Below are positions 1 through 27,639 of a stretch of DNA of 27,639 bases, piece after piece. Within the stretch, counting starts at the first letter, position 1. Each line of letters opens with the position of its first letter. The position numbers and the translations under genes were made by a program. The DNA comes from a virus. Its lineage: Duplodnaviria; Caudoviricetes. The notes beneath the pieces are model-generated. The model ran no database searches, was not told the DNA's origin, and saw only the letters and a program-made list of their open reading frames with translations. The DNA lies in the IMG/VR virus record IMGVR_UViG_3300038974_000227, positions 1 through 27,639 of that record; one strand, 5' to 3'.

Positions 1-2
1 AT

Positions 3-347
3 CTACACAAAGTTTCGTGTCAGGGTTTTTAAAAAGTTCTTCACTGAGTGGAATAATTTCGTTGTGCTCCGCACGTATTCGTTATTTCTATCATCCCTGA
101 TTCTCAGGAATTTAAACTTCATTATTGCGTGTATTTCCTCCGGTGTGTATCCGGTATGTTCGCTTAAAATCTCGTACACGACGCCCCACATATATCTATT
201 CTGCTGATCTGATCGCTTACTCTTTTCCTGTCTCAGAACGAGTTCAAAGCGCTTGCCTTCTAACTTGGAAAGGTGCACAAGGTATTTTGAGGGCATATCA
301 AATTTTAATTTACCTTGTGCGACCTTTCCGTGATGAATGATGTTCAT
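3..347 (-). CDS. NinB/Orf-like phage recombination-associated protein, C-terminus possibly disrupted
   Basis: KRSDQQNRYMWG...LSEHTGYTPEEIH...RSTTKL resembles NinB-like phage proteins; the tail after STTKL looks unrelated to the family. Confidence 0.55.
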   Translation of the reverse strand: MNIIHHGKVAQGKLKFDMPSKYLVHLSKLEGKRFELVLRQEKSKRSDQQNRYMWGVVYEILSEHTGYTPEEIHAIMKFKFLRIRDDRNNEYVRSTTKLFHSVKNFLKTLTRNFV

Positions 348-895
348 TTTTTTCCGCCTGCAATCTTCTTTAACTTCGGCTGTTCTTTAACTTCGATTTC
401 CCGCGCCACCATGAGATCGCACCATTCCTTATAGAATTCGTCCGCCCATGCCGGACAAGCGTAAGTCTGGAGCATTTGACCGTCTTTAAGCTCAGGCAGC
501 TCGTCGTTTTTGCCGATTATGCGCGGCATGTCTTCACCGGAAACAAAAATCAGGTCCATGCGGAAATTACATCGTTTGCATACATTCTCAAAAACTTCTT
601 CGTCGGGGCGGAGATAACAAGGCCGCGTAATCTGGTTTTCATCGAACAGTCCGGTTTGGAGTTCGTCAACAGACGTGGAAAACGTATCCGTGATTTTCTC
701 CAGATTAAAGGATATATCGGCTTTCAGTTTGTGATTTCCTGCTGCCGGTCCGGGATTAATGGTTAAGCCGAGACTGATTTTAAAGTCTTTTTCTCCGGCG
801 TTCAGGTATGCCAGGTTGATTTTTTCAATGTGCGTAAGCAGAGCATTGATTAAAAGCTGGCCGCCTGCCGTCAATGTCTTTTCTCCGATTTTCAT
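344..895 (-). CDS. hypothetical phage protein with Cys-containing C-terminal half
   Basis: ATG at 895 with AGGAGG RBS; stop overlaps start of next ORF. Confidence 0.7.
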   Translation of the reverse strand: MKIGEKTLTAGGQLLINALLTHIEKINLAYLNAGEKDFKISLGLTINPGPAAGNHKLKADISFNLEKITDTFSTSVDELQTGLFDENQITRPCYLRPDEEVFENVCKRCNFRMDLIFVSGEDMPRIIGKNDELPELKDGQMLQTYACPAWADEFYKEWCDLMVAREIEVKEQPKLKKIAGGKK

Positions 896-911
896 GTATT
901 TCCTCCTGTTT

Positions 912-1382
912 TTATTTATGTGCAAATTCTCCGAATAATTTTATCTCTGCGTTTCTATAAGCGATAGCCGCATCCTCTATTGATGAAAACGCTCCTATAT
1001 GTTTATGCTTACCTTCGTACTTAATAACAGCCCTCCATTTTCCTGATGATTTATGCCAACTGACGCCCTTGACGCCGCTTTTGCTGTTTGATTGTGCAGA
1101 GCTTCTATTCCTTTGATTTTCCTGATGTGTGCACAATCTAAGATTACTCCGTTGATTGTTAAGTCCGTTCCCGTCAATATGGTCAATATGAAGGTGCTCT
1201 GGAGGTTGCATAATAACTCTGTGCATATAATAAATTGTTGACTTTCCTTTTCTCTTTACTTTGTAAGCCGCGTAAAGATGATTACGTGATAACCGGGCAT
1301 ACCAATGAAGATGTTTTATGTTTTCAAAATCTTCATCATCAACCAATGCAACCTTTCCCTGAGTCAAAGGAATCTCTTTCAT
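912..1382 (-). CDS. HNH endonuclease with AP2 DNA-binding domain
   Basis: MKEIPLTQGKVALVDDED, MHRVIM, IDHIDGNGLNNQRSNLR (HNH), SGVKGVSW...KWRAVI...IGAF...EDAAIAY (AP2). Confidence 0.92.
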   Translation of the reverse strand: MKEIPLTQGKVALVDDEDFENIKHLHWYARLSRNHLYAAYKVKRKGKSTIYYMHRVIMQPPEHLHIDHIDGNGLNNQRSNLRLCTHQENQRNRSSAQSNSKSGVKGVSWHKSSGKWRAVIKYEGKHKHIGAFSSIEDAAIAYRNAEIKLFGEFAHK

Positions 1383-1390
1383 AATAACCT

Positions 1391-3736
1391 TTATTGAAAA
1401 TATGGATTTTTGCCTGGTTCAAAGACCAAACTGTTTTGCGCCAAAGTTCTGCACTCTGTTTTGTGCGATATAAAATATCCCTCTTTGAACCCGCCGAGTT
1501 TCATAAATCCTTGATACATATTAATAAAATTTACAGCATTGCCGGGATCAAGTGGGCCATCAATTTCATCTGCAAAAAATGTCTCAAAATTCTTTCCTGA
1601 TTTTTCCTTAGAAAGTAATGTCATAGCCAAACGCAAGGCCATCAAGCACCATATTTTCTGACCACCGGAAAGATTATCCAGGAGAATTTCTTCGCCGTCG
1701 TCGGATATAACGATGATATCCAAACATTCTTTCCCTTCGTCATTGATAGTGCGGAATTTCACGGTAAAGAGCGGACCAAACGCCTGAGTCAGAAGATCAT
1801 TCGCAAAAGCCGTAATGATCGGCGCGGCTCCATCAATTTCCATTGCCTGTAAACCGTTTTTCCCGCAGGCGTTTCGTAAGTATGTCCAGTCTGCAATATC
1901 TTGCTGAAGCCTTGACTTTTCGGCGTTGGCCGTTTGCAGTTCCTTCTCGACCGCGGCCATGGATGAAAGTTCGGCTTCCAGCTTCATAATGTTGGCGCGG
2001 GTTTCGTTGAGTTTTGTTTCGAGCACTAATAATTCGTTTGCGCTTTCAGAGATATCTTTGTTTATTAAAGAAATGCGAATGTCTATCTTGGTATCAATCT
2101 GCCTTTCGATATCCGAGAGCGAAGCCTGAGCGTCTTTAATGCTGCCGTCCAGATCGGCTTTGCGGTTTTCCCACTTGACTTTAAGTTCTTTGCCCTTTGT
2201 GGTGTTCTCTTCCATTTGCTTTGTAATCGATTCATATTGAGACTGAGCGACGGCAAGGGCGGTTTTCTTCCCGGCGAGTTCCTTGACTTTATTCAAGTCC
2301 ATTCTGGCAGTGGCAAGGTTTTTACGGTCCTCTGTATTTGTTTCAGTGCGGCCTTTTAAATTGTCCTTGCTCAATCTGAGCGCGTGTTCGTCGGAAGATA
2401 ATTGTTCCTCAATCTCCGCCGTTTCGCGCTCAATCTGTCCGGCGCGTTCTTGTTTCTGCCTGGAAAGATCGGCACATTCAGCCTCTAATTTGGGGAGTTC
2501 TTCTTTTGCTTTCAGCGCGGCGACAATAAAAGAGCACGTTGAGCTTTGACAATCTTTGTCCCGCACTTCGAGCGCGGATAATTGACCATTTCCCTGCTTA
2601 ATCATGTGAACGGTTTGAGCAATGGCGTGTTCAAGGCGCACCAGTTCGGCATCGTTGGCCAGTTCTTTTTTCTTCGCTCTTAAATCCTGCAACCGGCTTT
2701 CAATCTTATGAACCGTGTCCTGAATTTCCGCTATTTCGGCGGTCGTGAGATCAATCGTTTTTGTAAGCAGTTCAATCTTGTTGTTTATTTCGCTTTCTTT
2801 TCCCGCTGCCGAGTTTATTTCATCCGCCTGCGCGAGAAGGGCTTCATTCTCTTTGATCTTCCCCTGTAATTCTTTGTAGGCGTCCCGGAGCGCGTTCAGT
2901 TCGGCGTCGGAGTCTTTCTCTTCCCGCGCCAGCGTGTCTTGAAGTTCTTTTATCCTGGCTTCGATGTTCGCCTTCTGAGACAATAAAACTTCCTGCTTGG
3001 CTTTCTTATCGCGTAACTGTTCAAGTTCGGCCTGATATTCGACGCGCTTCTCTTTCAGTTCGTCCATGGCGCTTTCATGTTCGGCCAGCGTTCCTTTCTC
3101 CCGTGCCAGATTTTCCTTTGTCGTATCAATGCCGGTTTGCTTATAGCCGAGTGCCATAATCTGTTTGTCCACCTGCTCGATCTGTCCGGTGACGGCGGTT
3201 ATTTCATCCTTTGCAGTGGCTTCGTATTCGACGAGTTTATTGAGATTCAGGAATTCTGACAGCAGGGTTTTTAGTTCGCCCGTGGTCATGTCGGATAGCT
3301 TCGTGGCATTCTGAGCGCAAAATACTGAATGGAAGAACATATTCTCAGTGCCGAGCAGTTCGTTTATGTATTTGCTGTATTCCTTTATCTTCCCAGTCGT
3401 CTCCGATTTCGTGGCGTCATTCTTATAAATGAAGCCCTCTGATTTCCCGCTCTGGCAGTCGATCTTTAACAATGTCCGGTAGTGATTGCCGTTATACGAG
3501 AAGGAAAACTCTTTTTCGGAGTTCCTCATAAAAACGTGTTGATAAAGAGCGCCGGAACGTGAAGCCAGTGTTGAATAGGGATGAAGGTTTTCGAGGACGG
3601 TTGACTTCCCGGCACCGTTCATTCCGTCAAATGCGGTCAGTCCTGAGACTGTCGAGAAATCTATGGTTATTTCGTCGAGTCCCAATCCGCGCTTGATTCC
3701 GATAAAACCTTTAAGTCTTAATTTAAAATTGTTCAT
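1391..3736 (-). CDS. SbcC/Rad50-like SMC-family ATPase
   Basis: Walker A GMNGAGKST, long coiled coil with central Cys pair (CQSSTC), signature LSGGQ, Walker B FADEIDG, ISH. Confidence 0.92.
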   Translation of the reverse strand: MNNFKLRLKGFIGIKRGLGLDEITIDFSTVSGLTAFDGMNGAGKSTVLENLHPYSTLASRSGALYQHVFMRNSEKEFSFSYNGNHYRTLLKIDCQSGKSEGFIYKNDATKSETTGKIKEYSKYINELLGTENMFFHSVFCAQNATKLSDMTTGELKTLLSEFLNLNKLVEYEATAKDEITAVTGQIEQVDKQIMALGYKQTGIDTTKENLAREKGTLAEHESAMDELKEKRVEYQAELEQLRDKKAKQEVLLSQKANIEARIKELQDTLAREEKDSDAELNALRDAYKELQGKIKENEALLAQADEINSAAGKESEINNKIELLTKTIDLTTAEIAEIQDTVHKIESRLQDLRAKKKELANDAELVRLEHAIAQTVHMIKQGNGQLSALEVRDKDCQSSTCSFIVAALKAKEELPKLEAECADLSRQKQERAGQIERETAEIEEQLSSDEHALRLSKDNLKGRTETNTEDRKNLATARMDLNKVKELAGKKTALAVAQSQYESITKQMEENTTKGKELKVKWENRKADLDGSIKDAQASLSDIERQIDTKIDIRISLINKDISESANELLVLETKLNETRANIMKLEAELSSMAAVEKELQTANAEKSRLQQDIADWTYLRNACGKNGLQAMEIDGAAPIITAFANDLLTQAFGPLFTVKFRTINDEGKECLDIIVISDDGEEILLDNLSGGQKIWCLMALRLAMTLLSKEKSGKNFETFFADEIDGPLDPGNAVNFINMYQGFMKLGGFKEGYFISHKTECRTLAQNSLVFEPGKNPYFQ

Positions 3737-4914
3737 GCGGCCACCTGTTCCTTTCTTTCGCCAAACTCCAGAAGGTCGGCTTTCTGTAAAACGGATTCAG
3801 ATACGGTTTCACCCCTTAACTCCGCCATGGCCTTGATCTTGTCCCGGAGCGTGTTGACTTTCAGGACGGATTCAGAGCGAACCGTTTGCCGGGGTACGCG
3901 GATCAGGCGGATATCGGCGTCGAGGGCGCCACCGGAAATATAGAACTGTTTGATTTGCTCTTTGTCGATCTTCGCGGCGTCGTCTTGCCATACCGTAATA
4001 TCTGCGCGGACGTATGCGCCATTCAAATCTTCATTGCTGAACGAATAAAGGGCATAACCTAAATCATCAATACTCTTTGATGAAAGGCCATATTCATCTT
4101 TCTCTTCTTCTCTGGCATGGTTTTCGGCGACGCGAATTAACTTCTTTGTCGGCGTCTCGATAAAGCGGGATTCAACCAGTTTTTTCCCATCCAGTGTATG
4201 AATGTAAAAGCCCTTGCGCTCCATTTCGCCCCAATTCAGGGAATAGAGCGAACCGGAATAAAAGGCGCGATCTCCTATCTGCTGAGGCAAATGGATATGA
4301 CCTAGACAAATCAGGTCCGGCTCGGCCAACATCATTGAGTCATAGGGAATATCAATTTCATGCCCTACTAAGACTTGTCCGGTGGAAAGTTTAGAGCCTG
4401 CTACGTTCCAATGGCCCACCAGAATATGAGGCACGTCGGGATATTCTGACGCCCTGGCGCCCATGCCCATAAATAAGCCGTTCATGGCCTGCGTGATTTC
4501 AACATTCGATCCGGCGATATCGCTTTGCGTCTGGAAGAACTGTTTCGTCGGCTGAGGGATAAGGGAGACAATAACCTCATTTCTTATTTTGATCAGATCA
4601 GGCTTTGACGCGACAACTATTTTATGTGCGCCTTGAGCGTAATTGAGGATTTCCGGAGCGGTGCCGTCGTGTGAGGGAGTTCCTAAAACAATCAGGACAG
4701 GGCATTGATTTGCCAACTCTGATACTGTCTTGATAATCAGCTTCGCGCTCTGGCTGTCGAGCTTTATGTCGCGGGAATCAAAACAGTCTCCGGCGATTAC
4801 AGCCAGATCAACTTCTTCCTCAACTGCATTATCAAGCATGAAGCCTAAGCATTTCTCTATTTCCTCTATGTCCTTTTCTCGCGCATGAATATCTGCAAGG
4901 TGTAAAATTTTCAT
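3733..4914 (-). CDS. SbcD/Mre11-like metallophosphoesterase nuclease
   Basis: LHLADIH, IAGDCFD, GTPSHD, LVGH, LGHIH, YSGS motifs; ATGA overlap with SbcC-like gene. Confidence 0.92.
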   Translation of the reverse strand: MKILHLADIHAREKDIEEIEKCLGFMLDNAVEEEVDLAVIAGDCFDSRDIKLDSQSAKLIIKTVSELANQCPVLIVLGTPSHDGTAPEILNYAQGAHKIVVASKPDLIKIRNEVIVSLIPQPTKQFFQTQSDIAGSNVEITQAMNGLFMGMGARASEYPDVPHILVGHWNVAGSKLSTGQVLVGHEIDIPYDSMMLAEPDLICLGHIHLPQQIGDRAFYSGSLYSLNWGEMERKGFYIHTLDGKKLVESRFIETPTKKLIRVAENHAREEEKDEYGLSSKSIDDLGYALYSFSNEDLNGAYVRADITVWQDDAAKIDKEQIKQFYISGGALDADIRLIRVPRQTVRSESVLKVNTLRDKIKAMAELRGETVSESVLQKADLLEFGERKEQVAA

Positions 4915-4931
4915 CTCCCGGCCTCCAATAA

Positions 4932-6023
4932 TTAATAAGGTACGTCTTGTTTTGGTTCCGCTCCTTTGTCGGGCAGCGAAAGAAGGTGCTTAAAAATGTC
5001 CACCCGCTTTTCTTCCTTAAAGTCTGTCAGTTTGTTGCACTGGCATTTCTCCATATAGCCAACAAGGTCATAGCCTTTCTGAAATGCCATTTTTGTAAGC
5101 GTTACGCATTGGCTGGTTTCGTCGGAGTTATGGAAGTCAACAACGGCGGATTCTTCCGGTGCCGATTTTGTTTCGTCGCCATTGGTATTATTGGGCGGCT
5201 GTTTGTCGTCGTCCTCTTTGGCAATCGTGGTGATATCAATCGGTTCAGCCGCTTTTACATCTTGGGCGATTGCCGCGGGCCCGTATATGCCAGTCATGGC
5301 CTTAATAGAGGCGTCAACAAACTGCTTTTTTACTGTCGCATCCGTGAAGTCGGGACGAAAGACGATCCGCGCCATAACAAAAGGCTTTTCTAGCTCTTTG
5401 GTTGTGTAGGTTTGCTTTAACCCGAGCAACATCCGGAGAACGCGGTTCATAGCCCCGGCCTCACACAGCTTTAATTTGTTCTTCCGTTTCTGAAGCAGAT
5501 CGCGGTTGACGCAATACTCGACGTACTCAACCTTTTCTTTGTCTGTCGCTGCCCGCTGGCCGTTATCCTTCTTCAGATACTTGGCTTTCATTTCGTAATT
5601 GGTTTTCAGTTCTTCCGCGACAACTTCAAAATCCAGATCATATTCAGCCGAGAAAAAAACCGGCTGCCCGTCCGCTTTCTTGATTCCGCCAACGGCTCTA
5701 TAGGCGATATAGTTTCTGTCCGCGCCGTTATCAATGCGCCTGGATTCTGTAGGGGACCAGATCACGCCCGCGCATACGGACAACTTCATAAGCGCCTGCT
5801 TTGTCGGGCGCCATTTCTTGTTCGGGCCCGGTGCCGCATCGTCGTGTTGGTAAACATCCCCGTTATTGGGATCGGTTGAAAGTTGAACTGTTTCGATTAT
5901 CGGCTGATGGAATTCACTCAACCCCGCAATGTGCGTTGACGGCATGAGCAAATTCGCGCCCTGCTTTTTATACGTCTCTAACTGCGTGGAAATATCTTCC
6001 ACCTTTTTTTCTGCTGCTGTCAT
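4932..6023 (-). CDS. hypothetical protein, candidate recombination / ssDNA-annealing protein
   Basis: 363-aa ORF with AGGAGG RBS directly upstream of sbcDC-like pair; acidic linker and small C-terminal domain; function inferred from context only. Confidence 0.5.
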   Translation of the reverse strand: MTAAEKKVEDISTQLETYKKQGANLLMPSTHIAGLSEFHQPIIETVQLSTDPNNGDVYQHDDAAPGPNKKWRPTKQALMKLSVCAGVIWSPTESRRIDNGADRNYIAYRAVGGIKKADGQPVFFSAEYDLDFEVVAEELKTNYEMKAKYLKKDNGQRAATDKEKVEYVEYCVNRDLLQKRKNKLKLCEAGAMNRVLRMLLGLKQTYTTKELEKPFVMARIVFRPDFTDATVKKQFVDASIKAMTGIYGPAAIAQDVKAAEPIDITTIAKEDDDKQPPNNTNGDETKSAPEESAVVDFHNSDETSQCVTLTKMAFQKGYDLVGYMEKCQCNKLTDFKEEKRVDIFKHLLSLPDKGAEPKQDVPY

Positions 6024-6056
6024 TTTTCCGGCCCTCCTATTGTGTTGTTAAGTTAA

Positions 6057-6326
6057 TTAATTTATTCTCTCTAAAGTATTTTTAAAAATTCCGTGGCCTA
6101 TTTCTTTTGTTTCGATAGTCCATCCCATCGGCTTTAATTTTTCTCGCAAATCGCAAATCCTTTTTGTATGCGACAGAATTACTCTTTCGAGATTCATACT
6201 CAATTCCAATCCGGTTGCCGATCCCCTCAACAACCGCCGGTAGATAACGCCGCATTGAGATTCGGGACTGATGTTCAGTGCCGTTAAATCCGGCGGCGGA
6301 TTGAAATTAAGTTCGGCCTGTGTCAC
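6057..6326 (-). CDS. small winged-HTH-like protein
   Basis: IYRRLLRGSATGLEL...SHTKRICDLREKL...GWTIET pattern; GTG start with GGAGG RBS. Confidence 0.6.
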   Translation of the reverse strand: MTQAELNFNPPPDLTALNISPESQCGVIYRRLLRGSATGLELSMNLERVILSHTKRICDLREKLKPMGWTIETKEIGHGIFKNTLERIN

Positions 6327-6493
6327 TTCGCGACCTCCACCTTAACACTGTCCTTTACCGGCTCCGGCTTGTTCGCCAGCCCGATCAGCAAGAAGAACCC
6401 CACGATCACAACTAATCCGTAAATCACCAGAGCGTGGACTATCTGCGTGATAGTCGGTTGTTCGTATTTGTCTTCGTCTTCGTTTTCAAGCAT
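6323..6493 (-). CDS. 56-aa single-pass membrane protein (not in ORF track)
   Basis: GAGGAGG RBS, ATG 6493; MLENEDEDKYEQPTITQIVHALVIYGLVVIVGFFLLIGLANKPEPVKDSVKVEVAK; GTGA overlap with next gene. Confidence 0.7.
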   Translation of the reverse strand: MLENEDEDKYEQPTITQIVHALVIYGLVVIVGFFLLIGLANKPEPVKDSVKVEVAK

Positions 6494-6540
6494 GTTGGCC
6501 TCCTCATCTTGATACTATTAAAGAACTAAGTATATTTACT

Positions 6541-6614
6541 TTACAACTCGCTAATTTATATTTGTTTATTCGTTTCATTCGGAAAATGCCAACTTGGTAT
6601 ATTATGTGTTATAT
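6541..6614 (+). other. degenerate attC or attI-like left boundary of cassette array
   Basis: TTACAAC ... GTTATAT; core site 6608-6614 is the exact complement of ATATAAC at 6806-6812; interior AT-rich and weakly palindromic. Confidence 0.4.
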
Positions 6615-6800
6615 TTCCTCATGTAATATAGACAACGAAACGGTTTGCCATTTTGCTATTTCTTTATTTTCAAGGTGTTGTTTGAGTAGAGGGGGAATGC
6701 TTGACGTTGGAATTTCAATCAACACAGAAGTATTTTCAATATTACCGCCCATGTTGGCGGCTACTGCATAATTTGATATTGTAGCTATGATTTTAAGCAT
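6609..6800 (-). CDS. cassette ORF, 63-aa hypothetical protein
   Basis: GGGAGG RBS lies inside the attC at 6812-6817; TAA stop lies in the GTTA core site. Confidence 0.7.
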   Translation of the reverse strand: MLKIIATISNYAVAANMGGNIENTSVLIEIPTSSIPPLLKQHLENKEIAKWQTVSLSILHEEI

Positions 6801-6805
6801 AAAAA

Positions 6806-6860
6806 ATATAACCTCCCATTAGAGCGGATCGCTGCGCTACGGCTGATTTTTTCGTTATAT
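6806..6860 (+). mobile_element. attC-like recombination site 1 (55 bp)
   Basis: ATATAAC-CTCCC-ATTAGAGC-GGATCGCTGCGCTACG-GCTGATT-TTTTC-GTTATAT fits R''-L''-L'-R' geometry; shares 28/29 nt with site 2. Confidence 0.75.
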
Positions 6861-7040
6861 TTTAATTAAATGACAAGTTGTCTCGGACTTAATCCAAGGA
6901 GCGCCACCATGAAGACTCATAATATCAACGTAAGAGATGCTTTTATCTTCACTTTGCCGAACAACTATGCCAACACTCATCGGCACACGCTTATTATTCA
7001 CAAACACGGCAGTCTCTACTTTATCTCCAACGTCTATCAT
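6855..7040 (-). CDS. cassette ORF, 61-aa hypothetical protein (SH3/KOW-like pattern)
   Basis: MIDVGDKVE...VGIVV...; TAA stop lies in the GTTA of site 1. Confidence 0.65.
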   Translation of the reverse strand: MIDVGDKVETAVFVNNKRVPMSVGIVVRQSEDKSISYVDIMSLHGGAPWIKSETTCHLIKI

Positions 7041-7071
7041 TTTGTTTCATCTTTCTGCCCTGTTAAAAAAC

Positions 7072-7128
7072 ATACAACAAGGGCAATCCAGCCGATGCGC
7101 TGCGCTCCGGCTGATTTTTTCGTTATCC
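7072..7128 (+). mobile_element. attC-like recombination site 2 (57 bp)
   Basis: ATACAAC-AAGGGC-AATCCAGC-CGATGCGCTGCGCTCCG-GCTGATT-TTTTC-GTTATCC; L'' pairs with L' leaving one extra C, the canonical attC asymmetry. Confidence 0.85.
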
Positions 7129-7187
7129 CAATATCTGCCTTTAGATATATCGATCATGCTGACCTCCAAATTCCACTTATTGCGCTG

Positions 7188-7493
7188 TTATCTGTTAACC
7201 AACTTAAGCCAGTCTTGGAATCCTTTGTCTCCTAATGCGACACACAAAGCATTTAAAAGAATATCAGACAATTCATCCCATCCAATATCGATAGAACTTA
7301 AGTGATGTTTACGATAACTTGCTTTCACAGCCTCCAAAAGTATATTTTCACGGGTATTTATAGCGTGTTCATCACCCTTTTTAATGTAATCAGTATAAAG
7401 AACATAATCACCTTCTTTATCAGTCCACATTCTCAATTCATTACCATCACCCGTAAGGCTTGGTTTAATTTTAGGTGTCCATCGTTCAATCAT
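7188..7493 (-). CDS. cassette ORF, 101-aa hypothetical protein
   Basis: AAGGAG RBS; TAA stop lies in GTTATCTG (7187-7194), complement of CAGATAAC (7517-7524). Confidence 0.7.
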   Translation of the reverse strand: MIERWTPKIKPSLTGDGNELRMWTDKEGDYVLYTDYIKKGDEHAINTRENILLEAVKASYRKHHLSSIDIGWDELSDILLNALCVALGDKGFQDWLKLVNR

Positions 7494-7517
7494 TTTTCAT
7501 TCTCCTTTTAAGAAATC

Positions 7518-7575
7518 AGATAACCAGCTCACTACAGGCGACCGCTACCGCGTCGCCTAACTTCGGTCGTTATTT
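7518..7575 (+). mobile_element. attC-like recombination site 3 (58 bp)
   Basis: AGATAAC-CAGCTC-ACTACAGG-CGACCGCTACCGCGTCG-CCTAACT-TCGGTC-GTTATTT; inner stem AGGCGA/TCGCCT and CGC/GCG. Confidence 0.75.
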
Positions 7576-7761
7576 TCCTAATAATCTTAAAACCCACTTC
7601 GGCGGTGAATGTTTCTTGGGCCGATGAAACTTTGTGTTGGTGGATGTAAAATATATATCGGGACAGCCATACCAACCTAGATTACAGTCTGGGCAATAAG
7701 CATCTACGCTTTCCCCTTCGAGCGATCTTATAAAAGCATGAGTATGTTTACATTTTGTCAT
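7570..7761 (-). CDS. cassette ORF, 63-aa putative Zn-binding protein
   Basis: CKH...CPDC; AAGGA RBS; TAA stop lies in the GTTA of site 3. Confidence 0.65.
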   Translation of the reverse strand: MTKCKHTHAFIRSLEGESVDAYCPDCNLGWYGCPDIYFTSTNTKFHRPKKHSPPKWVLRLLGK

Positions 7762-7830
7762 TTTCGTTCCTTTCCTGGATGGTCTTTCGTTAAATGTTCT
7801 CCGTTATTTTTTTAGCCAATTTTGCATTAT

Positions 7831-7992
7831 TCATACACTCACCCACCTCATAATAATGTTCCATATCGCCAACGTAAAAAACCCCATCAGAAACCCCTTC
7901 CAGTGCCTCCCGATGAACCGGCAAATAGCGTCATCGACCTTGTGCTGGTTTATTTTTGTTACTGCCGTTGCGATTGTGTTGATCGGATTCAT
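7831..7992 (-). CDS. small membrane protein
   Basis: GGAGGG RBS, ATG 7992; C-terminal hydrophobic segment FLMGFFTLAIWNIIM. Confidence 0.6.
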   Translation of the reverse strand: MNPINTIATAVTKINQHKVDDAICRFIGRHWKGFLMGFFTLAIWNIIMRWVSV

Positions 7993-8014
7993 TTTCCCTC
8001 CGAGCTTTTTGTGT

Positions 8015-8040
8015 GGCAGGGGCAACCCCTCACCCCTGCC
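8015..8040 (-). terminator. GC-rich hairpin (possible terminator or processing site)
   Basis: GGCAGGGG/CCCCTGCC inverted repeat; no good U-tract on the minus strand. Confidence 0.3.
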
Positions 8041-8110
8041 TATTGGTTACGTATAGCTCGACCTCCTTTCTGGATTTGTTCAGCACTCTTAATTGCTGCG
8101 CTTCCGCAGG

Positions 8111-8392
8111 TTACACTTCCAGTCTGTCCAAAATGCTGTTCAGCGTGTCCGAAATAATGGACAAAGTGTCGTTACTTTTCTGGATGTCTTCAGCAAGAGG
8201 GGTTGAGTACGAGACTCTTTCCGGGCGCGGTTTTTCTGTTTCACACGGACGCAAAACTTTTGACAGTCTGGCCTGTAAATTAAAAACAAGTTCTTTAACT
8301 GTTTCCGTTCTTTCATTGTTTTCTCCGATCCTCGACAATACTTCTGATTCTCTACAATTTCCCGTCATTATTTTTTCTCCTATTCCCGTCAT
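8111..8392 (-). CDS. hypothetical coiled-coil protein
   Basis: 93-aa ORF with AGGAGG RBS; two alternative starts from a 24-bp duplication. Confidence 0.7.
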   Translation of the reverse strand: MTGIGEKIMTGNCRESEVLSRIGENNERTETVKELVFNLQARLSKVLRPCETEKPRPERVSYSTPLAEDIQKSNDTLSIISDTLNSILDRLEV

Positions 8393-8406
8393 TATTTTTC
8401 CTCCTA
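8359..8406. repeat. 24-bp tandem duplication of RBS plus start codon
   Basis: TTCCCGTCATTATTTTTTCTCCTA / TTCCCGTCATTATTTTTCCTCCTA (1 mismatch). Confidence 0.9.
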
Positions 8407-8431
8407 AGTTTTATTTTCTTAATACTGGTTC

Positions 8432-8579
8432 TGGTGGCCGCAGCAGGATTTGATACCTGCATGATCGTCGGCAAGTAAGGAAGTGACGATCTCCTCGAAT
8501 TAGGCCATTCGGTTACTGATTTGTTCACCTGTGCCTCCTTACACTCCCGAAAGCGTCTCTACTCTTCCGCCACACGGCC
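8432..8579 (-). ncRNA. 148-nt tRNA-like RNA with expanded central domain and no canonical anticodon arm
   Basis: acceptor stem GGCCGTG/TGCGGCC + ACCA; D-arm-like TGGCGGAAGAGTAGAGACGC; T arm GCAGG-TATCAAAT-CCTGC; ~90 nt between D and T arms. Confidence 0.8.
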
Positions 8580-8782
8580 ATGTTTTAAAAGATCGCTTGC
8601 CCCAGGATCGCGGACTTGCCGCCGTGTTTCCCCTTCTGCTTTTGCTCTGGCCTTTTGTCGGGTGCGTAGCTTTAAGGCATCTGTCCTCTGCTCGTAAGTC
8701 AGAGCGTGCCGCCCGTTGCCATTGCTGCATGTGGGCTTTTGCTTTGTTGCTATATCGCTACCGCTTGCGCGGTGAGTGAACG

Positions 8783-9604
8783 TCAATAACCAATCAATTC
8801 ATTAATTTTATTGATTGTGTTTTTTTGTTTAGTGTAAAAGAAATCTTGTCCAGCCAGCGTATGCCTGACAACGGAAATTTTATTTCCAGTTATATGGTGC
8901 ATAAGACAGGTTAAAGCATTTTGAGAGACAATACTTCTTTCCGAACCACCAATTCTAACATTGTCAATTCGTCTCAACATATAATTTCTGAATGCTAAAA
9001 TAGGATTTCCAGCGGTAAGATTTTCACCGTTGAAATATTTTATCTCAAAGTCAATCACTTCATTGAAATAGCATTTCGCGGCGAAGGTAAAGGCGGATAG
9101 CGCGGGGGAATACATCAACGATCTAATTAAAGTTTTATTCTCAATAACCGCGTCGATTTCCTTTCTGTAAATATCCATGACTTTATTTACCAAACCAAAT
9201 GATGTTTTGCCGATATGCTTATTGCCGGTGCAAATTGTTATCAATCCACGCACTATTGCGGAACGTAAATTCCCGTTATCCACTCCGATAAGATGTAAAT
9301 TATCGCCAACGCCTCTTAACTTTCCCGTATCTACTGTTAATTGTGATTCAATGGGAAGCTCGGTGACAACGAGCATTTCGAGAGTAACGCCTGATTGAAT
9401 AATTGCCCAAAGCCGATGTTGTCCGTCAATCAATACGCCGTTTATATCAAAACCAATTCCCTGATTATTTGGTCTCCATAAACCAAGCCTCATATCCCTT
9501 GCGTAACAATCAACGGTTAATTGATATACCGGTCTATTGTGGGTATTAGAGGACAGCATTTTTTCTGCGATCTTCGGAGTTATAAGCATTGTTTTTATTT
9601 TCAT
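8783..9604 (-). CDS. ParB/Srx-like N-terminal domain protein
   Basis: ITPKIAEKML..NTHNR, LIDGQHRLWAI, VDTGKLR; ATG 9604 with GGGAGG RBS; AT-rich. Confidence 0.75.
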   Translation of the reverse strand: MKIKTMLITPKIAEKMLSSNTHNRPVYQLTVDCYARDMRLGLWRPNNQGIGFDINGVLIDGQHRLWAIIQSGVTLEMLVVTELPIESQLTVDTGKLRGVGDNLHLIGVDNGNLRSAIVRGLITICTGNKHIGKTSFGLVNKVMDIYRKEIDAVIENKTLIRSLMYSPALSAFTFAAKCYFNEVIDFEIKYFNGENLTAGNPILAFRNYMLRRIDNVRIGGSERSIVSQNALTCLMHHITGNKISVVRHTLAGQDFFYTKQKNTINKINELIGY

Positions 9605-9615
9605 ATTTTCCTCCC

Positions 9616-10128
9616 TTAATGATTTTTTGACCATTCGATAAATATTTGCTTGTCTTTTTTGGTTGCTTTTCTCCACCAGCGTTTAAGCTGAAAAACCGCG
9701 TCTGAATCTTCACAGGCCATTTCCTTTTCGCCGGTGACTTCTTTTACAACATTGGCAACGTGAGCCGCCGTGATCTTGCCTTCCGGCGCGGTTTCAACGG
9801 CTTTCTGCCATGCTTCGCGTTGCTGATCGGGTTCGAGGCGGGCAAGGGGACGGGTTTGATATTCGTTTGCTGGCCTTTGTAAGCAATCGCTTACATTTTC
9901 TATGACCCTTGCTGAATCAATAAACTGATAAGCTGTCTGCCGCGTAAACGACCATCTTGCTTTACAATAAGCCTCAAAGGTATCAAATCCCAGAACGTCC
10001 CGATAAAGACCCTTATCCCTGATTTCCATCAGCGCCCGGCCTACTTCATAAAATGCGCCGATGTTCTTCTTGATGACGTTTTCAAGCTGTTCAAGCTCCA
10101 CTGAATTTTTTTTGATTGCTAATTCCAT
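9616..10128 (-). CDS. hypothetical DNA-binding phage protein
   Basis: FYEVGRALMEIRDKGLYR...TFEAYCKARW...NEYQTRPL...GKITAAHV pattern seen in phage HTH-like proteins. Confidence 0.65.
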   Translation of the reverse strand: MELAIKKNSVELEQLENVIKKNIGAFYEVGRALMEIRDKGLYRDVLGFDTFEAYCKARWSFTRQTAYQFIDSARVIENVSDCLQRPANEYQTRPLARLEPDQQREAWQKAVETAPEGKITAAHVANVVKEVTGEKEMACEDSDAVFQLKRWWRKATKKDKQIFIEWSKNH

Positions 10129-10221
10129 TTTCCAACCTCTATTTGTGTGTCGATGATTATCTCGTTCATTAATTCACCCCCTGATGTTTTGTCCGTGTGG
10201 GCTTTTGTTCTGTTGTGAGTG

Positions 10222-10249
10222 ATTATACACTTTTGATATTACCTGTCAA
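10222..10249 (-). promoter_or_regulatory. leftward sigma70 promoter
   Basis: TTGACA (10249-10244), 16 bp, TATAAT (10227-10222). Confidence 0.8.
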
Positions 10250-10272
10250 GCTTTTTTTTAATAATTTTTTTC

Positions 10273-10301
10273 TTGACACAAAATATAATGTAATGTAAGA
10301 T
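10273..10301 (+). promoter_or_regulatory. rightward sigma70 promoter
   Basis: TTGACA (10273-10278), 17 bp, TAAGAT (10296-10301). Confidence 0.75.
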
Positions 10302-10308
10302 GTTATCC

Positions 10309-10497
10309 ATGATTGATACAACTCTTATAGAAACAAGACGGAAAAAACTAAAAATATCTAAATATAAAATGGCTGATAAGCTGAATATGAGTCGGCAGAC
10401 ATATTACAGTATCCTTAAAAATAAATCAACAACATTAAATACTTTGGAGAAAATAGCTGATGTTCTCGGCCTTAAATCAAAGGATTTAATAATTTAG
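10309..10497 (+). CDS. Cro/XRE-family HTH regulator, probably leaderless
   Basis: RKKLKISKYKMADKLNMSRQTYYSIL...TLNTLEKIADVLG; ATG 10309 coincides with predicted transcription start. Confidence 0.88.
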   Translation: MIDTTLIETRRKKLKISKYKMADKLNMSRQTYYSILKNKSTTLNTLEKIADVLGLKSKDLII

Positions 10498-10556
10498 CGC
10501 AAGGAAGCTGATTGATAATTAAGCAACAAAAATACAAACGTAGTAACCGGAGCGCA

Positions 10557-10745
10557 ATGAGTAACGATTCTACCAGCCATTCTAAACAAAAACAAGACTA
10601 CCGCAAAGACGGCCTCTGCACGGCGAACAAATATCAAGAGAAGGACTGCAAGCATTTTAAGCCCTACGAAAGTTTTGTCTGCCGCTATCCGAATATTTGC
10701 AAGTTTCAAGGGGAAAAGACTGTGTGTAATTGGGTGAAGGAATGA
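10557..10745 (+). CDS. small Cys-rich hypothetical protein
   Basis: GGAG RBS, five Cys, ATGA overlap with the methyltransferase. Confidence 0.5.
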   Translation: MSNDSTSHSKQKQDYRKDGLCTANKYQEKDCKHFKPYESFVCRYPNICKFQGEKTVCNWVKE

Positions 10746-11716
10746 AAGTTAATATTCTGCATGGTGATTGGATAGAACAATTAAAGACGCTGGAAGCTGA
10801 GTCTGTCCAATGCTGTGTTACGTCTCCGCCATATTGGGGTTTGAGGGATTACGGCGTTTCCGGTCAACTAGGTTTAGAGAAAACCCCCGAAGAATACGTT
10901 GAAAAAATGGTTGCCGGTTTCCGTGAAGTAAAAAGAGTTTTGCGGAATGACGGGACGCTGTGGGTTAATTTGGGGGATAGTTATAACGGCTCTGGTGGAG
11001 CTGGTGGCGATTATATAGAGGGTGGTTTGAAGGAAGGTCAGCCAAAATATCCAGGCCGCCACATAAATAATCTAAAGCCAAAAGACCTCATCGGCATCCC
11101 CTGGCGCGTGGCGTTCGCATTACAGGCTGACGGTTGGTATCTTCGCCAAGATATTATTTGGGCGAAACCTAATCCCATGCCGGAATCAGTTACAGACCGC
11201 TGCACAAAATCCCATGAGTATATTTTTCTCCTGAGTAAATCGGCAAGGTATTTTTATGATGCAGACGCGATCAAGGAAAGACAAGCGGAATCATCAGCCG
11301 AACGTGCTTTGTATGGATGGAATGGAAGAAATGATGACGGAAGTAATGGAGCAAGAACCGGCGCGGGGATCCGCAAGATGAAAGAAAGTGGAATGAGTAT
11401 GGGTGAAGCCGGACTAATTCCCCTTGATGGAATGAGAAATAAAAGATCCGTATGGTTAATAACAACCAAGCCTTACAAAGAAGCCCACTTTGCCACATTC
11501 CCTCAAGAAATCCCCAGAACCTGTATTTTAGCCGGAAGCAAAAAAGGCGACACTATCCTTGACCCGTTCTGTGGAAGTGGAACCACGGGCGAAGTAGCCT
11601 TGAAACTAGACCGTAATTTCATCGGCATTGAACTTAATGAAAAATATGTGACGGATTTAATTATCCCACGACTGGATAATGTTGACCCGTTGTTCAGGAT
11701 GGAGGCAAGCGAATGA
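10742..11716 (+). CDS. N4-cytosine/N6-adenine DNA methyltransferase (beta class)
   Basis: VTSPPYWGLRDY motif IV before ILDPFCGSGTT motif I; HFATFP; GIELN. Confidence 0.95.
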   Translation: MKVNILHGDWIEQLKTLEAESVQCCVTSPPYWGLRDYGVSGQLGLEKTPEEYVEKMVAGFREVKRVLRNDGTLWVNLGDSYNGSGGAGGDYIEGGLKEGQPKYPGRHINNLKPKDLIGIPWRVAFALQADGWYLRQDIIWAKPNPMPESVTDRCTKSHEYIFLLSKSARYFYDADAIKERQAESSAERALYGWNGRNDDGSNGARTGAGIRKMKESGMSMGEAGLIPLDGMRNKRSVWLITTKPYKEAHFATFPQEIPRTCILAGSKKGDTILDPFCGSGTTGEVALKLDRNFIGIELNEKYVTDLIIPRLDNVDPLFRMEASE

Positions 11717-11976
11717 TCATTATTTTCTTTTTATTGTGGTCAATTTTTTGTGTGTGGGCCGGATACAGAACTTGCAGAGATATTAAGCTGTCAAATGTCC
11801 GGATAGCTATCAACGGCCTGTCTTTCAAGCAAGCCGCTAAATGGATTTTTATTCATGAACAGAGACGACACAAGGCCGATATTGACGGAATCAAAAAAGA
11901 CTTGTCGGCGCTGAAAGATATTGAACTTCCGGAAGAGGTTTTGGAATTGGCCGGCAAGATCCGGTTTGAGGTTTAA
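11713..11976 (+). CDS. hypothetical protein with N-terminal transmembrane segment
   Basis: GGAGG RBS, ATGA overlap, hydrophobic N-terminus. Confidence 0.65.
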   Translation: MIIIFFLLWSIFCVWAGYRTCRDIKLSNVRIAINGLSFKQAAKWIFIHEQRRHKADIDGIKKDLSALKDIELPEEVLELAGKIRFEV

Positions 11977-11978
11977 AA

Positions 11979-12173
11979 ATGCCAAACATAGAAAGATATA
12001 TTTTACTGACTCACAATTTAAGAAATTACGAATACCACAATTGCGAATCATGCGACGCAAAGGCTATCAGAAAGGCCATAAATGACCTTGAGAGAGACTT
12101 AGGCATGATGCGCGGTGGATTGGTCAAGTATTTCCGAAATAACCCCGATAATGTGATTTTGAGGATTAAATGA
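11979..12173 (+). CDS. hypothetical protein
   Basis: GAGG RBS, operon spacing, CESC motif. Confidence 0.55.
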   Translation: MPNIERYILLTHNLRNYEYHNCESCDAKAIRKAINDLERDLGMMRGGLVKYFRNNPDNVILRIK

Positions 12174-12265
12174 AAGTGTCCGACAAATATCTTAGAGACC
12201 TTTTACGCAAAGAAAAGCTCATGGCGGAGTTGACGCGGTTAGGGGTACGGGGGTGGCGCCCTTGA
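12170..12265 (+). CDS. 31-aa hypothetical peptide (not in ORF track)
   Basis: GAGGA RBS; ATGA overlap upstream and TTGA overlap with C5-MTase start; MKVSDKYLRDLLRKEKLMAELTRLGVRGWRP. Confidence 0.45.
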   Translation: MKVSDKYLRDLLRKEKLMAELTRLGVRGWRP

Positions 12266-13245
12266 AAGTCGGTTCTTTATTTACCGGCATCGGCGGCTTT
12301 GATTTAGGTTTTGAACGTGCCGGAATGGAAATAGCGTGGCAGGTTGAAATAGATGAATTTTGCAACAAGGTTTTAGCCAAACATTGGCCGAATGTAAAAA
12401 GGTTTAAAGATGTCAAAACAGTTAGCGGAAAAGAACTTGAACCAGTCGACCTTCTTTGCGGAGGGGTACCTTGCCAGCCGGCCAGTTGCGCCGGGAAGCG
12501 TCGAGGCACAAAAGATGACCGTTGGCTCTGGAAAGAGCCTTTTAGAATCATTGCCGAACTCGACCCGAAACCAAAGTGGTGCGTCTTTGAGAATGTTAGA
12601 GGATTGCTTACTCTTGAAAACGGATTGGTATTCGACAATCTGCTTTCTGAATTGGAAAATCTTGGCTACGAAACAAGGACGTTTTGTCTTCCAGCTTGCG
12701 CCGTCAATGCCCCGCACAGAAGGGATAGAGTCTGGATTGTTGCGAACTCCAGATGCGAACATGGAGAGAGGGCAGCGGTCAGAGGAGAACCTAATAGACC
12801 GTTATCATGTGAGGAAAGCGCCTCTTTGCTTAAACGACCAATTAGCAATGATGGACAAGGGATTGCTCCCGACACCGGAAGGAACATCAGCGGGGCCGGA
12901 TTATTCGAAACTGGAACGGAGCAAAACGGGAATAAGCCTTCAAACAGCGGTGGGGATGTGTCCGACTGCCCGTTCATCGGATTACAAGGGCGCATCAAAA
13001 CAGTACGAGAAGAAGGGCAGAAATCCCATGACGAACAGTTGCATGGATGCCGTGGAGAATGGTCTGAACCGTGGCTTGAAGTTGCAACCCGCCTTTGTGG
13101 AATACCTCATGGGGTATCCGAAGAATTATACAAACTTGAAACTTCCGACAGAGTGGCAAGGCTAAAGGCACTAGGAAACGCAATAGTGCCACAAATACCA
13201 GAGATTTTAGGCAGGGCGATTATGGGGATAGACCATGAGACTTAA
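12262..13245 (+). CDS. C5-cytosine DNA methyltransferase, catalytic (alpha) chain lacking motif IX
   Basis: motif I LFTGIGG, IV GGVPCQ, VI ENV, VIII APHRRDRVW, X RLKALGNAIVP; start TTG 12262 or GTG 12253. Confidence 0.92.
   Translation: MKVGSLFTGIGGFDLGFERAGMEIAWQVEIDEFCNKVLAKHWPNVKRFKDVKTVSGKELEPVDLLCGGVPCQPASCAGKRRGTKDDRWLWKEPFRIIAELDPKPKWCVFENVRGLLTLENGLVFDNLLSELENLGYETRTFCLPACAVNAPHRRDRVWIVANSRCEHGERAAVRGEPNRPLSCEESASLLKRPISNDGQGIAPDTGRNISGAGLFETGTEQNGNKPSNSGGDVSDCPFIGLQGRIKTVREEGQKSHDEQLHGCRGEWSEPWLEVATRLCGIPHGVSEELYKLETSDRVARLKALGNAIVPQIPEILGRAIMGIDHET
12410..13165 (+). CDS. C5-methyltransferase beta chain in overlapping +1 frame (TRD repeats + motif IX)
   Basis: LLRTPDA / LLPTP / MCPTARSSDYKG repeats and LQPAFVEYLMGYPKNYT (motif IX); 251 codons open inside another gene. 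Confidence 0.8.
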   Translation: MSKQLAEKNLNQSTFFAEGYLASRPVAPGSVEAQKMTVGSGKSLLESLPNSTRNQSGASLRMLEDCLLLKTDWYSTICFLNWKILATKQGRFVFQLAPSMPRTEGIESGLLRTPDANMERGQRSEENLIDRYHVRKAPLCLNDQLAMMDKGLLPTPEGTSAGPDYSKLERSKTGISLQTAVGMCPTARSSDYKGASKQYEKKGRNPMTNSCMDAVENGLNRGLKLQPAFVEYLMGYPKNYTNLKLPTEWQG

Positions 13246-13606
13246 CAATATGGCAGAGTACGAAGCGTTAAAAAGAGGAATGTCCGTTAAAGGATTGCCA
13301 TTCTCGAATAAAGAAAATAAATTCCACGCCGTTATTTGTGAAGCGGACAATATCAAATTCAGATCGAAGAAGGAACGGGCCAGATATTTGGAATTAAAAG
13401 CCCTGCAATCGGCCGGCCAGTGTTGGTTTTTAATGCAGGTTCCTTTTCGACTCCCGGGAAACACAAAATACGTTCTTGATTTTCTTATCTTCTGGAAGAA
13501 CGGGACTTATACTTTCGAGGACACAAAAGGAAAAAGAACACCTATGTTTATTATGAAGAAAAAACAGGTTGAAGCTATTTATCCTGTGAAAATTATTGAG
13601 GGATGA
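13235..13606 (+). CDS. DUF1064-like PD-(D/E)xK nuclease
   Basis: NKFHA...FRSKKERARY..L...QVPF...YVLDF...EDTKG..TP.F..KKK. Confidence 0.85.
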   Translation: MRLNNMAEYEALKRGMSVKGLPFSNKENKFHAVICEADNIKFRSKKERARYLELKALQSAGQCWFLMQVPFRLPGNTKYVLDFLIFWKNGTYTFEDTKGKRTPMFIMKKKQVEAIYPVKIIEG

Positions 13607-13740
13607 TGGAAAAACTATTTCCGACAATTTTAATTATTTTAGATGTTTTAGCCGCTGGAATGTATGTTTCGTCCGGTGATTGGCGACATATTATTTACTG
13701 GCTGGCGGCGGCAGTTTTAACTTTTACAGTAACTTTTTAA
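13603..13740 (+). CDS. 45-aa two-helix membrane protein (not in ORF track)
   Basis: MMEKLFPTILIILDVLAAGMYVSSGDWRHIIYWLAAAVLTFTVTF; GAGGG RBS; ATGA overlap. Confidence 0.7.
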   Translation: MMEKLFPTILIILDVLAAGMYVSSGDWRHIIYWLAAAVLTFTVTF

Positions 13741-13750
13741 GGGGTTTTAG

Positions 13751-14092
13751 ATGCACTGTCCACACTGTAACGGAAATATTATAGGAAATTCCTGCCTCCA
13801 ATGCGGCCGGTCGGCAGTGAAGATTGCGCCCTACACAAAAAGATCATGCGAACACGTCTATGGAGGAAAAAAATACAAAAGCACATCACGCGCCCCTTAC
13901 GGGACATGCAAAAACTGTGAGCGTCCAGACAAATATTTAACGCGTGGGTTATGCGGCGCGTGTTACTCGCAGGTGCACAGCAATCGGTACGGTAAAGAGG
14001 TAAATATCCCCAGGGATAGCAAAAAATATTTTGATGTTTTAAAGGCCTACCGGGAAAAGCGTTGGCCGGAAAAATTCAGGAAGGTGGCATGA
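13751..14092 (+). CDS. Zn-finger protein
   Basis: CPHC, CLQC, CKNC, CGAC. Confidence 0.7.
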   Translation: MHCPHCNGNIIGNSCLQCGRSAVKIAPYTKRSCEHVYGGKKYKSTSRAPYGTCKNCERPDKYLTRGLCGACYSQVHSNRYGKEVNIPRDSKKYFDVLKAYREKRWPEKFRKVA

Positions 14093-14096
14093 AATT

Positions 14097-14849
14097 ATGG
14101 CTAGAATTAGATCATTAAAGCCTGATTTTTTTAAAGATGAAGATTTAGCGGTTTTGCCGTTTGAGGCACGATTATTATTTGAGGGGTTATGGTGTTATGC
14201 TGACAAAGAAGGGCGGCTCGAAGATCGCCCAAAATATCTCAAAGCTGAAATTTTCCCTTATGATAAAATAGACATCGAAAAACTTCTAAATCTATTATCA
14301 TCGCCACAAATTCCTGAAAGACCCCAAAAAGTATTTATTCGTCGTTATACTGTAAATTGTCGTAACTATATTGATATTCCTGAATTTTTAAAACATCAAT
14401 CCCCTCATAATACAGAGAAAGACAGTGTATTACCACCTTTTAACGGTGTGTTAACGGTTAATAACACGTTAATAAATAACGACACGCAGTCGAGCGGGGA
14501 ATCTGACCCTATATCTTTATCTGAATCTAAATCTTTATTAAAAAATAAGTTTGAGATATTTTATAAATCCTACCCAAAAAAGAAAGCAAAAATTGAAGCC
14601 GAAAAAGCCTTCTCTAAACTCAATCCAGACGACACGCTTCTCAACGCCATGTTATCGGCCATTGACAAAGCCAAGAAATCTGAAGATTGGATGAAAGACA
14701 AAGGCCGTTATATCCCATATCCCGCAACATGGATAAATGCCAAACGCTGGCTCGATGAAGAGACAGAATCGCACCCACTTGCCGGGACTATCAGCGATAA
14801 GACGATTCGGACAGTTGAAATGCTTGAAGATTGGAGGCCACCAGCGTGA
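14097..14849 (+). CDS. phage replication initiation protein
   Basis: N-terminal MARIRSLKPDFF...ADKEGR; C-terminal FYKSYPKK...AEKAF...YIPYPATWIN..RWLDE. Confidence 0.85.
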   Translation: MARIRSLKPDFFKDEDLAVLPFEARLLFEGLWCYADKEGRLEDRPKYLKAEIFPYDKIDIEKLLNLLSSPQIPERPQKVFIRRYTVNCRNYIDIPEFLKHQSPHNTEKDSVLPPFNGVLTVNNTLINNDTQSSGESDPISLSESKSLLKNKFEIFYKSYPKKKAKIEAEKAFSKLNPDDTLLNAMLSAIDKAKKSEDWMKDKGRYIPYPATWINAKRWLDEETESHPLAGTISDKTIRTVEMLEDWRPPA

Positions 14850-15385
14850 AGAACGAAGTGAAATTTAAAGAGTATATGGCGACGCTTTGCGAACTTTATG
14901 ATCGGCAAATTTCAAAATTGTTGACAGATTTATACTGGAAGATACTTAAACCATTTACCGACGAACAATGTGAAGAAGCTTTCAAGGAAATTATTTATTC
15001 ATGCAGATTTTTCCCGAAGCCTGCCGATCTTAGAGAGGCTATTATTGGGAAAAAAGCAAATGTTGCCACCGAAGCATGGATTGAAGTTTTAAATTCAGTG
15101 GCGCGAATAGGGAATTACCAAAGCGTTAAATTTAGCGATCCAATAATTCATTCGGTGATTAACGCAATGGGTGGCTGGACTCAACTTTGCCAGATGGAAG
15201 CAAAAGAGGAAAAATGGAAACAGAAAGAATTTGAAAGGCTTTATGAAGTGATTTCAGCGCGGGAAGGAAAGCACCCTGATTATTTACCAGGGACCCATGA
15301 AATGGAAAACAACCGCATGGGGCACGATTACGAAAGCGCTATTGTGCAAATTGGATTTAATAAAAAGATTAAATATTTGCAATAA
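14846..15385 (+). CDS. DUF6475-like replication partner (helicase loader/inhibitor-like N-terminus)
   Basis: FFPKPADL, EAW..V...GNYQSVKFSDPIIHSVINAMGGW...KEFERLY; GTG 14846 with GGAGG RBS overlapping initiator stop. Confidence 0.75.
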   Translation: MKNEVKFKEYMATLCELYDRQISKLLTDLYWKILKPFTDEQCEEAFKEIIYSCRFFPKPADLREAIIGKKANVATEAWIEVLNSVARIGNYQSVKFSDPIIHSVINAMGGWTQLCQMEAKEEKWKQKEFERLYEVISAREGKHPDYLPGTHEMENNRMGHDYESAIVQIGFNKKIKYLQ

Positions 15386-15472
15386 TTAATGGGGTGACAG
15401 CGCCATAAACCAATAACGCTGCATTGGGGTAGAGTTTGAGGGGCGCGTCACACCCGCCAGAAAAGGAGGATT

Positions 15473-15658
15473 ATGAATAAAGTAATTTTGATTGGTCGAT
15501 TGGGTAAAGATCCGGATGTTAAATACACGCCAGCAGGGGACATGGTAACGACGTTTTCTGTCGCCACGGACGAAAGTTACAAAAACCGTGAAGGCGAAAA
15601 GGTCCAGAAAACAGAATGGCATAAGATTGTCGCCTGGGGAAAGCTGGCTGAAAAATGA
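15473..15658 (+). pseudogene. ssb: truncated single-stranded DNA-binding protein (N-terminal half of OB fold)
   Basis: MNKVILIGRLGKDPDVKYT...FSVAT...TEWHKIVAWGKLAE then stop at residue 61. Confidence 0.85.
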
Positions 15659-15876
15659 AAAATAAATATAAAACACAAGATCAGATAATGATTAATGCCT
15701 TAAGAGAAATGAGTGGCCATAGCATACACGATAAAAAACGCTGGCTTCAATCAAGAACTTTATATGCCAAAAGGATTGCAGAGAAGAAAAAGCAAGAAAG
15801 AGAAAATAATAAGGCTATCGAGGAATTTTTAAACAACGGTGGCAAGATTACACTTTGTCCACCAAAAATAAATTAA
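15655..15876 (+). CDS. hypothetical protein
   Basis: C-terminal IEEFLNNGGKITLCP motif typical of small phage proteins. Confidence 0.6.
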   Translation: MKNKYKTQDQIMINALREMSGHSIHDKKRWLQSRTLYAKRIAEKKKQERENNKAIEEFLNNGGKITLCPPKIN

Positions 15877-15889
15877 ACAGGAGGAAGTT

Positions 15890-16075
15890 ATGAAAATCAA
15901 AGCAAGGAAAGTCGAAAATGGTTTTATCGTGTCTTACGGGAAGAAGGAATTTTTCTGTAAAGATGAAGATGAGGGAAGGAATAAAGTCCGCGAGTTATTT
16001 ATGGCAGAAGTCGCGCCGGTAATAGCGCAGTTAGAAGTGGAGAGGTTATTCCCATTGGCGCTGGAGAGCGTGTAA
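15890..16075 (+). CDS. hypothetical protein
   Basis: GGAGG RBS; KVENGFIVSY motif; TAATG coupling to next gene. Confidence 0.65.
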   Translation: MKIKARKVENGFIVSYGKKEFFCKDEDEGRNKVRELFMAEVAPVIAQLEVERLFPLALESV

Positions 16076-16278
16076 TGGCTGAAATAGAAACCAAAACAGA
16101 ATACCGCGGCTTAAGCGAGATCGCAGATCGCTTCGGCAAGAGTGTTGATTTTGTCCGGGATTTGATTCACGATAGAATTAACCCTCTCCCCGCCGTGGAG
16201 GTCGGACGCGAGTGGTGGATCACTGAGGAAGCGATACAGCACTGGCTTAATCGTAAGATTTTAACACGTGTCAAGTAG
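16075..16278 (+). CDS. MerR/excisionase-like HTH protein, candidate late activator
   Basis: GLSEIADRFGKSVDFVRDLI...LPAVEVGREWWIT...IQHWL. Confidence 0.75.
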   Translation: MAEIETKTEYRGLSEIADRFGKSVDFVRDLIHDRINPLPAVEVGREWWITEEAIQHWLNRKILTRVK

Positions 16279-16290
16279 TTTATCAGCGGG

Positions 16291-16367
16291 GTTACACAGG
16301 AACCACCGCCGAGTTATGCAGATTCCCGGCGTGTCTACGCAGAACGCGAAAAAAGCCATGCTATACT
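16291..16367 (+). promoter_or_regulatory. candidate activator-dependent late promoter
   Basis: three direct repeats GTTACACAGG / GTTATGCAGA / TCTACGCAGA spaced 22 and 21 bp, then TGCTATACT extended -10; no consensus -35. Confidence 0.5.
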
Positions 16368-16464
16368 ATGTCCGCGTTAAAGATAATTGATTGTGGTTAA
16401 TTTTAGCATGGGTGTTTTTTTATGAAATATAAAATTTAAGTGATTTTAGGCGATTTTGCTCAAT

Positions 16465-16860
16465 ATGACCAAGTTTATTGAAGCTCCAGAATTAAAAGAA
16501 CTGGCGCGTAAAGTCATTTTCGTGCGTGAGGAAGTATATCATGTCGATGTAAATGATGTTCTGTTTCTTAAAGAACTGGAGACCATGCCGCCGGCCGCCG
16601 CACGTACTTACAACCTCAATGATCATCCCATCCAAGTATTCACCCATAAGCATTTTGCAATCGTATTTTATGAGAGCAAGATCGATTACTTTACCGACGA
16701 ACAACGGGCTATTCTGATGTTTCATGAATTAATGCACATCCCGACATTAAAGAACAGGCTCATTGATCATGACGTCAAGGATTTCCATGAGGTTTTAAAA
16801 TTGGGCGTTGATTGGAGTCAGCCCAATGCAACAGTACCGAATATCTTGGAGGGATTATGA
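16465..16860 (+). CDS. putative phage metallopeptidase
   Basis: AILMFHELMHI (HExxH) followed by HDVKDF. Confidence 0.8.
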   Translation: MTKFIEAPELKELARKVIFVREEVYHVDVNDVLFLKELETMPPAAARTYNLNDHPIQVFTHKHFAIVFYESKIDYFTDEQRAILMFHELMHIPTLKNRLIDHDVKDFHEVLKLGVDWSQPNATVPNILEGL

Positions 16861-17378
16861 TAAAGAAAATAGCCAAGAAAAAAATCTCCCCAAAGAAGAC
16901 GCGGCGAGAAGGCACAAAGACTAAACAAAAGTCAACAAAATACCGCCCGACAGTAAAAGAGAAGGATTTACTGGAAGTTCTTTTAAATCCAGAACATAGG
17001 TTTAAATCAATCACGGATATTTGTTTACTCGCTCATTGCACACGGAATATCTATTACAATGCGTTTGAAAAGCCGGATTTCTGCAAGTATTACGAGCGGC
17101 AGGTGGACCGGCTGATTGATAAATCATATGCGGCTATGATCAATGCGTCTTTACGTGCGGCTGTTCGCGGAGACGCTACTCACTTGCGGATACTTTTGCA
17201 AATGAAGGGCAAGCTGGCTGATAGGGTTATTTTCCCCGGCAAGGACGGCGAACCGCAGGATCTTACATCCAAGCAGTTATCCGCAAATGAAATAGCCAGG
17301 CGGGTATCGATAATATTTCAAAAAGGATTGAAGCGTAAAGAAGAGGCGGAGAAGAAGAATGCAGCTTCAAGGAGCTAA
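16857..17378 (+). CDS. terminase small subunit-like HTH protein
   Basis: GGAGGG RBS, ATG 16857; HTH-like region, C-terminal GKDGEP; overlaps terL start. Confidence 0.65.
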   Translation: MIKKIAKKKISPKKTRREGTKTKQKSTKYRPTVKEKDLLEVLLNPEHRFKSITDICLLAHCTRNIYYNAFEKPDFCKYYERQVDRLIDKSYAAMINASLRAAVRGDATHLRILLQMKGKLADRVIFPGKDGEPQDLTSKQLSANEIARRVSIIFQKGLKRKEEAEKKNAASRS

Positions 17379-18756
17379 TTTAGATAAAATCAGAAGCGTT
17401 GTCCCTTATCTGAATCCGGAGGAACTTACCGAATTGTCTATTCTCCTGACTGACGCGCCCGGATGGATGCCCCGTTATGATCAGGAGGCCTTGTGGGATT
17501 ACCTGATCGCCGGCGGCCTGCGGGCGGTTGAATGCGCTCATAGACGCTGGGGCAAGGATGATATCGCTCTAAACTTCGCCGCTGAAGCCGCGCAAAAAAG
17601 AATAGGCAATTACTGGCATATGCTCCCGCAATTTAACCAGTGCCGTAAAGCGATTTGGGAGGCAGTCAATCCCCGGACCGGAATGAGGCGCATTGATGAA
17701 GCCTTTCCCGAGTCGATCAGGGCGCAGAAGATCCGCGAATCCGATATGTTCATCAAGATTAAAGGCGGATCCACGTGGCAGTTGGTCGGATCGGATAATT
17801 ACAATGCTCTCGTCGGTTCTCCGCCTATCGGAATTGTCTTTTCTGAATACGCCTTATCTAATCCTGAATCGTGGGCTTATCTATCGCCCATTCTGGAGGA
17901 AAATGGCGGATGGGCTATTTTTATCAGTACGTCCCGAGGCAATAATCATTTCAAACGGCTGGTTGATCATGCTCGTGTGGCGCCCGGATGGTTCGGGCAA
18001 ATCCTTACGGCGGATGATACGCCTGTCTTCACTCCTGATAAACTTACGGCCATTAAAGCGGATATGATCGCCACGTTTGGCGAGGAAATGGGCCTCGCTC
18101 TATTTATGCAGGAATATTATTGCTCGTTTGAGGGCGCTGTATTGGGTGCGTATTTCTCCAAGCAAATGGCACTGGCCCGGAAAGAAGGGCGTATTTGTAG
18201 TTGTCCGCATGATCCGGCCATTGAAGTTGATACAGCATGGGATTTAGGCGTCGATGATTCCATGGCGATCTGGTTCATTCAACATAAATTCGGCAAGCAT
18301 TACGTTATCGATTATTACGAGAACACCGGCTACGGCCTGGAGCATTACCATAAAATCATGGAGAGCAAGGGTTATCGGTACGGCAATCATTATATGCCGC
18401 ATGATGCCGAGGCCCGCGAAATGACCAATAGTGAGGTCGCACAGACGCGCAAGGAAATAGGCGAGGGGTTGGGGATTAAGCCTATTATCGTCGTCTCCAG
18501 GGCACGGAAAATGGATATTATTATTCAGGTCCATATCCCGGCGGTCCGGAATATTCTCGGTAGCTGCTATTTTGATGAAAAGAATTGCATGGCCGGGATC
18601 TCCGCACTGGAAGGATACCGGGCGGAGTACGATGAAGAAAAGAAAGTTCTCACAAACCGGCCCTTACATGATTGGACTTCTCATGGCGCGAGCGCCTTTA
18701 TTACGTTTGCCGTGGGTTACAATGGCGTCACCTATAAGGATGATCTTGATGATTAA
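17359..18756 (+). CDS. terL: terminase large subunit
   Basis: HRRWGKD Walker A variant, IVFSEY Walker B variant, FISTSRG motif III, QEYYCSF, AWDLGVDD nuclease, HDWTSH. Confidence 0.93.
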   Translation: MQLQGANLDKIRSVVPYLNPEELTELSILLTDAPGWMPRYDQEALWDYLIAGGLRAVECAHRRWGKDDIALNFAAEAAQKRIGNYWHMLPQFNQCRKAIWEAVNPRTGMRRIDEAFPESIRAQKIRESDMFIKIKGGSTWQLVGSDNYNALVGSPPIGIVFSEYALSNPESWAYLSPILEENGGWAIFISTSRGNNHFKRLVDHARVAPGWFGQILTADDTPVFTPDKLTAIKADMIATFGEEMGLALFMQEYYCSFEGAVLGAYFSKQMALARKEGRICSCPHDPAIEVDTAWDLGVDDSMAIWFIQHKFGKHYVIDYYENTGYGLEHYHKIMESKGYRYGNHYMPHDAEAREMTNSEVAQTRKEIGEGLGIKPIIVVSRARKMDIIIQVHIPAVRNILGSCYFDEKNCMAGISALEGYRAEYDEEKKVLTNRPLHDWTSHGASAFITFAVGYNGVTYKDDLDD

Positions 18757-19459
18757 ATTAATTAAGCCCACTGAAATAGATTATCTGCGCTATCAATCAA
18801 TGGTTGACGATGCTATTTGTAAAGGCATTAAGCTCACGCCCAGGGCGTATCATTACGAGAATACCGAAACAGACCAGCAATATTATGATTTATACGGGTG
18901 TATCGGTTGGCCCTATGAGGACGAGGATAAAAAGAAGGGATTACCCGGATATGTCGCTATTGTGGCCGTTGTAAAATCAAGTAGGCCACCTGAGCAAGCA
19001 TGGTTTAGATTAATGGACGAGGCCGAAAGCGAGTATTTAATCGTTCTCTTCCAGAAAATTCAGGAAATGCGGGACAAGTTCGGCTTTGGCGAACATCCCG
19101 AGCTATTGAAAACATTCATAGGCGATCCGGATAAAAACATCACTGATTTGGTGTCGTATAATGCCGATCTTGAAAGGCTCGGAAAAAAGAATAGAGAGAT
19201 TATACTGGCTCCGCCGTTGGATATGTACGACACAGAAGCCTTTGATAATTACAAACGATCAATGGAGACAGCAATATTAAACAAGCCAGAGCGTTTTGCT
19301 TTTGGTGGAAACAGTATTCTCCGGACCAAACATCATGAGTACAGGCGCAACAATCCGGCTGTTTTCGCGATAGGGGGGTTGATTCATACGCTTTTACACA
19401 CAACCCCGTGGATGGATTCGCAGAGTGAAAATATGTTTACCGTGGAGGAGGGTGTGTAA
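18749..19459 (+). CDS. hypothetical protein
   Basis: ATG 18749 (MIKLIKPTE) after AAGGA overlapping terL end; upstream extension in ORF track is likely spurious. Confidence 0.7.
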   Translation: MIKLIKPTEIDYLRYQSMVDDAICKGIKLTPRAYHYENTETDQQYYDLYGCIGWPYEDEDKKKGLPGYVAIVAVVKSSRPPEQAWFRLMDEAESEYLIVLFQKIQEMRDKFGFGEHPELLKTFIGDPDKNITDLVSYNADLERLGKKNREIILAPPLDMYDTEAFDNYKRSMETAILNKPERFAFGGNSILRTKHHEYRRNNPAVFAIGGLIHTLLHTTPWMDSQSENMFTVEEGV

Positions 19460-19710
19460 TGTTTAATTTCGGTGAAGTGATCGCGTTAATGAGTTTTGCC
19501 TGTCTGTTGGTTATGGCTGGTGTCGTCCTTGGTGGATGGTTGGTGTTTAAGAGCCGAAACGCCACCCAGGGAGAGAAATTTCTCGGCGGAGTGCCCAAGG
19601 GTACAGTCTTCACGATTCCGGATGCCGCGGAAGAAATAGAAACAGAGGCTGAAAAGAACATTCTGGATAAGAGCAAAGACTTTTTAAAGATGTTTGAGGG
19701 AGGAAAATAG
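19459..19710 (+). CDS. small membrane protein
   Basis: GGAGG RBS, TAATG coupling, N-terminal hydrophobic helix. Confidence 0.7.
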   Translation: MFNFGEVIALMSFACLLVMAGVVLGGWLVFKSRNATQGEKFLGGVPKGTVFTIPDAAEEIETEAEKNILDKSKDFLKMFEGGK

Positions 19711-19853
19711 ATGGGTTGTGTGTATCAGGCACAGAACATGATTAATGGGAAAGTTTATATAGGCAAAATCATCAATTCATACAAAACAAAAAATAAGTGA
19801 AAGTATTAAAAAGCATTGGATATTAAGAAAATTAAGAATGGAGGCAGATAAAA
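19711..19853 (+). pseudogene. GIY-YIG homing endonuclease remnant
   Basis: MGCVYQAQNMINGKVYIGK then stop at 19800; another frame gives KISESIKKHWILRK (NUMOD3-like tail). Confidence 0.65.
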
Positions 19854-20327
19854 ATGAATCAAGATTTGTCGGGATTGCCTGTTAAGTGTCCTAATTGCAA
19901 AAAGATTTTATTTAAAACTACCGATAAGTACGATCCTAATGTAAGTCCGCGAGGGGATATGTTAAAATCCCTTGTGACGTACCACTTGGATTTTCTATTA
20001 ACATCATCAACGCCTGTTTCTAGCTTGACCTGTCCGGAGTGCACCTGTCAATTGGCACCGTATGGGAGATTGACGGTAGTAGAGCCTGAGCCGCCCTCTG
20101 AATCTGTCCCTGAACCCGAAAATCAAAGGACAATAGAGCCTCCGGGAACACAGCCGGAGATAGAAGTTCAGGGGAAAGATAACCCGCCGGATATTCCGGT
20201 AACGTCTCCCGCGGAACTGTCCGATGTTGAGAAATCAGCGATTGCAAAGCCATTCACCTGCGACGTTTGCGGAAAGTCTTTCGGCACCAAGCTGGCGTTG
20301 TCCGGGCATAAGAGGAGTCATAAATAA
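19854..20327 (+). CDS. Zn-ribbon protein with C-terminal classical C2H2 zinc finger
   Basis: CPNC...CPEC, Pro/Glu linker, FTCDVCGKSFGTKLALSGHKRSH. Confidence 0.8.
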   Translation: MNQDLSGLPVKCPNCKKILFKTTDKYDPNVSPRGDMLKSLVTYHLDFLLTSSTPVSSLTCPECTCQLAPYGRLTVVEPEPPSESVPEPENQRTIEPPGTQPEIEVQGKDNPPDIPVTSPAELSDVEKSAIAKPFTCDVCGKSFGTKLALSGHKRSHK

Positions 20328-20743
20328 TGGACACTTCTGAACTTTACATAGATATGTGCAGGAAGGCGGTGGAGATACAGAAACTTGATCTTGGTTCAAA
20401 AATATACAATGAGGATGAAGACGAAGAGCATAAATTAACATCGTTTTATTATCTGCCTCACGCGCATAAGATATCTATATTAAAATGGGACAACGATGAG
20501 GGGCATTATATCTCTGGTGGTTATCGTGATAATCAAAGCGACGCTGTCTGGCTCCCACGTCAGGACCAGTTGCAGGAAATGATGGGAATAATCCCATTTG
20601 ATTTAGAGGGACAATTTCATTACTGGTTTACGGAAGAGGGATGCAAAGTAAAATGGTCATGGGAACAACATTGGCTCGCCTTTGTGATGAAAGAAAAATT
20701 CAACAAGCAATGGAACGGAGAGGATTGGGTTGAGGTGGGTTAA
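20327..20743 (+). CDS. hypothetical phage protein
   Basis: YIDMCRKAVEIQ...WLPRQDQLQEM...EQHWLAFVMKEKFNKQW; TAATG coupling. Confidence 0.75.
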   Translation: MDTSELYIDMCRKAVEIQKLDLGSKIYNEDEDEEHKLTSFYYLPHAHKISILKWDNDEGHYISGGYRDNQSDAVWLPRQDQLQEMMGIIPFDLEGQFHYWFTEEGCKVKWSWEQHWLAFVMKEKFNKQWNGEDWVEVG

Positions 20744-20746
20744 ATA

Positions 20747-20848
20747 ATGTCTGAGGACTCAAAAAAGATTATTGACGTCATTATCCGTTGTGCTAAAATG
20801 CTCATAAAGTTACTGGAGAATTTAAAAAATGAACCGGTAAAATCTTAA
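20747..20848 (+). CDS. 33-aa amphipathic peptide (not in ORF track)
   Basis: GAGGTG RBS; MSEDSKKIIDVIIRCAKMLIKLLENLKNEPVKS. Confidence 0.55.
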   Translation: MSEDSKKIIDVIIRCAKMLIKLLENLKNEPVKS

Positions 20849-20908
20849 TATATCATCATCTATCCCGCCTTCCGGCTGCATAGACTGATAAGCTGACCGC
20901 GCATAATG

Positions 20909-20940
20909 CCCCGTCTGAATAAAATCAGCGGGGTTTTATT
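20909..20940 (+). promoter_or_regulatory. hairpin abutting the portal start codon (attenuator / RBS-occluding)
   Basis: CCCCG-T-CTGA-ATAAAA-TCAG-CGGGG-TTTTATT-ATG. Confidence 0.6.
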
Positions 20941-22845
20941 ATGTTACGAGAATGGAGCTTATCAAAACTGCCACCGAAAGACGATCCGGATGTTGGTCCG
21001 TATGCCTATTTGCTCTTTAACGCGGCGAAGGCCGAAAAAGAACGCCTCAATAAACCTCAAGACTTCGTAAATAATTACGCCCTCTATCGCGGACAGCAGA
21101 CCCAGCAGCAGACCGGCATGAAGGGCGCCAGGCAACCCAAGAAAGTCCTCACCCCAATCAATCTCTATTTTGCGAATATCGAAAGAACGGTCTCCAATAT
21201 TACCGCCCGCAATCCGGTCGGCGAGGTCGTTGATCTGGACGGGACCGGCGAAGGATCTGAAAAAGTCCTCTCCATGGTCCTCAAAAAGTGGTGGAAGGAC
21301 ACGGACCAGTTGCCCAAGATACGGCAATCGGCCCGGCAAATGGAAATATACGGGCATACCGGAGAAAAGCCGTCCTGGGATAAATCTAAGGACAATCCGG
21401 ATATTGACGTAACGGACCCGTTTCAGGTGTTCCCGGCTCCTGGATACTGGGAAAACATCAGTGAAGATGCTCCATATATCGCGTTTGCCTACGTTAAATT
21501 TGTCTCAGATATCGAATCCTTCTTTGGCGTTACCGATGTGCAGGAAGATGAGGCCTATGAACTCATGGGCACAGAACGAGAGAAATTCAAGGGAGAGGGC
21601 TACGGCGCCCAAAATACATCAATCGGCAATTACAGCGATCCCATGACAATAACCAGCGGGAAGACGCAGGACAAATCTCTGAAGCGTTGTTTGGTTATTG
21701 AGGTATGGGTAAGGGATAATAGCTTCACAACGATAACCGAACAGCGACCGTTCGTTGACCCGGGTACTGAAGAAGTGGTTTTGGACGAAGAGACCGGCTA
21801 TCCGGTACTCGAAGAAATGACAACGAAGATTCCTGTTTATCGGGACGGAATCCGCAAAATCACGATTACAAAAAGCAAAGACCCTCAGTCGAAAGACGGG
21901 ATTATCGTCCTGGATGACAGCGAAAACCCCAATATCAATCCCGAGTTGCCTACGGAATTGGCGATTAATACCTATCCATGGGGCCGCCTGCCTTACTACT
22001 ACGCCAATTCTTATCGGGACGGCATTTCTGTATGGGGATTCTCGGCCGCCGAACAGGTGGGCGACCTTCTCAACAAAATCAACCTTATATTCTCTAAGCT
22101 GATTGCCTGGGTGATCAACGTCATGACGCCGCCGCTGATCGTGCAGAAGAACTGCGGCATAACCAAAGAAATGATTGAAAGCACAATCAAGAATGCCGGA
22201 AGACTTATTTTGATGCCGACAATCCCCAATGCCCGCATTGAATTTATGCAGGTGCCTAATCTGCCGCAAACCTTCTTTGCCGTTCTGGAGTTGATCGTCA
22301 GGTTTTTCGACCGTGTTTACCAGATTGAAGACGCTGACCGGGGCGTGGCGCCCAACGGCGTGATTGCAGCGCAGGCGATTGTCGCACTCCAAGAAAGAAA
22401 CGCAGTCTTGATGCAATCGAAAACATCATCCATCGATTATCTGGCTGAGCAGCGCAGCCGCTGGGCTATTGGATTGTATCAAAACTTTGGGACAAAGCCC
22501 GATTCGGTCAATGTTGATGACGAGACGTATGAGTTCTTTGGCGTGAACTTCGCCGGCCGTAAATACAATTATGTTGTCGAAAGCGGCTCTACAACGCCGA
22601 GAACGAGCCTACAGAATCAGGAATTGGCGTTCAAGTTATACGAACAGAAAGCTATCGGCCAGAAAGGTTTACTGGAAGTGCTGAACTGGCCGAACTGGAG
22701 GGAAGAGGTTGAGAGGACGGCAGAATCACAAGTGGATCAGGCCCTGCAAATCCTTGTTGATTCAGGACTGCCGGAAGAACAGGCGATGGCGATAAGGCAA
22801 TTCGTCATGTCATCGTCAGAACAACTTAAAAACAATGGGAGGTAA
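20941..22845 (+). CDS. portal protein (P22-like size and layout)
   Basis: 634 aa between terminase and scaffold/capsid; YRGQQ, PINL..., WGRLPY...WGFSAAE...L...INL motifs. Confidence 0.85.
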   Translation: MLREWSLSKLPPKDDPDVGPYAYLLFNAAKAEKERLNKPQDFVNNYALYRGQQTQQQTGMKGARQPKKVLTPINLYFANIERTVSNITARNPVGEVVDLDGTGEGSEKVLSMVLKKWWKDTDQLPKIRQSARQMEIYGHTGEKPSWDKSKDNPDIDVTDPFQVFPAPGYWENISEDAPYIAFAYVKFVSDIESFFGVTDVQEDEAYELMGTEREKFKGEGYGAQNTSIGNYSDPMTITSGKTQDKSLKRCLVIEVWVRDNSFTTITEQRPFVDPGTEEVVLDEETGYPVLEEMTTKIPVYRDGIRKITITKSKDPQSKDGIIVLDDSENPNINPELPTELAINTYPWGRLPYYYANSYRDGISVWGFSAAEQVGDLLNKINLIFSKLIAWVINVMTPPLIVQKNCGITKEMIESTIKNAGRLILMPTIPNARIEFMQVPNLPQTFFAVLELIVRFFDRVYQIEDADRGVAPNGVIAAQAIVALQERNAVLMQSKTSSIDYLAEQRSRWAIGLYQNFGTKPDSVNVDDETYEFFGVNFAGRKYNYVVESGSTTPRTSLQNQELAFKLYEQKAIGQKGLLEVLNWPNWREEVERTAESQVDQALQILVDSGLPEEQAMAIRQFVMSSSEQLKNNGR

Positions 22846-22846
22846 T

Positions 22847-23140
22847 ATGCTGGTATTGGTCAACACAAGTTTCGGCTACATCATTGGAGAGAGGATCAAC
22901 AAAGACAATAAAGACGTTTTAACCATCAAAGAGCCGCGCAATCTGTTTATTGCTAATGACAAGGAGACGGGGCAGCATCATTTTGCCGTGGGAGAATTCC
23001 CGTGGAAACCCGCCGTTATAAACCTACCGGTGAATCATGTGTATTTCGATGTGACCGAGGAAGTGGTGAAAAAACTGTATCGTCAGGCTATCTCCGGTCT
23101 GGTCCTTGCCGGTTCCGGCGATATTCAGAAGCCGCGTTGA
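22847..23140 (+). CDS. hypothetical protein (beta-rich, possibly Sm-like)
   Basis: GGAGG RBS, ATG 22847; YIIGE...LTIKEPR...LYRQAISGLVL. Confidence 0.65.
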   Translation: MLVLVNTSFGYIIGERINKDNKDVLTIKEPRNLFIANDKETGQHHFAVGEFPWKPAVINLPVNHVYFDVTEEVVKKLYRQAISGLVLAGSGDIQKPR

Positions 23141-23148
23141 GGTGAGCT

Positions 23149-23433
23149 ATGCCAGTCTATCAATATGAATGCAAACTGTGTAAGACGATTACCGAGAAGG
23201 TCCACCGGATGGACAGTATCCCGAAGAAAGTGAGATGCTCAAAGCCGGGGTGTGGAAGAATGGCCAGGCGGATTATTGCGCAAAGCGGCGCTATCCAGTG
23301 CGATAGCATTAACGACGTAAAGTGGCTGCCGTCGGCTCTCATGACATTGCCCGACAGGGCGGCAAGGCATATCACATCAAGGACAGAGCACCAACGCTAT
23401 CTGAAAGAAAACAATCTTATCCAAAAGGCCTGA
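23149..23433 (+). CDS. FmdB-family zinc ribbon protein
   Basis: MPVYQYECKLC...CSKPGCG..ARRII. Confidence 0.85.
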   Translation: MPVYQYECKLCKTITEKVHRMDSIPKKVRCSKPGCGRMARRIIAQSGAIQCDSINDVKWLPSALMTLPDRAARHITSRTEHQRYLKENNLIQKA

Positions 23434-23434
23434 T

Positions 23435-23623
23435 ATGACCGAGCAAGATAAAATAGACGCGATCAAGTCCGCCATCGAAAAACAAATAAAAAACTTGATT
23501 TCAGGGAAAAAAACTGATAAAATTGAATTAATGGTAGAACTCAATGTGACACAGGGATTTATCGCATCATCGTTTTTGAGGAATAATAGCAAGGAAACAA
23601 TTTTCAAACAGGGGAATATTTAA
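23435..23623 (+). CDS. small hypothetical protein preceding structured leader
   Basis: 62-aa helix-plus-beta pattern (IELMVELNVTQGFI); operon spacing. Confidence 0.6.
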   Translation: MTEQDKIDAIKSAIEKQIKNLISGKKTDKIELMVELNVTQGFIASSFLRNNSKETIFKQGNI

Positions 23624-23693
23624 ATACGTGTTCATGAGGTAATCGATCTTTTAATACATAACGGGGACTGAAAAGACTCTAAGAGTTACTAAC

Positions 23694-23755
23694 AAGCCCG
23701 GATTCTTTGGATAACGCAGCGATGCGCCAAGGAGTCCGGGCTTTTTTTATTTTTT
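23694..23755 (+). terminator. long hairpin with U-tract (intrinsic terminator/attenuator)
   Basis: AAGCCCGGATTCTTTGG-ATAA-CGCA-GCGA-TGCG-CCAAGGAGTCCGGGCTT-TTTTTATTTTTT. Confidence 0.8.
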
Positions 23756-23833
23756 CTGATTCGGACAACCAGTTTCAACGTGCCCTAAGGGGATAACACG
23801 AAATCCAACACTGGCCGAGGAAGGAGCGGGAAA

Positions 23834-24685
23834 ATGAAGAAAATGAGCGTGTTATTGAAAATGTTGTTGAAGCCTTTTATGAACCAGCGTGGCGTCGTGG
23901 GTGAACAGGGCGATCCGCCCGATCCCAATGCGATTGAACTGGATGAAAACGGTTTTATTCCCGGCACCAATTATAAGTCCGTATCCGACCTGATTAAAGG
24001 CCATGCGGAATTAAAAGGCGCCTTTGATAAGCAGGGGAATGAACTCGGCCAGGTCAGAGGCCAGGCACAAACGCTGGCGGAATCACTGAAAGAGGCTCTC
24101 ACAAAGGGCGATGTGACCAAAGGTACGGTTGAGCCAGCCGATAAAGCGTCTGAGTACGAGGCCAAGATTGCGGACATTGAAACTCAAATCTCAAAACTTG
24201 ATCCCATGGATGAAAAAGTCATGGAGAAACAGGCCAAGTTATATCGGGAGATGAATAAATACACCGCACTGGCCCAGCACGAAAAAACACTCGGCGCAGC
24301 CAAGGGATTCCTAAAAGAAGAACTGGCCAGCCGTGATTCAGCCACCGCCCAGCAGAAATTCCTTGATGAAAACAAGGATTTCAACACTCCTGAAATGCAG
24401 ACGAGAATCAAAGATTTTCGGGCGCAGGACAGAACTGGTATGCACGACAACATGAGCGCTTATTTTGCCATAAAAGCGGCCGACGCTGCACAGATAGCGA
24501 CTGCCGCAACCACTGAACGCGACCAGATCAAGGAAATCCTCAAGCTGCAACACGGCAAGGATTCCACCGGGAAGGTGATCCCGAAAGGGCAATCTCCCGG
24601 AACTGTAACCAACCCTCAACGTGTAACAGGTGAAGAGGCTGACGCCGGCGCGAAAGCGGCTTTGGCGGCAGTTCGTGGCGGGTAA
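23834..24685 (+). CDS. capsid scaffolding protein
   Basis: acidic helical protein directly upstream of capsid; YKSVSDLIKGHAEL...QGNELGQVR motif. Confidence 0.8.
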   Translation: MKKMSVLLKMLLKPFMNQRGVVGEQGDPPDPNAIELDENGFIPGTNYKSVSDLIKGHAELKGAFDKQGNELGQVRGQAQTLAESLKEALTKGDVTKGTVEPADKASEYEAKIADIETQISKLDPMDEKVMEKQAKLYREMNKYTALAQHEKTLGAAKGFLKEELASRDSATAQQKFLDENKDFNTPEMQTRIKDFRAQDRTGMHDNMSAYFAIKAADAAQIATAATTERDQIKEILKLQHGKDSTGKVIPKGQSPGTVTNPQRVTGEEADAGAKAALAAVRGG

Positions 24686-24723
24686 GTCTTTTTGCCTTTC
24701 TCAAATAGAAAGGAGATTGAGCT

Positions 24724-25710
24724 ATGGCTCTCTTAGATGAACTGAATGCGGTAAGCACCTACTATTGGATGAAAACTCCGATGGGTGACTCTGTTGATAT
24801 CGTTAGCAAGGCATCGGCTTTGCTGTATAAATTAATGGGCAATGCCATTGCCCGTAACAACTGGGAAGTAAAAAATCATGAGACCGTTGACGGCGGCCTT
24901 ATGATCAAGGTTCCCCTGGAATACGCATCCTCGAATCACGGTGCGTATGGTCCTCAGACCGTCATTAACCAGTCGAAAAAGAAAATCTACGACGCGGCCC
25001 GTTTCGGATGGGGTGGCGCCTACGGTTCCAATTCGCTGGATCTGGACGATCTGACCAAGTGCACCGGTGACGAGGCGATGATTGATCTGGCCAAAGGCAA
25101 GATTGAGAGCATCAAAAAGGCGATCAGAATCGATCTTTCGTCTCAGATTATGGCTCGCCAGACGGATGGAATCAGTCTCGACGGTCTCGGAAATCTTTTT
25201 GACACCACGACTTCGACGGAATACGGTTCCATTGCCGAAGTCAATATGGCGGCATGGAAAGCAAATGTCATTACTACAGCGGACACCATCAGTTTCAGCG
25301 TCCTGCAAGGTATCTGGCGCACCCCGGCAATGGGCGATATCGATGAATATCTGCCCAATTTCTGCGTAACGACAGCCGTATTGCGCGACGGTTACGAGTT
25401 GTCCCTGCATCCCCAGCAAAGATACGCCAACGAGGAAATCGTTAAGGCTGGCTGGAACAACATCGTGCACAAGGGTGCTCCGATTGTTGCCGATACCTAC
25501 CAGACGTCAGGTTATTTCGACGCCCTGAACCTCCGTTTCCTGCATTTGAGAGCTCACAAGGATTACAATTTTACGAATCCTGTGTGGATGCACAAGGGAA
25601 TTATGGGCCAGCCGGACAACCTTTCTGCTGATACCCGTTTCCGCGGCAATCTCATTTGTACGAACCGGCAGATGCAGGTCAGACATACCAACCTGTCAGT
25701 ACCGACATAA
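24724..25710 (+). CDS. major capsid protein
   Basis: 328 aa after scaffold, AAAGGAG RBS; DGGLMIKVPLEY, LDGL, GWNNIVHKGAPIVAD, GNLICTNR. Confidence 0.85.
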   Translation: MALLDELNAVSTYYWMKTPMGDSVDIVSKASALLYKLMGNAIARNNWEVKNHETVDGGLMIKVPLEYASSNHGAYGPQTVINQSKKKIYDAARFGWGGAYGSNSLDLDDLTKCTGDEAMIDLAKGKIESIKKAIRIDLSSQIMARQTDGISLDGLGNLFDTTTSTEYGSIAEVNMAAWKANVITTADTISFSVLQGIWRTPAMGDIDEYLPNFCVTTAVLRDGYELSLHPQQRYANEEIVKAGWNNIVHKGAPIVADTYQTSGYFDALNLRFLHLRAHKDYNFTNPVWMHKGIMGQPDNLSADTRFRGNLICTNRQMQVRHTNLSVPT

Positions 25711-25803
25711 GACGTTAATTCAATAAAGGGGAGCGTCCTGCTCCCCCGTAAACCCTTTAACCGGGCAGACGTTGTTTGAGGTCTGCAATAAAGGAGAAAT
25801 ATC

Positions 25804-26733
25804 ATGAGTGAAAGAATTTTGTCAGTAGGTGGACCGAGGGCATCCCGCCCGATTTCGGATTTCCTGATGGTCAATGACTATGAAGGCCCCAAAGCCGGAA
25901 AGTATTATGTTGACCTGAATGTTGCGGCGACGGGCTCAGGTTCTCCCGACCATCCGTTTTCGACGGTTGCCGAGGCCATTACAGCCAGCAACGCCAGTAT
26001 CGGCCTGGCGGCGAACCGTTGGTGGGCGCGACGCAACAAGATTTTTGTCTGCGGCGACGGAATCAAGGAAGATTTAACCGTTCTTCCGGAGAAATGTGAC
26101 ATTATCGGCTGCGGTTCTGACCTTGTGCCGTATCCCCGTATTATCGGACATCACACGATTGCGGCGGCGAAAGTGGGTTGCCGGTTCATCAATATGGGAT
26201 TCACGGCGGACGGGACTGGCGATCTGTTTGTCATACCCGCCGGTTGTCACGGCTTGCAGTTTCTGGGTGGCCATATGCAGCCGTCCGCGGCCGGAAACAC
26301 CAAAGCCCTGGAAATTACTGATTCGGCCCTCGTAAGGATCGAAGGCGTGGAGATTTATCAGAACCCCGCCGCGTACGGAACAGGGATATTTGCCGTCGGT
26401 ATTGCCATTGAAGGCACGGCCTCGAATCACCAGACGGTAATCAAGGGCTGTTATATCAACGCAGCCGAGGGAATTGACGTTGTTTCAGGAGCCCCGGCAT
26501 ACGACAGCCGGATCGAAGATTGCACCATTCACGCCGTTGCTCTGACCATCGACGACAATTCGGACAAATTCCACATCGTTGGCAATAAACTCTTTACCGA
26601 TGCGGACATTGATTCCGATCCGGCAACCGGCATTGATTGCAAGGTAGAATATGCGGCCGGCAACTTCATTACCGGTACAGGTACGGCGGGAGAAACATAT
26701 ACATTCCCGTATGCGCTGATTGCGGCAACATAA
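25804..26733 (+). CDS. putative virion protein with beta-helix-like repeats
   Basis: YYVD...GSGSPDHPFSTVAEAI motif and repeated beta-strand pattern (VIKGCYIN, RIEDCTIH, IVGNKLF). Confidence 0.65.
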   Translation: MSERILSVGGPRASRPISDFLMVNDYEGPKAGKYYVDLNVAATGSGSPDHPFSTVAEAITASNASIGLAANRWWARRNKIFVCGDGIKEDLTVLPEKCDIIGCGSDLVPYPRIIGHHTIAAAKVGCRFINMGFTADGTGDLFVIPAGCHGLQFLGGHMQPSAAGNTKALEITDSALVRIEGVEIYQNPAAYGTGIFAVGIAIEGTASNHQTVIKGCYINAAEGIDVVSGAPAYDSRIEDCTIHAVALTIDDNSDKFHIVGNKLFTDADIDSDPATGIDCKVEYAAGNFITGTGTAGETYTFPYALIAAT

Positions 26734-26772
26734 CAATGAACTGTAAAAATAAAATTTAAAGGAGATACGACC

Positions 26773-27138
26773 ATGATAGTTTTAGGACCTTTTATTCATG
26801 CCGATGGCGGCACGAAATATATTCCGGCACCGTGCCGCGGGACAGTCGCCAAGGTGCAGGTTGTTTTTCAGACCAACACTGTTGAAGTCGGCGATACCGT
26901 TGTTGTCGCACAGGATTCAACGGCGGTTAATACCGTTACGGCGGCAACCACAGCGGGCCTCGTTGTCGAAACGGGCGTCCCTGATGCCACCAACAAGGGG
27001 AAGGTTTTTGACCCCGATTCCGATACGGCGACCGAGCAGGTGATGAAGATTACGGACACCGGTTCTCCCGGCGAGAAGTATATCACAATCTTTTTCGATG
27101 ATTCTGCTTACGTCGAACAGACACCGAGCGAAGCGTAA
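26773..27138 (+). CDS. putative capsid decoration/structural protein
   Basis: AAAGGAG RBS; Thr/Val-rich beta protein at the end of the capsid operon. Confidence 0.6.
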   Translation: MIVLGPFIHADGGTKYIPAPCRGTVAKVQVVFQTNTVEVGDTVVVAQDSTAVNTVTAATTAGLVVETGVPDATNKGKVFDPDSDTATEQVMKITDTGSPGEKYITIFFDDSAYVEQTPSEA

Positions 27139-27148
27139 ACTCAGCTAG

Positions 27149-27177
27149 AAGCCCTCTCCGAGAGGGAGAGGGCTTTT
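27149..27177 (+). terminator. intrinsic terminator
   Basis: AAGCCCTCTCC-GAGAG-GGAGAGGGCTT-TT after the capsid operon. Confidence 0.75.
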
Positions 27178-27202
27178 GTGGTGAGATCAATACGGGTGAA
27201 TT

Positions 27203-27639
27203 ATGAGCTTTTTCAAAATCGATAAATCAGGATGCAACGTGCGCAACGGATTACTGCAGGTGCGCTATGATCTGTTCTGGGATGAGACCGATCCGTTCTA
27301 TGCGCTGGTAGAGGTGCCGGTTTTCCCGCCGGACGACTACGCGGGAGAAGATTCTCCGGAGGCTTACGAAGCATGGATCAAGACGTTGCCGACGCAAAAA
27401 ATCAACCCGCCGTTTTGTTCTCACTTCGTTTTTTTCGAGCCGAACGTGACGGATGAGGAAATCCTGTTCGTCGGTGAACTCGCTCTGGATATGGCGGAGA
27501 AGAATTACCGCGCTGGAGACGTTACAAAAAATCAAAACATGAAATTCGAGTGGGAACCGGCGTGGGCGGCGGAATCAGCGCGGAGGCTCGAAGCCGTTAA
27601 GGCTCTGGATGTCGCCACCGTGAACAACGCGAATTTGTA
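27203..27639 (+). CDS. hypothetical protein, runs off window end
   Basis: ATG 27203 after GGGTG; MSFFKIDKSGCNVRNGLLQVRYDLF... open to the end. Confidence 0.7.
   Translation, partial: MSFFKIDKSGCNVRNGLLQVRYDLFWDETDPFYALVEVPVFPPDDYAGEDSPEAYEAWIKTLPTQKINPPFCSHFVFFEPNVTDEEILFVGELALDMAEKNYRAGDVTKNQNMKFEWEPAWAAESARRLEAVKALDVATVNNANL

Follow-up and report, generated by a model that had tools for sequence, protein, structure and literature searches.

Clusters of attC sites without an integron integrase (CALINs) have already been published from phages. Qi et al. 2023 (PMC9892861) report 17 phage CALINs and activity of IntI1 on five of six phage attC sites, and the first-pass annotation of the DNA analyzed here, which took such clusters to be known mainly from chromosomes and plasmids, therefore understates the literature. 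The published clusters resemble the present locus in having clustered attC sites without intI and a cargo of small genes and DNA methyltransferases (found here in the relatives L273, L071 and L025). The text of that paper makes no mention of genes inverted to attC or of variation among related phages, and its figures or Dryad annotations may show orientation; attI is reported there solely for a Shewanella prophage that carries a complete integron, not for integrase-less phage early operons. Two of the 17 published clusters were checked in this work, and their genes are forward in TJE1 and inverted in MW202573. The chromosomal integrons of Syntrophales and Deltaproteobacteria share with our locus the attC family, two attI motifs and the core-complementarity rule. 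In contrast to them, the locus has no intI, its genes are antisense to attC, its promoter is at the end far from attI, its cassettes are about half the size and its cargo is phage-type. Insertion at attG sites, which generates SALINs (Loot et al., 10.1101/2022.09.11.507474), is related in that IntI acts at GWT sites outside an integron, a possible entry route into phage, and in that TAA-C stop codons read G|TTA on the other strand; the insertions described there are scattered, whereas fixed attI-like docking sites are filled repeatedly here. Cassettes of the delta-attI type (PMC12901181) compare with a 65-nt unit of our locus, which ends in a short attI instead of an attC and recurs behind different attC sites. 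Those described are resistance cassettes of integrons in classes 1 and 2, with forward genes, whereas the 65-nt unit contains the stub of an inverted gene. Our literature search, with most subscription papers outside its coverage, returned no publication on inverted or attI-headed phage arrays.

We analyzed a whole virus record of 27.6 kb (the window), which corresponds to about 46% of a genome. The locus it contains is a variant of the phage CALINs with two host-type attI-like sites and reversed polarity. Our preferred reading, to which we assign a probability of about three in four, is an integrase-less integron platform in which an early operon of the phage contains two attI-like sites and three attC cassettes in backward orientation, and a host IntI likely inserts and excises cassettes. 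The phage context recognized in the first-pass annotation holds: PHROG and Pfam name a terminase, portal and major head protein, SbcC/SbcD-like proteins, NinB, methylases, a replication initiator and an HTH regulator among the 48 ORFs. Positions 5500-9000 had no match among 50,697 GenBank phages, and an Rfam scan returned nothing at E<=1. The features of the locus are listed in Table 1.

Table 1. Features of the inverted cassette array and its surroundings (positions in the window).
Feature	Position	Strand	Remarks
Resident early gene, 56 aa	6323..6493	-	left flank of array; homologs adjoin array in relatives
attI-like site B	6588..6614	+	crossover G|TT 6608/6609; similarity to other phages reaches ~6501
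Cassette 1, 246 bp	6609..6854	+	inverted 63-aa gene + attC1; core/R'' match, model
63-aa ORF	6609..6800	-	no family; stop in G|TTA core; ribosome-site-like GGAGG inside attC1
attC1	6806..6860	+ (top strand)	two L-box mismatches
Cassette 2, 268 bp	6855..7122	+	inverted 61-aa gene + attC2; 98.6% identity of gene region with L081 and L272
61-aa ORF	6855..7040	-	no family; stop in G|TTA core
attC2	7072..7128	+ (top strand)	canonical; L'' of 8 nt with one extra C; L-box pairing 7/7
65-nt unit	7123..7187	+	5' stub of a further inverted gene together with its ribosome site and attI-like site A
attI-like site A	7166..7193	+	crossover G|TT 7187/7188; motif found before first cassette beside host IntI
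Cassette 3, 382 bp	7188..7569	+	inverted 101-aa gene + attC3; X6 contig joins 7186 to 7569
101-aa ORF	7188..7493	-	20 homologs, including one Smithella-named DUF551 protein
attC3	7518..7575	+ (top strand)	family common to L090 site; L box with one mismatch and one wobble
63-aa ORF after attC3	7570..7761	-	ends in G|TTA of attC3; no own attC detected
Resident 64-aa ORF (53 aa from ATG)	7831..8025	-	right flank; stop in G|TTA of last attC in several relatives
Candidate leftward early promoter	10222..10249	-	perfect (12/12) sigma-70-type consensus match only; reads into cassette genes

We trained a covariance model on the bottom strands of 29 bacterial attC sites, each preceded by a forward gene at least 80 aa long, and excluded sites that matched our own search pattern. 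Over the whole 27.6 kb the model found exactly three sites, all on the minus strand: attC2 at 48.8 bits (E 1e-10), attC1 at 27.8 bits (E 3e-5) and attC3 at 26.8 bits (E 6e-5), with the scores of sites 1 and 2 partly circular because the training set belongs to their attC family. The next-best scores were 16 bits (site 2, opposite strand) and then 14.3 bits elsewhere in the window. The three palindromes proposed as attC sites at first pass are real attC sites, the only ones found by a model of bacterial origin, at 27-49 bits and with exactly the same boundaries. Plain folding energy is weak (z of -0.5 to -2.5 against shuffles) and does not by itself set the sites apart. All three have the imperfect palindrome R''-L''-L'-R' with AAC and GTT ends and an extrahelical base in L'', in canonical form at site 2 and degenerate at sites 1 and 3. 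The likeness of sites 1 and 2 reported at first pass amounts to 28 of 29 nt in common, and attC1 is probably chimeric, because its left arm resembles a site in L011 and its right arm resembles attC2. The left core of each unit was said to complement its own right-hand R'', and it does so at 9/9 positions in unit 1, 6/7 in unit 2 (7/7 in relatives) and 8/8 in unit 3; out of 3000 shuffles, 36 contain the exact 9-nt core word of unit 1 and 18 the exact 8-nt core word of unit 3. Having several attC sites close together (at least two within a few kb are required) and no intI in the vicinity, the locus qualifies as a CALIN. Of the further parts of a complete integron, an attI is present at the array head, its function being predicted from the motif, and an intI gene is absent from this window of about 46% of a genome.

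Three other assignments were tried and rejected. Taking the minus strand as the attC top strand is ruled out by the extra base in L'', by the model trained on bacterial sites and by the completeness of the cassettes. A fourth attC at 6541-6614 has no model match and corresponds to attI-like site B, and a candidate at 8775-8833 from our own pattern scanner, which missed sites 1 and 3, reached only 8 bits by model. As a separate matter, attC bottom strands are frequently in frame with phage ORFs and lengthen them at the N terminus (L008:1907-1963, L011, L014), which may mislead gene callers.

Each cassette gene is inverted relative to its own attC: the top strand of attC is the plus strand, the ORFs are encoded on the minus strand, and the TAA stop codon falls in the G|TTA core. 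Cassette genes usually lie upstream of attC and on its top strand; all three here are antisense. The attC architecture described in the first-pass annotation stands, but that description was incomplete, as it stated neither the gene inversion nor the two attI-like sites. No family was found for the four ORFs of the array in Pfam, PHROG or NCBIfam. A 24-aa gene stub had no Pfam match either, and it may resemble Gp37/Gp68 proteins. Next to the right-flank gene, positions 7762-7830 hold the 5' stub of another inverted gene, which is full length (63-67 aa) in L274, and further joints near it end at 7805 and 7815 (runs X5, X9 and X11).

The array is headed by two putative docking sites that match the attI motifs of different IntI clades in the likely host order. 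In a chromosomal integron (L284, IntI of 426 bits), the sequence that precedes the first cassette matches the 20 nt before the G|TT at 7187 (motif A), and positions 6588-6610 of the window correspond with two mismatches to motif B, which heads arrays in other viral contigs. We examined 31 host IntI loci and used the 29 with at least 150 nt upstream for motif counts. Motif A is found beside IntI in eight of these and motif B in seven others; shuffled sequences gave 0.002 and 0 per locus, respectively. Motif A goes mainly with IntIs at least 79% identical to that of L284, motif B with a longer IntI clade. In L171, L181 and L306 (A) and in L316 and L143 (B), the first attC is complementary to the core that follows the motif. 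An attI is reported to be read only by its cognate integrase (PMC2095811). Viral scans returned 19 distinct A sites and 12 B sites. Among the 12 viral A sites with a detected attC, the core agrees with the first R'' at 7/7 positions in ten and at 6/7 in two. An inverted ORF ends within 9 nt of 13 of the 19 A sites, five have a forward ORF and one is crossed by an inverted gene, while nine B sites are inverted and three are without resolved orientation.

Some further features of these sites were observed. In host integrons of one IntI clade, the stretch between intI and attI contains the attI motif two or three times in inverted form (L284:2612-2785; also L173, L305 and L181), and the phage site resembles the inverted copy as well as it resembles attI itself. 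Two attI-like sites are also present in the viral contigs L338, L332 and L321, the last of which has forward genes.

Inversion is general within the sampled viral cassettes. We scanned IMG/VR (15 and at least 123 loci) and GTDB genomes (at least 129 loci); the loci listed contain 98 viral and 59 genome cassettes between adjacent sites, or 78 and 47 after removal of duplicates and of cores below 6/7, and orientation was called by the longest ORF. Among the loci listed, 52 of the 78 viral cassettes are inverted, 17 forward and 9 unclear (29, 6 and 9 when counted by locus, 44 loci), as compared with 4 inverted, 33 forward and 10 unclear of the 47 genome cassettes (1, 23 and 3 of 27 loci); these loci are related and were picked by motif, and the counts are not independent events. 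All four inverted genome cassettes come from a single locus that resembles phage DNA (L142). This inverted array, with its phage-like neighbor genes, is in a Bacteroidales genome bin and is possibly a mis-binned phage contig. In bacteria, a forward gene precedes 41 of 51 sites of the same attC family. The viral polarity is not absolute, as TJE1, L321 and L325 are forward phage arrays and 5/19 viral motif-A sites are followed by forward genes.

These comparisons bear on whether the array is a passive relic, left over from a host integron fragment that the phage took up. Such an origin would agree with the host-like attC family and both host-like attI motifs, and prophage capture of chromosomal integron pieces has been described (PMC9892861). 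However, host cassettes are forward and larger (median 556 bp vs 259 bp in viruses), whereas the genes in phage arrays are phage-type, co-oriented with the operon and different among relatives. PHROG matches were obtained for 11 of 68 inverted candidate ORFs and 0 of 38 forward ones, and include Lar-like proteins, methyltransferases and unknowns. The three cassette genes of the window had no match in any bacterial locus retrieved. The relic reading is already largely refuted and we regard it as very improbable.

The array sits in a leftward run of small genes. GC skew turns at about 10.5 kb, which is the point of transcription divergence, and does not locate the origin. A search for a Pc-type promoter gave plus-strand consensus matches at 6509-6562, which would be antisense to the cassette genes (15 found vs 12 expected). 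With the candidate phage promoter directed toward attI, expression would be limited to antisense cassettes, and selection would therefore favor an inverted, phage-type cassette pool.

The gain and loss of genes at G|TT among related phages anticipated at first pass was found when contigs of eight public runs, of which X1 may be the source, were aligned to the locus and relatives were compared. A contig from another study (X6) lacks the third cassette gene and attC3 exactly at G|TT, with five shared letters at the junction. It belongs to a relative with 88% likeness, has a short side of 37 letters and runs on to 8447 with 11 differences. Cassette 2 lies between different neighbors in L081 and L272, and the 65-nt unit follows a different attC in L276 and L328. 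Mobility of cassette 1 is indicated only indirectly, by a 247-nt X5 contig that spans 6608-6854, where the contig ends, and by other sequence at 6612. Thirteen different sequences follow site A (in the window, L141/L332, L270, two in L272, two in L273, L276, L279, L332, L333, X6 and X10). A metagenome search returned 13 relatives of the right-flank gene, and the ten that were mapped all have model-supported sites with other cargo. Three cassettes of L008 are missing in L049, and a relative identified by a 363-aa gene (L267) has no array within the 11 kb examined. Another X5 contig joins 6481 to 7831, which places the 56-aa flank gene directly next to the right-flank gene with no array; its short side of 20 letters makes it weak evidence alone. 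Circular cassette junctions, also sought after the first pass, did not appear among the listed contig joints, and contigs drop rare forms.

The same data contain junctions off the core: one X9 junction is 13 nt past G|TT, several attC sites end in A|TT, the attC of cassette 2 differs in its right half between phages, and the longer source form of the 65-nt unit has T where G is expected at the join. It could be argued from these, from the chimeric attC1 and from the NinB- and SbcCD-like genes of the phage that IntI acted in the past and that present variation arises by homologous recombination or slippage between similar hairpins or leaders, the sites now acting as boundaries of mosaic segments and as ribosome sites; slippage has been described as a way in which short cassettes are lost without integrase (PMC5371416). 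This explanation is unlikely in our view, as many unrelated genes have the attI G|TT as their exact starting point, and their cores agree with the attC of the same cassette. Only 3-5 letters are shared at these starts, a pattern that requires site-specific insertion, at least recently.

One relative, L273 (reverse complement 945-2493), has two attI-A sites, with homologs of the resident HTH gene and of the 56-aa flank gene between the attC and the second attI. This suggests a segment like a cassette made from resident genes.

The host order is likely Syntrophales. Among the 79 genome loci listed for this attC motif, the names Smithella, Syntrophus, Syntrophaceae or Syntrophales account for 28 and other deltaproteobacteria for 33, and IntI is above the cut-off in 44 of 121 genomes of the Syntrophales order. 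A Syntrophaceae bin (G006) holds a contig, L141, with the same flank gene and with 7123-7195 at 100%; binning of phage contigs can err, and this bin is less credible as the cognate host because its IntI shows neither motif A nor motif B. We also searched for integrases in 20 viral records, 19 of which were picked for their sites and one of which (L267) is the relative without an array. The IntI cut-off was reached in none of them (ten searched with PF00589 and ten with the IntI family). The statement made at first pass that the window has no integron integrase agrees with our search of its ORFs, a window of about 46% of a genome. Because IntI was found neither in the window nor in these records, host IntI acting in trans is the simplest reading, and we infer that it is the likely enzyme. 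Integrases are reported to be under SOS control (PMC3375312).

A phage tyrosine recombinase, either Xer-like or a prophage integrase, might instead recombine these integron-type sites, encoded in the missing half of the genome or by a co-infecting phage. The window is only 46% complete, a complete relative has a phage integrase, and in L318 a Xer-like recombinase of 278 aa (3678-4514) lies some 1.2 kb away from an attI-A site at the head of eight inverted attC units. We consider this explanation quite improbable. Three array-bearing viral records that are complete or nearly so (99-100%) have no PF00589 match and no tyrosine recombinase, only 3 of the 20 viral records have one at all, and both docking sites track specific host IntI clades. 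The Xer-like protein of L318 scored 52 bits against 265, below the IntI cut-off.

Under the preferred reading, which invokes host IntI, the integrase would act during infection or lysogeny on the folded attC bottom strand of an incoming circle, which is the coding strand, and would recombine it with the phage attI. New cassettes would then land at the promoter-distal end, and homology-driven exchange inside similar hairpins would likely add mosaicism. The proposal of the first-pass annotation that attC recombination shuffles accessory early genes is supported by the attC anatomy, by the lack of IntI and by gain and loss at G|TT; the identity of the enzyme is deduced indirectly.

A broader version of this reading is more doubtful and we offer it tentatively. 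Phages may run reverse-polarity integrons on the host integrase with a private pool of phage-gene cassettes, of which the L273 segment would be one in the making. More speculatively, crossovers at stop codons (TAA-C/G|TTA) might create cassettes, given that attG insertion and off-site excision have been described (10.1101/2022.09.11.507474), and polarity might silence host cassettes, including anti-phage ones, in the phage and phage cassettes in the host. Integrons are reported to be stores of anti-phage genes (10.1101/2024.07.02.601719, 10.1101/2024.07.02.601686), and use of IntI by both phage and host would therefore bear on phage-host conflict. If the preferred reading is true, early-gene mosaicism in phages has a site-specific route that depends on a host enzyme, and integron biology gains a second cassette pool of opposite polarity. 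Since many related phages have empty, filled or part-filled sites, and cassettes are built from phage-type genes, the origin of cassettes can be tested by comparative analysis. Software that assumes a gene ahead of attC and on its strand would assign such cassettes wrongly.

A few other features of the window lie outside the array. Positions 8359-8406 contain a 24-nt tandem duplication, and a second variable spot is found at 8420-8660, where 8462-8552/8564 is skipped or replaced in many contigs. Two overlapping ORFs on the same strand but in different frames (12253-13245 and 12410-13165) both match DNA methyltransferase families. At 15473-15876, an SSB match is confined to a 61-aa ORF; a 73-aa ORF comes after it, and the two may represent a split gene.

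Follow-up and report, generated by a model that had tools for sequence, protein, structure and literature searches.

Why should the small genes of an integron-like array in a phage be read against the polarity of the recombination sites between which they lie? The stretch of DNA that raises this question, referred to below as the window, comprises 27,639 nucleotides (27.6 kb) and is the viral record IMGVR_UViG_3300038974_000227, which represents a 46% complete phage. Divergent early promoters near 10250 separate a leftward arm, with SbcCD, HNH and NinB-like genes, from a rightward arm with methylases, replication initiator, terminase, portal and capsid, and the phage has recombination genes of its own. 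On the rightward side, a C5 methylase ORF (PF00145) and a second methylase-like ORF (12410-13165, phrog_1008) overlap within 12253-13245, on the same strand and in different frames. The first-pass annotation had treated the array in the leftward arm as a bare cluster of attC sites with inverted ORFs. In doing so it missed the attI sites, and the array is better described as an integron platform without an integrase. Our main reading, which we hold with a probability of about 80%, is that this platform is set backwards in the leftward early operon and is recombined, in the ordinary polarity, by a host IntI acting in trans.

Three attC sites are present in the window:

6806..6860, plus strand: attC site 1, chimeric, 34 bits; its left arm is of one attC type and its right arm of the site-2 type.
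7072..7128, plus strand: attC site 2, of a Syntrophales-type family, with the crossover at G7122; 51.5 bits on the plus strand and 7.8 on the minus strand.
7518..7575, plus strand: attC site 3, with a degenerate L box and the crossover at G7569; 21.5 bits, E 0.0015, inner stem z about -2.

These sites are the only matches in the window to R1, a covariance model of 71 attC sites taken from bacterial integron loci only. Genome contigs had been scanned with the central motif of sites 1 and 2, which gave at least 126 loci, mostly from Syntrophales and otherwise from other Desulfobacterota; 5/73 non-family candidates, judged false or likely to be of phage origin, were excluded from training, as were a few near-duplicates. 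In the R1 sites 93.4% of the cells are paired and 8 of 13 pairs show a compensatory change, figures that lean towards structure, as the sites were picked by pairing score. A search of Rfam gave no match. The strand of the model hit, which the first-pass annotation had proposed as a check of polarity, is plus for all three sites, and the best minus-strand score on them is 7.8 bits. It had also proposed folding both strands: unconstrained folding did not separate them, and for site 2, folded with its R box as in a circular cassette, the bottom strand reached -9.0 and the top strand -7.8 kcal/mol. The R''-L''-centre-L'-R' repeats, the GTT core and the extra base on the L'' arm are clear in site 2 and degenerate in sites 1 and 3, whose L boxes had rightly been called degenerate; on the plus strand of site 2 an 8-base L'' (7085-7092) lies to the left and a 7-base L' (7110-7116) to the right, again as first read. 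Site 1 folds no better than its shuffles. The type of its left arm is found in intact form in L325, and a 29-nt repeat is common to sites 1 and 2; other studies contain the same sequence as far as its core, which excludes an assembly error as the source of the chimera.

The plus strand is the top strand, and this polarity is now firmly confirmed. It had rested mainly on site 2, and it can now be read independently from the intI-linked host arrays, from the position of the two attI-like sites and from the breakpoints of relatives, as well as from the strand of R1. The site-2 family stands behind a divergent intI that passes the integron integrase cut-off in four host loci (L095, L119, L131 and L162), and one site of the L119 array resembles, on the same strand, what we take to be the classical aadA-type attC. 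The converse, that minus is the true top strand and the orientation canonical, could appeal to the spacers of site 2, which are 6 + 5 on the plus strand and read 5 + 6 on the minus, and to unconstrained folding, which barely tells the strands apart; yet the R1 strand, the host arrays behind intI, the attI position and the cassette boundaries in L424 and X7 all point to plus, and we give this view hardly any credence. The recombinogenic (bottom) strand is the coding strand, as had been proposed: all three cassette ORFs are found on it, and none on the top strand, where a cassette ORF is typical though not obligatory.

What stands at the start of each array is not an attC site:

6580..6614, plus strand: attI-like site of class A, crossover G6608/T6609; the same motif lies beside divergent intI in hosts.
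7168..7193, plus strand: attI-like site of class B, crossover G7187/T7188; the same motif lies beside confirmed intI in L095, L119 and L162.

In seven loci (L131, L240, L255, L264, L277, L293 and L304) a divergent intI starts 97-217 bases away from the class A motif. In L131 the distance is 159 bases and the IntI is confirmed by TIGR02249; the other intI-like calls beside this motif are motif-based. The motif occurs in 121 metagenome loci, where an intI-like ORF shares the locus with 9 of 133 distinct sites, seven of them at 97-217 bases. Four host genomes searched for the class A core contain 15, 9, 6 and 1 copies, and the reversed control 0. In viral DNA, the sequence preceding G6608 is found again where inverted arrays have their left end (L022, L036, L058, L062, L069 and, in part, L023). 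The class B motif adjoins a shorter class of IntI (L095, L119, L162) and is also present in 66 viral loci. Judged by sequence, both array starts are attI-like sites that match those beside two host intI classes. DNA from four other studies has attI-B directly joined to the gene at 6323-6493, and the window is therefore a tandem of two platforms.

Several observations on attI copies elsewhere may be recorded here. Single phages with tandem attI sites include L215 (6001-6026 and 6653-6678), L374 and L424, and in L215 a truncated DUF5131-like gene start lies between the two sites, as it does in the window. A site-2-family attC without R' is fused directly to the upstream region of attI-A in L325 (60-110). 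The host genomes G035, G036 and G037 (L223-L236) have 6, 15 and 9 class A attI cores, most of them without intI nearby and followed by forward cassettes; these cores, together with those of metagenome loci L237-L357, look like multi-site integron platforms that one integrase would serve.

Between the site 2 core and attI-B lies a fragment of a further gene:

7123..7167, minus strand: 5' remnant (11 codons and a GGAGG) of a DUF5131-like phage gene, cut at the site 2 core.

It corresponds to the beginning of a PF07505 gene that is intact in L087, and the same segment occurs in L091 and L067. The stretch 7122-7186 had been considered as a cassette remnant, a candidate rejected on finding this gene start and attI-B in it. 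A bare attG site at 6608 was rejected as well, given the conserved attI-like motif there. More generally, the cassettes might have been inserted at random GWT secondary (attG) sites to give a small CALIN. Insertion at GWT has been published (10.1101/2022.09.11.507474), and the 7122 junction, which falls within a gene, resembles such an event and may be one. As an account of the array we consider it very improbable: 6608 and 7187 are conserved attI-like sites with ~20-28 bases in common with host integrons, not bare GWT, and the orientation is strongly biased here, in contrast to that paper, which found no strand bias.

The four ORFs are as follows:

6609..6800, minus strand: ORF1, 63 aa; stop in the attI-A crossover, GGAGG within the left spacer of attC site 1, one near-identical homologue.
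6855..7040, minus strand: ORF2, 61 aa; stop in R' of site 1, two homologues at 56-57% identity.
7188..7493, minus strand: ORF3, 101 aa; stop in the attI-B crossover, 20 homologues.
7570..7761, minus strand: ORF4, 63 aa; the right half of the last core comes from its stop, 14 homologues with E up to 0.001.

That all four are on the minus strand, and that each TAA is the complement of the TTA in a GTTA (G at 6608, 6854, 7187 and 7569), was correctly seen at first. The accompanying statement that all four stops lie in attC cores holds for those at 6855 and 7570, and fails for those at 6609 and 7188, which lie in attI-like crossovers. Neither the GTTA at 6608 is an attC core nor that at 7187 the core of site 2, the G of which is 7122; no complete ORF ends in the site 2 core. 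Likewise, the four cassette ORFs reduce to three complete cassettes, with ORF4, which lacks an attC on its right, falling outside any intact cassette. The GTTA stops exceed chance. In viral loci, control GTTA sites serve as the stop of a minus ORF of at least 50 aa in 145/1825 and 53/526 cases (8-10%), and among the other left-arm genes of the window one of 13 stops in GTTA. An inverted ORF stops at +1 after the class A motif in 8 of 10 viral sites and in 0 of 16 genomic ones, against the 8-10% of control GTTA, and after the class B motif in 21 of 51 distinct viral sites.

None of ORF1-ORF4 has a PHROG or Pfam match. The left spacer of attC site 1 (6801-6820, bottom strand) forms the ribosome-binding site of ORF1. 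The copy of ORF3 in L424 has two in-frame deletions and three synonymous and five non-synonymous codon changes. For ORF4, no viral locus was found; it is either a resident phage gene or a cassette that has lost its attC, and it stands directly behind attI-B in an X7 contig. The protein P0025 (5932 aa) has ten ORF4-like stretches, and ORF4 may represent one such repeat domain on its own. Two plus-strand ORFs, 6870-7235 and 6937-7305, were rejected as cassette genes; both cross site 2 and attI-B. To the right of ORF4, a 14-codon minus-strand ORF (7790-7834) that is coupled to the stop of 7831-8025 has its own end in a GTTA (7789); in other runs, contigs start at ~7805, and 7803 (within 7803-7809) may be an old crossover whose attC has been lost. 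Further on, there is a 24-base tandem duplication (8359-8406) at the start of the ORF 8111-8392, and at 8461-8564 relatives swap a segment at nearly fixed ends with many joints, a second variable slot without attC.

Cassettes of the array were compared in contigs of eight runs (X1 being left out). The three complete ones are:

6609..6854, plus strand: cassette 1, 246 bp; own R''/R' match 7/7.
6855..7122, plus strand: cassette 2, 268 bp; own R''/R' match 6/7, against 4/7 in situ.
7188..7569, plus strand: cassette 3, 382 bp; own R''/R' match 7/7.

Cassette 1 is found as a discrete piece (6608-6854) in the runs of other studies, once behind an attC and not an attI, and three other studies contain cassette 2 as a discrete piece (6854-7096). 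In the complete phage G039 (L424) cassette 3 follows a different attC, starts at the same G/TT and keeps its R'' on the right, and one X7 contig joins 7186 to 7569, skipping exactly the 382 bases of this cassette. In L087, a relative with the same order of flanking genes, there are no cassettes at the position of the array. The flanks behave in the same manner at both attI-like sites: L258, L336 and L325 match the window up to G6608 and continue with other cassettes after G/TT, and L067, L091, L419, L421 and L422 have the left side of the window and diverge after the G/TT at G7187. On sequence comparison, relatives thus exchange cassettes exactly at G/TT, with the attC carried on the 3' side of the top strand (L424, X7 and the discrete pieces). 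The R'' of inverted viral cassettes matches their own left R' at 7/7 in 47 of 61 cases and the in situ R' in 4 of 61; for host forward cassettes the corresponding counts are 92 and 5 of 138. The stops mirror each other as well, with 34/61 inverted cassettes ending at +1 of R' and 36/138 forward cassettes ending in R''. In related arrays the last core falls on the TAA of core genes, for example those of a PD-(D/E)XK-like nuclease and a replication protein.

These exchanges also bear on the idea that the array is a fossil, captured once, whose differences among relatives stem mainly from phage homologous recombination between attC arms and attI modules. A homologous route clearly operates alongside: the phage encodes recombination genes, site 1 is a chimera with attC bodies swapped at the central repeat, and the attI-B module is joined to differing left genes at a shared ribosome-binding segment. 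Since sites 1 and 3 are degenerate and site 1 folds like its shuffles, some junctions may be products of homologous recombination between shared right arms. However, the attI exchange occurs at G/TT with only 3-4 shared bases on the right, and the R''/R' complementarity of each cassette is kept in those 47 of 61 cases. We regard a fossil array as unlikely.

Is the inversion peculiar to this window? The motif of the site family was found in 86 viral loci. From the R1 matches, 149/191 viral and 257/300 genome ones were kept, overlapping or near-identical loci, loci with short flanks and a few opposite-strand matches being dropped, and the longest ORF between each pair of consecutive sites decided the class of that interval. 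Of 102 viral intervals, 61 were inverted, 15 forward, 13 ambiguous and 13 without ORF; for 179 genome intervals the counts were 7, 138, 12 and 22. Six of the seven inverted genome intervals are found in three loci with phage-type cargo. Counted per locus, 21 of 34 viral loci were inverted and 6 forward, compared with 3 and 48 of 55 genomic loci; the Fisher p of 8e-11 overstates independence, as many of the viral loci are related and the counts are not independent. A second viral set, chosen by attI motif (n=64), gave 43 inverted, 7 forward, 6 ambiguous and 8 without ORF. The survey of ORF orientation by homologous phage sites that had been suggested thus came out mostly inverted in viral contigs. 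The proposed phage-adapted class of cassettes is borne out so far as the layout is enriched in phages (61/102 viral against 7/179 genome intervals), and the word 'adapted', that is, selection for inversion, should be read as conjecture.

PHROG matches were obtained for 23 of 82 inverted or ambiguous ORFs, and include six DNA methylases, two Mom-like proteins, two RNA ligases, one PAPS reductase and three members of the Tad2-like family. The Tad2-like genes lie in inverted cassettes (L091, 762-1055; L016, 3688-3972; L018, 5957-6196), and PF11195 was confirmed for two. As a divider of phage from host cargo the PHROG match rate was rejected (23/82 versus 27/69); only the kinds of match differ. 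Exceptions to the rule are viral arrays with forward ORFs (L001, L013, L015 and L068), two of which, L001 and L013, carry short phage-like ORFs in their forward cassettes. One phage group (L002, 611-665; L070; L032) has attC sites on both strands within 600 bases.

Which enzyme could recombine such arrays? No tyrosine recombinase was seen among the 47 ORFs of the window and none matched TIGR02249, in a record that is 46% complete. The same model found nothing over its cut-off in 32 viral records, 13 of which are at least 90% complete, and the complete phage G039, with cassette 3 and a class A site, matches neither TIGR02249 nor PF00589. Because host integrons have both of these attI classes and the same attC family, a host IntI acting in trans is the most likely catalyst. 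The arrays could instead be driven by an Xer-like or other non-IntI tyrosine recombinase encoded by the phage and lost here or located outside the record, which is incomplete. Indeed, G042 has a non-IntI PF00589 protein of 278 aa ~1.3 kb from attI-B, and G008, G011 and G028 have tyrosine recombinases near or away from their arrays. PF00589 matches, however, were found in only 4 of 34 records and in 0 of 5 further ones, complete records included; the enzyme of G008 follows an excisionase-like ORF and resembles an ordinary prophage integrase; and in hosts it is true IntI genes that adjoin both attI classes and this attC family. A phage enzyme of this kind therefore seems to us improbable, if somewhat less so than the fossil array.

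With a host IntI as the preferred catalyst, the reversed reading direction may be related to transcription of the leftward arm:

10222..10249, minus strand: likely leftward early promoter, which would read the array; a consensus match, 12/12 to sigma-70 and the best in 6000-10800.

The first-pass suggestion that the ORFs are co-oriented with a leftward promoter agrees with this perfect consensus (10249-10222) and with the direction of the operon that the ORFs follow. During infection or lysogeny of a Syntrophales-type host, IntI would insert circular cassettes at attI via the folded bottom strand, new ones entering at the promoter-distal end. Phage transcription runs against the direction in which attI faces, and the phage promoter would therefore read only those cassettes whose ORF is inverted. 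Before any insertion, the attI crossover would overlap the TAA stop of the upstream resident gene, and a cassette could therefore enter without breaking a gene; the stop of inverted cassettes in R' would be the mirror image of this, just as that of forward cassettes is often in R''. In this manner the phage likely uses the host's enzyme to swap accessory genes.

What the phage might gain from the inversion is less certain. Our preferred reading, to which we would give slightly less than an even chance, is that the recombinase is shared and expression is separated, so that host cassettes would be antisense and silent in the phage and phage cassettes silent in the host. Forward host-like cassettes do occur within inverted arrays, with the same attC orientation (L036, L041 and L069), and would be antisense there. 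Two findings weigh against it: PADLOC matched only 7 of 69 host cassettes, mostly through generic domains, and plus-strand promoter-like matches upstream of attI-A (6509-6536 and 6535-6562) would read the ORFs antisense, in a region with 15 such matches where 12 +/- 4 are expected. The idea that the top strand ends in a T run, acting as a terminator that phages avoid, was not supported by T-run counts and a terminator scan. Over 87 sites, T-rich 8-mers after the inner stem numbered 20 on the top and 8 on the bottom strand, and after the R box 8 and 30, and the scan listed none of the three attC sites. Lagging-strand exposure of the bottom strand may also lead to higher excision (PMC5371416). 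More speculative than separated expression, and offered tentatively, is the wider picture in which phages run a mirror-image integron gene pool on the host integrase. Host attI would have been copied into operon junctions with the crossover overlapping a stop codon, phage genes (methylases, Mom, Tad2-like, RNA ligase) would have been made into inverted cassettes, new cassettes would be made there, and the pools of defence and counter-defence genes would be mutually silent.

Integrons are seen as bacterial tools and, lately, as stores of anti-phage genes, and defence genes are kept in the chromosomal integrons of hosts (10.1101/2024.07.02.601686). It appears that phages of anaerobic Syntrophales-type hosts tap into this system in the opposite reading direction, and DNA-modification and Tad2-like genes are among the cargo of related arrays. 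If true, this would give phages programmed shuffling of accessory genes at no enzyme cost. How cassettes arise is stated to be unknown (PMC4889954), and the window bears on that origin, since the cargo is related to ordinary phage genes. It also provides, for hosts that have been little studied as a group, two attI classes with matching integrases, which makes a direct test feasible. The literature covered, mostly outside subscription journals, contained no account of systematic inversion of phage cassettes, nor of host attI copied into phages without intI; there may be inverted cases among the 17 phage CALINs in the supplements of Qi et al.

The window differs in distinct ways from each of the systems that it resembles. 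Self-promoted inverted cassettes are known from chromosomal integrons, for example some toxin-antitoxin cassettes. They share with the window an ORF antisense to the attC top strand; in bacterial arrays, though, they are rare exceptions, whereas in the phage arrays inversion is the rule and the promoter likely lies outside. Exceptions to promoterless cassettes are mentioned by Nivina 2016 (PMC5027507), where attC strand selectivity is attributed to extrahelical bases, the spacer and terminal structure. With three attC sites and no intI the window falls under the formal definition of a CALIN (Cury et al. 2016, PMC4889954), yet it has attI sites; with regard to a complete integron, intI is absent beside the array, and a putative attI at its start is indicated by sequence, position and the variable cassettes downstream. 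Like SALIN or attG insertion (Loot et al., 10.1101/2022.09.11.507474), it implies an IntI that acts outside the integron to which it belongs, at a target with a GTT core, but here the targets are full attI copies reused many times, not random GWT, and orientation is biased. The phage CALINs of Qi et al. 2023 (PMC9892861), whose attC sites recombine with bottom-strand preference, are similar in having several attC sites, no intI nearby, small ORFs and methyltransferase cargo in the class. Section 3.4 of that paper describes the TJE1 and PH101 cassettes as typical of bacterial arrays and reports no systematic ORF inversion there; the window differs in its host-type attI without intI, its inverted ORFs and the G/TT exchange among its relatives. 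A further likeness is with the sedentary chromosomal integrons of Syntrophales-type Desulfobacterota (L095, L119, L131 and L162), which have the same attC family, both attI classes, the same crossover and the own R''/R' complementarity. Those host arrays, however, have intI and forward ORFs with a median of 180 aa, while the phage arrays have no IntI and inverted phage-type ORFs with a median of 82 aa. To these systems the window adds two attI classes matched to two host integrase classes and an exact empty-site joint.
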